Assembly (NCBI GenBank): GCA_044226625.1
Contig: JBGAGQ010000011.1
Span: forward strand, 1 to 64,000
Reading direction: 5' to 3'
Length of the DNA stretch: 64,000 bases
From: Thermoanaerobaculia bacterium
Lineage (GTDB): Bacteria; Acidobacteriota; Thermoanaerobaculia; Multivoradales; UBA5704
Below the pieces are notes generated by a model, which was given only the letters and a program-made list of their open reading frames with translations, did no database searches and was not told the DNA's origin. Made by a program: the position numbers and the translations under genes. Shown one piece after another: positions 1 through 64,000 of the stretch; within the stretch, counting starts at the first letter, position 1, and each line of letters opens with the position of its first letter.

Positions 1-2
1 GA

Positions 3-665
3 CAAAATTCACCAAGGCCGCCTTGGCAGTGGACCGACGAGGAGCGGATCGCCAAGCGTTACAACCCGGCTTCCATGCATGCCCGCGAGGACGCCTACGT
101 CGAAAACACGGAAGGCGCGGACGCGGCCTCCGGTCGCGACGTCGTGCAGGGTGAAAGAAACCCGGAGCTCTTCCTGCCCTTCGAGCTCTATCAAGCCCTC
201 CTTGCGCGGGCCTTTTCGCCCTTGCCGGAGGCGAGCCAGGTATATCGCGACGTCTACCAGGAAAGGTCTGGCAACGCCTGGTTTGGCGACGACTTTTGGC
301 AGCGATTCGAGAAGACGGCTCGACCTTACCTTGATTTGATCCAGGCCCAGCGAACGCTCCGGCAGGAATATCAAACGGCGCGCCCCGGAAGGCAGGCGGA
401 AATCAGCCGGCAGGCCGAAGAGCTCGGGAGAGAGGATTGTCGGTTGCGCCTCCAGAATCTCGAGGCGGCGCGAGCGACCTTCGGCCGCGAAGCTTTCGAC
501 CGCTTTCTCTACGAGGCGGTGGCGGCTGGAATGTTGAGTATCTCCGTTTCAGACACTTCCGACGAAAGCGACGCTTCCGCCGAACATCTCCGTTACCTTG
601 CAGGAGGATGCCTGTGGCGTCAAAGCGTAGCGCCGATGATCCGTCCTTTTCCCCGTAAAGGATAG
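3..665 (+). CDS. Hypothetical protein, 5'-truncated by the window edge
   Basis: The frame of ORF 75..665 is open back to base 3 (QNSPRPPWQWTDEERIAKRYNPASMH...). The composition is protein-like and helical. It converges on the RM gene. Confidence 0.65.
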   Translation, partial: QNSPRPPWQWTDEERIAKRYNPASMHAREDAYVENTEGADAASGRDVVQGERNPELFLPFELYQALLARAFSPLPEASQVYRDVYQERSGNAWFGDDFWQRFEKTARPYLDLIQAQRTLRQEYQTARPGRQAEISRQAEELGREDCRLRLQNLEAARATFGREAFDRFLYEAVAAGMLSISVSDTSDESDASAEHLRYLAGGCLWRQSVAPMIRPFPRKG

Positions 666-667
666 GG

Positions 668-3600
668 TCACCGCGGGACCGACCTCATGGCCCGGGTGAT
701 TTCAACCGTCGCGACGCTGACCGCCGTCACCCGCATCAGGAGGTCGACGACTTTCTCTTTGTAATCGGCGAAGCGGTAGGTGTCGAATTTCGCGCGGATC
801 GTAGGGTCCTTCGGCTTCTTCTCTTTGTACTGGTCCAGGATCCATTCGAGCGCGCAGCGATTTCCAAGCTGGTACTCCCATGCTTCGGGTGGAATGCCGG
901 AGAGCACGGTCTCACTGTCGAGGGTGATGCTCCCGCCTTCCTTGTTCGCCTTGAGAATTGCTTTGGGGGGTTGACCCGCGCGTTGCGCCCGCTCGTCGGG
1001 GACGTCGATGCGCCGCAGCGGAAACGGCTCGACGGTCTCATAGCCGATGTGGAGATCCATCAGACTTCGCCCCCAGTCGGCCCAGCGCCAAAAGTCTTCG
1101 TAAAACGGAATGCGCGGCAGCTCGCGCTTAAGATTCTGGGCGTATTTCTCTCGATAGATTGGGTCGTGGAGGACGCCGTAGGTGTAATGGAAGATCGCGT
1201 CCTTCGTGATCGGGCGCTCCTTCCTGCCGCGGCCCGGCTGATAGTGCTTCCTGAATCTTTCCAGAGACCAATCGGTAATGTTTTCGCGGGTTGATCCTGT
1301 CTCGGTAAACACCTTTAATGGAATCTGCTGGAAGGCATCTACTGATGCTCCAAAATGGAGGTCCGCGATCCCTTCAACCGCGAGTGCAACGAAATCCGTG
1401 CGAGATCCGATGTCGCTGAAGCAAATCGCCACGTTCTTCGCTGAAACCGGAAACATTGACCCGCACGCCCCTGGACGGTCGATGAACAGGAGCGATTGAT
1501 ATATGAACGCAGGAACGAAGGGTCTGTAGGCGGCTCTCCGGATTCTCTCCTTGGAAAATTCTTCTTTCGCCCCGGCAAGAAAGCGACGCTTGAGAGTCTC
1601 GGACCATTTGATTTCTGGGTCCTGAGTCTTTGCGGGGAGAGCAGCCCGATAGGAGCTTATGAGGTGTTCGGCTTTTTCTCGAAGAGCCGCAGGGCTCAAG
1701 TCATAGAGCCATTCATCTCGATTAGTTGAAATGCCGAGGGAATAGACTTTGAAGATCGCTCTCTCCTGACGGCCTTTGGTGGCCGCCCTTGTAGCCTTGT
1801 CCGCTACCGGGATCAGTGAATCGAAGTCGTTATTCGTCTGATTGATCCAGTTTTGCTTCGAGTCCGGCTGAACCTCATTGAACGTCAGCGAATCAATCCT
1901 AGTCTCACTAATGACCTCTAGCTTCTCGCTTGCTGTCTCCATCTCAGGGCGGCGGTAATAGAAGATCCGACACCCCTGGCGTTTTGCTCTTCTTACCAGG
2001 AACGTGATCGCCACGCCCGTTTGGATACCGAACACGTTGTGCTTTGTGCCGGAGAGTTTCGGATTGGAGCGCACGTCGCCGCCCAGGTCCACAATCCGTA
2101 TCTCGCTGAACTCATTGGCGACCACCTTGCGGAACCCATCGAACGTCCGGCTGTCGATGAAGCTTCGGTTCGTGATGAAGGCCAAAATTCCGTTTGCATC
2201 CAACCGATCGCTCGCCCAGCGGAAGAATCGAGAGTACATGTCGTAAAGCTTCGTCTTCTGCGCCGTACTCTCCGCGATGTAGGTCTTCTTGATCCGGAGG
2301 TCGATATCCGGATATTCCCGGTTCTTGTTGTTCTCGTTCTCGTTCAGCTGATTCGCGTTATAAGGCGGGTTGCCTAGGATGACGCTGATGCGCCGCGCGT
2401 TCTGGCGGCGGATACGGGCGACGTTCTCCTCGGTGACGCTGCCAAACAAAGTTCCCTGCGTACCGAACGCCGCCGTGTGAAGACCCACGTTGTCCAACGT
2501 GTCTACGAAGCAGAGATTCGGGAACTCCTCGTACTCCCCGGTGATCGCGGCGTACGTCGCCTCGATGTTCAGGTTCGCCACGTAGTACGGCAGGATCGCG
2601 ACCTCGTTCGCGTGGAGCTCCTCGCGGTACTTTTGCTTGAGCTTCGCCGGCTGACCGCGGAAATGTTCCAAAAGCTCGCAGACGAACGTTCCGGTCCCCG
2701 TCGCCGGATCCAGAATCTCCACGTCCTTGTCAATCAAACTACGGCCGAAATGATGCTGGCAGAGCCAATCCGCGCTCTCTATCATGAAGCGGACGATCTC
2801 ATTCGGCGTATAGACCACCCCGAGCCGATCGGCGGCTTTCGGGTTGTACACCTTGTAAAAGCCCTCGTAGATCACCTTCAGGAAGTTCTGCTTCTCGTCA
2901 TGCGTGGCCACCTGGGCGGCGGTGGAGCGGATCGCGCTGTAGTAGGGCTCGAGCCCCTTAAGCGTCTGGAACTTCGTATTGCCGGTGAAGAACGTGCTCT
3001 CCAGCTTGTACAGCTCGCGCGCCACGTTGTTGTCCTGGTGGAACGGCGTGCGTGCCCGGAAAGACGGCCGAGAAGATCTCCTCCGTGAGGATGTGCTGGA
3101 TCAACATCTCGCGGACGTCCGCCTCGGTGAGGCTCGGATTGATCGTCTCCCGCGCGTGGGCGAGGAAGCTCTCGGCGGCTTGGCGGAAACCGGCCTGGCG
3201 GGAATGGGCGTCCTCGATCATTGCGCGAAGGGCTTCGAGAACCTCGGGCAGGTCGAGTTGAAACTGCGCGACCGCCTTGCGGAACTGGACGATCTTGGGA
3301 TTCTCGAAGCCGAAGAACAGCGTCAGTAGCTTTTCGAGAGCCGCCACGTCGTCGACCGCGCACCGGATGACCTCCGTCCGGGATTGGAGGAGAACGGCCT
3401 CCCGGGAGTCCTCGAAGATGATGTTGTCCTGCGGATAGCCGCGCTTCAGCTTGTAGGCGATCTCGGCGTCCAGGTCGTCCTTCTCGTCCTTCGCCTCCCA
3501 ATAGCCGAACGGCAGGCGCAGCTCATAGAGCAGGGCGCCGTCCACGTAACGTCGCTCCTTGGTCGGCGATTCGATTTCGAACTCCGGAACGAAGATCAGG

Positions 3601-3731
3601 TTCTGCGACCGCGCCCATCCCTTGAGCAGGTCCTTGAACGCCTCTCGAACGACGGACTCGCGATTCGTCCCCGAAACGCGGCGCAGATCACGCAGCTGAT
3701 TTAGGTACTGCTGGATTAGTAGCTGGCTCAA
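668..3731 (-). pseudogene. Type IIG/IIL-like restriction-modification enzyme (nuclease + N6-adenine MTase + type ISP-like specificity domain), frameshifted
   Basis: The N-terminal ORF (TTG at 3731) has the PD-(D/E)xK-like VDG...YWEAKD. The second ORF has DPATGTG (motif I), GNPPY (motif IV) and a C-terminal YxxNLKRELPRIP...WEYQLGNRCALEW region. The frames join if the duplicated CGTG at 3047-3054 is removed. Confidence 0.85.
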
Positions 3732-4053
3732 GGGGGGGGTTCTCCGGCGCAAATTGTGGTCCGTCCGGCGGCAGCGTGCAAACCCTCCTCCGACTACGAA
3801 AAAGCGCAGAACCCTACAACAAAACGACTTGGCATTTCCGGCGAAAAACGAGCAAAGGCCCTATGCTCGAAAATGGACTGGAAATTACACATTCCGACGA
3901 CGTACGGTTCGCCTCGCGATGAACACGAGCCGCCCGTTGCCCATGCTTCTCGGGTCCGGATCTCGAGCTTGCCCGGGAGATCAGCCAGCTGAACTGAGGG
4001 GAACCGCGATCACCAACCCCTCGACGCCTCCGGATGGATGCGTCGACCAGGTG

Positions 4054-4093
4054 AAAAAAAAGCGCTGCGCAGAGGCTGGCCACCCCTGCGCAG
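4054..4093 (-). terminator. Rho-independent terminator for a minus-strand transcript through the repeat array
   Basis: Minus strand reads CTGCGCAGGGGT-GGCCA-GCCTCTGCGCAG, then CGC and T8. It lies just after the TGA at 4096-4098. Confidence 0.7.
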
Positions 4094-4095
4094 GT

Positions 4096-4497
4096 TCAGA
4101 CGATCGGGGAGGCCGTTGCGTGCAGCTCGGCTTCCCCTGGGTGCTCCGGTCCGCCGGCTCCCGAACGCGAGATCGAACGCCGAGGCACCGAGGCACTGCG
4201 GCAGTGTACAGGTGCAACGGCGTTTTGTAGCAGGGCAATCCGCCGGCGCACCGGTGCACGGGCACTTTGCACCGGTGCACGGCGGCGGCGTACCGGTGCG
4301 CTGGGATTTTGTAGCGGTGCACTCCGGCAGTGCACCGGTGCGCCGGAGCTTTGTAGCGGTGCACAGCGGCGGCGAACCCGTGCGCTGGCATTTTGCGGCG
4401 GTGCACTCCAGCAGCGCACCGGTGCGCCGGCGTTTTGCTCCGGTGCACAGCGGCAGCGCACCGGTGCAACGCGCGTTGCACCGCCGGTTGTGAACAC
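4096..4497 (-). CDS. Possible 133-aa Ala-Pro heptad-repeat basic peptide encoded by the array (may instead be non-coding RNA)
   Basis: GTG at 4497. The frame reads APVRCRC APEQNAG APVRCWS APPQNAS..., with Ala kept in all 14 units. The stop codon abuts the terminator. Confidence 0.35.
   Translation of the reverse strand: MFTTGGATRVAPVRCRCAPEQNAGAPVRCWSAPPQNASARVRRRCAPLQSSGAPVHCRSAPLQNPSAPVRRRRAPVQSARAPVRRRIALLQNAVAPVHCRSASVPRRSISRSGAGGPEHPGEAELHATASPIV
4189..4483. repeat. Degenerate tandem array of 14 x 21-bp units (42-bp higher-order dimer) ending in a 22-bp perfect palindrome
   Basis: A CGGTGC core or close variant occurs at 4189, 4210, 4231, 4252 ... 4441, 4462 with no indels. The palindrome CGGTGCAACGCGCGTTGCACCG is at 4462-4483. 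Confidence 0.92.
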
Positions 4498-4572
4498 TCC
4501 TAAACCTAGAACTACCAACGACTTGACCCAGCCGTCCGCCTCCGAGGCGCCCGGCTGTCGAAGGAGATCGCG

Positions 4573-4953
4573 ATGAAGCGCAGAACGTATTCGGAGCAGG
4601 TGGACCGGTGGCAGAGCGTCGCCCAGAACATCGAGGCGATGGTGCCCAACCTGCCGGGGATCGAGGGACCGTACGCGGAGCTCAAACAGAAGGTCGAGGC
4701 TCTGCGTTCGGCGCACGACAACATCCTGATGATGACCGCCAAACAGCACGAGGCGGTCCTGCAGCGGCGCAGCTTGGCCGGGGAGGTCCGCGACGCGGTA
4801 CGCCGGATCTCGGCGATCTCCCGCGGCCAGCTGGGGTTCAAGAACCCGCTGTTGGACTCGTTCGGGGTCCGCTCCGAAGACCCGAGCCGACGTGTCCGGA
4901 AGGGCACGGAGGCGACCCAGGCGAAGAAGAAGGAAGAGATCCTGCCTTCGTAA
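4573..4953 (+). CDS. Small helical/coiled-coil hypothetical protein with basic C-terminal tail
   Basis: AAGGAG RBS before the ATG and GC3-rich codons. Long amphipathic helices lead to GxxNPLLxxFG and a Lys/Arg-rich tail. It has its own terminator. Confidence 0.85.
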   Translation: MKRRTYSEQVDRWQSVAQNIEAMVPNLPGIEGPYAELKQKVEALRSAHDNILMMTAKQHEAVLQRRSLAGEVRDAVRRISAISRGQLGFKNPLLDSFGVRSEDPSRRVRKGTEATQAKKKEEILPS

Positions 4954-4975
4954 GGCTCTGAAGTCGTCGGGTGAC

Positions 4976-5005
4976 CGGGGTGAGGCTTCGACCTCACCCC
5001 GTTTT
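4976..5005 (+). terminator. Rho-independent terminator
   Basis: CGGGGTGAGG-CTTCGA-CCTCACCCCG followed by TTTT, 22 nt after the stop at 4953. Confidence 0.8.
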
Positions 5006-5047
5006 CGTTGAGTTGTCAAAAAGGGCCATAAAGTGCCTGTATTGGCC

Positions 5048-5078
5048 TTGACAGCGGTAATCGGTTTGCGCGATATTC
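5048..5078 (+). promoter_or_regulatory. Putative sigma70 promoter overlapping an inverted repeat
   Basis: TTGACA at 5048 with a GATATT-like -10. An upstream TGTCAA...GGCCA / TGGCC-TTGACA dyad overlaps it. Confidence 0.35.
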
Positions 5079-5185
5079 CGTTTCGGCGACATACGGCACG
5101 CATAACGACGCCGGAATCGCCCCACCTTGGTTGAGCCGTGACCGCGGCCGAGATCCGCGAATCCAGTCCTCAGGAGGTGAACGTC

Positions 5186-5656
5186 ATGACGAAGGTGCTG
5201 CGTCTCACGCTGCCCGTGCGGGTCTTCGAGCAATTGCAGGCGGAGGCGGCCGCAGCGAATCTGCGCGGCGTCGAGCTGGCCCGGCGCTTCATCGGCGCCC
5301 GGTATGCACCAGGAGCCCCGGACGGCGGCGAGAAACTCCCGCCGACTGGGAACTACGATGCGAACAGCCGGCCGAGCCGCAGCGACTCAAGGGCGCTCCT
5401 CGACGATGGAAGTCTCGCCTTTCACCGCGCCACGGACGCGTACGGCCGAATCGCCTTGGCGGTCGAACGAGTCGCCGAGGCCAACCGACGCGCGGAGATC
5501 GGGAAGGATCTGGAAATCGTGGGCGATGCCGTCGCGATCCTGCCCGAGCTGATCGAACAGCTCGAGGGCGCGCAGGCTCGGCCGGAGGCTCGCGGCGGTC
5601 GGAAGGCCGTTCCGGTCAACGACAACGACGACGAAGCCGACGAGCTCTCGACGTAG
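5186..5656 (+). CDS. Hypothetical protein with ribbon-helix-helix-like N-terminus
   Basis: GGAGGT RBS and ATG at 5186. MTKVLRLTLPVRVFEQLQAEAAAANLRGVELARRFI fits the RHH strand-helix-helix pattern. Confidence 0.7.
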   Translation: MTKVLRLTLPVRVFEQLQAEAAAANLRGVELARRFIGARYAPGAPDGGEKLPPTGNYDANSRPSRSDSRALLDDGSLAFHRATDAYGRIALAVERVAEANRRAEIGKDLEIVGDAVAILPELIEQLEGAQARPEARGGRKAVPVNDNDDEADELST

Positions 5657-5683
5657 GCCGGCTCCTCCTGGCTCGATCGATCG

Positions 5684-6352
5684 TCAGTCCGATCCGCGGG
5701 ACGTCCTTTTTCCGGAGCGTGATGGCTCGACGAGGGCTTCGAGCGACTCGAGCAAGGCGTTTGCGAGCGTCAGGATCGACTCCGCGCTTCGCGCCGAACG
5801 GAGCGCTTCGGTCAGGCGTTCGGCACCGGCGGTTGCCATTTCGAGCAACGGAACCACGTCCTCGTCCGAGGGGAGCCCCGCGTCGCCGATCGCCCGCAGC
5901 CGCTCGAAGAGGGGCAGGCCGTGGGAAAGGGCTTCGCGCAGCCGCTCGAAACGCTCTTCGCGGGTTCTCCGGCCCAACTCGGCGAGCGAGGCGTCCCGCG
6001 GCGGACGGGAGGGAGCGTAGGTCGAAGCGACCTCCCGGGCGATCGGGGAGCCCCGTTTTCGGTCTTCGCGCACGGCCCCCTTGAGCTCGGCGAGCGGTAC
6101 GCCAAAGAGCGCGGCGACATGGCCCTGGCTCCGGCAGTGGCTTTCGAGCGCTTGGCGGTTGGCGGGAGAAGGCCGAATCTTCGCGCAGCAGGCCCGCCGC
6201 TCGGCGGCGGAAGGAACCCAGAGCCCCTCTTGCCACGACCCGTCCGGCTGCGTTTGACGGCCGCTTCGGGCATAGAAGGTCTCGATCGCCCGGCGCAGGC
6301 GCTCCGGCTCGGACCGCTGATCTGCTGGGGGACCGGTCGGAGAAGAATCCAT
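5684..6352 (-). CDS. Hypothetical protein with CC...HC...H putative metal-binding motif
   Basis: 222-aa ORF with PDGSW...WVPS...ERRACCAKIRPS...HCRSQGHVAALFGV followed by a helical C-terminus. Confidence 0.65.
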   Translation of the reverse strand: MDSSPTGPPADQRSEPERLRRAIETFYARSGRQTQPDGSWQEGLWVPSAAERRACCAKIRPSPANRQALESHCRSQGHVAALFGVPLAELKGAVREDRKRGSPIAREVASTYAPSRPPRDASLAELGRRTREERFERLREALSHGLPLFERLRAIGDAGLPSDEDVVPLLEMATAGAERLTEALRSARSAESILTLANALLESLEALVEPSRSGKRTSRGSD

Positions 6353-6717
6353 CGGTCTTGGGTCGTCCCGTCGGTCGGTTTCGCGCCCCCGGTTGCCGAC
6401 GAGGCCGAAACTCGGCCCGGTCGCGGCTCATCGATGCGCGGTTTCGACATCATATTGCCGTTTATGGCATCTCGTCGCGTCTTTTGGGATCTTTGCTCGA
6501 CGTCGAACGGTTCTACCCAAGGGCTTCGGGCCGGAGGGGCAGTTCTCGAACGGCCGCCAGGCCTCCCGGCGGATCCGCGGGCGGATCGAGCGCCGAGCCG
6601 TGTGGTGGGCAAAAGGCCGTTCCCACGGAAAAGCTCGGCGGAATCGCGATTTGACCGTCGCCCGGGGGGGAGCTACCATGCTTGTCCGAGCTTCCGGCAG
6701 CCAGGAGGAACAGCACG

Positions 6718-7581
6718 ATGTCGCGTAGCAGATTTAGCCTTCGCTCTCCCTCCGCCTGGTTGTGGGCGGCCGCCGCCCTCGCGTCCGTCTCGCCCGGCTC
6801 GCCGGTATCGGCCGCTTCGACGACGCTCACCAATCCGACCGTGGTGTTCACCTCGGCGGGAACGAAGCAGGTCTCCCTCCAGGCGTGCAACGCCGCGGGA
6901 TGCGATACGGAAACCAAGTCGGTCTCGGTGCTCGACCCGATTCCGACGATCGTCTCGGCGGTCGCCACTCCGGGATCCGTCCAGGTGGGCGAGCTGCTAC
7001 GCCTTTCCGGTGCCGGAACCGGGGCGCCCCCGCTCACCTATACCTGGAAGGTCTACTCGGGTCTCGACCTGGTGGCGACCCTGCCGGGCGCGACCGCCTG
7101 GTGGGATACCACGGGCAGCGCGCCGGGCCTGTACACGGCGCAGCTCTCGGTCGGCAACTCGTTCACTACGGTCCTGTCCGCGATCCTGCCGCTCACGGTC
7201 CAGACCTACACGCCGCCGAACTTCTTCACCCTCTCGCCCTGCCGGGTGATCGACACGCGCAACACGACCCCGCTCTCCTCCGGGATCGCCCGCTCGATCG
7301 CCCTCTCCGCGGTGGGCTGCGGCGTGCCGGCGACCGCCAAGGCGATCTCGGCGAACCTGTCGGTGACGTCTCCGTCGGGCTCCGGGCTGGTCGTCCTCTA
7401 TCCGGGCAACTATCCCCGCCCGGGCACCCAGTCGCTCAACTTCGGTGCCGGCCAGACGCGAACCAACAACATCGTGATCGAGCTGGCCTCGGACGGCACC
7501 GCCACCCTGAACGCCGAAGCCACGATGACCGCCGGGGGCACCGTCCACTTCATCTTGGACGTGAACGGCTACTTCGAGTAG
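6718..7581 (+). CDS. Secreted PKD-domain protein with C-terminal beta-rich domain
   Basis: AGGAGG RBS and a signal peptide. It has PKD-like YTW...PGLYTAQLSV segments and a C-terminal FFTLSPCRVIDTR...HFILDVNGYFE domain. Confidence 0.8.
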   Translation: MSRSRFSLRSPSAWLWAAAALASVSPGSPVSAASTTLTNPTVVFTSAGTKQVSLQACNAAGCDTETKSVSVLDPIPTIVSAVATPGSVQVGELLRLSGAGTGAPPLTYTWKVYSGLDLVATLPGATAWWDTTGSAPGLYTAQLSVGNSFTTVLSAILPLTVQTYTPPNFFTLSPCRVIDTRNTTPLSSGIARSIALSAVGCGVPATAKAISANLSVTSPSGSGLVVLYPGNYPRPGTQSLNFGAGQTRTNNIVIELASDGTATLNAEATMTAGGTVHFILDVNGYFE

Positions 7582-7835
7582 GCCAGGCCGGTCGCTCGCG
7601 CCTGTCAGGAAGCCGCACCTGGACAAACCGGAGTCGAGGAACTACCCGGGTGCATATCTCGGTTTGATATGCCCCTGCGCGCCATTCGCGCCAATGTTTT
7701 CTAGTGTTTGGGAAAATTCAGCGAATCTTCTCCAGCTGTTCGCGGAGAACGTGTAGTGAAGCGTCGCAGCCCCTCCTGCCCTCGCGTTGGCGCGAAGGTA
7801 TGCTACGATATCAGTACTAAATCTTTGTAGTTTAC

Positions 7836-10127
7836 TTGCGGGAAGTTTTGGAGGGTCACGCTTTGGGTATCACATTGGTATTGGTAGCTGCATGCGTTGC
7901 GGTCCTGCTCTCCCTCATGGTTCGGCAGCTGCCTGTAGAGGGCCCCGGGCATGGGGCCAGAAATCACTTGACCGAGTTTTCGCGCGCCTGGTGGATCCTG
8001 GTCGCCTTCTACCTCCTGAAGGCTCTCTTGTCAAGATTTTCTCCCGCAGTCTTCGCATACCTCGTCGCCTTCGATGAGGCGCACGTGAGATCTTTTGTTG
8101 TTTACCATCTCGTTGTGTCGGTCTTCTGTGTCGCAACCAATTTTTTCCTCTGCAAAGCGATCTTCGAACTCAGCCTCGTCTACCGAGACAAGATTCCTGA
8201 GTCATTTGTCCCCCAAGGTGGCGCGCTCTTTCTAGTCGGCCGCAGAATTGTTATGGCCTCTAGCAGTCGATATGCGATAGGCCTGAGCTTTGTGTTGACA
8301 CTATTACTTCTGTTAGCCCCGCTAGCGGATCCTTCTAGGTATGGCGCCTTTGCGGAAACAGGGGTGTTTCTTTCCTACTGCGTCCAGCTTTTTGTTAGCA
8401 GCTCCCTATTCCTTCACCTTTCCAGGGTGTATTGGAAAGTCGTTGGAGGACTCGCAGCCGCAGCCTTTTCCTCACTCTACGCACTACTTCAACTGGCCTA
8501 TCCGGCACAGGTCTTGCCTCGTAACATATTGGCGCTGTGGCACCTAACGGCAGAATCGTTCTCTCTCTATAACCTAGTTCTTACTGGAGCCAAGATTCTA
8601 CTAGTTGCGGGGATCATTAAGGCTTGTTTCGAGATCAAGAGACGTGCCAGAGACGCGAAGGCTGCTTCCGACTTTCTTAGGATCCCGGGGACAATCGAAG
8701 ACGAAGGTAGTACCGACCCTCTCGATCGGCTCGGGCTCCGGTTGCGAGAACTGGCAGCCCTGCGAAGGATGGTTCAGCTCTGCGCTACATTACTACTTCT
8801 GGTGTTCATAGTTCTTGCGGTTCTCTATTTCTATCCGCGAACCGTCCACTATCTTTCCAGAGAGTATCCACCTCCACTAGTTCTCGCCTTCCGAGCCCTT
8901 TGGGCTTTGCCTGTCTTTTTAGCCCTTCAATCAGGTCTCTACTTGGTATTCTTCCTGGGTGCGCCTTCGGTCCCCTGGAAGCGACTGTGCGCAAATGGCG
9001 GCGCTTTGTCTAACCTTTTGTCGCACGAGAATACCGACGGCGAAGACGGCAAGTGGAAGCACGAGACACTGGAGCGCCGTCCAGGTGGCGGCGAGAGTTC
9101 CTCGGTTCAACTCATCTTTCTGCATGGGATCTTTAGCTCAGCTAGCAGATGCTGGGGCCTGCTCCCAGCGATACTGCTAAAGGATAGACGCGTCGCACGT
9201 GCCCATCTCCTTACCTATAAGCACAGCTTATGGAGCGGAGGAGATCGCTTGGTACAGATTCAACAGGAGCTTGCGGGAAAGATCCTAATGACGGTGGGCA
9301 AGGCTGAAGAACCCACCATCATCTTTGCCCATAGCCTTGGCGGCATTCTACTAATGAGGTCGATATTGGAGATTGTGTCGGATGGGGCCACCGTTTCTAT
9401 CGCGAGACGACTCCGACATCATGTCTGTATTGCGACACCTCTTCAGGGATCAAAGTACGCACTATTGGGCTCGCCCTGGAGCTGGCCAAATAGGCTCCGT
9501 CGCGGATCGACCTTTGTCCGAGAGACAGTCGAAAGATTCACGAAGGTTTTCGTGGCTCCCGGCAAGATCGTAGGCGAAGAGGCGCCTCTGGGTTCGTTCA
9601 CGTTCTATTATGGAACCCGGGATGATGTCGCGGGAACTGACCTAATGGTCCTCAATCTGCCCGGAACTCCAATTCCCGTGTCCTCCTGGCACAGTGCAAG
9701 CCAGGTATTCGATCAGGATAGCGCCTTGGCAGTCTTGTATAGGGGGGAATTGTCGCCAACATCTAGGTCTGTTCGCTTGATGCGCACACTGTGTTGCAAT
9801 TTGATCGGTAAGCGAAGACCTTACCTTGCTGTTATTTTCTCCCAGAATGGTCATGGACTTGCCGACGCCAAGGTGCTTGAAGAGTTTCGGTCTGAAGTAT
9901 GGGGACAGAAAGAGGTAACTCCAAGTCAAAGCCAGGGGTCTCTCTTTGACGTGCTGAGATCTAGACTGCCCCGAGGTAGTTTTGACCAGCTAGTTGCTGA
10001 AGTCGACAGACGTTGGGACTCCAGTTTCGATGCGAGGCAGTTGCTCGCACTTGAGATCGATCAAGGGTTTTCCGTTCATCTTTTTGCGAACTGTGAGGCA
10101 GGATTCGCCATCATGAGACGGACCTGA
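7836..10127 (+). CDS. Multi-pass membrane protein fused to an alpha/beta-hydrolase; AT-richer, probably horizontally acquired
   Basis: About 9-10 hydrophobic segments precede FLHGIFS, the AHSLGG nucleophile elbow, ATPLQGS, and candidate Asp (GTRDDV) and His (WHS). The start codon is uncertain. Confidence 0.75.
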   Translation: MREVLEGHALGITLVLVAACVAVLLSLMVRQLPVEGPGHGARNHLTEFSRAWWILVAFYLLKALLSRFSPAVFAYLVAFDEAHVRSFVVYHLVVSVFCVATNFFLCKAIFELSLVYRDKIPESFVPQGGALFLVGRRIVMASSSRYAIGLSFVLTLLLLLAPLADPSRYGAFAETGVFLSYCVQLFVSSSLFLHLSRVYWKVVGGLAAAAFSSLYALLQLAYPAQVLPRNILALWHLTAESFSLYNLVLTGAKILLVAGIIKACFEIKRRARDAKAASDFLRIPGTIEDEGSTDPLDRLGLRLRELAALRRMVQLCATLLLLVFIVLAVLYFYPRTVHYLSREYPPPLVLAFRALWALPVFLALQSGLYLVFFLGAPSVPWKRLCANGGALSNLLSHENTDGEDGKWKHETLERRPGGGESSSVQLIFLHGIFSSASRCWGLLPAILLKDRRVARAHLLTYKHSLWSGGDRLVQIQQELAGKILMTVGKAEEPTIIFAHSLGGILLMRSILEIVSDGATVSIARRLRHHVCIATPLQGSKYALLGSPWSWPNRLRRGSTFVRETVERFTKVFVAPGKIVGEEAPLGSFTFYYGTRDDVAGTDLMVLNLPGTPIPVSSWHSASQVFDQDSALAVLYRGELSPTSRSVRLMRTLCCNLIGKRRPYLAVIFSQNGHGLADAKVLEEFRSEVWGQKEVTPSQSQGSLFDVLRSRLPRGSFDQLVAEVDRRWDSSFDARQLLALEIDQGFSVHLFANCEAGFAIMRRT

Positions 10128-10146
10128 CGTTTTTGCGATTTGAACT

Positions 10147-10743
10147 CTACGCCCGCGACAGGCGGTTCAAGCTCGCCCGCAGCAGGTCGTGGAAGGCGGC
10201 GTCCGGCCGTTCGCGGCGGACGTCGGCGACGGCGCGCTCGGCTTGGGGTTGCTTGTAGCCGAGGTTGACCAGGGCCGAAACGACGTCCGGGTCGGAGGAA
10301 GGAGCGTGGACCTCCGCGGGCAGCTCGGCCGCGAGCTCGCGCATCTTGTCTTTGAGCTCCAGGATCATCCGCTCGGCGGTCTTCTTGCCGATGCCCGGGA
10401 TCGTCGACAGGCGGCCGAGGTTGCCCTGGGCGAGGGCGGCGAGGAAGTCGTCGGGCGGCATGCCGGAGAGGATGACCCGGGCGAGCTTCGGGCCGATGCC
10501 GGAGACGCCGATCAAACGCTCGAAGATCCGCTTTTCCCGTTCGGTCCAGAAGCCGAAGAGGGAGATGCCGTCTTCCCGCAGGTGGGTGTGGATGAAGAGG
10601 CCCAGGGGGGCGTCGCCCCCCCGCTTTTCGATTTCGTAGTAGGTCGAGAGGGGGACGGCGACCTCGTAGCCCACCCCCTGGACGTCGAGCAGGACCCGCT
10701 CGGGGCTCACCGCGAGAAGGGAGCCCCGCAAGTATCCGATCAT
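10147..10743 (-). CDS. ruvA: Holliday junction branch migration protein RuvA
   Basis: MIGYLRG, DVQGVGYEV, GVSGIGPKLA, PGIGKKTAERMILELKDK and SALVNLGY. Confidence 0.97.
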   Translation of the reverse strand: MIGYLRGSLLAVSPERVLLDVQGVGYEVAVPLSTYYEIEKRGGDAPLGLFIHTHLREDGISLFGFWTEREKRIFERLIGVSGIGPKLARVILSGMPPDDFLAALAQGNLGRLSTIPGIGKKTAERMILELKDKMRELAAELPAEVHAPSSDPDVVSALVNLGYKQPQAERAVADVRRERPDAAFHDLLRASLNRLSRA

Positions 10744-10798
10744 GCCGTCAGTCTCGTGCGCGCCGGTTTCGGCTCTCGGGTCGAGAGGCCTCGCCGCC

Positions 10799-12760
10799 TC
10801 AGCTCTTCGCCGCGGCCGCCTGGTCGGGATCGATACCAAGGCTCTGCAGGTAGCTGCGGCTGAAGTTGACGCCGATCTCCTGGCGCTTCTTCTCGATCAA
10901 CGCCTGGAGCAGCCGGATCGTCTTCTCGCGGCCGAGCGACTCGCGGGTCGTGTCCTTCTGCTTGGCGAACTCGACCGGATCGAACGCCTTCTTCGACTTG
11001 ACCTGGAACAGCACCGCGCCCTGCGGGTTCGGGAGCGGCCCGCCGATCTGGCCGGGAGCGAGCGCGAGCGCCGCCTCCGCGACCTTCGGGTCGTTGCCCA
11101 GGGCGGGAATGCCGGTCGCGCCGAATTCGCCGGACTCGGCGACCTTGAGCCCGAGCCCGGTCGCGACCTGGTCGAGCGTTTCGCCGGCGGAGAGCTTCTG
11201 CTTCGCCTTCGTCAGCTCGTCCATCGCCATCCGGCTCTGCTTCTCGCGCGCCACGGCGAGCCGGACCTTCGGCTCGACCTCGGTGAGCTCCGGCAACCGC
11301 GCCGGCAGGACGTCCTTGACGTAGGCGATCACCCAGCCGCGTGCGACCTGGAACGCCGGGGTGACGGCGCCCTTTTCGAGCGAGAAGACGGAAGCCGAGA
11401 GGTCCTGCGCGAGCCCGAGGGTGGGAATCGGCTCCTGGCGGCCGAAGCGCGCCGAGGCGGTGTAGGTGAGCGTCGCGTCCTGGCGCGCGAGATCTTCGAG
11501 CGCCTCGGGGCCCTTCGGCTTGTCCTTCGCGAGGCGCTCGGCGAGACGCTTCGCCTTTGCCTCGCTCTCCTTCTTCGACCGATCGCCGGAGAGCTGGAAG
11601 ACGATCTGCGACTTCACCTCGTCGAGCGGGGTCGAGCCGGCCTCACGCCGCCCTTCCACCTGGATCAGGTGGTAGCCGAACTGGCTGCGGACGGGGCCCA
11701 CGATCTGCCCTTCCGCGGCGCCGAAAGCGGCCTCGCTGAACTTGGGGTCCATCCGCTCCTTGGGGAACCAGCCGAGCTCGCCCCCCTGGGCCTTCGAGCC
11801 GGTGTCCTCGGACACCTCCTGGGCCACCTTCGTGAAGTCGGCGCCGCCCTTGATGCGCGCCGCCGCGGCTTCGATCTTCGCCTTGGCCGCCGCCTCGTCC
11901 TGCTGGTCGTTGACCAGCGCGAGGATGTGGCGCGCTCGCACCTCGGCCTCGTGCGAATAGTCGGCCAGGTGCTCGTCGTAGTAGGCCTTGACCTCGGCGT
12001 CCGAGACCTGCGCCTGGCCCATCATCTTGCCGTCGTCGACGAGCAGGTAGGCGATGTCGCGCTGCTCGGGCAGCCGGTACTCTTCCTTGTGAGCCGCGAA
12101 GTAGCTCGCCACCTCGGCCTGGGGCACCGCCTCACCCTGGAGGAAGCGGCTGCTCGGCATCAGCAGGTAGCGGATCTCCGCCTTTTCGGTCTGCTCGCGA
12201 TAGGACTTTTCGACCTCGGCGTCCGAGACGTAGACCGTGCCGCGGAGCACCTGCTGCAGGCGCTCGAGGGCGATCTGGTCGCGCGCCATCCGCTCGAAAT
12301 CGCCCGGGGCCATCCGGTAGGCGCGGCGGATGAAGGACGCGTAGGTTTCGGCGCCGACGAAATTGCCCTTGTCGTCCTTCATGCCGGGGATCGAGAGGAT
12401 CATCTTCTGGAGATCCTGGTCGTTCGGCTCGAGGCCCAGACGCTTCGCTTCGGCGAGCAGCACCTTCTGGTTGACGGCGCCGTTGAGCGCCTGAAGCGGC
12501 AGGCCGAGCCGGTCCGCGATCTCGGAGTTGAACTGGTCGCCGTAGATCTGCCGGTACTGGTTCTCCAGCAGGTCGTACTGGCGCTTCACCTCGGCCCGCG
12601 TGACGTGCTCGCCGCCCACGGTCGCCGCGGCCGCCTCGTCCGACGCGCCGGAGGAGGGGACACGGCCGAAGTCGAGGAAGATCGCGATGACGAAGACCGC
12701 CACGATCAACCAGAGGATCCAGCTCAGGTACTTGATGTTCTCTCGCAAAACTTTAAGCAT
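10799..12760 (-). CDS. PpiD/SurA-family parvulin peptidyl-prolyl isomerase chaperone
   Basis: N-terminal TM anchor and SurA-N helices, then parvulin motifs VRARHIL, SEDTGSKAQGGELGWF and SQFGYHLI. Confidence 0.9.
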   Translation of the reverse strand: MLKVLRENIKYLSWILWLIVAVFVIAIFLDFGRVPSSGASDEAAAATVGGEHVTRAEVKRQYDLLENQYRQIYGDQFNSEIADRLGLPLQALNGAVNQKVLLAEAKRLGLEPNDQDLQKMILSIPGMKDDKGNFVGAETYASFIRRAYRMAPGDFERMARDQIALERLQQVLRGTVYVSDAEVEKSYREQTEKAEIRYLLMPSSRFLQGEAVPQAEVASYFAAHKEEYRLPEQRDIAYLLVDDGKMMGQAQVSDAEVKAYYDEHLADYSHEAEVRARHILALVNDQQDEAAAKAKIEAAAARIKGGADFTKVAQEVSEDTGSKAQGGELGWFPKERMDPKFSEAAFGAAEGQIVGPVRSQFGYHLIQVEGRREAGSTPLDEVKSQIVFQLSGDRSKKESEAKAKRLAERLAKDKPKGPEALEDLARQDATLTYTASARFGRQEPIPTLGLAQDLSASVFSLEKGAVTPAFQVARGWVIAYVKDVLPARLPELTEVEPKVRLAVAREKQSRMAMDELTKAKQKLSAGETLDQVATGLGLKVAESGEFGATGIPALGNDPKVAEAALALAPGQIGGPLPNPQGAVLFQVKSKKAFDPVEFAKQKDTTRESLGREKTIRLLQALIEKKRQEIGVNFSRSYLQSLGIDPDQAAAAKS

Positions 12761-12867
12761 CTGCTACTCCTTGGGCTCGACCGCGGAAACCGCCGAACTG
12801 TAGCAGCGGCTCTTGGGGGGTTTCAACCCGTGGTAAATTCCTCCCCTCGGATCGAGGAGTCCGTTCA

Positions 12868-15433
<2,566 letters not shown>

Positions 15434-15481
15434 CGTCCTCCCGTCGCGGGAAGGGCGCCCGGCTGAGAATGGCGGGTTAGA

Positions 15482-16327
15482 TTGGACGAGCGGCGCGCCG
15501 GCTGGCTTTTGCTCGTCGCCCTGGGGGCGCAACTCGCGCTGCTCGGTCTTCAGGTACCGGGAGCGGGAGGCAAGGGCACCTACCTGGGAGCGCTCGGGCT
15601 GCGCGTGGTCGGTCCGTTCGGCCGCGCGATCACCGCGACGTCGCGGGCGATCGGCGGTTCGGCGGACAACGTGCGGCTCCAACGCCATCTGGTCGCGGAG
15701 AATCGCAGGCTGCGCCGCGAGCTCGAGGACCTGCGCCTGCGGCTGTTCCGCTTCGAGGACGTGCGGAGCGAGGCCGCCCGGTTGGGCGCTGCGCTCCGCT
15801 ACGCCCCGCCGCCGATCGGCGAGCTGCGCGCGGCCGACGTCGTCTACCTCGATTTCGCCTCGTGGCTGACGACCCTGGTGATCTACGCCGGCGAGGCGCC
15901 GGTCCAGGTGGACCAGGTCGTCCTCGCGCCGGCCGGGCTGGTCGGCCGCGTAGTGGCGGTCGCCCCTCCCTACGCCAAGGTCCAGCTGCTCACGGACCGC
16001 TCGGCGAGCGTCGGAGCGCTGCTCGTGCGGACCCATCGGATGGGCGTTCTGCGCGGCGCGGGGAGCGGCACGCTGGAGCTCGATTACATCCCGGTGCAGG
16101 CGCCGGTCCAGACCGGCGACCGGGTGCTCACCGCCGGAATCGACGGGATCTTTCCGCGCGGCATCCCGGTGGGCACGGTGGTCTCGGTCAAAGAGCAGGG
16201 GCAGCTGTTCCGGCAGGTGGGCGTCGCCCCCGCGGTCGATCTCGGCACGCTCGACCAGGTCTATCTCCTCGATTGGAAGCCGGTGCCGCAGAAGCTCAGG
16301 GAGCAGGATGACGATGGCGGTCGTTAG
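15482..16327 (+). CDS. mreC: Rod shape-determining protein MreC
   Basis: TM plus coiled coil, GLVGRV and TAGIDGIFPRGIPVG. It follows mreB. Confidence 0.95.
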   Translation: MDERRAGWLLLVALGAQLALLGLQVPGAGGKGTYLGALGLRVVGPFGRAITATSRAIGGSADNVRLQRHLVAENRRLRRELEDLRLRLFRFEDVRSEAARLGAALRYAPPPIGELRAADVVYLDFASWLTTLVIYAGEAPVQVDQVVLAPAGLVGRVVAVAPPYAKVQLLTDRSASVGALLVRTHRMGVLRGAGSGTLELDYIPVQAPVQTGDRVLTAGIDGIFPRGIPVGTVVSVKEQGQLFRQVGVAPAVDLGTLDQVYLLDWKPVPQKLREQDDDGGR

Positions 16328-16838
16328 ATATCTCGCCGCGCTCGGGGCGGCCCTGGTGCTCCACCTGATCGGCGTGCGGATCCATCCGAACCTGCCGCAG
16401 GCGATCGACTGGTTCCTGCCGGTTCTGGTGCTCCTCGCGCTCTCCGGGTCGTCGGTCGCGGGAATCGGCGGCGGGCTCGCGGCGGGCCTGCTCCAGGACG
16501 GGCTCACCGGCGGGCTCTACGGTCTGCACGGGTTCGCCGACACGCTGGTCGGATACGCCACGGCGCGTTTGGCCCAGCGCCTGGTCATCCAGCGCGCGAT
16601 CGGCGTGTTCGCGATCGCAAGCTTCGCCTCGGCCCTGCAGCAGGTGATCCTGATCGCCCTGTCGCTCTTCCTGCTGCCGGAGGCGAGCGTCCCCGAGCCC
16701 TTCTGGGTGGTCGTCCGGGCGCTCTCGACCGGGCTGGTCGGCCTTTTGATCTACTCCGGCTCCGATCGCTTCCGCAAGGCGGCCGAGAGCCACCGCAAGC
16801 AACGCCTATCCCGCATTCGACTGGACGCCCAACCATGA
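16308..16838 (+). CDS. mreD: Rod shape-determining protein MreD
   Basis: Hydrophobic protein with a GLLQD motif, lying between mreC and mrdA. Confidence 0.9.
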   Translation: MTMAVVRYLAALGAALVLHLIGVRIHPNLPQAIDWFLPVLVLLALSGSSVAGIGGGLAAGLLQDGLTGGLYGLHGFADTLVGYATARLAQRLVIQRAIGVFAIASFASALQQVILIALSLFLLPEASVPEPFWVVVRALSTGLVGLLIYSGSDRFRKAAESHRKQRLSRIRLDAQP

Positions 16839-18631
16839 AAGTCGTCCGCGAGCTCCGCGAGGACCTGATCGGCCGGATCTGGCTGTTGAACGCCCTGGTG
16901 ACCGGGCTGCTCGCGGCGATCGCCTGCGCCTATTGGTTCGTCCAGCTGGTCGAAGGGGAGCACTACCGCGAGCTGGCCGAGAACAACCGCCTGCGCAAGC
17001 TGCCGATCAAAGCTCCCCGAGGGCTGATCTACGACCGCTACGGCCAGCTCCTGGTGGAGAACCTGCCGAGCTACAACCTGATGGTCGACCGCAGCCAGAG
17101 CCGCGACCTGTCGGCCGCGGTCCGCTTCGTTTCGGTGGTGCTCGGGCGGCCGATTCCGGAGCTCGCGGCGGTCCTCGAACGCGTCCGCGCGACGCCGGAT
17201 TTCAAGCCGGTCCTGCTCGCCGAGCACCTCACGCTCGAGCAGGTCGCGGCGGTCGCGGCGCGCGGCCTCGAGTTTCCGGAGTTCCAGATCGAGGTGCAGA
17301 ACCTCCGTCTGTACCGGCACGGTCCCCAGACCGCGCACGTCCTCGGCTACCTGGGCGAGGTGAGCGAGGGAGAGGTCGAACGGTCCGACGGTACCTACAC
17401 CGCGGGCGATCTGGTCGGAAAGCGCGGCATCGAGCAGGTGTTCGACAAGGTCCTGCGCGGGCGCGATGGCGAGCGGGTGGTGGTCGTCGACAGCCGCGGC
17501 AAGCTCCTCGAGGAGTACGGTCGCACGCCGATCGAGGCGGGGCGTCCGCTCCATCTGACCCTCGATCTCGAGCTCCAGCAGGAGGCGATCCGGCAGTTCG
17601 AGGGGGCCGACGCGGTCGGCTCGGTAGTGGCCCTCGATCCGCGCAATGGAGAGATCCTCGCCCTGGTCTCTGCGCCTTCCTACGATCCGAACCTGTTCTC
17701 CCGCCGGCTCAACCAGGACGACTGGAATGCCCTGATCGGAGCGCCGCACGATCCCATGCGCGACCGGGCGATCCAGAACACCTACTCCCCCGGTTCGGTG
17801 TTCAAGATCATGATGGCGGCGGCCGGCCTCGCCGAGGGGGTGGTCTCGGAGAGCGACTCCGTCTACTGCGACGGCTCGGCGAGCATCTACGGCCATCGCT
17901 TCCGCTGCTGGTCGAAAGGTGGGCACGGCCACGTCGAGCTCCGCTCCGCGCTCGAGCACTCGTGCGACGTGTACTTCTACAAGCTGGGCCAGCGGCTCGG
18001 GATCGAGCGGATCGCCCGCTACTCCCGGATGTTCGGGCTGGGCGCCCGGACCGGCATCGAGCTACGCGGAGAAAACGCCGGCCTGATCCCCGATTCGGCG
18101 TGGAGCCTCGCGGTCCGAAAGCACCCCTGGTTCCTCGGCGAGACGATCTCGGTCGCGATCGGCCAGGGGCCGGTGCTCACCTCGCCGCTCCAGATCGCAG
18201 CGGTCACCGCGCTGATCGCGAATGGCGGCCATCCCGTCCGCCCCCATCTGGTCCGGGGAGAAGAGCCCGAGCCCTCCCAGACCGAGCGGCCCGAGCTGCC
18301 GCCGCGCGTGCTCGAAGCCGTGCGGGAGGGGATGGACGCGGTGGTCAACGAGCCGGGCGGCACCGCCCGCACCGCCCGGCTCCCGAACGTGCGCGTGGCG
18401 GGGAAGACCGGCACGGTGCAGGTCATCGCCCAGGCCGCGCGCACCAATCCCAACGCCTTGCCGTTCCGCTTCCGCGATCACGGCTGGTTCACCTCGTTCG
18501 CCCCGGTCGACAATCCGGAGATCGTGGTCGTCGCTTTCGTCGAGCATGGCGGTTCGGGCTCGAAAGCGGCGGCGCCGATCGCAAAGGCCGTCCTTGCGAA
18601 ATATTTCTCGTCCGCTCAACAGCGCCGCTAG
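16835..18631 (+). CDS. mrdA: Penicillin-binding protein 2
   Basis: APRGLIYDR, and the motifs SVFK (SxxK), SCD and KTGT. Confidence 0.97.
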   Translation: MKVVRELREDLIGRIWLLNALVTGLLAAIACAYWFVQLVEGEHYRELAENNRLRKLPIKAPRGLIYDRYGQLLVENLPSYNLMVDRSQSRDLSAAVRFVSVVLGRPIPELAAVLERVRATPDFKPVLLAEHLTLEQVAAVAARGLEFPEFQIEVQNLRLYRHGPQTAHVLGYLGEVSEGEVERSDGTYTAGDLVGKRGIEQVFDKVLRGRDGERVVVVDSRGKLLEEYGRTPIEAGRPLHLTLDLELQQEAIRQFEGADAVGSVVALDPRNGEILALVSAPSYDPNLFSRRLNQDDWNALIGAPHDPMRDRAIQNTYSPGSVFKIMMAAAGLAEGVVSESDSVYCDGSASIYGHRFRCWSKGGHGHVELRSALEHSCDVYFYKLGQRLGIERIARYSRMFGLGARTGIELRGENAGLIPDSAWSLAVRKHPWFLGETISVAIGQGPVLTSPLQIAAVTALIANGGHPVRPHLVRGEEPEPSQTERPELPPRVLEAVREGMDAVVNEPGGTARTARLPNVRVAGKTGTVQVIAQAARTNPNALPFRFRDHGWFTSFAPVDNPEIVVVAFVEHGGSGSKAAAPIAKAVLAKYFSSAQQRR

Positions 18632-19733
18632 CCCCGAGGAGCGGCAGCCGTTCGCCCAGCTCGCGGCGGTCGACGGCGGCCTGGCGCTCGCGGCGCTCCT
18701 GCTCACGGCGGTAGGGCTCGCAACGGTCCACAGCGCGAGCTCGGAGCTCGCCGTGGACTACCTGCCGCGCCAGGCGATCTGGGTCGGCGCGGGCATCGTC
18801 CTCCTGCTCGCCGCGATGAGCATCGACTATCGGGTGATGCTCGACCTGTCGCTCACGCTCTACGCGGTAAGCCTCGTCCTGCTCGCCCTGGTGCTGGTCA
18901 TCGGTGACGTCCGGGGGGGCGCGCGCAGCTGGTTCGTGTTCGGCCCCTGGCAGTTCCAACCGTCGGAGCTCGCCAAGCTGGCCACCACCCTCTTCGTCGC
19001 GAGATATCTGTCCGAGATCGACCGGCCGGTGCTCTCGCTGCGCCAGATCCTGACGGTGATCGGGATCGTCGCCGCCCCGATGCTGCTGATCGTCATCGAG
19101 CCCGACATGGGAGGGGCGGCGATGTTCGTCCCCCTGCTCGCCGGGATGCTGCTGATCGCGGGGGTGAAGCTCCGCTACCTGGTGATCGCGGGGGTGATCG
19201 CGGCGAGCGTCGGGTTCGGCCTCTGGACCTTCGGCATGCAGGACTACCAACGCAATCGGGTGATCACCTACCTCCAGCCAGAGCACGATCCGCTCGGCTC
19301 CGGGTACCACATCCACCAGAGCAAGATCGCGGTCGGCTCCGGCCAGCTGGTCGGCAAGGGATACATGCAGGGAACGCAGAGCCAGCTGCGCTTCCTTCCC
19401 GCGCGCCATACCGACTTCATCCTCGCCGTGCTCGCCGAGGAGTGGGGCTTCCTCGGGGTCGCCACGGTCCTGGGCCTCTACGCCCTCTACATCCGGAGCG
19501 GCGCGCGCATCGCGATGCGCGCCCGCGACCGCTCGGGCATCCTCGTCGTGGTCGGCCTCCTCTCGGTGTTCTGTTTCCACGTCCTCTACAACTCCGCGAT
19601 GGTCATCGGCTTCCTGCCGATCACCGGCATCCCGCTTCCGTTCCTCTCCTACGGCGGCACGTTCATGCTCTACAACTTCGCCGCCACCGGAATCATCCTG
19701 GGTGTCGACCTCCGCCGCTACGTAAACCGGTAG
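18594..19733 (+). CDS. rodA: SEDS glycosyltransferase RodA
   Basis: FQPSELAK, EPDMG, HTDFI and PLPFLSYGG. The start (TTG 18594) is approximate. Confidence 0.95.
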   Translation: MRNISRPLNSAASPEERQPFAQLAAVDGGLALAALLLTAVGLATVHSASSELAVDYLPRQAIWVGAGIVLLLAAMSIDYRVMLDLSLTLYAVSLVLLALVLVIGDVRGGARSWFVFGPWQFQPSELAKLATTLFVARYLSEIDRPVLSLRQILTVIGIVAAPMLLIVIEPDMGGAAMFVPLLAGMLLIAGVKLRYLVIAGVIAASVGFGLWTFGMQDYQRNRVITYLQPEHDPLGSGYHIHQSKIAVGSGQLVGKGYMQGTQSQLRFLPARHTDFILAVLAEEWGFLGVATVLGLYALYIRSGARIAMRARDRSGILVVVGLLSVFCFHVLYNSAMVIGFLPITGIPLPFLSYGGTFMLYNFAATGIILGVDLRRYVNR

Positions 19734-19788
19734 GCCCACCCGGGGGAAAATGCGCAATCCACCTGTCGTCCCTCATAATTCGCAGCGC

Positions 19789-21303
19789 ATGGCCAACAAG
19801 CTCCTGGTCGAAAGCGACCCCCACCAGACGCGCATCGCGGTGCTGGAAGAAGACCGGCTGACGGAGATCTTCGTCGAGCGGCACCGCCATCGCGGTCTCG
19901 TGGGCAACGTCTACAAGGGGCGGGTCACCCGGGTGCTGCCGGGCATGCAGGCCGCGTTCGTCGACATCGGCCTCGAGAGGGACGCCTTCCTGTACGTGAG
20001 CGACGTGGCTCCCGACGTCGAGGCGATCGAAGAATCCGATTCGATCGAGTTGGAGCTCGACGAGCCGCGCACCGACGACGGCGGATCCGGTCCGCATCCG
20101 ATGCCGTCGATCGACGACCTGCTCAAAGCCGGGCAGGAGATCATCGTCCAGGTGGTCAAGGATCCCCTGCCGAGCAAGGGTGCGCGGATCTCGACCCACG
20201 TCACGCTGCCGGGGCGCTATCTGGTGCTCCTCCCCACGGTTCGCCACTTCGGCGTCTCGCGCCGGATCGAGGACGAGACCGAGCGCGAGCGGCTCCTGGG
20301 CGTGCTCGCCGAGCTTCCCACCTCGGGCGACGGTCTGATCGTCCGCACCGTGGGCGAGGGCAGGGGACGGGAGGAATTCGAGAGCGACCTCGCCTACCTC
20401 TCGAAGCTCTGGGAAAAGACCCGCCAACGCTCGAGCCGGGTCGCCGCCCCGACGCTCCTCCACCAAGATCTCGATCTCGCGCTGCGCGTGGTGCGCGATC
20501 TCCTGACGTCGGACTACAGCGTCCTTTGGGTGGACGGCGAAGAGACCTACACGCGGATCGTCGAGTTCCTCGATCAGGTCCAGCCGAACCTGGTCGGCAA
20601 GGTCCGCTTGTTCCGGCAGAACAACACCCTGTTCGAGCAGTTCGGGATCGAGGAGCAGATCGAAGGGGCGCTCAAGAGCAAGGTCTGGCTCAAGTCGGGC
20701 GGCTACATCGTGATCAATCCGACCGAGGCGTTGGTCGCGATCGACGTCAACACGGGCCGCTTCGTGGGCGAAAGCAACCTCGAGGACACGGTGCTCCAGA
20801 CCAATCTCGAGGCGGTGGGAGAGATCGTCCGCCAGATCCGCCTGCGCGACCTGGGGGGGATCATCGTCATCGACCTGATCGACATGGTCGAGCCGGCGAA
20901 CCGCGAGCAGGTCTTCGCGCGGCTCGAGACCGAGATCCGCAAAGACCGGGCGAAGACCAAGGTGCTCAACATCTCGGAGTTCGGCCTGGTCGAGGTCACG
21001 CGGAAACGCAGCCGTTCGAACCTGGAGCGGTTGCTCACCCAGACCTGTCCCTATTGCGCCGGCCGCGGCCGGATCAAGTCGATCGCGACGATCTGCCTGA
21101 ACATCCGCAAAGAGCTGCTTCGCCTGCGCGACCGGAGCCACCCGTCGGAGATCCTGCTGCGCGTTCATCCGGAGGTGTCGCGCGCGCTCCAGCAGGAGGA
21201 GCGGTCGATTCACGAAGAGGTCGAGCGCTCGCTCGGTTCGAAGATCCTGATCCAGAGCGACCCCGAGCTCCATCACGAACGGTTCGCCATCCTTGAGGTC
21301 TGA
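19789..21303 (+). CDS. rng: Rne/Rng family ribonuclease (RNase G-like)
   Basis: S1 domain GNVYKGRV...PGMQAAFVDIG, then AIDVNTG, RLRDLGGIIVID and the CPYC zinc link. Confidence 0.95.
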   Translation: MANKLLVESDPHQTRIAVLEEDRLTEIFVERHRHRGLVGNVYKGRVTRVLPGMQAAFVDIGLERDAFLYVSDVAPDVEAIEESDSIELELDEPRTDDGGSGPHPMPSIDDLLKAGQEIIVQVVKDPLPSKGARISTHVTLPGRYLVLLPTVRHFGVSRRIEDETERERLLGVLAELPTSGDGLIVRTVGEGRGREEFESDLAYLSKLWEKTRQRSSRVAAPTLLHQDLDLALRVVRDLLTSDYSVLWVDGEETYTRIVEFLDQVQPNLVGKVRLFRQNNTLFEQFGIEEQIEGALKSKVWLKSGGYIVINPTEALVAIDVNTGRFVGESNLEDTVLQTNLEAVGEIVRQIRLRDLGGIIVIDLIDMVEPANREQVFARLETEIRKDRAKTKVLNISEFGLVEVTRKRSRSNLERLLTQTCPYCAGRGRIKSIATICLNIRKELLRLRDRSHPSEILLRVHPEVSRALQQEERSIHEEVERSLGSKILIQSDPELHHERFAILEV

Positions 21304-23449
21304 GCCGGTGCGACCGGCGTCGCCTCCCTCCGGGCCGACGGTCGAGATCGGCCTGCCCGCCTGGCGCGGCGAGATCGCGGCCGAATTCCTCCAGGACGAC
21401 CTCGCCGCGACGATCGCTCATCTCTCCGACCCGGGCGCCGCCACGCAGACGCTCCACTGGGGGCGGAACTACCTCTACGCCACGAAGTTCCCCTCGTCAT
21501 CGTCCGGCGAGTCGTTCGAAGTGGTGGTCAAGCAGTTCCGGGAAGAGAGCTGGATCGCCCGGCGGCGGATGGCGCGCCGCGGCTCGAAAGCGGAGCGCAG
21601 CTTCCGCGTCGCGCAGGCCGTGCTCGCCGCCGGAGTGCCGACGCCGGAGCCGATCCTTTGGGCCGATGCCAAAAATTCGGGCGGCGTTTCCTTCTACGTC
21701 TGCCGGCGCGTCGAAGGGACCGAGGTCCGCCATCTGTTCCGCGCCGCCGCGGTCGGCAAGGAGCGGGAGCAGTTTCCCGAACTCGACCTTCCGGCGGTCC
21801 TGCGGGAGATCGGCCGGCTCGGCCGAAAGCTGCACGACGCGGCCATCCGCCATCGCGATCTTTCGGTGGGCAACCTCCTCGTCCGCCCGACGCCTTCGCA
21901 AGAAAGCCCCGAGCCACCCGGACTTTTTCTGCTCGACCTCAACCGCGCTCGCCTCGGGGTGAATCTCCGCCTCCCGGCGCGGATGCGCGAATTTTCCCGT
22001 CTCGCGCTCTTCCGGCCGGAGCACCGCGACCTCCTGCTCGAAGGTTATTTCGGCCGCACGCCGACCGACGCGGAACGGCGGCTCCTCACCTTCCATCAAA
22101 ACGCCTTCGAGAGGAAGGGGAAGACCAAGCGCATTTTCCGCGGCGTGCGAACCACCTTGCGTGGGGCCCTTTCCGCTCTCCGTCCGCGGCGCGCGCATCC
22201 GCACATTCCTCCCCCACCGGAGGGGGCCGCGACGCGCGACAAGATCGTCTGGGATCGACTCTCCGACCAGCCGCATCAACACGCGGGGCGGTTCGAGAAA
22301 CTGACCGTCCGCTTCGGCGACACCCCCGCGCACCTACGCTCGGGGACCGCCGCCCTGCTCGCCGCGCCGCGCGTCTGGCGCCGTTACCGCGAGCTCGAAA
22401 CGGAGCTGTTCCAGGGTCCTCGCCCGATCACCGGCATCGGCATCGGTCTCCGTCCCCTGCCGGAAGATCCGGACGGTCTGCTCGTCCTGGTGGACGAGCT
22501 GGGCGCGAAGAACGTCCTCCTCCGCCTCCACCCTTGGCAAGAGGAGCACCAGGCGGAAGAGGAGCTCGCGAAGGAGCTGGCCGCGCGCGGCCTCGACCTG
22601 CTCTTCGCCCTCCCCCAAAACCGAGATCTCGTCCGCGACCCCGCCCGATGGCGCGCGAGCCTCGAACGGATCGCCGAAACGTTCCTCCCCTACGGCCATC
22701 GCTTCCAGGTGGGTCAGGCGATCAACCGGAGCAAGTGGGGCATCTGGACCCTCGGCGAGTACATCGACCTCGCGACGATCGCCTCCGACGTCCTCCGAGC
22801 GCGCGCCGCCGGCAACGGCCAGCCGGTCGAGCTGCTCGGTCCGGCGGTGATCGACTTCGAGCTCTACGCGACGGCGTCCGCCCTGAACGCCAAGGCGAGG
22901 GGCCTCCAGTTCGACGCGGTCGCGAGCCTCCTCTACGTCGACCGCCGCGGCGCGCCCGAAAACAAACAGATGGGGCTCGATACGGTGGGCAAGCTCCGTC
23001 TCCTCCGCGCGATCTCCGACACGGCGAAAAACGTCCAGGAGCACGAAGGGCACCGCCGCTCCTGGGTCACCGAAGTCAACTGGCCGCTCTGGGAAGGACC
23101 GCACTCCCCGGCCGGAAAGTCCGTGTCGGTCGACGAAAAGACCCAGGCCGACTACCTCACGCGGTATTACCTGCTCGCCCTGGCGTCTGGGATGACCGAA
23201 AGGGTCTATTGGTGGCAGATGATCGCCCGCGGCTACGGGCTGGTCGACCGCGAGGACGGCGGGAAACTGCGGCGCCGGCCGAGCTTCTATGCCCTGAAAC
23301 AGCTGATCGCGGAGCTGGACGGGGCGACGTTCGAGCGGCGGCTGGAGTCGCCCGAAGGGACGTATCGGTTGCAGTTCCGGCGGGCGGACGGGACCGCTTG
23401 GATCGCGCCGTCGTCCGAAGTTTGGAGCCCGCCGCCTCAGCCGGCCTGA
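21293..23449 (+). CDS. Kdo/WaaP-like lipopolysaccharide kinase fused to a clan GH-A-like glycoside hydrolase barrel
   Basis: Kinase motifs VVVK, HRDLSVGNLL and LLDLNR. The C-terminal barrel has QVGQAINR, WVTEVNW and ERVYWW. Confidence 0.75.
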   Translation: MRSEPVRPASPPSGPTVEIGLPAWRGEIAAEFLQDDLAATIAHLSDPGAATQTLHWGRNYLYATKFPSSSSGESFEVVVKQFREESWIARRRMARRGSKAERSFRVAQAVLAAGVPTPEPILWADAKNSGGVSFYVCRRVEGTEVRHLFRAAAVGKEREQFPELDLPAVLREIGRLGRKLHDAAIRHRDLSVGNLLVRPTPSQESPEPPGLFLLDLNRARLGVNLRLPARMREFSRLALFRPEHRDLLLEGYFGRTPTDAERRLLTFHQNAFERKGKTKRIFRGVRTTLRGALSALRPRRAHPHIPPPPEGAATRDKIVWDRLSDQPHQHAGRFEKLTVRFGDTPAHLRSGTAALLAAPRVWRRYRELETELFQGPRPITGIGIGLRPLPEDPDGLLVLVDELGAKNVLLRLHPWQEEHQAEEELAKELAARGLDLLFALPQNRDLVRDPARWRASLERIAETFLPYGHRFQVGQAINRSKWGIWTLGEYIDLATIASDVLRARAAGNGQPVELLGPAVIDFELYATASALNAKARGLQFDAVASLLYVDRRGAPENKQMGLDTVGKLRLLRAISDTAKNVQEHEGHRRSWVTEVNWPLWEGPHSPAGKSVSVDEKTQADYLTRYYLLALASGMTERVYWWQMIARGYGLVDREDGGKLRRRPSFYALKQLIAELDGATFERRLESPEGTYRLQFRRADGTAWIAPSSEVWSPPPQPA

Positions 23450-24126
23450 TCCGCGAGATCGCGGATCTGCCGGTTCTCGAACGTCTGTCCGCGCAGGTTT
23501 TCGCTCGTCGCGCGAAGCATCGCCCGGCCCAAATCCTTGCCTGAGACGTAAAGGCTGCGAATCGGGCTCAGCAGGGGATAGAACGGTCGAAAGATCTTGT
23601 AGGCGAGCGGCTCGCTCCTGGACGGCAGGCCGTCGATCGCGGCAGGCCGCCAGCAGCAAGTAGCAGGCGACAGAGCTTTCAGATCGCGCTCGGTTTCGGC
23701 CTTCACCCGCGCCCACATCATCCGGCTATCGAGCGCGGTGCCCTGGCCGCTCACGAAATGGAAGACCGCTTCGGGGCTCTTCGCCATCAAAGTCCGGGCC
23801 GCGGCGAGCGCGAAATCGTGGGTGATCCGCCGATACTCCGGCTCGCCGGACACCTGCGTGACTGAAATCCCAAGACAATAGAGGCAGGCGTCGACACCCG
23901 CGAACGCCTCCTCGACGGCAGAAAGGTCCATAAAGTCGGAATGGAGCACGAAGCGAAGCTGCTCGCCCCCGGCCACCCCTTCAAGATCGGGCAGCCGCCG
24001 AGCGATCGCTCGAACCTCGCCGACGAGAGGCGACGCGAGGCAGACTCGGAGCACGCTCCCTCCGGCCGATCCGGTTGCGCCGAAGAGGAGGATCGTGAGA
24101 GGACGGTCCGCGGGGGGAATCGTCAC
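23437..24126 (-). CDS. NAD(P)-binding epimerase/atypical SDR protein
   Basis: FGATGSAG Rossmann motif, DACLYCLG and WARVKAETE. Confidence 0.85.
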   Translation of the reverse strand: MTIPPADRPLTILLFGATGSAGGSVLRVCLASPLVGEVRAIARRLPDLEGVAGGEQLRFVLHSDFMDLSAVEEAFAGVDACLYCLGISVTQVSGEPEYRRITHDFALAAARTLMAKSPEAVFHFVSGQGTALDSRMMWARVKAETERDLKALSPATCCWRPAAIDGLPSRSEPLAYKIFRPFYPLLSPIRSLYVSGKDLGRAMLRATSENLRGQTFENRQIRDLADQAG

Positions 24127-24419
24127 GCGATGTCGTCCCTCGGTGCAGGGACCTTAGGGTACGGCTCGAGCCTTTCACCAAGCGAGGCCATGGCGGCTAG
24201 AAAAAGGTGGGGATATGCGAGGGGAACAGTCCGGCAGAGTCGGACGATTCGTCGACGCAGGGCCGTCGCCTTTTCTTCTGGGCCCCTCGCGAGTCGATAA
24301 ATCTCTCGCCACGCTTCGATCTCGCCCCGGTCGAGGATCTGCGCCAAGACTTCGTCGCTTTCCAGGTTGACGCCGTTGCGATTCCACAACGCCTGCGAGG
24401 TCGAGAGGTCGAAGCTCAC
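24123..24419 (-). CDS. Small helical hypothetical protein (DUF6922-like)
   Basis: LWN...[14 protein letters not shown] pattern, with 4-bp GTGA overlaps to both neighbours. Confidence 0.6.
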
Positions 24420-27400
24420 GTCGCGGCTCCTGATCTGACCGAGCTCAAAGCGCGCGACGAGGTGGGGACAATTGGGCTCCTACGACCCTGCGGGCCTCCC
24501 CCGGCGGCAGGGGTGCCGCGGGTGGCCGCCGGACGGCGTAGCGCGTCTTCGATGCGCCAGGCATCCGTGGGATCGACCCTTGGGGCGTCGGCCAGGTGCC
24601 GGACTTCGCGGCCGGCGAGGTGGGCGACCGGCAGCCCATTCGTGAGCAGGATGCGCTGACTCGCGACGGCGGAGATGCGCTCGCCGGGGGTGAGGATTCC
24701 GGCTAAGTTCAGCGGATCGGCGGCGCTGATCGCGACCCGTTCTCCGGTCGGTTCTTCGCGGCGGAGCCGGCGGAGCTGGCCGACCGCTTCGGGGAGCGCG
24801 AACTGTTCGCCCGAAAATCCGGCGACGAAGCGCCCGCCGCGAATCTCGCCGCGCGCCTCCAGCCGATAGAGCGCGCGCAGCAGCGAGCGCCAAGGAGGAG
24901 CGAGCGATTCTCTTTCGAGGAGCTTTCGGAACACGACTCCGTAGCGCGCCAGGAGGGTTCGCGCCGCGATCTCCGCTGCCGCGTCCTCTGGAGGCAGGGC
25001 GGGAGGCACGGCGCCGTTCGAAGAGGCTTCGGGCAGCAAGGAGGGCCGCAGGAGCGCCCAGCGGCCGGCGGCGCCGAGGGGATGGCCACCGAGCAGCCCG
25101 CCGCGCGCGCTCCTCCGTTTGGCCGCCGCGATGCGGGCATCGGACGGGCCGATCAGCGAGCGCAATCCCGCGAACCCGTCCGCCGCGGCGAGGCCGCGCG
25201 CGACCAACTCGCCGAGCGCCGCGTCGACCCGCGAAGGGAGAAGTCCTGTCGCCCGGGCCAGATCGGGAGAGAAGGAGGCACCGCTCCGCTCGAGCGCCTG
25301 ATAGACCGCTTGGGCTTCGTTCGACAGGCTCGCGATCTCGTCGGGGCCCGGCGTCGCGATCTGCGGCTCCCAGGCGGGCGCGGTCTCGCGCGCAAAGAAG
25401 GCGATCGGCGTCGCGCGCACCGGTCCTCCTCGGCCGGATGCCTTGCCGGCTGAGACGGTCGGGGGGCTTGCCCTGCGCCAGAGCAGGCGGCCGGAGAAGC
25501 AGAGCGCGTCGAGCCAGGCCGGATCGTACCCTTCGACCCGCGCGGGGAGGATCTCGCTCTCCCACGCTCCCGCGGGAGCCTCGAAACCCTCGAGGTGGGC
25601 AAGGACGGCGGCGAGCCCGTCGGCGCCGCGCGCCCGGGTGGCGGCGGTCGCCCGCTGCCAGACCGGCAGAAATCGAAGCAGCTCCGCCGCGGTCACCGGC
25701 TCGATCTCCCGGCGCAGGCGCTCGATCGTCGCCCGGTGGATGCGCGCGAGCAGGCGCCGGTCGCACCACTCTTCCTCCCCCAGCCCGGGAGTGAACCGGC
25801 CACGCATCGCGCTGCCTTCCCCTTCGAGCGCGGCGACCGCCGAGGCGACGTCTCCGGCGGATGCTCCGAGCGGCGCGGCGAGCCCCTGGACCGTCACCGG
25901 GCCGAGGGCGGAGAGCCGACCACGCAGCAAAGAGACCAGGGCCGCCTCGCGCGAGACCGGGCTCTTCGATCGGGGGGGCGCCTCGATCGATGGAGACCAT
26001 TCGGGGCTCGAAACGACCGCGAGCAGGTCCGGCAGTCGCTCGGCCGAGATCCAGAGACGTGGTGATCCCGGTCCGGAGAGAACGGTCGCGCGGCGGGAGC
26101 TGACGAGCTGATCGAACAGCGCCTCCCAACCTGAAGCGCGCCCCTCGGCCTCGGTGAAGAAACCGATCGTCGCGAGCGCGTCGGCAAGCTCCTCGGCGTC
26201 GCGCGGCTCGGGCCACGCTTCCGCCTGGACCCTCTCGATCGCGTCGAGGTCGAGGGCGCCCAAATCCGAGGCGGTCTTCGGATCGAGCCAGCGCCGCGTG
26301 CGAACCGCCTGCGTCCGCCGCTCTTCGAGCGGCGCGTCGTCGAGGAACGAATAGGGCCGGGCGGCGAGGATCTGCGCGGCGAGCGGCGACGGCTCGGTGA
26401 GGTCGCGCGCGACGCGACGAAGCTCGCCCCCTTCGAGCCGGCGAAGGAGCGCCTCCAGCCCCTCGATGTCCATCGCCTCTTCGAGGCAGTCGACCAGGGT
26501 CTGGCGGACCAGAGGATGCTCCGGGATCTCCCGTTCGCCGACGATGTTTTCCAAGCAGGCGAGCTGATCCGGAAAAACGACGGCCGCGAGATCCTCCGCC
26601 TGCTGCCGGAGGAGCGGCGCCGGAGTCCGTCGTCCGCCGCGGAAGCGCAGAACGGCGAGCGATCGCGTCGCGTTCCAACGCCAGCGGGCGGGAAAGAGGG
26701 GGGAATCGAGCACCGCCTGCTCGAGCACGCCGCGGACGGTGTTCGAACGGAGGAAATCGAACGCCTCGTCGAGTGGGAAGCTGTGGGTGGGTCCCAGGGA
26801 GAGAACCAGCGAGTCCTCGTCCGCCGCCGCCTGGAGCTCAAAGTTGAAGCTCTGACAGAAGCGTTTTCGTAGCGATAGACCCCACGCTCGATTGAGCCGG
26901 CTGCCGTGCGGCGAGTGGATCACCAGGTGCTGGTCGCCCGCCTCGTCGAAGAACCGCTCGGCGATGACGGTGTCCTCCGTGGGGAGCGCGCCGAGCGCGG
27001 CGCGCGCGGTCGCGAGATGCTCGGCCAGCTCGCGCGCCGCCTCGGGACTCAGGCCCACCTCCGTTTCGAGCCAGGCGATCGCCGCGGCGAGGCCTTCCGG
27101 GCCGCCCGTCTCGAGGCGGCTCTCGACCTCGCCGTAAAGGCGCGCCACCGCGCCCGAAAGCTCCTCCGTCCGTCCCGCCGCTTCGCCGAGCCAAAAAGGG
27201 ATGGTCGGCGCCGCGCCGTGGGCATCTTCCACGCGCACCTTGCCCGGCTCCACTTTCAGGATTCGCCAGGAGGTGTTGCCGAGCTGGAAAACGTCTCCTT
27301 GAAGGCTTTCGACCGCGAAATCCTCGTGCACGGTTCCCACCTGTAATCCCGTGGGCTCCATCAGCACGGCGTAGTCGGCGGTGTCGGGGATCGCGCCTCC

Positions 27401-28906
27401 CGAGGTGATCGCGGCGATCCGGGCGCCGCGCCGCGGCCGGAGGATGCCGTGAACCCGGTCGAGATGGAGATGCGCGCCGCGGCGCCCACCGGTCGTGGCG
27501 TAGCCGTCCGCCAGCGAGTCGACCACCGCGTCGAAATCCTCGCGCGACAGCTCGTGGTACGGCTCGGCCCGCCGGATCAACGCGAACAGATCGTCGACCG
27601 CACGCTCCCCTCCGGCGATTTCCGCCGTGATCTGCTGCGCCAGGATGTCGAGCGGAGCCTCTGGAATGATCACCCGGTCGAGCTCGCCGCGGCGAAGCGC
27701 GTCGAGCAGCGCCGCTCCCTCGACGAGCTCGCCGAGCGTCGTCGGATAGAGCCGCACCTTGGGCGTCCCCCCCACCTGGTGGCCGGAACGCCCCGCGCGC
27801 TGGAGCAGCGCCGAGATCGAGCGGGTCGAGCCGAGCTGGCAGACCAGGTCGACCGTACCGATGTCGATGCCCAGCTCGAGCGACGAGGTCGCGACCAGCG
27901 CGGCCAGCTCGCCGCGCTTCAGTCGGTCCTCCACCCCGAGCCGGCGCTCCTTGGAGAGGCTCCCGTGGTGCGAGGCGACTTTTCCCGCTCCTAGCCGCTC
28001 TTCGAGGTGACGCGCCACCCGCTCGGCGAGCCGGCGGGTGTTGGCGAAGATCAGCGTCGTCCGATGCGAGCGGATCTGCTCGGAGAGCAGGTCGTAGACC
28101 TCGTCCCAAACCTCGCCGGACATAACGGCTGACAACGGCGAGCCCGGCAGGGAGAGCGAAGCGTCGATCCGGCGCTTGCGCCCGGTGTCCACGATCGAAA
28201 CGGGCCGCGTTCGGCCCGCGGCATCTCGGCCGACCAGGAAGCGGCCGATCACCTCGATCGGCTTCTGCGTTGCCGAGAGGCCGATCCGAGCGAGGGTGCC
28301 GCCCTGCGCCTCGACCAAAGCTTCCAACCGCGCGAGCGAGAGGGCGAGATGCGAGCCGCGCTTCGACCCCGCGACGGCATGAATCTCGTCGACGATCACG
28401 GTCCGCACGGTATCGAGCATCTTTCGGCCCGATTCCGAGGTGAGCAGGATGTACAGGCTTTCAGGGGTCGTCACCAGCAGATGCGGCGGCCGGCGGGTCA
28501 TCGCGGTCCGGGTCGCGGCGGGGGTATCGCCGGTCCGGAGCATGGTCCGGATCTCGACGTCCGGGAGATCCCGCGCGGCCAGCTCGACGCGGATCCCGGC
28601 GAGCGGCTCGGCGAGGTTCTTCTCGACATCGTTCGACAGGGCTTTGAGCGGCGAGACGTAGAGAACCTCGGTCGCGTCCGAAAGCCCGCCTTCCAACCCT
28701 CGGCGAACCAGATCGTCGATCGCGGCGAGAAACGCGGCGAGAGTCTTCCCCGAACCCGTAGGCGCGGCGACCAAGACCGACCGACCCGCCCGGATCTCCG
28801 GCCAGGAGCGCTCCTGGACCTCGGTCGGAGCGCCCAGCCGCCGCTCGAACCAGGCGGAAACGGCCGGGTGGAAGGAAGCGAGGGGGGCGCGCGGGCGGCG
28901 TGGCAT
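24416..28906 (-). CDS. lhr: Lhr family ATP-dependent helicase with C-terminal winged-helix/glycosylase-like region
   Basis: [30 protein letters not shown] and QRAGRSGH, with C-terminal [15 protein letters not shown]. Confidence 0.93.
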
Positions 28907-28960
28907 CGAGTTGCGTCCACGCCTAGCTTACGCCTCCCTCGAGAGGCTTGGCGAGGATTC

Positions 28961-29842
28961 CTATTCCAAGAACCCGATCGCTCGCTCGACCCTTCCCGCG
29001 GTCCAGAGCGGCCGGTGATGTCCGAGGCCTTCGCTCATGTGTAGCTCGGCCCCCGGCCAGGCGCGGACGAGCTCCTCACCGTCCTCGAAGGGAACTTCGT
29101 CGTCCCCGCGGTCGTGGAGCACGAGAAGGGGGACCTCGAGCGCGGGCGCCAGACGCCTGGGCTCCGCCTCGTCGAAACCGATCCGGAGCCAACTCTCCGA
29201 CATCCGGCGAAGGCGCCGTTCGACCTCGTCGTTCCAGCCCAGGCCTCGACGCATCCGGCCGAGGAAGTTTTCCCATCCGGCCGGGGGCGCGAAGAAGACC
29301 GCCTTCTTCGGGCGGATGCCGCGGCTAAGCGCGTATGTCGCCCCGGCGCAGCCGAAGCTGTGAGCGATCAGCCCGGCGAACGGCGAAAACAGCTCGCCGG
29401 CCTTCTCGATCGCGGTCGCGAAATGTCGCAGCGAGGAGATCGAGCCACCCGAACGGCCGTGCCCGGGGACGTCGAGCGCGACCGCGCGGAAGCCGCGGGC
29501 GAGGAGCGGCTCCACGAAGCTCGCGAACTGACCCGCGTGTCCACCCCACCCGTGGATCAGGAGGACCGGATCCCCCTGGCCCCACGACCAGCCGACCACC
29601 GGCCCTTCCGGCGTCTCCAGCTCGAACCGCTGGCCTTGCTCGAGCCGCGTCTTCTGTTCCGGCCGCAGCCGGCTTGGCGGTGGGGTGAAAAAAAGGCGCC
29701 GGGCCACGCGCGCCGTGGCGCTCGGCGCGATCCCCCCGGCAAGGCTGAATCCCGCGCGCAGCCAACCGGGGAAGGGGATCGGGCGTAAACGATCGATCGT
29801 GCTTTTTTCGAACAGAGAAGGCTCACTCGGCAGGTGGCTCAT
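28961..29842 (-). CDS. Alpha/beta fold hydrolase
   Basis: HGWGG, AHSFG, HDRGD and GLGH. Confidence 0.9.
   Translation of the reverse strand: MSHLPSEPSLFEKSTIDRLRPIPFPGWLRAGFSLAGGIAPSATARVARRLFFTPPPSRLRPEQKTRLEQGQRFELETPEGPVVGWSWGQGDPVLLIHGWGGHAGQFASFVEPLLARGFRAVALDVPGHGRSGGSISSLRHFATAIEKAGELFSPFAGLIAHSFGCAGATYALSRGIRPKKAVFFAPPAGWENFLGRMRRGLGWNDEVERRLRRMSESWLRIGFDEAEPRRLAPALEVPLLVLHDRGDDEVPFEDGEELVRAWPGAELHMSEGLGHHRPLWTAGRVERAIGFLE
29787..29806. promoter_or_regulatory. Putative TetR operator inside the 5' end of the hydrolase gene
   Basis: Palindrome ACGATCGATCGT at 29789-29800. The reverse complement AAAAGCACGATCGATCGTTT matches the tetR promoter site. Confidence 0.55.
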
Positions 29843-29875
29843 GTCGCGCTCCTCAGGGACGGTTCGACTGCGGTC

Positions 29876-30487
29876 TTATTGCAGCGGGGCGTTCGCGTCG
29901 GCGAGCAGGCGGGCGAAAGCCGCCCGCGCCCGCCGTTCGGCGCTCGGGTCGGCGACTAATTTCGCCGCGTGCTGGAGGGCCATGCCGATCGCCTTGAACT
30001 CGAAGGCGAACTGTTCCGGATCGAGGTCGGCCCGGAAATGTCCTTCACGGATCGCGAGCGCGGCCGCCTTGGCCACCGTGGCGATCCAGTCTTTCTGGCT
30101 GCGGACGAGCGCGTCGCGCACGGCTCCCGGCCGGTCGTCGTACTCCGCGGACAGCGATAGGAACGGACAACCCAGAACCTCCTCCTCGCCGGCGCACTCT
30201 CCCTGGAACCAGCCGATCCAACGCTCGAACAGCTCGCGCACCCGCGGCGCCCCTCGCGGCTTCGCAAGGATCGGCCGGACCACCCGCTCCGTAAATCGCT
30301 CGATCGCCTCGTCGAGAACGGCGAGCTGAAGCGCCTCTTTGGACCGGAAATGCGCGAAGAGACCGCTCTTCGAAATCTGCAGCTCGTCGGCCAGGCGGCC
30401 GAGCGTCACCCCTTCGAGACCCAGCTCCGAAGCCCGCTGGAGCGCGGTATCGACGATCTGCTGCCGGGTGGCTTCGCCCTTGCGCAT
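29876..30487 (-). CDS. TetR/AcrR family transcriptional regulator
   Basis: MRKGEATRQQI...GVTLGRLADELQISKSGLFAHFRSKEAL HTH. Confidence 0.95.
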   Translation of the reverse strand: MRKGEATRQQIVDTALQRASELGLEGVTLGRLADELQISKSGLFAHFRSKEALQLAVLDEAIERFTERVVRPILAKPRGAPRVRELFERWIGWFQGECAGEEEVLGCPFLSLSAEYDDRPGAVRDALVRSQKDWIATVAKAAALAIREGHFRADLDPEQFAFEFKAIGMALQHAAKLVADPSAERRARAAFARLLADANAPLQ

Positions 30488-30495
30488 GGCGGCAG

Positions 30496-30523
30496 AGAAT
30501 AGCACGACCGGTCGGTTTTGCAA
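30496..30523 (-). promoter_or_regulatory. tetR promoter with operator palindrome in the spacer (probably leaderless transcript)
   Basis: TTGCAA-16 bp-TATTCT lies 8 nt before the ATG, with the CGACCGGTCG palindrome at 30505-30514. Confidence 0.6.
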
Positions 30524-30586
30524 GATGGGTCGAGCCCGGATCTCAGCGGCGCCACGGCCCTTACGGACACGCTGAAAATTCTCCAC

Positions 30587-31102
30587 CTACCGAGGCCGAA
30601 GATGCTCGAGAACCATCTCTCGCGCGGCCTCCCACTCGTCGCGGCCGGCGAAGAAGCGCGGCAACAGAAAGAGGGCCGTGTGGAGGTCGAAGTAGACGAG
30701 CAGGATCTCGCCTCGGTCGCGGTAGCCGAAGAGGTCGTTCCAGGGATAGCGGCCTTGGCCGTAAGTTCCCTTCCATTCGACGCCAACGCTCGACAGGCTG
30801 CCGGAGAACGGCTCGCGGAGGCCGGGAGTGGTTTGCCAGACTTTCCGGGCCGCACGCCGGGGGGCGATGTAGAGGAACAGGGCGAGGAGCAGGAGAAGGA
30901 GCGCCCCCGGGAGGTTCTCCGAGAGATGAGCGGCATACTCTTTGAGGTCGGCGGCCAGGAAGGCGACGACGATCGCGCTCAAGTAGAGCCACGGCCAGAA
31001 CCTGAAGATCCTCGGGTAGCCGGCGAGATGGATGCGGCGGAAGTCGGCCTCGGTCAACAGGCCGGAGAAGGAGATTTCGGGGTCGCTCGTTTCGTCCGCC
31101 AT
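30587..31102 (-). CDS. YcxB-family membrane protein
   Basis: Two TM helices followed by a YPWNDL...LFLLPRFF PH-like domain. Confidence 0.7.
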   Translation of the reverse strand: MADETSDPEISFSGLLTEADFRRIHLAGYPRIFRFWPWLYLSAIVVAFLAADLKEYAAHLSENLPGALLLLLLALFLYIAPRRAARKVWQTTPGLREPFSGSLSSVGVEWKGTYGQGRYPWNDLFGYRDRGEILLVYFDLHTALFLLPRFFAGRDEWEAAREMVLEHLRPR

Positions 31103-31280
31103 CAGGGCCTTCCTCGCCGAGGACGATAACCCATCGAGCGATCCAGGACCCTTCGCCTCTCCCAGAGGGGGGCTCGTCCCCGGACGGAGGCGGTTGGCGT
31201 CGTATAGAGCGTCTTAAACGCCCAAGGCTTTTTCCGCGGACTAAAATGACCGGGACGAAGGCGCTCCTCTCGAGGTCACG

Positions 31281-33263
31281 ATGCGACGAGTTCTTCCCGT
31301 TCTTGCCCTGACCCTATGGACTCTAGTTTCCGTCGCTCGGCCCGCCGCGGCGGGTCCCGGACGATGGACGCCGTTCGGTCCGGCCGGGGGAGACGCGAAG
31401 GCGATCGTGGTCGATCCGACCGATCCGTCGACGATTTGGATCGTCTCCGGCAGGACGGTACACAAGAGCACGGACGGCGGGGTCACCTGGCGCTCGGCCT
31501 CGCGGGGCCTCGTCGGCGCGGTCGAGTTTCTGGCCGGCGATCCGGGCCGGCCGGATACCTTGTACGCCGCGATGTCGAGCGCGGCGCCCGGAATCTTCCG
31601 CACCGACGACGGCGGGGCGCATTGGACTCGGGTCGTCGGCGCCCGGCGGGATTTCACCTTCGTCTGGTCGCTCGCGGTGGCGCCGAGCGAAACCCCCGGC
31701 GGGCCAGGGGTCGTCTGGGTGGGTACGGTGCTTTCCGTCTTCCGCAGCCGAGACGGGGGCGTGACCTGGAAAGAAGTGCTGGGCAATCACCAATCGGCCG
31801 AGATCTACGTCGACATCGCGCCCGATCCGCTCCATCCCGGCACGGTCTACGCGGCGAACCTCAATCATCGATACAAGACGACCGACGGCGGCGACCACTG
31901 GCAACAGCTCCAAGAGATCCCGGGAGAGTTCCAGCCGCATATCAACGCCTTCGCCGTCGCGCCGAGCGATCCGCAGACCCTGTACGAATCGGGCGGACCT
32001 GGCGCGCTCTATCGCTCCCACGATGGCGGCATCTCTTGGGAAGGCCCCTTCCCGTTCGAGTTCGATCAGTTGGCGGTCGATCCGGTCGACCCCGACCGGG
32101 TCTACGGCGGCAATTCTCGCGGGCTGTTCTTGAGCCGTGACGGGGGCGAGAGCTTCCTCCCGGCGGAAGGACTTCCCGATCTCGACCTCAACACCACCTC
32201 GTTCTACGGTGTTCAGGCGCTCGCCACCGTCCCTGGTCGGGCGGGGTGGATCTTCGTCGGGACGAGAAAGGGCTTGTTCGTCTCGAAAGACGGCGGGGAT
32301 TCGTGGAGCGCTCCGGTTCGCAAGGGTCTGTACAAAAACCTGGTCGACCTTTTTCTCATCGACCCCTTCCGTCCGAACCACTGGGTGATTCAAATCCTTG
32401 GCACCGCGACGCAAACTCTCGATCGGGGCGTCACGTTCACGCCTTTCGCGACCACCCTGCCGGGGCGGCGTGTCACGCTCGCGTTCGATCCCTTCGTCTC
32501 CGGACGGATCTGGGCGACCTCGGGCGCCGAGACCGGATACCACCTGTTTCGGAGCGACGACGGTGGCGCGCATTGGTCACGCGTCCCGGGGACGATGCCT
32601 GCGGCCGAAACGCTCTCTTTCCCCGCGCCCAGGGTCCTTCTCGCCGGAGGTTTCGGGGGGATCTATCGCAGCGAGAATCTCGGTCGGACCTGGCGGAAGG
32701 TGCTGGACGGCGTTCTCGATCCACGCGACGAAAACTCGCTGGTCGCCTGGTTCCGTCGACTGGTCCAGGACCCGCGGCATCCGGAGCGGATCTATGGTCT
32801 CGCGACGACCTCGGCGCCTCACGTCTCCGGACCTCCCTTGATCTATCGAAGCGTGGACTTCGGCCGCACGTGGGAGCTTTGGCACACGAACGGCACGCTC
32901 GTCGCCTTCGATCCGTTCCGTCCGCGTGCAACGTACGTCGTCGAGGGCCATCGGGTCCTGGTGACCCTGAGCGACGGCGGATCATTCCGCCTGCTCGCGA
33001 CGCTCATGCAGCCGAACGGCCAATCTCTCACCTTGCTCGATCTCGTACCCGATCGCGCGCATCCCGGTGAGCTCTGGGCGGCCACGATCGGCGGTGTGCG
33101 CCGCAGCCTCGATGGAGGCAAGCACTGGCAGGACGTGAGCGAAGGTCTCGCCGAGGGGAGCCGAACGGTCGTACCGCTTCTGCGCCAGGATCCCGGCCGG
33201 TCCACGCAATGGCTCGCCGCGCCGGAAAGCGGCGGCCTCTGGCGGGCGGAATTCGCGCCCTAG
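31281..33263 (+). CDS. Secreted BNR/Asp-box (VPS10-like) beta-propeller protein
   Basis: Signal peptide and more than 10 S/T-x-D-G-G-x-T/S/H-W repeats. Confidence 0.88.
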   Translation: MRRVLPVLALTLWTLVSVARPAAAGPGRWTPFGPAGGDAKAIVVDPTDPSTIWIVSGRTVHKSTDGGVTWRSASRGLVGAVEFLAGDPGRPDTLYAAMSSAAPGIFRTDDGGAHWTRVVGARRDFTFVWSLAVAPSETPGGPGVVWVGTVLSVFRSRDGGVTWKEVLGNHQSAEIYVDIAPDPLHPGTVYAANLNHRYKTTDGGDHWQQLQEIPGEFQPHINAFAVAPSDPQTLYESGGPGALYRSHDGGISWEGPFPFEFDQLAVDPVDPDRVYGGNSRGLFLSRDGGESFLPAEGLPDLDLNTTSFYGVQALATVPGRAGWIFVGTRKGLFVSKDGGDSWSAPVRKGLYKNLVDLFLIDPFRPNHWVIQILGTATQTLDRGVTFTPFATTLPGRRVTLAFDPFVSGRIWATSGAETGYHLFRSDDGGAHWSRVPGTMPAAETLSFPAPRVLLAGGFGGIYRSENLGRTWRKVLDGVLDPRDENSLVAWFRRLVQDPRHPERIYGLATTSAPHVSGPPLIYRSVDFGRTWELWHTNGTLVAFDPFRPRATYVVEGHRVLVTLSDGGSFRLLATLMQPNGQSLTLLDLVPDRAHPGELWAATIGGVRRSLDGGKHWQDVSEGLAEGSRTVVPLLRQDPGRSTQWLAAPESGGLWRAEFAP

Positions 33264-33311
33264 CCGGAGCGGTGGACCGGTTTCGAACGCCTCTTTCCGG
33301 CCACCCGAGCC

Positions 33312-33791
33312 TCAGTCGACCCGGCCGCCCGCCTCGCGAATTTTTCGTTCGAGGAACTCGCGGAGCTCGGGGCCGAGGTCGGCGGGGGGAAGCGGCGTAG
33401 GCGTCTCGCCGAATTGGAGGATCCAGACGTCCGGAAAGCGGCGCAGCCTTCGGATCGCTTTCCACTGGAACGTCCCTTCCCGGTCGTCGGATCGGCATAC
33501 CAGCGAGTCCTCCTCGAACCGCCAGCGGATCGTTCCGGCTTCTCGCACCGCATCGGCGGCCCGGCCGGCGTAGGAGGCCCGGGAGATCCACCAAGCGACC
33601 GCGAAGGCGAACGTCGCCCCGAGCCCGAAGCCGGCGAACACCGGTTCGGCCTTCGCGAAGACCGCAACGGCCGAGATCGCGCCGACGAGCAGTAAACCGA
33701 TCCGCCAGCCGAGCGTGTCGCGCCAGACCGTCCGTCGATAGGCCAGCCGGGCCAGGTCCATCGTGGCCGGGTACGAGATCTCGTAGCTCAT
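33312..33791 (-). CDS. YcxB-family membrane protein
   Basis: Two TM helices followed by a FQWKAIRRL...PLP domain. Confidence 0.7.
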   Translation of the reverse strand: MSYEISYPATMDLARLAYRRTVWRDTLGWRIGLLLVGAISAVAVFAKAEPVFAGFGLGATFAFAVAWWISRASYAGRAADAVREAGTIRWRFEEDSLVCRSDDREGTFQWKAIRRLRRFPDVWILQFGETPTPLPPADLGPELREFLERKIREAGGRVD

Positions 33792-33872
33792 GGGCGTTCC
33801 CGATCTTATGGCCGATCCGAACCTCTCGATCGGCCGGTAGAATCGACGTCACGAGGCTCGGGGAGGAGACGT

Positions 33873-35267
33873 TTGAAGCGCAACCGGGTATTAGCGGGGC
33901 TGCTCATCACGATTCTCGCGAGCGCGGGCGCGGCCGGAGCGAAGGTCTCCGACGCCAAGCTCGCGGCGGATCTTCAAGCGTTGCTCGGCACCGACGTACG
34001 CGCATTCCGCGCGGCGTGCGAACGAGCCGAAAGATCGCGCGACCCGCGCTACGCGGCGCCCCTGGTGGAGATCCTTCGATTTCCGCTCGGGAGCGAGAAG
34101 GGCGCCGTGATCGCGGCGCTTCAGGCGATCGCCGGCCCCGAGGCGGAGATCGGCCGGGGCGAGCCGTGGCACGACGCCTTCGTCTGGCTCGGAGCGCGGA
34201 AAGATCCAAAGCTCCCCCCTGGATTCGCCGACTGGAAGGGGCGCCTGCTCGCCGCACGGGTCGATCCCGCGCTCCGCCGGTTCTTCTCGTTCGACGCGCC
34301 CGGCTCCGCGAGCCGCATCCCGATCGAGAGAATCCAGTGGGGCGGGGTGAAGAAGGACGGCATTCCGGCGCTCGATCGGCCCGAGCTGGTCGCGGCGTCG
34401 GCGGCCGACTACCTCACGCCGGACGATCGCGTATTCGGAGTCGAGATCCGCGGCGAGGCGCGCGCCTATCCGCTCCGCATCCTCGATTGGCACGAAATGG
34501 CGAACGACGTCGTGGGCGATACGCCGGTCTCGCTCGCCTACTGCACGCTGTGCGGCGCGGGGGTGCTCTACTCGACGAAGGTGGGCGATCGCACCTTTAC
34601 GTTCGGCTCCTCGGGTCTGCTCTACGAGAGCAACAAGCTGATGTACGACCGGCAGACCGAGACGCTCTGGAACCAGCTCACCGGCGAGCCGGTGGCCGGT
34701 CCCCTCGCGAGCTCCGGGCTGCACCTGACGCGGCTGCCGGTCGTCGTCACCACCTGGGCGAAATGGAAAAAGGACCATCCGACGACGCGCGTGCTCTCGC
34801 CCCGCACCGGCTTTTCCCGCGACTACACGCCGGGCAAACCGTACGGCCCGTATTTCGCGAGCCCCGACCTCATGTTCCCCGCGCTCGGCGCGAGCCCGCG
34901 CATGCCGGGCAAGACGAAGGTGTTCGCCCTCCTGCTCGGCGACGCGCCGAAGGCCTTCCCGCTCGAAAAGTTGCCGAAACCGGGCGTGATCTCGGACCGG
35001 GTAGGGGAAACCCCGGTCGTCTTGGTGATCGACGAGACAGGCGCCGTGCGGGCTTACGAGCGCGGGGATCGCACATTCGGGCCGGCGCTCCGACCGCTGC
35101 TCGGCTCGGTCTTCCTGGCCGATCAGGAGGGGCACGCCTGGAAGGTGGAGGAGGACCAGCTCACAGGGCCTGGCGCCCGCCGGCTCGCCCGGCTGCCGGG
35201 GCACGAGGCGTACTGGTTCGGCTGGTCGGCGTTCTACCCCAAGACCGATCTCTGGAGCCCGCCGTAA
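33873..35267 (+). CDS. DUF3179 domain secreted protein
   Basis: GGVKKDGIPALD, AYPLRILDWHEMAND, YCTLC, FGSSGLLYESN and YWFGWSAFYP. Confidence 0.9.
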   Translation: MKRNRVLAGLLITILASAGAAGAKVSDAKLAADLQALLGTDVRAFRAACERAERSRDPRYAAPLVEILRFPLGSEKGAVIAALQAIAGPEAEIGRGEPWHDAFVWLGARKDPKLPPGFADWKGRLLAARVDPALRRFFSFDAPGSASRIPIERIQWGGVKKDGIPALDRPELVAASAADYLTPDDRVFGVEIRGEARAYPLRILDWHEMANDVVGDTPVSLAYCTLCGAGVLYSTKVGDRTFTFGSSGLLYESNKLMYDRQTETLWNQLTGEPVAGPLASSGLHLTRLPVVVTTWAKWKKDHPTTRVLSPRTGFSRDYTPGKPYGPYFASPDLMFPALGASPRMPGKTKVFALLLGDAPKAFPLEKLPKPGVISDRVGETPVVLVIDETGAVRAYERGDRTFGPALRPLLGSVFLADQEGHAWKVEEDQLTGPGARRLARLPGHEAYWFGWSAFYPKTDLWSPP

Positions 35268-35310
35268 GCGAGGACTCTCTCGATCCCGGGCCGATGAAGC
35301 GAAGTAAAAC

Positions 35311-35340
35311 GAGAAAGGCGCCCGCGCGGGCGCCTTTCTC
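35311..35340. terminator. Hairpin terminator between convergent genes
   Basis: Perfect palindrome GAGAAAGGCGCCCGCGCGGGCGCCTTTCTC, followed by GTTTT on the minus strand. Confidence 0.75.
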
Positions 35341-35369
35341 GACTTCGATCGGAAGGGAGCGGGAGGCGC

Positions 35370-35975
35370 TTACTTCTTCGCCTCGGCCGGCTTGGCCTTG
35401 CCGACCTCCAGGTTGATCGCCACCTCGACGTCCTCGCCCAGCAGGGTGCCGCCGCTGTCGAGCGTCTTGTTCCAGACGATCCCGTAGTCCTTCCGGTTCA
35501 GCACGGTCTCGGTCGAGAAGCCCGCCTTGGTGTTGCCCCAGGGATCCTTCACCTCGCCGAGGAACTCGACCGGCAGGGTGATCGTCTTGGTCACGCCGTG
35601 CATCGTGAAGGCGCCGGTCACCTGGTAGCGGTTCTTCGCCACCTCCTTGACCGAGGTGCTCTTGAAGGTGATGTCCGGGAACTTCGCGACGTCGAAGAAG
35701 TCCGGCGAGCGAAGATGATTGTCCCGATCCCCGTTGGCGGTGTCGATGCTGGTCGCCTTGATCGTGAACTCGACCGAGGAAGCCGCGGGGTTGGCCGCGT
35801 CAAACTGAATCGTGCCGGAGAAATCGTTGAAACGCCCCGGGACTTTGCCCAGGAGGTGCTTGATCTTGAAGCTCACCTCCGAGTGTCCCTTGTCCACGTT
35901 GTAGGCGTCGGCCGCGAGCGCCGGCAGGCCGGCGGCGAGCAGGGAGAGGGCGGTTGCCGCGAGTAGTTTCTTCAT
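35370..35975 (-). CDS. yceI: YceI family polyisoprenoid-binding periplasmic protein
   Basis: Signal peptide, HSEVSF, SIDT...RDNHLRSPDFFD, HGVTK and DPWG. Confidence 0.93.
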   Translation of the reverse strand: MKKLLAATALSLLAAGLPALAADAYNVDKGHSEVSFKIKHLLGKVPGRFNDFSGTIQFDAANPAASSVEFTIKATSIDTANGDRDNHLRSPDFFDVAKFPDITFKSTSVKEVAKNRYQVTGAFTMHGVTKTITLPVEFLGEVKDPWGNTKAGFSTETVLNRKDYGIVWNKTLDSGGTLLGEDVEVAINLEVGKAKPAEAKK

Positions 35976-36028
35976 CGTCTTCGTCTCCTTCGTTGGTCGG
36001 TTGAGGGTGGTCTTTCCGGTCCTTCGAA

Positions 36029-36502
36029 TCACCGGCTGCCGGCGCGGATCGCGTCGAGCAGCCGAATCAGCTGGCTTTTTTCTTCGTCCGAGAGCATCGA
36101 AAGCGCCCGGTCGTCCGCGTCGCCCATCGGACCGTCGAGCGATGCGAGAAGCGCGAGACCTTCCGGAGTGATCCAGCAGAGCACCTGCCGGCGATCGTGC
36201 GGGCAGCGCTCGCGGCGCACCCAGCCCTTGGCTTCCAGGCGATCGATCAGGCGCGTGATGCCGGGCGACTCCTCGATCATCCGCGAGCCGATCTCCAGGG
36301 TGGGCAGACCGACGTCGCCCGCGCCGCGCAAGATGCGGAGGACGTTGTACTGCTGCAACGTGATCTCCTGGCCTTCGAGCGCGCGGCCGAAGGAGCGGCG
36401 GACCAGATCGGTGGTGCGCATCAATCCGAGCATGGCTTCCTGCGACAGGGAGCGGAACGGCCGGTTTTGGCGGATTTCCCGCTGGAGCACGCTCTCGTTC
36501 AC
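36029..36502 (-). CDS. MarR family regulator
   Basis: QYNVLRILRG...TRLIDRLEAKGWVRR...DRR, with GTG start at 36502. Confidence 0.92.
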   Translation of the reverse strand: MNESVLQREIRQNRPFRSLSQEAMLGLMRTTDLVRRSFGRALEGQEITLQQYNVLRILRGAGDVGLPTLEIGSRMIEESPGITRLIDRLEAKGWVRRERCPHDRRQVLCWITPEGLALLASLDGPMGDADDRALSMLSDEEKSQLIRLLDAIRAGSR

Positions 36503-36508
36503 GGGAGG

Positions 36509-36538
36509 ATCATTGCAGATCAATGGTTGACGTGTCAA
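36509..36538 (-). promoter_or_regulatory. marR-yceI promoter with dyad operator over the -35 element
   Basis: TTGACA-18 bp-AATGAT with an extended TG. Predicted +1 falls at the GTG start. The dyad TTGAC-NN-GTCAA is at 36527-36538. Confidence 0.6.
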
Positions 36539-36604
36539 GTATCGATTTCGCGCAAGCGTTGCCCTGCCGGGCAGGTACAACCCGTTTTAGCGATTACCTA
36601 CGGT

Positions 36605-37531
36605 TCAGCCGTAGCTTTCCCGATGAATCCGCGGCTCCGGGACGCCCAGGTTCGAGAGGGCGGAGAGGACGGTTTCGATGAAGCGGGGCGCCGGCTCTTC
36701 GCCCCGTTCGGCCGCCGCTTGCCGCTCGAAGCTTCCGATCGCCGGGCCACACGCAAAGATCTCGACTGCCGTGGGATCCGGGACGAATTCGCGGATCAGC
36801 GCCTCGTCCACTCGGCCGGCTCGGACGTTCGGGCCGAAGGTCTCCGGCGCGGGCTCGCGCGAGAGGGCGTGCACCACCTCGAGCCGATCGGGATGGCGGA
36901 GGGCGAGCTCCTCCAGGGCGTTCCGGAAGATGACGTCGCTCCAGGTCCGGTTGCCGTAAATCAGCGTGTGCCGAAGCTTCTTCTCCGTCGCCAGGCAGTG
37001 CTTGAGGATGCTGAAATTGGGCACGATCCCCGAGCCGGCGCACAGGTGCACCAGATGGTCGGCCCGGCTTTCGACGTCATCCGCAAGGACGTACGGTCCG
37101 CCGAATCCCGTGACCTTCATCCGCGTGCCCGGCAGGGTGTGATCGACGAGCAGCGGTGACAGGAGCGGGGGATAGCGAGTCACCCCCGAGACGTAGCGCT
37201 CCTGCTTGACGGTGATCGCGAGCGAGCCCTCGTGCGGGGCCGAGGAGAGCGAGTAAGCGCGGGCCGGCTCGCGCCTCCCCTTCACGTCCTCGAAATAGGC
37301 GCAGATTCCCTCGAGCGTCGGGAACTGCTGCGGCCGAATGGTGAGGAAGTGCCCGGGCAGATAGTCGAGCCGGTCGTTGCCGGTGAACAGCATGAGCGTC
37401 GCGGCGTCCGCCGTCTCCCGGACCACCTCGGCGACGATCACCTCCATCTCCTTGAGGCGCGGGCGGTGGGCGGTTCCCGCGCCGTGCGCCCCATGGAGAT
37501 GGTCGCAGGGTTCTGCCGCTGGCTCGGACAC
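36605..37531 (-). CDS. FNR-like FAD/NAD(P)-binding oxidoreductase without a 2Fe-2S domain
   Basis: RAYSLSS, AGSGIVP and FACGP. Confidence 0.85.
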   Translation of the reverse strand: MSEPAAEPCDHLHGAHGAGTAHRPRLKEMEVIVAEVVRETADAATLMLFTGNDRLDYLPGHFLTIRPQQFPTLEGICAYFEDVKGRREPARAYSLSSAPHEGSLAITVKQERYVSGVTRYPPLLSPLLVDHTLPGTRMKVTGFGGPYVLADDVESRADHLVHLCAGSGIVPNFSILKHCLATEKKLRHTLIYGNRTWSDVIFRNALEELALRHPDRLEVVHALSREPAPETFGPNVRAGRVDEALIREFVPDPTAVEIFACGPAIGSFERQAAAERGEEPAPRFIETVLSALSNLGVPEPRIHRESYG

Positions 37532-37553
37532 GGTCGCGCTCGGCGGGCTTCCG

Positions 37554-38624
37554 CTACACGTTGAACCGGATGTTCGTCACGTCGCCGTCCTTCATCTCAT
37601 ATTCTTTCCCCTCGAGCCGGAGGAGGCCCGCGTCGCGGCAGGCGGCGGTCGTCTTCAAGCGAAGGAGATCTTCCCAGCCGACCACCTCGGCGCGGATGAA
37701 GCCCCGTTCGAGATCGGAGTGGATGGTGCCCGCAGCCTCGCGGGCCTTCGTGCCGCGCTTGATGGTCCAGGCGCGCACCTCGTCCTCGCCAACCGTGAAG
37801 AAGGCGATCAGTCCGAGCAGATCGAAGCTCGCCCGGGTGACGCGAGCGAGACTCGGCTCGGTGAGCCCGAGGGAGGAAAGGAAGTCGCCCTGCTCGGCGG
37901 CCGGAAGGCGGGAGATCTCTTCCTCGATCGGGGCCGAGACGACCACCGCGCGGACCGCCGGGCGGAGGCGGATGCCGAGCGTCTGCGGATCGGCGGTCGC
38001 GACCTGCGCCTCGTCGACGTTGATGACCAGGAGCATCGGCTTCGCCGACAGGAGCTGAAAACCGCGCAGCCTGCGGTCGTCGTCCGCGTCGAGCTCGACC
38101 TCGCGCAGCGGGATCTCTTTTTCGAGCGCCGGCAGGATGATCTCCGAGAGCAGGTGCTTCTCCCGCACCTCCTCCGGGTTCAAGCCGCGCTTGCTCGCCT
38201 TGTCGAGGCGGTCGAGGCGCTTCTCTACCAGGGTGTGGTCGGCGAGGATCAGCTCGAGGTCGACCGTCTCGACGTCGCGCGCCGGGTCGACGGCCCCCTC
38301 CGGATGGAGGATCTCGGCGTCGGAAAACGCCCGAACGACGTGAACCAGCGCGTCGACGTTCTTGAGCTTCGCGAGGTCCAGGCTCTCGGCCGATTCCCCT
38401 TTGCGGATGCCCGGGATATCGACGTATTGGACGGTCGCCGGAACGTATCGCTTCGGCTTGAATAGATCGCGCAACTGCTCGAGACGCCGGTCGGCGACCT
38501 GGGCGATGCCGATGTTGGTTTCCGCCGAGGCGCTGAACTTGTCGGTCGCCTGATTCGACGCGGTCAGGGTATTGAAAAGGGTGGTCTTACCGGCTTTGGG
38601 GAAGCCGAGGATTCCGAGTTGCAT
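37554..38624 (-). CDS. ychF: Redox-regulated ribosome-binding ATPase YchF
   Basis: GxPxAGKTTLFN, VDIPG, FFTVGEDEVRAW, IHSDLERGFIRAEV and RFNV. Confidence 0.95.
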   Translation of the reverse strand: MQLGILGFPKAGKTTLFNTLTASNQATDKFSASAETNIGIAQVADRRLEQLRDLFKPKRYVPATVQYVDIPGIRKGESAESLDLAKLKNVDALVHVVRAFSDAEILHPEGAVDPARDVETVDLELILADHTLVEKRLDRLDKASKRGLNPEEVREKHLLSEIILPALEKEIPLREVELDADDDRRLRGFQLLSAKPMLLVINVDEAQVATADPQTLGIRLRPAVRAVVVSAPIEEEISRLPAAEQGDFLSSLGLTEPSLARVTRASFDLLGLIAFFTVGEDEVRAWTIKRGTKAREAAGTIHSDLERGFIRAEVVGWEDLLRLKTTAACRDAGLLRLEGKEYEMKDGDVTNIRFNV

Positions 38625-38740
38625 GGGGGCTCTCCGGGGATCGGGTCAAGAGAAAGCGTACGAGCGGAGAATACCGCAGGGCGAACGGGACCTTCGGCGG
38701 GCGCCGCTGCCGGCCCGCCGGAAGATCCCAGAGACCCGAC

Positions 38741-39748
38741 CTAGAACGTGAGGCAGATCTTTCCGAAGTGGTCGCCGGCCGCCATGGATTCGAGCGCGGC
38801 GGCCAGATCGGTCCACGGATAGCTCCGATCGACCACCGGCCGCAGCCGATGAAGCTCGATCGCCCGGTTCATCCGCTCGAAGCTCTCGCGCGAGCCGACC
38901 AGCACCCCTTGGACGCGCACCGCCTGCATGAAGATCGAGGTGAGCTGAAGCGCGGCGGCGTTCCCGTCGAGGATCCCGATCAGCGCGACGGTGCCCCCGA
39001 TCCGCACCGCCCGAAGCGACTGCTCGAGCGTCCCGGCGCCGCCGATCTCCACCACGAGATCGACCCCCCGGTCGCCCGCGGCGGTCCGCACCGCAGCACC
39101 CCACGCGGGCTCTTTGCGCGAATCGATCACCGCCTCGGCGCCAAGGGCGAGCAGACGCTCGGCGCGTTCCGCCCGGCGGGTGGTCGCGAGCACCCGGGCG
39201 CCGCGCAGCCTCGCGAGCTGCAGCGCGAAGATCGCGACGCCGCCGGTCCCCTGGATGAGGACCGTATCGCCCGCTCCGATCGCGCCCGCGTCTAGCGCCG
39301 ACCAGGCCGTGAGAGCCGCGCAAGGGAGCGTGGCGGCCTCCTCGTCCGAAAGATGGTCGGGAACGCGAACGAGCCCCTCTTCCGACATCGCGATCCGCTC
39401 CTGGAGCACGCCGTCGAGCGGCCCCCCCAGGGTGGCGCGGACCAGCTCGCGTGCGGGCTCCCCCGCAATCCACCGCGGATTGAGGGTTGTCGCGACCCGA
39501 TCTCCGACGGCGAAGCGCCGGACCCCTGCCCCGACCGCCTCGACCACCCCCGCGCCGTCCGAGCAGGGGACGAGCGGCAGGCGCTGCTTCGGGTTGTAGG
39601 AGCCCTGGATCATCATCAGGTCGCGGTAGTTGAGCGAGGCCGCACGGAGGCCGACGACGACCTCCCCCGGGCCGGCGACCGGCTCGGGGCGCTCGACGAG
39701 CGTGAGGTTCTCGCGGCCGAACGCACCACGGACTTCGATCGCGCGCAT
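38741..39748 (-). CDS. MDR-family NAD(P)-dependent oxidoreductase
   Basis: SLNYRD, PCSDGAG, LPCAALTAW, QGTGGV and HFGKI. ATG at 39748. Confidence 0.92.
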   Translation of the reverse strand: MRAIEVRGAFGRENLTLVERPEPVAGPGEVVVGLRAASLNYRDLMMIQGSYNPKQRLPLVPCSDGAGVVEAVGAGVRRFAVGDRVATTLNPRWIAGEPARELVRATLGGPLDGVLQERIAMSEEGLVRVPDHLSDEEAATLPCAALTAWSALDAGAIGAGDTVLIQGTGGVAIFALQLARLRGARVLATTRRAERAERLLALGAEAVIDSRKEPAWGAAVRTAAGDRGVDLVVEIGGAGTLEQSLRAVRIGGTVALIGILDGNAAALQLTSIFMQAVRVQGVLVGSRESFERMNRAIELHRLRPVVDRSYPWTDLAAALESMAAGDHFGKICLTF

Positions 39749-40206
39749 CAGCCCTCGTGCGCTCCGCCCAACGTGCCGGCATCGCTCGCGAGCGCCTGCC
39801 GCATCCGCTCGGCGAGGTCGCGTCCCGAAGATTCGCCGAGCTTGCCGGCGGTCCAGCCGAGGCCAAGCCCTTGCGAACCGAACTTCGGGATGACGTGGAA
39901 GTGGACGTGCATCACCACCTGATGCGCCTCCCAGCCGTTGTTCTGCAGGATGTTGTAGGCGGTCGCGCCGGTCGCCCGCATCACCGCGCGGCAGATCCGC
40001 GGCATCGCCCGGCCGAGCGCGGCGGCCGACTCGTCCGACAGCTGGTGCAGGTGGGCTTTCCGCTCTTTCGGGATGATCAGCGTGTGCCCCTCGGACAACG
40101 GGCCGATGTCGAGAAACGCGAAGACCTGATCGTCCTCGTACACCTTGTAGCTCGGGATCTCGCCCGACAGGATCTTGTCGAAAATCGTCGATTGGTGGTC
40201 GCTCAT
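39748..40206 (-). CDS. HIT family nucleotide hydrolase
   Basis: IFDKILSGEIP, GHTLIIPK and the HVHFHVIP triad. Confidence 0.95.
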   Translation of the reverse strand: MSDHQSTIFDKILSGEIPSYKVYEDDQVFAFLDIGPLSEGHTLIIPKERKAHLHQLSDESAAALGRAMPRICRAVMRATGATAYNILQNNGWEAHQVVMHVHFHVIPKFGSQGLGLGWTAGKLGESSGRDLAERMRQALASDAGTLGGAHEG

Positions 40207-40263
40207 AGCCGGAGATTTTAACCGCTCGGTCGGCGAAGCGAGGCCGGCCGGCTCCTTCGAGAG

Positions 40264-42882
40264 ATGATGTCGCCCGCCATGCCGCCACCCCTCGCTCCCC
40301 TGCCGGTCGACGAAGTCCTCCCCCGGCTCGTCGCCGCGCTGGCCCAAGGCGGCAACGTCGTGCTGCGCGCGCCGACCGGCGCCGGCAAGACGACCCGGGT
40401 TCCGCCGGCGCTCCTCGGAAGCGGCCTCGGCGCGAATCGCACGATCGTGATGACCGAGCCGCGGCGGGTGGCCGCACGCGCCGCGGCGCGTCGGATCGCC
40501 GAAGAGCAGAGGTGGACGCTCGGCGGCGAGGTCGGCTACCAGGTCCGTTTCGAGAAGAAGGCGTCGAAGGAGACGCGGATTCTCGTCGTCACCGAGGGGA
40601 TCCTCGTGCAGCGCTTGCAGTCCGATCCGTTCCTGGACGGCGTGGCGGCGATCCTTTTCGACGAGATCCACGAACGGACGGTCGCCGTGGATCTCGCGAT
40701 CGCGATGGCGCGCCGAGTGCAGCGCGAGGTGCGCCCCGATCTCTCTCTGGTCGCGATGTCCGCCACGCTCGACCCGGGACCCCTTTCCGAGTTCCTGGGC
40801 GGCGCGGAGACGATCGAAAGCGCCGGCCGGCTCCATCCGATCGAGATCCGCTACCTGGACGGCAGCGACCCTCTCGATCTCAAGACGGAACCGCGCGAGA
40901 TCGCCCCCCGGGTCGCCGCGGCGGTCGAGCGCGCGCTCGCGGAGGCGCCTGGCGGGGGAGGGGTGCTCGCTTTCCTTCCCGGGGTCGCTGAGATCCGTCG
41001 GGCGGAGGAGATCCTTGGCGGCCGCGCCGCCGTCGCGGGCTGCGCGATTCTGCCGCTCTACGGCGAGCTGGGACCGGAGGCGCAGGACGCGGCGATCGCC
41101 CCAAATGCCCGACGCAAGATCGTCCTCGCTACGAACGTGGCCGAAACCTCGGTGACGGTGGCGGGGGTCTCCGCCGTGGTGGACTGCGGTCTTGCCCGGA
41201 TTCTACGTTTCGATCCGGGAAGCGGCCTCGATCGATTGGAGCTCTACCGCATCGGCCGCGCGTCCGCGGATCAGCGCGCCGGCCGCGCCGGCCGCGAAAG
41301 GCCGGGGATCGCCTTTCGGCTCTGGCCCGAGCGGGAGCAGGCGGCGCGGCCCGAGCGGGAGCGCTCCGAGATCCAGCGCGTCGACCTCGCCGGCCCGGCG
41401 CTCGAGCTGCTCGCCTGGGGCGAGACCGATCTGGCCGGCTTCGGCTGGTTCGAGCCTCCCGAGCCCGCGGCGCTCGCCCGTGCCCGCGACCTGCTCGCAC
41501 GTCTTGGCGCGATCGAAGGCTCCGGCCTTTCGCCGCTCGGGAGGGCGATGGCCGGAGTCCCCGTCCATCCACGCCTTGCGCGGCTGCTGATCGAAGGGAA
41601 GCGGCGCGGCGTCGGGCGGGAGGCCGCGCTCGTCGCGGCGCTCCTCGGCGACCGGGACCCGTTTCGGCGCGGCGCGCCGGGGGGTGGGCGGAGATCGGCG
41701 GTCCACGTTTCGCGGTCGGACCTCCTCGATCGACTCGATGCGCTCGAACGATTCGAGAAGAGCGGCGGCCGCGAGACCTCCTCGGCCGCGGGCGAGCTTT
41801 CGGCGGGCGCCGCGCGATTCGTGATCCAAGCGGCCCGCCAGATCGAACGCTCGGTGGCGGAGACGCCGGACGAAAAAGGCGGGAGGGGACTTCTCCCCAT
41901 AACCGACCGGGACGCCGCCCTGCTGGCGGCGGTCGGTGCCGCCTGGCCCGATCGGATCGCCCGCCGCCGCGAGCCCGGAAGTCCGAGGGCGGTGATGGTC
42001 GGGGGGCGCGGCGTTCGACTCGGCGAGGAAAGCGCGGTCTCGACCGCCGAGCTGTTCGTCTGCGTCGACCTCGACGGCCGCCCGTCAGCGGGAGGCGAAG
42101 CCAGGGTGCGCCTCGCTTCGGCGATCGACCCGGACGACCTGCCGCGCGAGCTCCGGCGGGAGGAGATGGAGGTCCGCTTCGATTCCGAACGAGATCGGGC
42201 GGTCGCCCTGTGCCGCACGATGTACGACGATCTGGTCCTCGCCGAGCGAGAGGTTCCTCCGCCCGCGGAGGAGGCCGCGCGGGTCCTCGCCGAGGCGGCC
42301 GGCCGCGACCTCGAACGCGCGTTGGGGTTGGACGAACCGGAGATCGCCGGTTTTCTCGCCCGCTGGCGATGGTTGGCGCGAGCCATGCCGGATCTCGGTC
42401 TGCCGCCGGCGGGGGAAGCGGAGATCCGCGCCCTGCTGCCCGAGCTCGCGCGGGGGCGGCGCTCGTTCGCCGATCTGCGCAAGGCGTCGCTACGGGATTT
42501 GCTCTCCGGCGCCCTGTCCTACCCGCAGATGCAGGCGCTCGCCCGCGAAGCGCCGGAACGGCTCGAGGTACCGAGCGGCAGCTCGATCCGGCTCGAATAT
42601 CCGGTTGAAGGCGACGGCTCCCCGGTTCTCGCGGTGCGCATCCAGGAGCTGTTCGGCCTCGCCGAGACGCCGCGCGTGGCGGCCGGGCGGGTGCCCGTCC
42701 TGCTTCATCTGCTCGCGCCGAACTACCGACCGCAGCAAGTGACGCGCGATCTCGCGAGCTTCTGGGCGAACACCTACCCGCAGGTCAAGAAAGAGCTTCA
42801 AGGACGCTACCCGAAACACTCTTGGCCGGACGATCCGCGAACCGCCGTTCCCGAGCGTCGCCCGCGGCGAAAAACCGGCTAA
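40264..42882 (+). CDS. hrpB: ATP-dependent RNA helicase HrpB
   Basis: GAGKTT, DEIHER, MSAT, ATNVAETS and QRAGRAGR, with C-terminal QVTRDLASFW...RYPKHSWP. Confidence 0.96.
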   Translation: MMSPAMPPPLAPLPVDEVLPRLVAALAQGGNVVLRAPTGAGKTTRVPPALLGSGLGANRTIVMTEPRRVAARAAARRIAEEQRWTLGGEVGYQVRFEKKASKETRILVVTEGILVQRLQSDPFLDGVAAILFDEIHERTVAVDLAIAMARRVQREVRPDLSLVAMSATLDPGPLSEFLGGAETIESAGRLHPIEIRYLDGSDPLDLKTEPREIAPRVAAAVERALAEAPGGGGVLAFLPGVAEIRRAEEILGGRAAVAGCAILPLYGELGPEAQDAAIAPNARRKIVLATNVAETSVTVAGVSAVVDCGLARILRFDPGSGLDRLELYRIGRASADQRAGRAGRERPGIAFRLWPEREQAARPERERSEIQRVDLAGPALELLAWGETDLAGFGWFEPPEPAALARARDLLARLGAIEGSGLSPLGRAMAGVPVHPRLARLLIEGKRRGVGREAALVAALLGDRDPFRRGAPGGGRRSAVHVSRSDLLDRLDALERFEKSGGRETSSAAGELSAGAARFVIQAARQIERSVAETPDEKGGRGLLPITDRDAALLAAVGAAWPDRIARRREPGSPRAVMVGGRGVRLGEESAVSTAELFVCVDLDGRPSAGGEARVRLASAIDPDDLPRELRREEMEVRFDSERDRAVALCRTMYDDLVLAEREVPPPAEEAARVLAEAAGRDLERALGLDEPEIAGFLARWRWLARAMPDLGLPPAGEAEIRALLPELARGRRSFADLRKASLRDLLSGALSYPQMQALAREAPERLEVPSGSSIRLEYPVEGDGSPVLAVRIQELFGLAETPRVAAGRVPVLLHLLAPNYRPQQVTRDLASFWANTYPQVKKELQGRYPKHSWPDDPRTAVPERRPRRKTG

Positions 42883-42917
42883 CCTGGTGCCTCCGAACTT
42901 CCTTTGGAGGATTCCCG

Positions 42918-44267
42918 ATGCGTAGCGTGTTTCTCCTATCTCGCCCCCTCGCGGCGGTGCTCTCGACCGTCGTGGTTCTGGCGGCCGGCATGGCCGGATC
43001 GAGAGCCAGGGCGCAAACTCCGCCGCCGCCCAAGGTGACCGTGATCAAAGCGGCGCGGCTGTTCGACGGCACCTCGGACCGCGAGGTGAAAAACGGCATG
43101 GTGATCGTCGAGGGGTCGACGATCAAGGCGGTCGGCTCGGGCCTCACGGTCCCGGCCGGGGCGGAGGTGATCGACCTCGGAGATTCGACGCTTCTCCCGG
43201 GGCTGATCGACAGCCACACGCACGTTTCTTTCGAATCGGGAGACAACTGGGCCGCCGACACGATCGCTCGCCTTCGACAGGGCGTGCCGGAACAGGCGAT
43301 CCGCGCCACCGCCAACGTACGGAAGACGTTGTTGGCCGGGTTCACCACCGTGCGGGACGTGGGCTCGGGCGAGTACGTCGACGTCGCGCTACGCAACTCG
43401 ATCGCCGCGGGGACGATCCCCGGTCCGCGGATGATGGTCGCGGTCCACGCGCTCGGAGCGCGCGGCGGCCACTGCGACGAGAGCGGATTTCCCTACATGT
43501 TGTTCGGCCGGGAAAGCGGCATCGAGGACGGCATAGCCTCGGGCGCAGACCAGTTCCGGGACGCGGTCCGTTTCCAGGTGAAGTACGGTGCGGACGTGAT
43601 CAAGGTCTGCGCGACGGGCGGGGTCCTGTCGCTCGCCGACGAGGTGGATACCCCGCAGGTGACGCAGGACGAGATGAACGCGATCGTCGACGAGGCGCAT
43701 CGGCTCAGGAAGAAGGTGGCCGTCCACGCCCACGGCGCCGAGGGGGCGAAGGTGGCGATCCGCGCCGGGGCGGATTCGATCGAGCACGGCTCGTTCCTCG
43801 ACGACGAGGGGCTCAAGATGATGAAGGAGCGCGGCACCTTCCTGGTTCCAACGCTACTGGCGGGCGAGTACGTCGCCGGCAAGGCCGCGGCGCGCCATTA
43901 TCCGCCCGAGATCGAGGCGAAGGCGAAGGCCGCCGTCGCGGTCCGCTCCGAGATGTTCAAGAAGGCGCTCGCCTTGGGGGTGAAGATTGCATTCGGCACC
44001 GACTCGGCGGTCTCGCCCCACGGACTGAACGCCGAGGAATTCAAGCTGATGGTCGACCTCGGCATGAGCCCGACCGCCGCGCTGCGCGCGGCGACGCAGA
44101 ACGCCGCCGACCTGCTTGGCCTGAGCAAGGCGATCGGCACGCTCGAACCGGGTAAGCAGGCCGATCTGATCGCCGTACCCGGCGATCCGCTGCAGAACAT
44201 TCAGACGATGGAGACCGTGCGCTTCGTGATGAAGGGCGGCCAGGTCGCAAAGAACGACCGCCCTTGA
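42918..44267 (+). CDS. Secreted amidohydrolase (Xaa-Pro dipeptidase-like)
   Basis: GGAGG RBS and a signal peptide, with PGLIDSHTH, GADVIK, HAHG, SIEHG and FGTD. Confidence 0.92.
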   Translation: MRSVFLLSRPLAAVLSTVVVLAAGMAGSRARAQTPPPPKVTVIKAARLFDGTSDREVKNGMVIVEGSTIKAVGSGLTVPAGAEVIDLGDSTLLPGLIDSHTHVSFESGDNWAADTIARLRQGVPEQAIRATANVRKTLLAGFTTVRDVGSGEYVDVALRNSIAAGTIPGPRMMVAVHALGARGGHCDESGFPYMLFGRESGIEDGIASGADQFRDAVRFQVKYGADVIKVCATGGVLSLADEVDTPQVTQDEMNAIVDEAHRLRKKVAVHAHGAEGAKVAIRAGADSIEHGSFLDDEGLKMMKERGTFLVPTLLAGEYVAGKAAARHYPPEIEAKAKAAVAVRSEMFKKALALGVKIAFGTDSAVSPHGLNAEEFKLMVDLGMSPTAALRAATQNAADLLGLSKAIGTLEPGKQADLIAVPGDPLQNIQTMETVRFVMKGGQVAKNDRP

Positions 44268-44428
44268 GCCGAGGGCAGAGGCCTCGCCGCGGGGGCCGCG
44301 GGGATCGTACCGCCGCGGCGAGGCCTCCCAGGTGCCAAGCGGCCGAGAATCGATTAGAATGCCGCTATGCGGCAAGAGTCTGCCGCACCCTGACAATTGC
44401 CGGACGCTCCGGCTGGGAGGCGGCTGCG

Positions 44429-45229
44429 ATGGCCCCTGAGATGAGAAAAGACGCTCAAGCGATCTGGATCACCGGAGCGGCCTCCGGTATCGGCCGCGAG
44501 ACGGCTCGGCTGTTCGCCTCCCGCGGTTGGAAGGTCGGCTTGATCGACGTGAACGAGCAAGGGCTCCAGGCGGTCGCCCAGGAGCTCGGCCCCGAGCGAT
44601 GCTTCGTACGCAAGCTGGACGTCCGCGACGGCGCCGACTATCAAAAGGCGGTAGCGGAGTTCGGAGCCTGGAGCGGCGGGCGGATGGATGCGCTGTTCAA
44701 CTGCGCCGGGATCATGAAGATGGGGCCGTTTTCGTCGACCCCGCTCGAAGACCACAAGCGTACGGTGGAGATCAACGTGCTCGGCGTGGTCAACGGCATC
44801 TACTCTTCGCTCGAGTTGCTCAAGAAAACTCCCCGCGCCCACGTCGTCTCGATGGGCTCGGCCTCGGGGATCTACGGCGTGCCCGATCTCGCCACCTATT
44901 CGGCCTCGAAGTTTTTCGTCCGTGGGCTGACCGAGGCGCTCAACATCGAGCTCTCCAAGGACGACATTACGGTCACCGACCTGATGCCGCTCTACGTCGA
45001 CACGCCGATGGTCCGGACCCAGACCTATCGGGCGGGCTCGCTCGAAACCTTCGGCGCCAAGCTCACGCCCCAGCAGATCGCCGGGGTGGTCTGGAAAGCG
45101 GTCCACGCTCGGCGAGTCCACTGGGTGCCCGGCGCGCTGCTCAAGACGCTCAACTACATCGGCGGCGCGCTGCCGTTCGTCTCCAAGCCGACGATGAAGC
45201 TGGTCGACAGCCGCCGCAAGGCGAGCTGA
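44429..45229 (+). CDS. Short-chain dehydrogenase/reductase
   Basis: TGAASGIG, NCAG and YSASK. Confidence 0.92.
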   Translation: MAPEMRKDAQAIWITGAASGIGRETARLFASRGWKVGLIDVNEQGLQAVAQELGPERCFVRKLDVRDGADYQKAVAEFGAWSGGRMDALFNCAGIMKMGPFSSTPLEDHKRTVEINVLGVVNGIYSSLELLKKTPRAHVVSMGSASGIYGVPDLATYSASKFFVRGLTEALNIELSKDDITVTDLMPLYVDTPMVRTQTYRAGSLETFGAKLTPQQIAGVVWKAVHARRVHWVPGALLKTLNYIGGALPFVSKPTMKLVDSRRKAS

Positions 45230-45230
45230 T

Positions 45231-46313
45231 TCAAGCCATCCTCGGATAGTCGACGTATCCCGCTTCGCCTCCGCCGTAGAACGTCGCCGGATTCGGCGCG
45301 TTGAGCGGCGCCCGCGCGGCGAAGCGCTCGGGCAGGTCGGGGTTCGCGAGGAAGGAAACGCCGAACGAGACCAGGTCGGCACGCCCTGACGCGAGCATCG
45401 CCTCCGCACTTTCCGCGGTGAAGCCGCCGTTGACCATCGACGGACCGCGGAAACGCTCGCGCAGATGGGCGGCAATCCGGCCCGTTTCGCTGTCCGGATC
45501 GGCGCTGCCCGGGACCACGAGGTGGAGGTAGGCGAGGCCAAACCCGTCGAGCATGCTCGCCGCCGTGCCGAACGTCGCGAACGGATCGGAATCTCTCATG
45601 TCGTTGAAGGGGCTGAGCGGTGACAGGCGAACTCCCACTCGGTTCGCCCCCCAGACCTCGGCAACCGCGGCCGCGACCTCCCGAAGGAAGCGGACGCGAT
45701 TCTCGGCCGAGCCGCCATAGGCGTCGGTCCTCGCGTTGGTTCCGTCGCGCAGGAACTGATCGATCAGGTAGCCGTTCGCGGCATGGATCTCGACCCCGTC
45801 GAACCCGGCGGCCAGTGCGCAACGCGCGCCGTGCGCGAACTCTCCCACCACTCCCGAGATTTCCGCGGTTTCGAGCGCCCGCGGCTGGACGTGCGGTTGT
45901 GGGCCGTCGGGCGTGCGGGTGTGCCCCGACGGGGTGATCGCCGAAGGGGCGACCGGCAGCTCGCCGTTCGGCTGGAGCGCCGGGTGAGAGATCCTTCCGA
46001 CGTGCCAGAGCTGCGCGAAGATCTTCCCCCCGCGCTCGTGTACCGCGTCCGTCACCCTCTTCCAGCCGGCGATTTGGGCGTCGTCGTAGATCCCTGGGGT
46101 ACCGAGATATCCGACTCCCCGCGGAGTCACTTGGGTCCCTTCCGTCACGATCAGCCCGGCGCTCGACCTCTGGCGGTAATACTCGATTGCCAGCTCCGCC
46201 GCGACATTACCCGCCGCCGCCCGGCTGCGGGTCATCGGCGCCATCACCATGCGGTTGCGAAGGACGTAGGGTCCCAGCTCGAAAGAAGAAAGAAGTTGGG
46301 GATACTCGTTCAT
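45231..46313 (-). CDS. nemA: Old yellow enzyme alkene reductase (NemA-like)
   Basis: NRMVMAPMTRSR, QLWHVGR, GVEIHAANGYLIDQF and FLANPDL. Confidence 0.9.
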   Translation of the reverse strand: MNEYPQLLSSFELGPYVLRNRMVMAPMTRSRAAAGNVAAELAIEYYRQRSSAGLIVTEGTQVTPRGVGYLGTPGIYDDAQIAGWKRVTDAVHERGGKIFAQLWHVGRISHPALQPNGELPVAPSAITPSGHTRTPDGPQPHVQPRALETAEISGVVGEFAHGARCALAAGFDGVEIHAANGYLIDQFLRDGTNARTDAYGGSAENRVRFLREVAAAVAEVWGANRVGVRLSPLSPFNDMRDSDPFATFGTAASMLDGFGLAYLHLVVPGSADPDSETGRIAAHLRERFRGPSMVNGGFTAESAEAMLASGRADLVSFGVSFLANPDLPERFAARAPLNAPNPATFYGGGEAGYVDYPRMA

Positions 46314-46414
46314 CTCGTGCTCCATCGCCGCAAAGGCGGACTCAGATAGTTCTCGGTCGGAAAGTACATACCTGTAACAGGGGACAAAAAAAGAGAGACC
46401 CTCCCCTCGGCTCG

Positions 46415-46831
46415 TCACGGCTCGCGCACCAGCGACGCGATCCGGGCGAGCGCCTGTCGATCGGCCTCGGCGAAGCGCCCGAAAATCTGGCTCTCCGTTT
46501 CGGCCAGAACTTTGGACCCCGCGGCGTGTCGCTCCCGTCCCGCCGCCGTCAGAGCGGCCCGCACCGAGCGACGATCTTTCGGGTCGCCGAGGCGCTCGAC
46601 CAGCTTTTCCTCTTCCAGACGGTCGATCAGCTGGGTCATGTTCGAACGAACGCAGCTGCACCGCTCGGCGAGATTGCCAAGGGGCAGCGGATCGCCCGCC
46701 TCGACCAGGCGGGACAGCACGTTGAGTTTCGCGAGCGAAAGGCCCACCGCGTCGAGCGCGGTCTCGATTCGGCTTTCGACTTCCCGAGCGGTCGCCAGCA
46801 GAAGATGCGCAGCTGGCGGAGAATCGTTCAT
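46415..46831 (-). CDS. MarR family regulator
   Basis: LSLAKLNVL...TQLIDRLEEEKLVER...DRR...LTAAG. Confidence 0.92.
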   Translation of the reverse strand: MNDSPPAAHLLLATAREVESRIETALDAVGLSLAKLNVLSRLVEAGDPLPLGNLAERCSCVRSNMTQLIDRLEEEKLVERLGDPKDRRSVRAALTAAGRERHAAGSKVLAETESQIFGRFAEADRQALARIASLVREP

Positions 46832-46903
46832 GCCTGTAGCATACGACTTCGAAGAATCGAGGGCAAGCGGGCGCCCGTGGGAGCGCCCGCCCGGACCGAC
46901 GGA

Positions 46904-48416
46904 TCAGCCGAGCTGAGGACCGGCGGCCTTGACCTCGGCCGAAACCCCGCTCGCGTACTTCTCGAAGTTCGTGACGAACATCTTCGCGAGCTCGTTCGCC
47001 TTCGCGTCGTAGGCCGCGGCATCCGCCCAGGTGTCGCGCGGGCGAAGCACCTCGTCCGGCACCCCGGCGACCGTCTCCGGCACGCTCAAACCGAAGATCG
47101 GATCGACGCGGAACGATCCCGAATCGAGCTCGCCCGAAAGCGCGGCATGCAGCAGGCGGCGGGTGAGCGAGAGCTTCATCCGGTTGCCGGTGCCGTAAGG
47201 GCCGCCGGTCCAGCCGGTGTTGACCAGCCAAACCTTGGCGCCCCCGTCGGCCAGGCGCTGGCCGAGCATCTTCGCGTAAACGCCCGGATGGAGGGGCAGG
47301 AACGGCGCGCCGAAGCAGGCCGAGAACGTCGCCTTGGGCTCGGTCACCCCTCGCTCGGTCCCCGCGACCTTCGCGGTATAACCGGAGAGAAAGTGGTACA
47401 TCGCCTGCTCGCCGGTCAGCCGCGCGATCGGGGGCAAAACGCCGAACGCGTCGCAGGTCAGGAACACGACGTTCTTCGGCTGCCCGGCGACCCCGGCGGG
47501 ATCGACGTTCGAAAGATGGGTGATCGGGTAGCTGCCGCGGGTGTTCTCGGTCTTCCGGTCGTCGTCGAGGTCGAGCGTCCGCCGATAAGAGTCGTATCCG
47601 ACGTTCTCGAGGATCGTGCCGAAGCGGCGGGTGGTCGAATAGATCTCGGGCTCCCCTTCCGCGGAGAGGCGGATCATCTTCGCGTAGCACCCTCCCTCGA
47701 TGTTGAAGACACCGTCCGGCCCCCAGCCGTGCTCGTCGTCGCCGATCAGGGTCCGCGCCGGGTCGGCCGACAGCGTCGTCTTGCCGGTGCCCGAAAGGCC
47801 GAAGAACAGCGCCACGTCGTCCTTGGTGGCGCCATAGTTGGCGCTACAGTGCATCGATAGGACGTCGTTTTTCGGCAGGACGTAGTTCATGACGGAGAAG
47901 ATGCTCTTCTTGATCTCGCCGGCATAGGCCGTACCGCCGATCAGCACGGTCTTCCGGTCGAGGTCCAGCAGGATGAAGACGCCGGAACGGGTGCCGTCGC
48001 GCTCGGGCTCCGCCTCCAGACCGCAGACGTCGAGGACCAGGAAGTCGGGCTCGAACGACTCGAGCGCCGCGCCGTCCTCTTCCCGCACGAACATGTTGCG
48101 CGCGAACAGGCTGTGCCAGGCCTTCTCGGTCACCACCCGGACCTTGATTCGATAGCGAGGATCGCATCCCGCATAGCCGTCGAAGACGAACAGATCCTTG
48201 CCCGCGACGTGCTCGCGCGCCCGCTCGTAGAGCGAGGCGAATTTTTCCGGGTCGAAGGGCTTGTTGACGTTGCCCCACCAGATGTCGCCTTCGCTTCCGG
48301 AGCTCTTCACCACGGCAGAGAGCGGCGGGAGAGAGATTCCAGTAGGCGGCGCGGGCGCGCTCCAAACCGTGTCGGTCGAGGCCGAAACGGCTGACGAAAG
48401 GTCCTTCGCTTCGCAT
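46904..48416 (-). pseudogene. pckA: PEP carboxykinase (ATP) with internal deletion and frameshift near 48315
   Basis: [32 protein letters not shown] and EGGCYAK are present. The N-terminal YWNLSPAAL is in another frame and the TGRSPKDK segment is missing. Confidence 0.85.
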
Positions 48417-48657
48417 GCATTCCCCCGGGTGATGAAGTTTGGATCGACGTCAGGACGTACGTACTCTTCGTCGGATCTCGACGGATATCGAATCGCCTCG
48501 AACGGCGCGGCCGACCCGCGGCGCCGCGGCGCTCCCCTTCTCCAAGAAGTCAGATGAAATCAAAAAAGCCCAATAGAGTCGGGGAGAGTCCGTCCAAACC
48601 CTATACCGACCGGCGGTGGATCTTAGAGCATCCCGGCCGAATTGCTAGAGTCCCTGC

Positions 48658-49410
48658 ATGGCACCCCTGAGAATCCCCCCCGCCGTCGTCTTGGTGCGGC
48701 CCCGTGAGGAGGGCAACGTGGGCTCTGCCGCGCGGGCGATGGCGAACACCGGCCACAACCGCCTCCTGCTGGTCGAACCGGCGGCGCCGATCGGCGACAC
48801 GGCCCGCCGATTCGCGGTAGGCGCGCACCACGTGCTCGACTTCGCGGCGCGCTTCGGTTCGCTTGACGAGGCCCTCGCGCCCTTTCGCCGGGTGGTGGCC
48901 ACCACCTCGACGCGAGACCGCCGGCTCACGGTGCCGCTCTTGTCGGCGCGGGAGCTGCCCGCCCTGCTCGCGGAAGATCCGCCCGACCTTCCTACCGCGC
49001 TGGTCTTCGGCCCGGAGGTCGGAGGGCTCACCGGCGACGAGCTGGCCCTGGCCCACGCCGTCGTCCACATCCCCTGCGCGCCCGAGCAGCCGACGCTCAA
49101 CCTGAGCCAGGCGGTCCTGATCCTCGGCTACGAGCTGTTCCAGGCGCGTCGGGAGGCGGGGGAGGCGGCGAGCGCTCCGGCCGGCGCGGGCGCGCCGCTC
49201 GAGCCGGCGACAGCGGCCGAGGTGGAAGGGCTCTTCGGGCACGTGGCCCAAGTGCTCGGGCGGGTCGGCTTCGATCGGGACGACAGCTTCGAGGGCGTGA
49301 TCCGCGATCTGCGTGAGCTGGCAGGACGGACCTCGCTGTCGGTCCGCGAGGTCAAGATCCTTCGCGGCATCTGCCGGCGGACCGAAAACGCGCTCGCCGG
49401 CAGGCGATGA
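48658..49410 (+). CDS. TrmJ/LasT family SPOUT RNA methyltransferase
   Basis: GNVGSAARAM, LVFGPExxGL and LNLSQAV. Confidence 0.92.
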   Translation: MAPLRIPPAVVLVRPREEGNVGSAARAMANTGHNRLLLVEPAAPIGDTARRFAVGAHHVLDFAARFGSLDEALAPFRRVVATTSTRDRRLTVPLLSARELPALLAEDPPDLPTALVFGPEVGGLTGDELALAHAVVHIPCAPEQPTLNLSQAVLILGYELFQARREAGEAASAPAGAGAPLEPATAAEVEGLFGHVAQVLGRVGFDRDDSFEGVIRDLRELAGRTSLSVREVKILRGICRRTENALAGRR

Positions 49411-49420
49411 TCCGGGGGCG

Positions 49421-50047
49421 CTATTCGGTGTCCGGCTCTTCCGGCTCGAACGGCTCGGGCGCGATCGGCCGCTTGGTGTAGCCGCGCAGGAACATCCGTT
49501 CGGTGAGAGCGGCCATGCAGCGGCGCGCCACCTTGCGCACGCTCGAAGGGTGATAACCCATCTGGACCGCGACCTCTCCGGAATCGAGACCGAGCCGATA
49601 ACGGAGCCGCAGCAGCCGTCGACAACGCGGGGGTAGCCCCTCGATCAGATTGTCGAGATCCCAACGGACCTCGGCCTTTTCCTGAGGCGCCGACTCCGGT
49701 TCCGAGAGGAGCTCCAGGATCACCGCGTCGACCGAGTTGTAGAGATTGGTGTGCTTCTTCCGCCAATAGACGACGCAGCGGTTGCGCAAGGTGACCAGGA
49801 GCCACGCTTCCGGATCCTGGATCTCGCTCCATTTTTGGAGAGTGGAGACGAGAGCCTCCTGGACCAAGTCTTCCGCATCGTGCGCCGGTACGCGGTAGCG
49901 CGCGAGGATCTGCTTGAGCCGCGGCCGGAGCCGCTGCAGCAAATCCTCGATGGACTCCCGGACGACCCCGCGATCCGCGGCCGGCGTATCGGGGGCCACG
50001 GTATCGGAAGCAGGTCGATCGCTAGCGGAACGATTGGAGGCAGCCAT
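49421..50047 (-). CDS. ECF-type sigma-70 factor
   Basis: Region 2 DAEDLVQE...PEAWL and region 4 LPPRCRRLLRLRY...EVA. Confidence 0.88.
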   Translation of the reverse strand: MAASNRSASDRPASDTVAPDTPAADRGVVRESIEDLLQRLRPRLKQILARYRVPAHDAEDLVQEALVSTLQKWSEIQDPEAWLLVTLRNRCVVYWRKKHTNLYNSVDAVILELLSEPESAPQEKAEVRWDLDNLIEGLPPRCRRLLRLRYRLGLDSGEVAVQMGYHPSSVRKVARRCMAALTERMFLRGYTKRPIAPEPFEPEEPDTE

Positions 50048-50212
50048 TCGAGCGCCCTGGATTCACGTACCGCGAACGGTGGTTTCCGCCGCGAGCCTTT
50101 GATGATAACGCTTCGCACCGTAAATGCTAGTTGCCGCTTGCCGATTCCCCTCCGATCGAGCGAATTTCGAGGTGTCCGGGCACCCCGATCGCCGGTGATA
50201 TGCTGCCTCCGT

Positions 50213-50884
50213 ATGCTTTCGACCTTACCTTCGAGCCGGGCGCTCGTGGCGCTCTCGCTGTCCCATTCTCCGGTGATCGGGGTGGTGAGGACCGGCGATC
50301 TCGCCACGGCTCGCTCCCAAGCCGAGCAATTCATCGACGCGGGTCTGGAGCTGGTCGAGATCACCTTCACCGTCCCCGGCGCGGTCGATCTGGTTCGCGA
50401 GCTGCTCGCGCGCCGCGGCGGCGAGGGCGGTCCGTGGATCGGCATGGGAACCGTCACCACCAGCTCGCGCGCACGGGAGGCGGTCGCGGCCGGGGCCGAG
50501 TTCCTGGTCACGCCGAACGTCGGGCCCGAGGTCGGCGCGGTGGCGCGAGAGGCGGACCGCTTCTGGGTCTGCGGCGCCCTGACGCCGACCGAGATCGTCT
50601 CCGCTCACGAGTTGGGCGCCGATCTGGTCAAGGTCTACCCGTTGCCCCCCGTGGGCGGTGCCGCATATCTGGCGACGGTCCGCCAGCCCCTTGGAGACAT
50701 CCCCATGCTCGCTGCCGGCGGTTTCGGCATCGAGGAGATTCCGAACTACGCCGCGGCGGGAGCGTCGGCCTTCGGTATCGGCGGCCCGCTGGTGGGCGCC
50801 GACCGGGACGACACCCGAAAGCGCGTGGAGCGAGCGCTCTCGCTCGCCCGCGCAGCGCGGACCGCTCGCCCGGAGACGCGATGA
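50213..50884 (+). CDS. eda: KDPG/KHG aldolase family protein
   Basis: GVVR, VEITF, GMGTV, GAEFLVTP, GALTPTEI and VKVYP. Confidence 0.88.
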   Translation: MLSTLPSSRALVALSLSHSPVIGVVRTGDLATARSQAEQFIDAGLELVEITFTVPGAVDLVRELLARRGGEGGPWIGMGTVTTSSRAREAVAAGAEFLVTPNVGPEVGAVAREADRFWVCGALTPTEIVSAHELGADLVKVYPLPPVGGAAYLATVRQPLGDIPMLAAGGFGIEEIPNYAAAGASAFGIGGPLVGADRDDTRKRVERALSLARAARTARPETR

Positions 50885-51300
50885 CCAACCCCACGCCGCC
50901 CCGCCAACTGATCTTCGATTCGACCCCCGAGATCTTCGCAACCGACACCGGGGGATCGTTCGTCTTTCCGCTCGCGGTGGCCGGCAAGCTCTATCTCGCG
51001 ACCCAGTCCTACGACGAGATCCGCTTCGTCTTCTCCCTCTGGCATCCGTCGGGGCAGAAGACGATCGACCTCGATCGCGCCTACGTCGAGCTACGCGCCT
51101 CGTTCGATCCCGACGACGAGCACTGGACGAAGCTCGCGGAGATCGAGCCCGTGGTTCCACCGTATGCCGGCAGCGACAGCTTCGACGGTTGGATCGTTCT
51201 GCCGGTGCTCGGGGCGAACTGCGCGTTCGCGCTCGCCGGCAGCGGGTTCGAGGTCCGGTCGCGGGTGCAGATCCGCGCGAGCGCCTACTTCGTTTCCTAA
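50881..51300 (+). CDS. Hypothetical beta-rich protein (139 aa)
   Basis: The ATGA overlaps the eda stop, codons are GC3-rich, and the gene ends 12 nt before apgM. Confidence 0.75.
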   Translation: MTNPTPPRQLIFDSTPEIFATDTGGSFVFPLAVAGKLYLATQSYDEIRFVFSLWHPSGQKTIDLDRAYVELRASFDPDDEHWTKLAEIEPVVPPYAGSDSFDGWIVLPVLGANCAFALAGSGFEVRSRVQIRASAYFVS

Positions 51301-51312
51301 AGCGAGCTCCCG

Positions 51313-52560
51313 ATGCGCCACCTCGACCTGCTCTCCCGACTCGCGCAGGAAAACGGCTCGAAGATCGTCCTTCTGGTGCTCGACGGCGTCGGAGACATCC
51401 GCACCGCCGAGCAGCGGCAGACGGCCCTCGAAGCAGCGAGCCTGCCGAACCTCGACGAGCTCGCCGGCCGCTCGGCGCTCGGCCGTCTGGTGCCGGTCTA
51501 TCCCGGCGTGACGCCCGGAAGCGGGCCGGGGCACCTCGGCCTGTTCGGGTATGACCCGAGCGACCCGGCGGTCGACGTCGGCCGCGGCATCCTCGAGGCG
51601 ATGGGAGAGGGCTTACCGATCGGGCCGGGCGACGTCGCCGCGCGCGGCAACTTCGCAACCGCCGATCGCGCCGGGAACCTGATCGACCGACGCGCGGGGC
51701 GCATCCCGACCGAGGAGTGCGAGAGGCTCTGCAAGGTCATCAACCAGGGGCTGGCCGCGGCTCTCGCCGCCGCGCCGATCCCCGGCCTCTCGGTCAGCGT
51801 AGCGCCGGGCGAGGGACATCGGTTCGTCCTTCATCTCCAGGGCAAGCTGGACGGCGCTCCGCTTTCCGCGGCGGTCGCCGATACCGACCCGCAGCAGCTG
51901 GGCGTTCCGCCGCTCGCGGTCCAGGCGCTTGCCACGGAAGGCGAGGCGACCGCTTCGGCCATCGCTCGGATCGTGGAGATCGTCGAACGGACGATCGTCG
52001 AAGAGCCGCGCGCGAATCGGGCCCTGCTCCGCGGATTTTCGCAGCTGCCCCACCTGCCGCAGATCCCCTCGCTCTACAAGCTCCGGGCGGGCGCGTTCGC
52101 CGGCTACCCTCTCTACCGCGGGGCGGCCAAGGCGAGCGGTATGGAGATCGTGCCGTGCGGCAAGAAGTTCGGCGAGATCGTCGCGGCGGTCCGCGCGGCG
52201 TGGGAGCGGTTCGATTTCTTCTTCCTCCACGTCAAGCAGACCGATCAAGCGGGAGAGGACGGCAATCTCGCGGCGAAGGTGCAGGTGCTCGAAGAGGTGG
52301 ACGCGCTGCTACCCGAGCTTCTGGCGCTCGGCCCCGACGTCGTCGCGGTCACCGGCGACCACTCGACTCCGGCGCCCATGAAGGCCCATAGCTGGCATCC
52401 GGTGCCGCTGCTGCTCCATTCGGCGATCTGCTCGTTCGGATTCGCCGACGATTTCTCCGAGCGCGCCTGCGCCCACGGAGAGGTTGGCACGATCCCCTCG
52501 TACCAGCTCATGTCGCTGCTGCTCGCCAACGCCGGACGACTGGCGAAATTCGGCGCGTAG
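51313..52560 (+). CDS. apgM: Cofactor-independent phosphoglycerate mutase, ApgM type
   Basis: LDGVGD, PGSGPGHL, ARGNF, DRRAGRI, TGDHSTP and HSWHPVP. Confidence 0.9.
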   Translation: MRHLDLLSRLAQENGSKIVLLVLDGVGDIRTAEQRQTALEAASLPNLDELAGRSALGRLVPVYPGVTPGSGPGHLGLFGYDPSDPAVDVGRGILEAMGEGLPIGPGDVAARGNFATADRAGNLIDRRAGRIPTEECERLCKVINQGLAAALAAAPIPGLSVSVAPGEGHRFVLHLQGKLDGAPLSAAVADTDPQQLGVPPLAVQALATEGEATASAIARIVEIVERTIVEEPRANRALLRGFSQLPHLPQIPSLYKLRAGAFAGYPLYRGAAKASGMEIVPCGKKFGEIVAAVRAAWERFDFFFLHVKQTDQAGEDGNLAAKVQVLEEVDALLPELLALGPDVVAVTGDHSTPAPMKAHSWHPVPLLLHSAICSFGFADDFSERACAHGEVGTIPSYQLMSLLLANAGRLAKFGA

Positions 52561-52667
52561 ACGCTTCCGCGCTACGGCCTGGCGCGCGAGGACGGCGCGA
52601 AACTGTCTGAGCCCGAAGGGCTAGTTTTGAGCGCCGCCCAGCGCGCTCTCGCCCGGCGCGAGTGAGC

Positions 52668-53216
52668 CTAACGAAAGCCCCGCCGCAGCTCGCGCCGGAA
52701 GGTCGAGAAGGCCTCGTTGTCATGGAGCACCACGACCACGCGCTCGAGCTTCGTTCCCCCTTGCAGGTAGCGATGGACCTCGGTCAGGAGGATTCGCGCC
52801 GCCCGATCCATGGGAAAACCGAAATTGCCGGTCGAGATCGCCGGAATCGCGATCGAGCGCAGGCCTGCACGGTCCGCGAGCGCCATCGAGGAGCGGACGG
52901 CGGAGGCGAGCTTACGGTCCTCGTCTCCCTCCCCCATCTTCGGACCGACCGCATGGATCACCTGCTTGACCTTCAGGTGCCCCGGACCGGTCATTACGGC
53001 GGTCCCCACCGCGGCGTGGCCGATCCGGTTGCATTCTTCTTGGATCGACGCGCCCGCTTTCTTGAGAATCGCGCCGGCGACGCCGGTTCCGAGCTTCAGA
53101 TTCTCATTCGCGGCGTTGACGATGGCCTCGACGTCGACAGACGTGATGTCGCCCTCGATCAGGTCGAGCTGGGTGTGCTCCAGCGTAAGTGTCACCCTGT
53201 TCTCGCTCGTCGTCAC
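52668..53216 (-). CDS. Macro domain protein (ADP-ribose binding/hydrolase)
   Basis: GDIT, AIVNAAN, GVAGAI, VIHAVGP and PAISTGNFGFP, with a GGAGG RBS. Confidence 0.93.
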   Translation of the reverse strand: MTTSENRVTLTLEHTQLDLIEGDITSVDVEAIVNAANENLKLGTGVAGAILKKAGASIQEECNRIGHAAVGTAVMTGPGHLKVKQVIHAVGPKMGEGDEDRKLASAVRSSMALADRAGLRSIAIPAISTGNFGFPMDRAARILLTEVHRYLQGGTKLERVVVVLHDNEAFSTFRRELRRGFR

Positions 53217-53324
53217 AGCCTGGCCTCCAGCTTTTGGAACCGCCCGCGGTGGCCAAATCATATCAAGACCGAGGAAAGACGCCGAGCGGGCGAGCGCGGA
53301 CCCCTGATGTAGACTCCCGCGGCC

Positions 53325-55241
53325 ATGTGGAAAGAGCTCAATTCCCAGCTGAAACGAGAGATGGCGCGCGCCATCTCCGCCCGTTTCGGCGTCGAACACG
53401 ATCCGGTCCTCGAAGTGCCGCCACGGCGCGACCTCGGGGACCTCGCCTTCCCCGCTCCTCTGCAGCTCGCTCGGACTCTCAAGAAGAATCCCCGAGCGAT
53501 CGCCCAGGAGCTCCAAGCCGAGCTGCGACTTCCCGAAGGAGTTGCCGAGGCGAAAATCCTTGGCGCCGGCTACCTGAACCTGTTCCTCGACCGCCCTGCG
53601 TTCGTCGGCCGTCTGCTCTCCGGTCCGGTGCTCTCGGGAGCGACACGCGGCGAGAAGGTCGTCGTCGAGCACACCAACATCAACCCGAACAAGGCGGCCC
53701 ACATCGGCCATCTGAGGAACGCCGTGCTCGGCGACGTGCTCGGTCGATGCCTACGTGCGTTGGGATTCCCGACCGAGGTGCAAAACTACATCGACGACAC
53801 GGGGGTCCAGGTAGCCGACGTGGTGGTCGGGTTCATCGATCTCCGAAAGGCGACGCTCGCCGAGGTCGAGGCGCTGCCCGAGCCGTTCGACTACCACTGC
53901 TGGGATCTCTACAGCGAGGTCGGCCGCTGGTTCGGCGAAGACCCCGCGCGGCAGGCCTTGCGCCGCGAGACCCTCCACGAGCTCGAGGCCGGGCGGGGAC
54001 CGCGGGCCGAGATGGGGCGCCTGGTCGCGCGGCGGATCGTCGGCCGGCATCTCGGGACGATGGCCCGGCTCGGCATCGGCTACGACCTGCTCACCCACGA
54101 GAGCGACATCCTCGCGCTCCACTTCTTCGACGTCGCATTCGAGCGCCTGAAGAGCTCGGGAGCCGTGCGGCGCGAGGAGGAGGGCAAGAACAAAGGCTGC
54201 TGGGTGATGCCCCTTTCCGAGAGCGACGAGTTCGCCGGTCTCGAAGACCCGGACAAGGTGATCGTCCGCTCCGACGGCACGGTGACCTACGTCGGCAAGG
54301 ACATCGCCTACCAGCTCTGGAAGTTCGGCCTCCTCGGGAAGGATTTCGACTACCGCTTCTGGTCGGAAGAGAGCCTCTGGCAGACCTGCCACGGCGACGG
54401 GACCTCCGAACATCCGGCGTTCGGGCGAGCCGACCGGGTGATCAACGTGATCGACAACCGCCAGTCCTATCTCCAGAAGATCGTGCGCGCGGGGCTCGAA
54501 GCGCTCGGCCATGGCGACGAGGCGAAGCGATCGGTCCATTTCGCCTACGAGATGGTCGCCTTGTCGCCGGCGACGGCGCGCCAGCTCGGATTCGCGGTCG
54601 AGGGAGAGGAAAAGGCGCTCGAGATGTCCGGCCGTAAAGGAATCGGCGTCAAGGCGGACGACCTGATCGACCGCCTCCAGGCGAAGAGCCGGGAGGAAAT
54701 CGCCGCTCGAAACCGGGAGCTCGACGGCGCGACGCTCGATACGTTGGCGAACCAGATCGCGATCGCGGCGCTCCGCTTCTTCATGGTCAAGGCGACCACG
54801 AACCGGGTGATCGCCTTCGACTTCGACGAGGCGCTCTCGTTCGAAGGCGAAACCGGGCCCTATCTCCAATACTCCCTGGTCCGCGCGAAGAACATTCGAC
54901 GCAAGCTCGCCGAGGCAGGACTCGCGACCGAGGTGACGCCGCAGGGCGCGGCGGCGATCCCGGCGGACGCCTACGCCGATGATCTCTGGGATCTGGCGCT
55001 CGCGACCGCCCAGGTCGAGGAATCGATCGAGCGCGGCACCTTGGGCCTGGAGCTTTCGATCGTCGCCCGGCAGGCGCTCGACCTCGCCCAGAAATTCAAC
55101 CACGCGTACCACAAGCACCCGATCCTCCAAGAGGCCGACGAGACCTTGCGCAGCGCCCGGCTCGCCGCGATCCAGGTCTACCAGAGAGGACTGGAAACGG
55201 TGGCCGAGGTGCTGGGCGTTCCGGTGCCGGAGAAGATGTAG
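53325..55241 (+). CDS. argS: Arginine--tRNA ligase
   Basis: VEHTNINPNKAAHIGHLRN, MSGRKG and FEGETGPYLQY. Confidence 0.97.
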   Translation: MWKELNSQLKREMARAISARFGVEHDPVLEVPPRRDLGDLAFPAPLQLARTLKKNPRAIAQELQAELRLPEGVAEAKILGAGYLNLFLDRPAFVGRLLSGPVLSGATRGEKVVVEHTNINPNKAAHIGHLRNAVLGDVLGRCLRALGFPTEVQNYIDDTGVQVADVVVGFIDLRKATLAEVEALPEPFDYHCWDLYSEVGRWFGEDPARQALRRETLHELEAGRGPRAEMGRLVARRIVGRHLGTMARLGIGYDLLTHESDILALHFFDVAFERLKSSGAVRREEEGKNKGCWVMPLSESDEFAGLEDPDKVIVRSDGTVTYVGKDIAYQLWKFGLLGKDFDYRFWSEESLWQTCHGDGTSEHPAFGRADRVINVIDNRQSYLQKIVRAGLEALGHGDEAKRSVHFAYEMVALSPATARQLGFAVEGEEKALEMSGRKGIGVKADDLIDRLQAKSREEIAARNRELDGATLDTLANQIAIAALRFFMVKATTNRVIAFDFDEALSFEGETGPYLQYSLVRAKNIRRKLAEAGLATEVTPQGAAAIPADAYADDLWDLALATAQVEESIERGTLGLELSIVARQALDLAQKFNHAYHKHPILQEADETLRSARLAAIQVYQRGLETVAEVLGVPVPEKM

Positions 55242-55275
55242 GAGCAGTCGGGAGCCAACGGACCGAGCCCGAGAG

Positions 55276-56397
55276 ATGCCGACCTCCGTCGTACCCATCG
55301 AGCGATCGCCGATCGGGCGACTCGATTCCAATCCCTGGGATCGTCGCGCGCCCGAACGGGCGGGGCTCCCTTCGGCGTGGGCGCTCCTACCCGAGCAGCT
55401 CGCCGAGCTCGGCTGTCCGGGGGCGGCGCCCCACGCGTTCGGTCGATTGCAGCGGGTGCTCACCTGGGGCGTTACGGATCGCGGGGAGACGTCTGGGCTG
55501 TTCCTCGCCCGGGACACCCGGGCCTGGCTCGACCGGCATACCGATCTGGCGCTCCCTCGAATCGTCGACCGTTTCCCGTCGGAAGACGGGGCGACGAAGC
55601 TCGCGCTGGAGCTGTCCGATGGGCACCGGATCGAGGCGATCCACATGCCGCGGCGGCCGGACGGCCGCGTCACGTTCTGCATCTCGAGCCAGGTCGGCTG
55701 CGCCCTCGGCTGCACGTTCTGCGCGACCGGGGCGATGGGAATCGTGAGGAACCTTTCGGCCGGCGAGATCGTGGGTCAGGTGCTGGTCCTGATGCACGAG
55801 CTTGGACCGCGGCGCGGCGATCTCGCGACGCTCGTGTTCATGGGGATGGGCGAGCCGCTCCACAACCTCGACCACGTGCACCGGGCGATCCGGGTCCTCT
55901 GCCACCCGGGCGGCGCGGGTCTGTCGCCGCGACGAATCACCGTGAGCACGGCGGGGCTCGTCCCGGGCATCGAGCGGCTCGCGAAGATGAGCCCCCGCCC
56001 GCAGCTCGCGGTCTCGCTCAACGCCACGACCGACGCGAGTCGCTCGGCGACGATGCCGATCAACCGCGCCTTCAACCTCGCCCGGCTGCGCCGGGCGCTC
56101 GCCGAATGGCCCTTGGAGAAGAACGAGCGCTTCCTGTTCGAGTACGTGCTGCTCGCCGGGGAGAACGACTCCGACGAGGACGCCGATCGGCTAGCCGCTT
56201 GGCTCGGCGAGCTACGCCATCGCCACAACGTGAACCTGATTCCGATGAACGAGCACCCTCGCTCGGATTTTCGCGAGCCGGAAGGGGATCGGGTCCAGAG
56301 ATTTCTGCGCCGCCTGCGCGAGCACGGCTGTTTCGTAAGCGTGAGGAAGAGCCGCAGCCGCGACGTCCAAGGGGCGTGCGGCCAGCTGGTGAGCTGA
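55276..56397 (+). CDS. rlmN: RlmN-family radical SAM RNA methyltransferase
   Basis: CISSQVGCALGCTFC, MGMGEP, SLNA, EYVL and ACGQL. Confidence 0.88.
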   Translation: MPTSVVPIERSPIGRLDSNPWDRRAPERAGLPSAWALLPEQLAELGCPGAAPHAFGRLQRVLTWGVTDRGETSGLFLARDTRAWLDRHTDLALPRIVDRFPSEDGATKLALELSDGHRIEAIHMPRRPDGRVTFCISSQVGCALGCTFCATGAMGIVRNLSAGEIVGQVLVLMHELGPRRGDLATLVFMGMGEPLHNLDHVHRAIRVLCHPGGAGLSPRRITVSTAGLVPGIERLAKMSPRPQLAVSLNATTDASRSATMPINRAFNLARLRRALAEWPLEKNERFLFEYVLLAGENDSDEDADRLAAWLGELRHRHNVNLIPMNEHPRSDFREPEGDRVQRFLRRLREHGCFVSVRKSRSRDVQGACGQLVS

Positions 56398-56632
56398 GGG
56401 AGGGCCCCCCTCCTAGCGGGGGGAGGGAACCCTTCGGCGGGGCGCTTTGGATGCACGGCTTCCTCCCTCGCTCGCGGGGGGAACGAGGCGGGGGCGTCCG
56501 CGGTGCGCTACTGCCTGCGCGAGCCCACCAGCCCCCCTCCTAACCTCCCCCCGCAGGCGGGGGGAGGGACCCTTCGGCAAGGCGCTCGGCGTGGCCTCCT
56601 CCCCCGCTTGCGGGGGAGGACCGAGGTGGGGG
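56398..56632. repeat. Cluster of REP-like GC-rich palindromes arranged as a ~140-bp tandem duplication
   Basis: CTCCCCC-GCNNGC-GGGGGAG hairpins in alternating orientation. GGGGAGGGA(A)CCCTTCGGC is repeated at ~56420 and ~56561. Confidence 0.8.
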
Positions 56633-56645
56633 CGTCAACTCCGGC

Positions 56646-57731
<1,086 letters not shown>

Positions 57732-57846
57732 GGGCTTCCCTTTGCTCGGCTCCGTGGGGCCGCCCGCGGCCCCGTACGACGACCCCTAGAAACGGCGACG
57801 CCGCGGCACGATCGGCCGCGGCGCGAGAGTTCCTGCCGGAGCGAAG

Positions 57847-58050
57847 CTAAGCCGCTTTGTTGTAGCGCTTCTTGAAGCGCTCGACGCGACCGGCGGTGTC
57901 GATCAGCTTCTGTTTGCCCGAGAAGAACGGGTGGCAGACGCTGCAGATCTCGAGGCGGAGCTCTTTCTTCGTCGTGTGGGTCTCGAAGGTGTTGCCGCAC
58001 GCGCAGACCGCGGTCACGAGGTTGAGCTGGGGGTGGAGGTTTTCTTTCAC
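57847..58050 (-). CDS. rpmE: 50S ribosomal protein L31 (Zn-binding C+ type)
   Basis: MKENLHP...CACG...CSVCHPFFSGKQK...GRVERF, with GTG start. Confidence 0.97.
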   Translation of the reverse strand: MKENLHPQLNLVTAVCACGNTFETHTTKKELRLEICSVCHPFFSGKQKLIDTAGRVERFKKRYNKAA

Positions 58051-58414
58051 GGGAACGTCCCCTCTCTTCTTGCTGGGCTTAGGCGCTTCGGATGGGCGCC
58101 GGGCAAACGACGAGACCGCGGACGCCGCAAGAGCCTCGTAGGATACCCGATCAGGCCATCCTGGGGCAATAACCTTGGCGGTGATCCCAAAAATTGCCAT
58201 CCCGTCTTCCCGGCCAGCCCGATCGAGCAGGGCGAAACGCCAGGGCACAGTTCCTCCCTGGTGTGTCACACTTTCGCGAAGAATTGGCACCCTGACTTTT
58301 GTCTATACGTGAGCGACCCGGAATTCGGATTTGCCTCCCACCGGCAAATCGCCAGCTTCTCGCAAAATCGACTCGGCCAGGCTCGTTGGACCGAATTTCA
58401 TAGGAGTGCACTTC

Positions 58415-60148
58415 ATGAGCATGGAGCACGATGATCAGCAGGCGCCGGAAGGCGCCGAAGTTCCCAACGTCAACCGCCGCCAGTTCCTCGGAGGCGCTGG
58501 CGCCGCGGTGATCGGTGCGAGCGCCGGAGCGCTTGCCTTCGCGCCGAAAGGCGCGGCGGCCGGTGCTGCCGCCGAGCTGGAAGGCAATGGGATCGTGACC
58601 GGTGAAGCGAACGTCGGGCGTGCCCGGGCTTCGTTCAACTACCGGGTGAAGATGGCGACCCTCCGCCGCGACGCTCCGCACCCGCAGCACCGGAGCAACG
58701 GCGACGAGGCCCGATACGCGAACCGCATCGGGAGCTATTCCAAGGGCCTTCCGCACAACGAGTTCGGCGAGGTCAGCGCCTCGGCGTACTCCGCGTTCCT
58801 GAAAGCGGTCCAGACCGGCTCGCCGCTGGACTTCGAGGCCATTCCGTCCGGCGGCCCGCGGCCGCAGACCAGCCCGCAGGCCGGTATCGCGATGGACATC
58901 CAGGGCTTGGACGCCCTCGCCGTAACGGCGCCTCCGGCGCCGAAGCTCTCGAGCGCCGAAGCGGCGGGCGAGGCGGTCGAGCTCTACTGGATGGCCCTCC
59001 TGCGCGACCTCCACACCACGGAGTACGAGGGCAATGCCGACGTCCAGGCGGCGTTGGACGACTTGAACGGATTGAGCGTCTTCAAGGGGCCGAAGGAAAA
59101 CGGCCAGGTCACCGCTCAGACCCTGTTCCGCGATCCGTTCCCGGGCTGCACCGTCGGTCCGTACTTCTCGCAGTTCATGCTCCTGCCGACGCCGTTCGGT
59201 TCCGAGTTCGTCGACCGTCGGTCGCGCGTGTTCGCCGAAGGCTCGGATCACATGACCGATTTCGACAACTGGCTGACGGTCCAGAACGGCGGCGTCAACG
59301 AAACCACCTCGTTCGACTCGGAGCGCCGCTATCTGAGGAACGGCCGCGACCAGGCCGCCTGGGTGCAGATGGACGTGCTGTTCCAGGCCTACTTCAACGC
59401 CTGCCTGATCCTCGGCACGCCGCCGAACTCGTTCGACGAGCACAGCGGAGGCATCGGCTGCCCGGTCAACCTGGGTAACCCCTACCGCCACTCCACGAAC
59501 CAGGCCGGCTTCGCAACCTTCGGTCCGCCGGCGTTCAAGGGGCTGCTCTGCGAGGTCGCGACGCGCGGCCTGAAAGCAACGTGGTACCAGAAGTGGTTCC
59601 TCCATCGCCGGCTCCGTCCCGAGGCGTTCGGCGGCTTGGTCCACTTGCAGAAAACGCAGGACCGCTATCCGGGCGTTCTCCACGACGACATCCTGAATTC
59701 GACGGCGGTGTCGGCGGCTTTCGACAAGTACGGCAGCTACCTCCACCCGATGGCATTCCCCGAAGGGTCGCCGACCCATCCGTCCTACACCGCGGGTCAC
59801 GCCACCGTGGCGGGCGCCTGCGTCACGATCCTGAAGGCTCTGTTCGACACAAGCTTCGTCATCCCGAACCCGGTGGTGGCGAGCGCCGACGGCCTGTCGC
59901 TCGAGCCGTACAGCGGTCCGGACCTCACGGTGGAGGGCGAGCTCAACAAGCTGGCCTCGAACATCGCGACGGGACGAAACGTCGCCGGCGTCCACTGGCG
60001 GTCGGACTCGATCCAGTCGATGCTGCTCGGCGAGAGGATCGCGATCGCGATCCTCGAGGACCAGCGTGCCTGCTACAACGAGAACCGGCGCGGCTTCTTC
60101 AAGGGCTTCACCTTCAACAAGTTCGACGGCAGCACTATTACCGTCTAA
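58415..60148 (+). CDS. Tat-exported vanadium-dependent haloperoxidase (bromoperoxidase type)
   Basis: AGGAG RBS and the Tat motif NRRQFL. Active-site motifs QKWFLHRRLRPE, HPSYTAGHA and GRNVAGVHWRSD. Confidence 0.92.
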   Translation: MSMEHDDQQAPEGAEVPNVNRRQFLGGAGAAVIGASAGALAFAPKGAAAGAAAELEGNGIVTGEANVGRARASFNYRVKMATLRRDAPHPQHRSNGDEARYANRIGSYSKGLPHNEFGEVSASAYSAFLKAVQTGSPLDFEAIPSGGPRPQTSPQAGIAMDIQGLDALAVTAPPAPKLSSAEAAGEAVELYWMALLRDLHTTEYEGNADVQAALDDLNGLSVFKGPKENGQVTAQTLFRDPFPGCTVGPYFSQFMLLPTPFGSEFVDRRSRVFAEGSDHMTDFDNWLTVQNGGVNETTSFDSERRYLRNGRDQAAWVQMDVLFQAYFNACLILGTPPNSFDEHSGGIGCPVNLGNPYRHSTNQAGFATFGPPAFKGLLCEVATRGLKATWYQKWFLHRRLRPEAFGGLVHLQKTQDRYPGVLHDDILNSTAVSAAFDKYGSYLHPMAFPEGSPTHPSYTAGHATVAGACVTILKALFDTSFVIPNPVVASADGLSLEPYSGPDLTVEGELNKLASNIATGRNVAGVHWRSDSIQSMLLGERIAIAILEDQRACYNENRRGFFKGFTFNKFDGSTITV

Positions 60149-60169
60149 GTCTCGCTTCACGAGCGATCG

Positions 60170-60213
60170 AAAAAGACGCGACCGACCCGGAAGGGCGGTC
60201 GCGTTTTTCGTTT
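60170..60213. terminator. Bidirectional intrinsic terminator
   Basis: AAAAAGACGCGACCG...CGGTCGCGTTTTT between convergent genes. Confidence 0.8.
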
Positions 60214-60226
60214 CGGTTCGCGAACC

Positions 60227-60904
60227 TCAGCCGTTGAACTTCGGCAGCTCGTAACGGCAGCGATCGAACGAACCCGAGACGTTTCCCTCGCCTCCCTCGC
60301 CTTTGTATGCAGCCGAGAACGTGCCGGAGATCTCGTCCTTGCCTCCGGCTTCCGCAGAGGGGAAGACCGTGATCTTGGTCTTCGCGACTCCACGCGACTG
60401 GCGGATCACCTCGCCCGAGAAGTTCGCACGCACTCGGGCATCCGCGTCGTAGTCGCCCGCGCCGTGGAAATTCTCGATGCGCAAGACGAAGAACGGAGCT
60501 CCCGGCAGGTTCATGCCGACTTGGAACGTCTTGTTCGGAAACAGCGCGCAATTCGGCACCACGTCCCCTTCGAAATCCTGGCTGCCGGTCATCGCGAGAT
60601 GGCCGGTCTGGCCGGTGCCTCGGGGTTGAGCCTGCACCGGAGGAAGCTTGGCGAAGGCCGGATCCGGCGCTACGTCCGAGGTGGCGCCAGGGGAGAGAGC
60701 GGGGGCCGAATCATCTGTCTCGACCGCCGCGGTATCCGGCGCGGCGGTTTGCGAAGCGCCCGACTCCTCGTGTCCGCCGCTTTCGCTCCCGCAGCCCTCT
60801 AACCCCAGGCAAAGCGCCAGACCCAGAATTCCGATCCCCAGGACGCTCGCGCCGAACCGCCTACTCGATCGCGAGGGTTCGCCCCGCGGTGTCGCTGCAA
60901 TCAT
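60227..60904 (-). CDS. Hypothetical lipoprotein
   Basis: Hydrophobic leader with an LEGC lipobox-like site, an Ala/Pro/Asp linker and a beta-rich domain with two Cys. The start is uncertain. Confidence 0.65.
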   Translation of the reverse strand: MIAATPRGEPSRSSRRFGASVLGIGILGLALCLGLEGCGSESGGHEESGASQTAAPDTAAVETDDSAPALSPGATSDVAPDPAFAKLPPVQAQPRGTGQTGHLAMTGSQDFEGDVVPNCALFPNKTFQVGMNLPGAPFFVLRIENFHGAGDYDADARVRANFSGEVIRQSRGVAKTKITVFPSAEAGGKDEISGTFSAAYKGEGGEGNVSGSFDRCRYELPKFNG

Positions 60905-61052
60905 TTTTCGCTCCTTTGGTCGGTCAAACCGCGCAACCCGAACGGACTTTTCGTGCGGGTGTGGACCGCCCATTTTACGCGACGGAGCCCCCGGCGCCGG
61001 CACTCGTGGACGCGAGAATCTCTAGGGGACTTCGTGCCCTACAATCCACTGG

Positions 61053-62144
61053 ATGCGATCTTTTGAACGGCCCCTCGTCATCGACGGCCACACCGACGTC
61101 CCGACTCGCCTCTGGGAGGGGCCGGTCGACTTGTCGCTGCCGCAACGCGACCGGCAGGTCGACCTGCCGCGCCTGCGAGCGGGTGGCGTCGACGCTTTGG
61201 TCTGGGCGCTGTTCCTTCCCGCGAGCTTGGATCCCGCTTCCGGTCGCGAGCACGCGCGCCGGCTATATGAGATTTCCCTCGATCATCTCGTGCCGGGAGA
61301 GCTCGAAGGGGCGCGAAGCGCCGAGGACGTGAGGAAGAACGCCGCGCGCGGCGTCGTTTCCGTCCTGTTCGGCCTCGAAAACGGTCGGCCTTTGGCCCTT
61401 CCCGGGATGGTCGACGAGATTGCGCGCTGGGGCGTGCGCTACGTCACCCTCACCCATTTCGCCAGCCACGAATGGTGCGACGCCTCGACCGACGAGCCGC
61501 GCCATGGCGGTCTATCGCCCGCGGGGCGCGACCTCGTCCGACGGCTGAACGGAGCCGGCATCCTCCCCGACGTCTCGCACGTCTCGGATGCGGCGGTCGA
61601 GCAGGTTCTCGAGGTCTCGAAGGTCGCGCCGATCGCGAGCCACAGCTCGGCGCGTGCGCTTTGCGACCATCCGCGAAATCTTCCCGATGGATTGGTGCGC
61701 GAGATCGCAAGATGCGGCGGGGTCGTGATGGCGAACAGCTTCCCCCCGTTCGTCGACCCCCGCGCGGCCTCGGCGCTCGTCGAAATCGAATCCGACCTCG
61801 CCGAGCCGATGCGGGAGCTTTCCGCGCGCTATTTCGCCGAGCCGGGTCGCGTCGCCCGCGAGCGGGCTCGGCTCTATGCGGATCGACGTCTCCCCGAAGC
61901 GACCCTCTCTCAATACGTCGATCATTTGATCCATTTGATCGAACTGGGCGGCGAAGAGCACGTAGGGATCGGCAGCGACTTCGACGGGATCCACGAGACG
62001 CTGCGCGGCTTCGAGAATCCGTCGAAATTTCCGGATCTCGCGGATGCTCTGCTCGCCCGCGGGGTCGACAAGAGCGGCCTGCGGCTGATCCTCGGAGAGA
62101 ACTTCCTGCGCGCGCTCGCGGCGGCCGAATCCGCGGCGCTCTGA
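61053..62144 (+). CDS. Membrane dipeptidase family (peptidase M19)
   Basis: DGHTD, GLENG, YVTLTH, DVSH, ASHS...HPRN and GSDFDG. Confidence 0.93.
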   Translation: MRSFERPLVIDGHTDVPTRLWEGPVDLSLPQRDRQVDLPRLRAGGVDALVWALFLPASLDPASGREHARRLYEISLDHLVPGELEGARSAEDVRKNAARGVVSVLFGLENGRPLALPGMVDEIARWGVRYVTLTHFASHEWCDASTDEPRHGGLSPAGRDLVRRLNGAGILPDVSHVSDAAVEQVLEVSKVAPIASHSSARALCDHPRNLPDGLVREIARCGGVVMANSFPPFVDPRAASALVEIESDLAEPMRELSARYFAEPGRVARERARLYADRRLPEATLSQYVDHLIHLIELGGEEHVGIGSDFDGIHETLRGFENPSKFPDLADALLARGVDKSGLRLILGENFLRALAAAESAAL

Positions 62145-62550
62145 AACTCGTTTTCCCCCCGCCAAGCAACACCGAGCCGGCCACCAACGCCGACTTCATC
62201 GAATCGGCTCGTATCGATCACCTCGCTCACCGGGAATTCTCGATTCGCAAAGCTCTCCCATACCGCGGAGCGTGCCCGCGGCATTGAGCCAAAGCATTCG
62301 CCGATCGTCGAGCGACATTCGGATTAAAAGGTAATATTAATCCGCCGCAGCCACGCGAAGGCTTTCGATGTTACAACCCAATTTTTCTTTCCAAAGTTGT
62401 CTCGTCTTCGTTGGGGCCTAGCACCTCCAGAGTTGTAATCGTCGCGAGAAGGAAGTCTTCCCCGGAATGTCGGATGTTAAGTAAAGCCGATTTTCCAAAG
62501 GTCTGCTTCGGCCTCGCCCTGACACACAATCCTTATCAAAGGAGAAGAGC

Positions 62551-64000
62551 ATGGACCGTCCCACAAACTCCCCGACTGACCAACGTACGCAAAGCCCCTC
62601 GGCGGCGGATTCACCCGGCGTGAGCCGGCGCGGCTTCCTCGGCGGCATGGGTACCGCCGCCGCGGCGATTGCGGTCGGAGGCGCGGCGCTCGAACCCGCG
62701 CTCACCGGCGCCGTCGCCGAAGCGGCGGAGATCGGGCCGCTCGGCAACAACCAGCGGCGCAACGCGGCGGCCGCGTACCGCAGAGAAGCCGCGCAGTTCT
62801 GGAAGCAGGCAGGCTTTCCCGACCACCCCACGAACAGCGACGAGAAGCTCTATCCGAACAAGATCGGCAACTACTCCAAGGGGCTACCGCACAACGCCTT
62901 CGGCGAGGTCGACGAGGGTGCGTACGACAGCCTGATCGACGCGTTGTCCTCCGGCGATCCGAAGGATTTCGAGGACATCATCTTGGGCGGTTCGGGCGCC
63001 GGTCCGGTGGGAAAACTGGTCAATCCCCAGTGCGGCCTCGCGTTCGACCTCGAAGGCTCCGATGCCCATCAGCACGCGATTCCTCCGGCGCCCGCCCTGG
63101 CGAGCGCCGAGGAGGCCGCGGAGGAGATCGAGCTCTACTGGATGTCGCTGCTGCGCGACGTGAACTTCAACGACTACGCGACGAACCCGCTCGCCCAGCG
63201 CGCGGTCTTGGAGCTCGACAGCCTACCGCCCTCGGCTTTCAAGGGACCGCGGATCGGCGGCCACGTCACCGCGCAGTCGCTGTTCCGCGACGTCGGCCCG
63301 GGAATGACCGACGGACCGTACCTGTCGCAGTTTTTCCTTCTGCCGACGCCGTTCGGCGCGGAGTACGTCGACCGGCGTTCGCGAGTGTTCGCGCCGGGCA
63401 CGAACTTCCTAACGAACGCGTCGACCTGGGTGAACGCCCAGAACGGCGGCGTGCCGATCGAGACCGCCGTGTTCGACTCGCAGCGCCGCTACATCCGCAA
63501 CGGCCGCGACATCGGCCGGTGGGTGAACATCGACGTCCTGTTCCAGGGCTACTTCAACGCCTGCCTGATTCTCCTTACCCCGCCGGACGGCGCCGATCCG
63601 CTCTCCGGTGGCATCGGCTGCCCCTTCAACCCGGGGAATCCGTACACCAGCTCGGCCACCCAGTTCGGCTTCGGAACGTTCGGCCCTCCGGGGATCAAAG
63701 CGTTGATGTGCGAGGTCGCGAGCCGCGCCTTGAAGGCGGTCTGGTTCCAGAAGTGGTTCGTCCATCGGCGCCTTCGGCCCGAGGCGTACGGCGGTCTGGT
63801 CCACTGGCAGAAGGCGACCAACCGCTATCCGGGAGTGCTCCACCCGAGCGTCCTCGGCTCGGAGGCGGTCGACCGGGTCCACACCCAGTACGGCACCTAC
63901 TTCCTGCCGATGGCATTCCCGGAAGGTTCTCCCACCCACCCGGCTTACGGCGCAGGACACGCCACGGTGGCGGGCGCTTGCGTCACGATCCTGAAGGCTC
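62551..64000 (+). CDS. Second Tat-exported vanadium-dependent haloperoxidase, 3'-truncated by the window edge
   Basis: AAAGGAG RBS, ATG at 62551, and MDRPTNS...SRRGFLGG Tat motif. It is collinear with 58415..60148 (NYSKGLPHN, ELYWM, QKWFVHRRLRPE, HPAYGAGHA). It is not in the ORF track because there is no stop in the window. Confidence 0.92.
   Translation, partial: MDRPTNSPTDQRTQSPSAADSPGVSRRGFLGGMGTAAAAIAVGGAALEPALTGAVAEAAEIGPLGNNQRRNAAAAYRREAAQFWKQAGFPDHPTNSDEKLYPNKIGNYSKGLPHNAFGEVDEGAYDSLIDALSSGDPKDFEDIILGGSGAGPVGKLVNPQCGLAFDLEGSDAHQHAIPPAPALASAEEAAEEIELYWMSLLRDVNFNDYATNPLAQRAVLELDSLPPSAFKGPRIGGHVTAQSLFRDVGPGMTDGPYLSQFFLLPTPFGAEYVDRRSRVFAPGTNFLTNASTWVNAQNGGVPIETAVFDSQRRYIRNGRDIGRWVNIDVLFQGYFNACLILLTPPDGADPLSGGIGCPFNPGNPYTSSATQFGFGTFGPPGIKALMCEVASRALKAVWFQKWFVHRRLRPEAYGGLVHWQKATNRYPGVLHPSVLGSEAVDRVHTQYGTYFLPMAFPEGSPTHPAYGAGHATVAGACVTILKA

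Follow-up and report, generated by a model that had tools for sequence, protein, structure and literature searches.

Dispersed DNA arrays with a period of about two helical turns accompany a family of small basic helical-hairpin proteins in Thermoanaerobaculia

The window, by which we mean the whole 64,000-nucleotide stretch of DNA analysed here, encodes a 126-aa protein on the plus strand (4573-4953). Its gene follows a ribosome binding site (AAGGAG, 4561-4566) and is closed by an intrinsic-terminator-like hairpin with a UUCG-containing loop (plus strand, 4976-5001, the element reaching 5005); similar hairpins lie 3' of orthologous genes. An earlier note, written from the sequence of this locus, had reported the gene, the binding site and the hairpin, and all three are borne out. 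The product, hereafter the coil protein, is small and basic (computed pI 10.1). Its AlphaFold model (pLDDT 88) predicts a helical hairpin, in which a 16-residue helix (residues 6-21) is followed by a 57-residue helix (residues 31-87) and then by a basic tail. Single changes among four orthologues comprise 177 synonymous and 54 non-synonymous ones, a synonymous share of 0.77 that we read as purifying selection on the coil gene.

Upstream of the gene lies a tandem array whose core (4185..4470, unstranded like the palindrome, hairpin and decayed stretch described below) comprises about 14 quasi-palindromic units of 21 bp, alternating between an A and a B form (42 bp) and sharing a GGTGC core. Tandem Repeats Finder reports a period of 42 with 6.5 copies, 74% matches and 0% indels. 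Autocorrelation reaches 0.49 at lag 21, 0.66 at lag 42 and 0.70 at lag 84, and GGTGC occurs in a single phase at 11/13 unit positions between 4211 and 4463. These measurements confirm the exact 21-bp register, the A/B alternation and the lack of indels that had been noticed by inspection. The periodicity is far above chance: the 21/42 score is 0.41 here, and a score of at least 0.2 is reached by 2/300 random 900-bp stretches of the same genome. Over the array-core span, orthologues differ in length by 0 or 42 nt. The synonymous share of changes within the array is 0.20-0.36 across all six frames in four orthologues; because no frame shows synonymous bias, the array is taken, on codon evidence, to be non-coding.

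A 22-bp perfect palindrome, described as a cap, is indeed present at 4462..4483, but it is specific to this copy; neither the palindrome nor an A8 run (4054-4061, a T8 tail on the minus strand) occurs in any of the three orthologues aligned (L003, L004 and L015). The minus-strand T8 terminator proposed at the opposite end has its parts in place, namely the A8 run and a GC-rich hairpin (4064..4093), but the U-tail is not conserved and the hairpin belongs to the array phase. Its stem halves are separated by 21 bp and keep the array phase, both in this copy and in L003, L004 and L015; most plausibly they are decayed units of the array. The 21-bp register is also held through the decayed stretch between hairpin and array core (4094..4184), again in the same three orthologues. 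Because the hairpin shares the array phase in all four copies, the phased region runs from about 4064 to 4470, or 19 periods.

Comparison with orthologues also revises the architecture of the locus, which had been described as a self-contained module with a divergent array transcript. In L003, L004 and L015 the cassette order, entirely on the plus strand, is promoter-like region, leader, PF01329-family gene, hairpin, array, coil gene and terminator. Judged from these alignments, the module is a co-oriented cassette and not a divergent one. Neither is it self-contained, as the plus-strand unit begins near 3790 and has lost about 0.43 kb relative to the three orthologues. The putative promoter region (3790..3918, plus strand) aligns with all three and includes a candidate -10 element, TACGGT (3903-3908, plus strand); a 24-nt motif at about 3850-3873 is found again upstream of the C75 paralogue. 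Despite the deletion, the window copy retains the start of a conserved leader (3919..3936, plus strand, placed by alignment), where the deletion cuts it, and the 3' remnant of a pterin-4a-carbinolamine-dehydratase-like partner gene (3937..3997, plus strand), which is intact in the orthologous cassettes.

The catalytic motif of pterin-4a-carbinolamine dehydratases is H-[HN]-P. It is present in 0/32 of the dehydratase-like partner proteins, which carry an N-terminal LK(S/A)ERIQ motif and are found in 32/106 loci. All five partner genes tested reach the PF01329 cut-off, and the six dehydratase-like copies in the genome (on C125, C13, C76, C109, C46 and C57) are all co-oriented upstream of a coil gene.

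Other elements of the locus are restricted to close relatives. An IHF-consensus-like site (4513..4525, plus strand) matches 8/9 positions of what we take to be the IHF consensus. Across 8 close-clade loci, the site stands at -58 to -61 from the start codon with 7-9 of 9 positions matched, and it is confined to this clade rather than found family-wide. Downstream of the coil gene are a sigma-70-like promoter (5048-5077, plus strand) and an ORF (about 5186-5656, plus strand) with no Pfam match, whose N-terminus presumably resembles that of a ribbon-helix-helix protein. This ORF follows the coil gene in several close orthologues and, together with its promoter, is possibly part of the cassette of this clade. 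A further ORF on the minus strand (5684-6352), also without a Pfam match, follows the coil gene alongside it in several close orthologues. On the other side, the cassette neighbours a type ISP restriction-modification-like gene (668-3752, minus strand) with matches to PF22240, PF18135 and methylases. Near 3050, at a repeat of a 4-base motif, this gene is split by a frameshift that could be biological or an assembly error.

The coil protein has 19 paralogues in this genome (G000). Across the bacterial family to which the genome belongs (f1), matches occur in 50/60 genomes and 10/11 genera, with 4-48 matches per family-positive genome, and named homologues belong to Thermoanaerobaculia. Outside f1, 0/78 genomes in class- and phylum-wide samples have a match; a phylum-/class-wide sample of 250 genomes, with 16 candidates scored per genome, gave 1 weak match, and no phage or plasmid record matched. 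Family proteins are 120-140 aa long, and 102/105 have a pI >9. P0066 (264 aa), which matches the family profile and carries PF00903, is the sole longer fused form found; a fusion and a mis-called gene are both possible. Searches with the coil protein returned no Pfam, NCBIfam, PHROG or PDB-sequence match above cut-off. A fold search with the model gave generic helical matches only (best Z 7.3, no Foldseek hit at E<=0.001), and generic matches to a predicted fold exclude no family. The modelled hairpin contains no recognised DNA-binding motif. No description of these arrays or of this protein family was found in the literature searched, whose coverage leaves out most subscription journals; one paper, concerned with heptamer repeats in the part drawn on (PMC4679880), was set aside as a comparison.

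There is strong support for a link between gene and array, which recurs at paralogues and in relatives. Among the 19 paralogues, an array lies within 700 bp upstream in 15 and within 1.5 kb in 18, with none downstream (0/19). In relatives the corresponding figures are 56/84 and 63/84 upstream and 1/53 downstream, for loci that represent 90 of 136 matches listed, mostly from the top, minus three duplicates of own loci. Random stretches used as a control have 6/300 and 21/300 at the same two distances. A further 26 gene matches, almost all from other genera, have 12 upstream and 3 downstream arrays, and in several subclades no array was seen near the family gene. As the earlier note had predicted, homologues are flanked by periodic arrays with different cores, and these cores are unrelated between protein clades. 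In a quick tree of 103 proteins, array type mostly tracks protein clade, an agreement that is expected from joint inheritance alone.

The array in the window is one member of a genome-wide class. A scan of the genome with no preset period gave 200 periodic regions, and removal of the CRISPR locus and of short regions left 135 that are non-coding-like by a crude coding filter. Periods of 19.4-22.2 bp account for 115 of these 135 regions: 30 have a period of 20.0 bp, 23 of 20.25-20.75, 56 of 21 and 6 of 21.5-22. B-DNA has 10-10.75 bp per turn, and periods of 20-22 bp fit two turns of the DNA helix. Perfect dyad symmetry is not general among the 115 arrays, just 17 of which exceed a 6-mer dyad index of 0.4. 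Altogether the genome holds about 107 arrays of some 20 sequence types. Most types have several gene-less copies, and about 90 arrays lack an adjacent family gene. For most of the large types, at least one copy is linked to a family gene, here or in a relative; one abundant type, represented by 15 copies, is linked to none in this draft genome.

Arrays also vary between species. When four sites carrying gene-less arrays in G000 were compared with relatives, the array was found in 0/5, 0/3 (one locus truncated), 1/5 and 1/5 of them, which indicates presence or absence of gene-less arrays at the same sites. The co-occurrence of arrays and family extends across genera. In genus g10, where 0/10 genomes have a family match, 680 kb yielded 2 periodic matches, both coding-repeat-like by eye, compared with 12 in 400 kb from family-positive genera; this negative control is a single lineage of which two genomes were sampled. 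Several arrays (for example C9:80471, C22:9601, C31:33671 and C121:31991) adjoin genes that we take to be toxin-antitoxin- or restriction-modification-like, and some also adjoin other REP-like repeats.

A 16-bp motif followed at a fixed distance by a TAnnnT box occurs at 32 sites in G000 (for example C17:57428/57518 and C121:92163/92242), often as outward-facing pairs. The combination is probably a promoter class with its own regulator. Near an array or family gene lie 24 of the 32 sites. One outward-facing pair, on C121, precedes the CRISPR array there by about 330 bp.

The feature is larger in scope than it appeared in the earlier note, which missed the co-orientation, the lost upstream gene and the membership in a genome-wide class, and it is one of DNA geometry rather than of repeat RNA. 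Among the three options which that note had proposed, a phased DNA-binding platform fits best. We put the probability at about one in two that the arrays are phased docking platforms for the basic helical-hairpin protein. Under this reading the array would be a non-coding double-stranded DNA platform whose conserved property is its period of about two helical turns. The protein would find a site every two turns and assemble into an oligomer phased along a single face of the helix, and each paralogue clade would travel with its own array sequence type. As the arrays of full cassettes lie between or upstream of promoters, loading may autoregulate the coil gene, in the manner of plasmid centromere-binding proteins. 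The approximately 90 gene-less arrays would be copies of the same types that spread to intergenic sites and are bound in trans. In favour of docking are the upstream linkage, the narrow range of periods, the non-coding character of the array, the high pI of the proteins, the match of array type to protein clade, the contrast with genus g10 and the DUF6261 parallel described below. Counting against it are a generic fold with no known DNA-binding motif, the abundant array type with no linked gene, the subclades that have no array nearby and the rarity of perfect dyad symmetry, while the match of type to clade would also arise by joint inheritance.

Plasmid centromeres and iterons (parC-ParR, sopC-SopB, Rep iterons) have a helically phased array upstream of a small gene. 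By analogy, the same arrangement here suggests binding and autoregulation, and among the known systems compared these are the closest to the proposed mode of action. The system differs from them in having about 100 dispersed arrays in one genome. There is no match to the folds or families of those systems, and no NTPase or Rep gene was seen among the neighbours viewed, which were our own ORF calls, a minority of them scanned against family databases.

Two readings would place the function of the array in a transcript or its product rather than in DNA. The proposal that it encodes paired heptad-repeat peptides is favoured by four of six frames being stop-free across the core in all four orthologues. 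It is largely refuted, and scarcely credible now, given that none of the frames is biased towards synonymous change, that the candidate start at 4038 is unconserved among aligned orthologues, and that paralogous arrays have periods of 20, 20.5 and 21.5 bp, which are not multiples of three and so cannot be codon repeats. An array acting as RNA, either as a minus-strand repeat RNA of the type III toxin-antitoxin kind or as part of a plus-strand cassette transcript bound by the basic protein, is very improbable. Both strands do form more stable folds than shuffled sequences (z -4.7 for the minus strand and -6.0 for the plus strand), although quasi-palindromic repeats are expected to fold anyway, and full cassettes place the array between a pair of co-oriented genes, one of which encodes a basic protein. 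Yet the minus-strand U-tail is unconserved and its hairpin in array phase, no Rfam family matches the locus at threshold, the array stands upstream of the promoter motif in L006, L017 and L027, and periods of 20-21.5 match B-DNA geometry with no evident RNA rationale. An RNA-library assembly contributed one 151-nt contig of depth 2, matching 4589-4739, and none over the array, contigs being unable to show strand or absence. Type III toxin-antitoxin systems (ToxIN, CptIN, TenpIN) have a short tandem array beside a small gene, with a hairpin nearby, and in this they resemble the present locus. They differ in that most arrays here are gene-less and have a period that follows the geometry of the DNA helix; moreover, the coil protein has no Pfam or NCBIfam match to the ToxN/CptN/TenpN endoribonucleases and is modelled as a two-helix hairpin.

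The remaining readings accept the array as DNA but loosen its tie to the coil protein. In one, the arrays would serve an architectural or regulatory role as DNA recognised by a host factor such as gyrase, an IHF/HU-like protein or RNA polymerase, shaping supercoiling or promoters, and the coil gene would merely be regulated. This agrees with the 38/84 arrays that, when both neighbours are called, sit between convergent genes (crude ORF calls), with the A/T content of the arrays, periodic at 10-10.5 and 20-21 bp, and with the fixed position of the IHF-like site in the close clade. However, the periodicity at 10 bp may only reflect a harmonic of the 20-21-bp repeat, the IHF-like site is restricted to the close clade, and the family-negative genus should share such factors, yet arrays were not seen there; we consider a host factor improbable. 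Somewhat less so, but still unlikely, is that the arrays form the internal minisatellite portion of non-autonomous mobile elements, similar to BrickBuilt or REPIN and mobilised in trans by a separate enzyme, with the coil gene a passenger or helper of full-length elements that need not read the array. The four sites at which most relatives lack the array present in G000, the common flanks of gene-less copies of one array type, the outward-facing motif pairs near arrays and family genes, and the cassette flanks that differ among orthologues all argue for mobility. Against it, the cassettes contain no transposase, the coil family has no Y1_Tnp match in Pfam and a Y1 search of the genome gave a single weak match elsewhere, and no consistent terminal repeat or target duplication was visible by eye in the types viewed, the motif pairs being present at some array copies only. 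Mobility of this kind also leaves the same period in some 20 unrelated types unexplained.

Known mobile repeats allow a closer comparison. In REPIN-RAYT systems, as described in the part of PMC3116915 drawn on here, several repeat types are dispersed intergenically, and each also forms a cluster next to its own member of a single family of paralogous genes. Relative to that account, the likeness is that array types here are both dispersed genome-wide and placed beside a cognate gene, one large type excepted. The partner here is a 120-140-aa helical hairpin instead of a Y1/HUH transposase, the units are tandem and period-defined instead of REP doublets, and a genome has between 4 and 48 paralogue matches. 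Porphyromonas gingivalis carries two minisatellite MITEs, BrickBuilt and 464/PgRS, which are intergenic, with tandem repeats of 23 and 41 nt, conserved flanks and 10-20 copies; bidirectional promoter activity is reported for BrickBuilt, BrickBuilt and 464 have IS5-type terminal repeats, and a partner gene is not mentioned in the portion of the paper used (PMC4596501). Like these elements, as far as that portion describes them, the present arrays are intergenic, multi-copy and variable in presence between relatives. They differ from them in comprising some 20 unrelated types that have a common 20-22-bp period and are linked to one gene family.

A parallel is found in Bacteroidota, where genes for DUF6261 (PF19775) have phased arrays of 40-42 bp upstream at 23/24 testable loci in four genomes, most of them from one genome. 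As with the coil family, the gene is multi-copy and all-helical, and its upstream array is locus-specific. DUF6261 is an internal tandem duplication of a unit made of a short and a long helix (N versus C half, E 6e-4, a score reached by 0/40 shuffles; L363-L389), with helix lengths similar to those of the coil protein, whereas both protein and period are twice as long. One unit may correspond to 21 bp and two units to 42 bp. Homology between the two families was not detected, with profile-profile E values of 0.05-0.35 that are no better than reversed controls. One global score beat 40/40 block shuffles with an implausible alignment, and an Atlas score of 0.77 to DUF6261 is a lead only. This genome has no PF19775 match, and the literature searched contained no paper describing DUF6261.

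A broader proposal, which we regard as tentative and on balance doubtful, is that these systems form an undescribed class of bacterial nucleoprotein system. In it, the paralogues within a family of small helical proteins would each read a dispersed set of arrays of their own, a two-turn period would be the one rule common to the arrays, and the protein would also be needed for their spread or persistence. The 120-aa unit with 20-21 bp in Thermoanaerobaculia and the duplicated DUF6261 with 41-42 bp in Bacteroidota would be its one-unit and two-unit forms. Known phased arrays are single loci on plasmids or phages, and known dispersed bacterial repeats are sequence-defined and linked to a transposase. 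The roughly one hundred arrays described here are unrelated in sequence but agree in geometry, and they accompany a gene family that reaches 48 matches in a genome. If each protein does read its own arrays, proteins and arrays would form naturally matched pairs that bind in a way not recognised before, and possibly a new layer of chromosome organisation or of selfish spread.

Many genes of the family also share a small hairpin, conserved and with a centre resembling GCATTTCGC, about 20-45 nt upstream of the start codon and directly before the ribosome binding site. The GCATTTCGC-centred hairpin is present in several clades, for instance at L007, L055 and L062, and is a possible translational control element.
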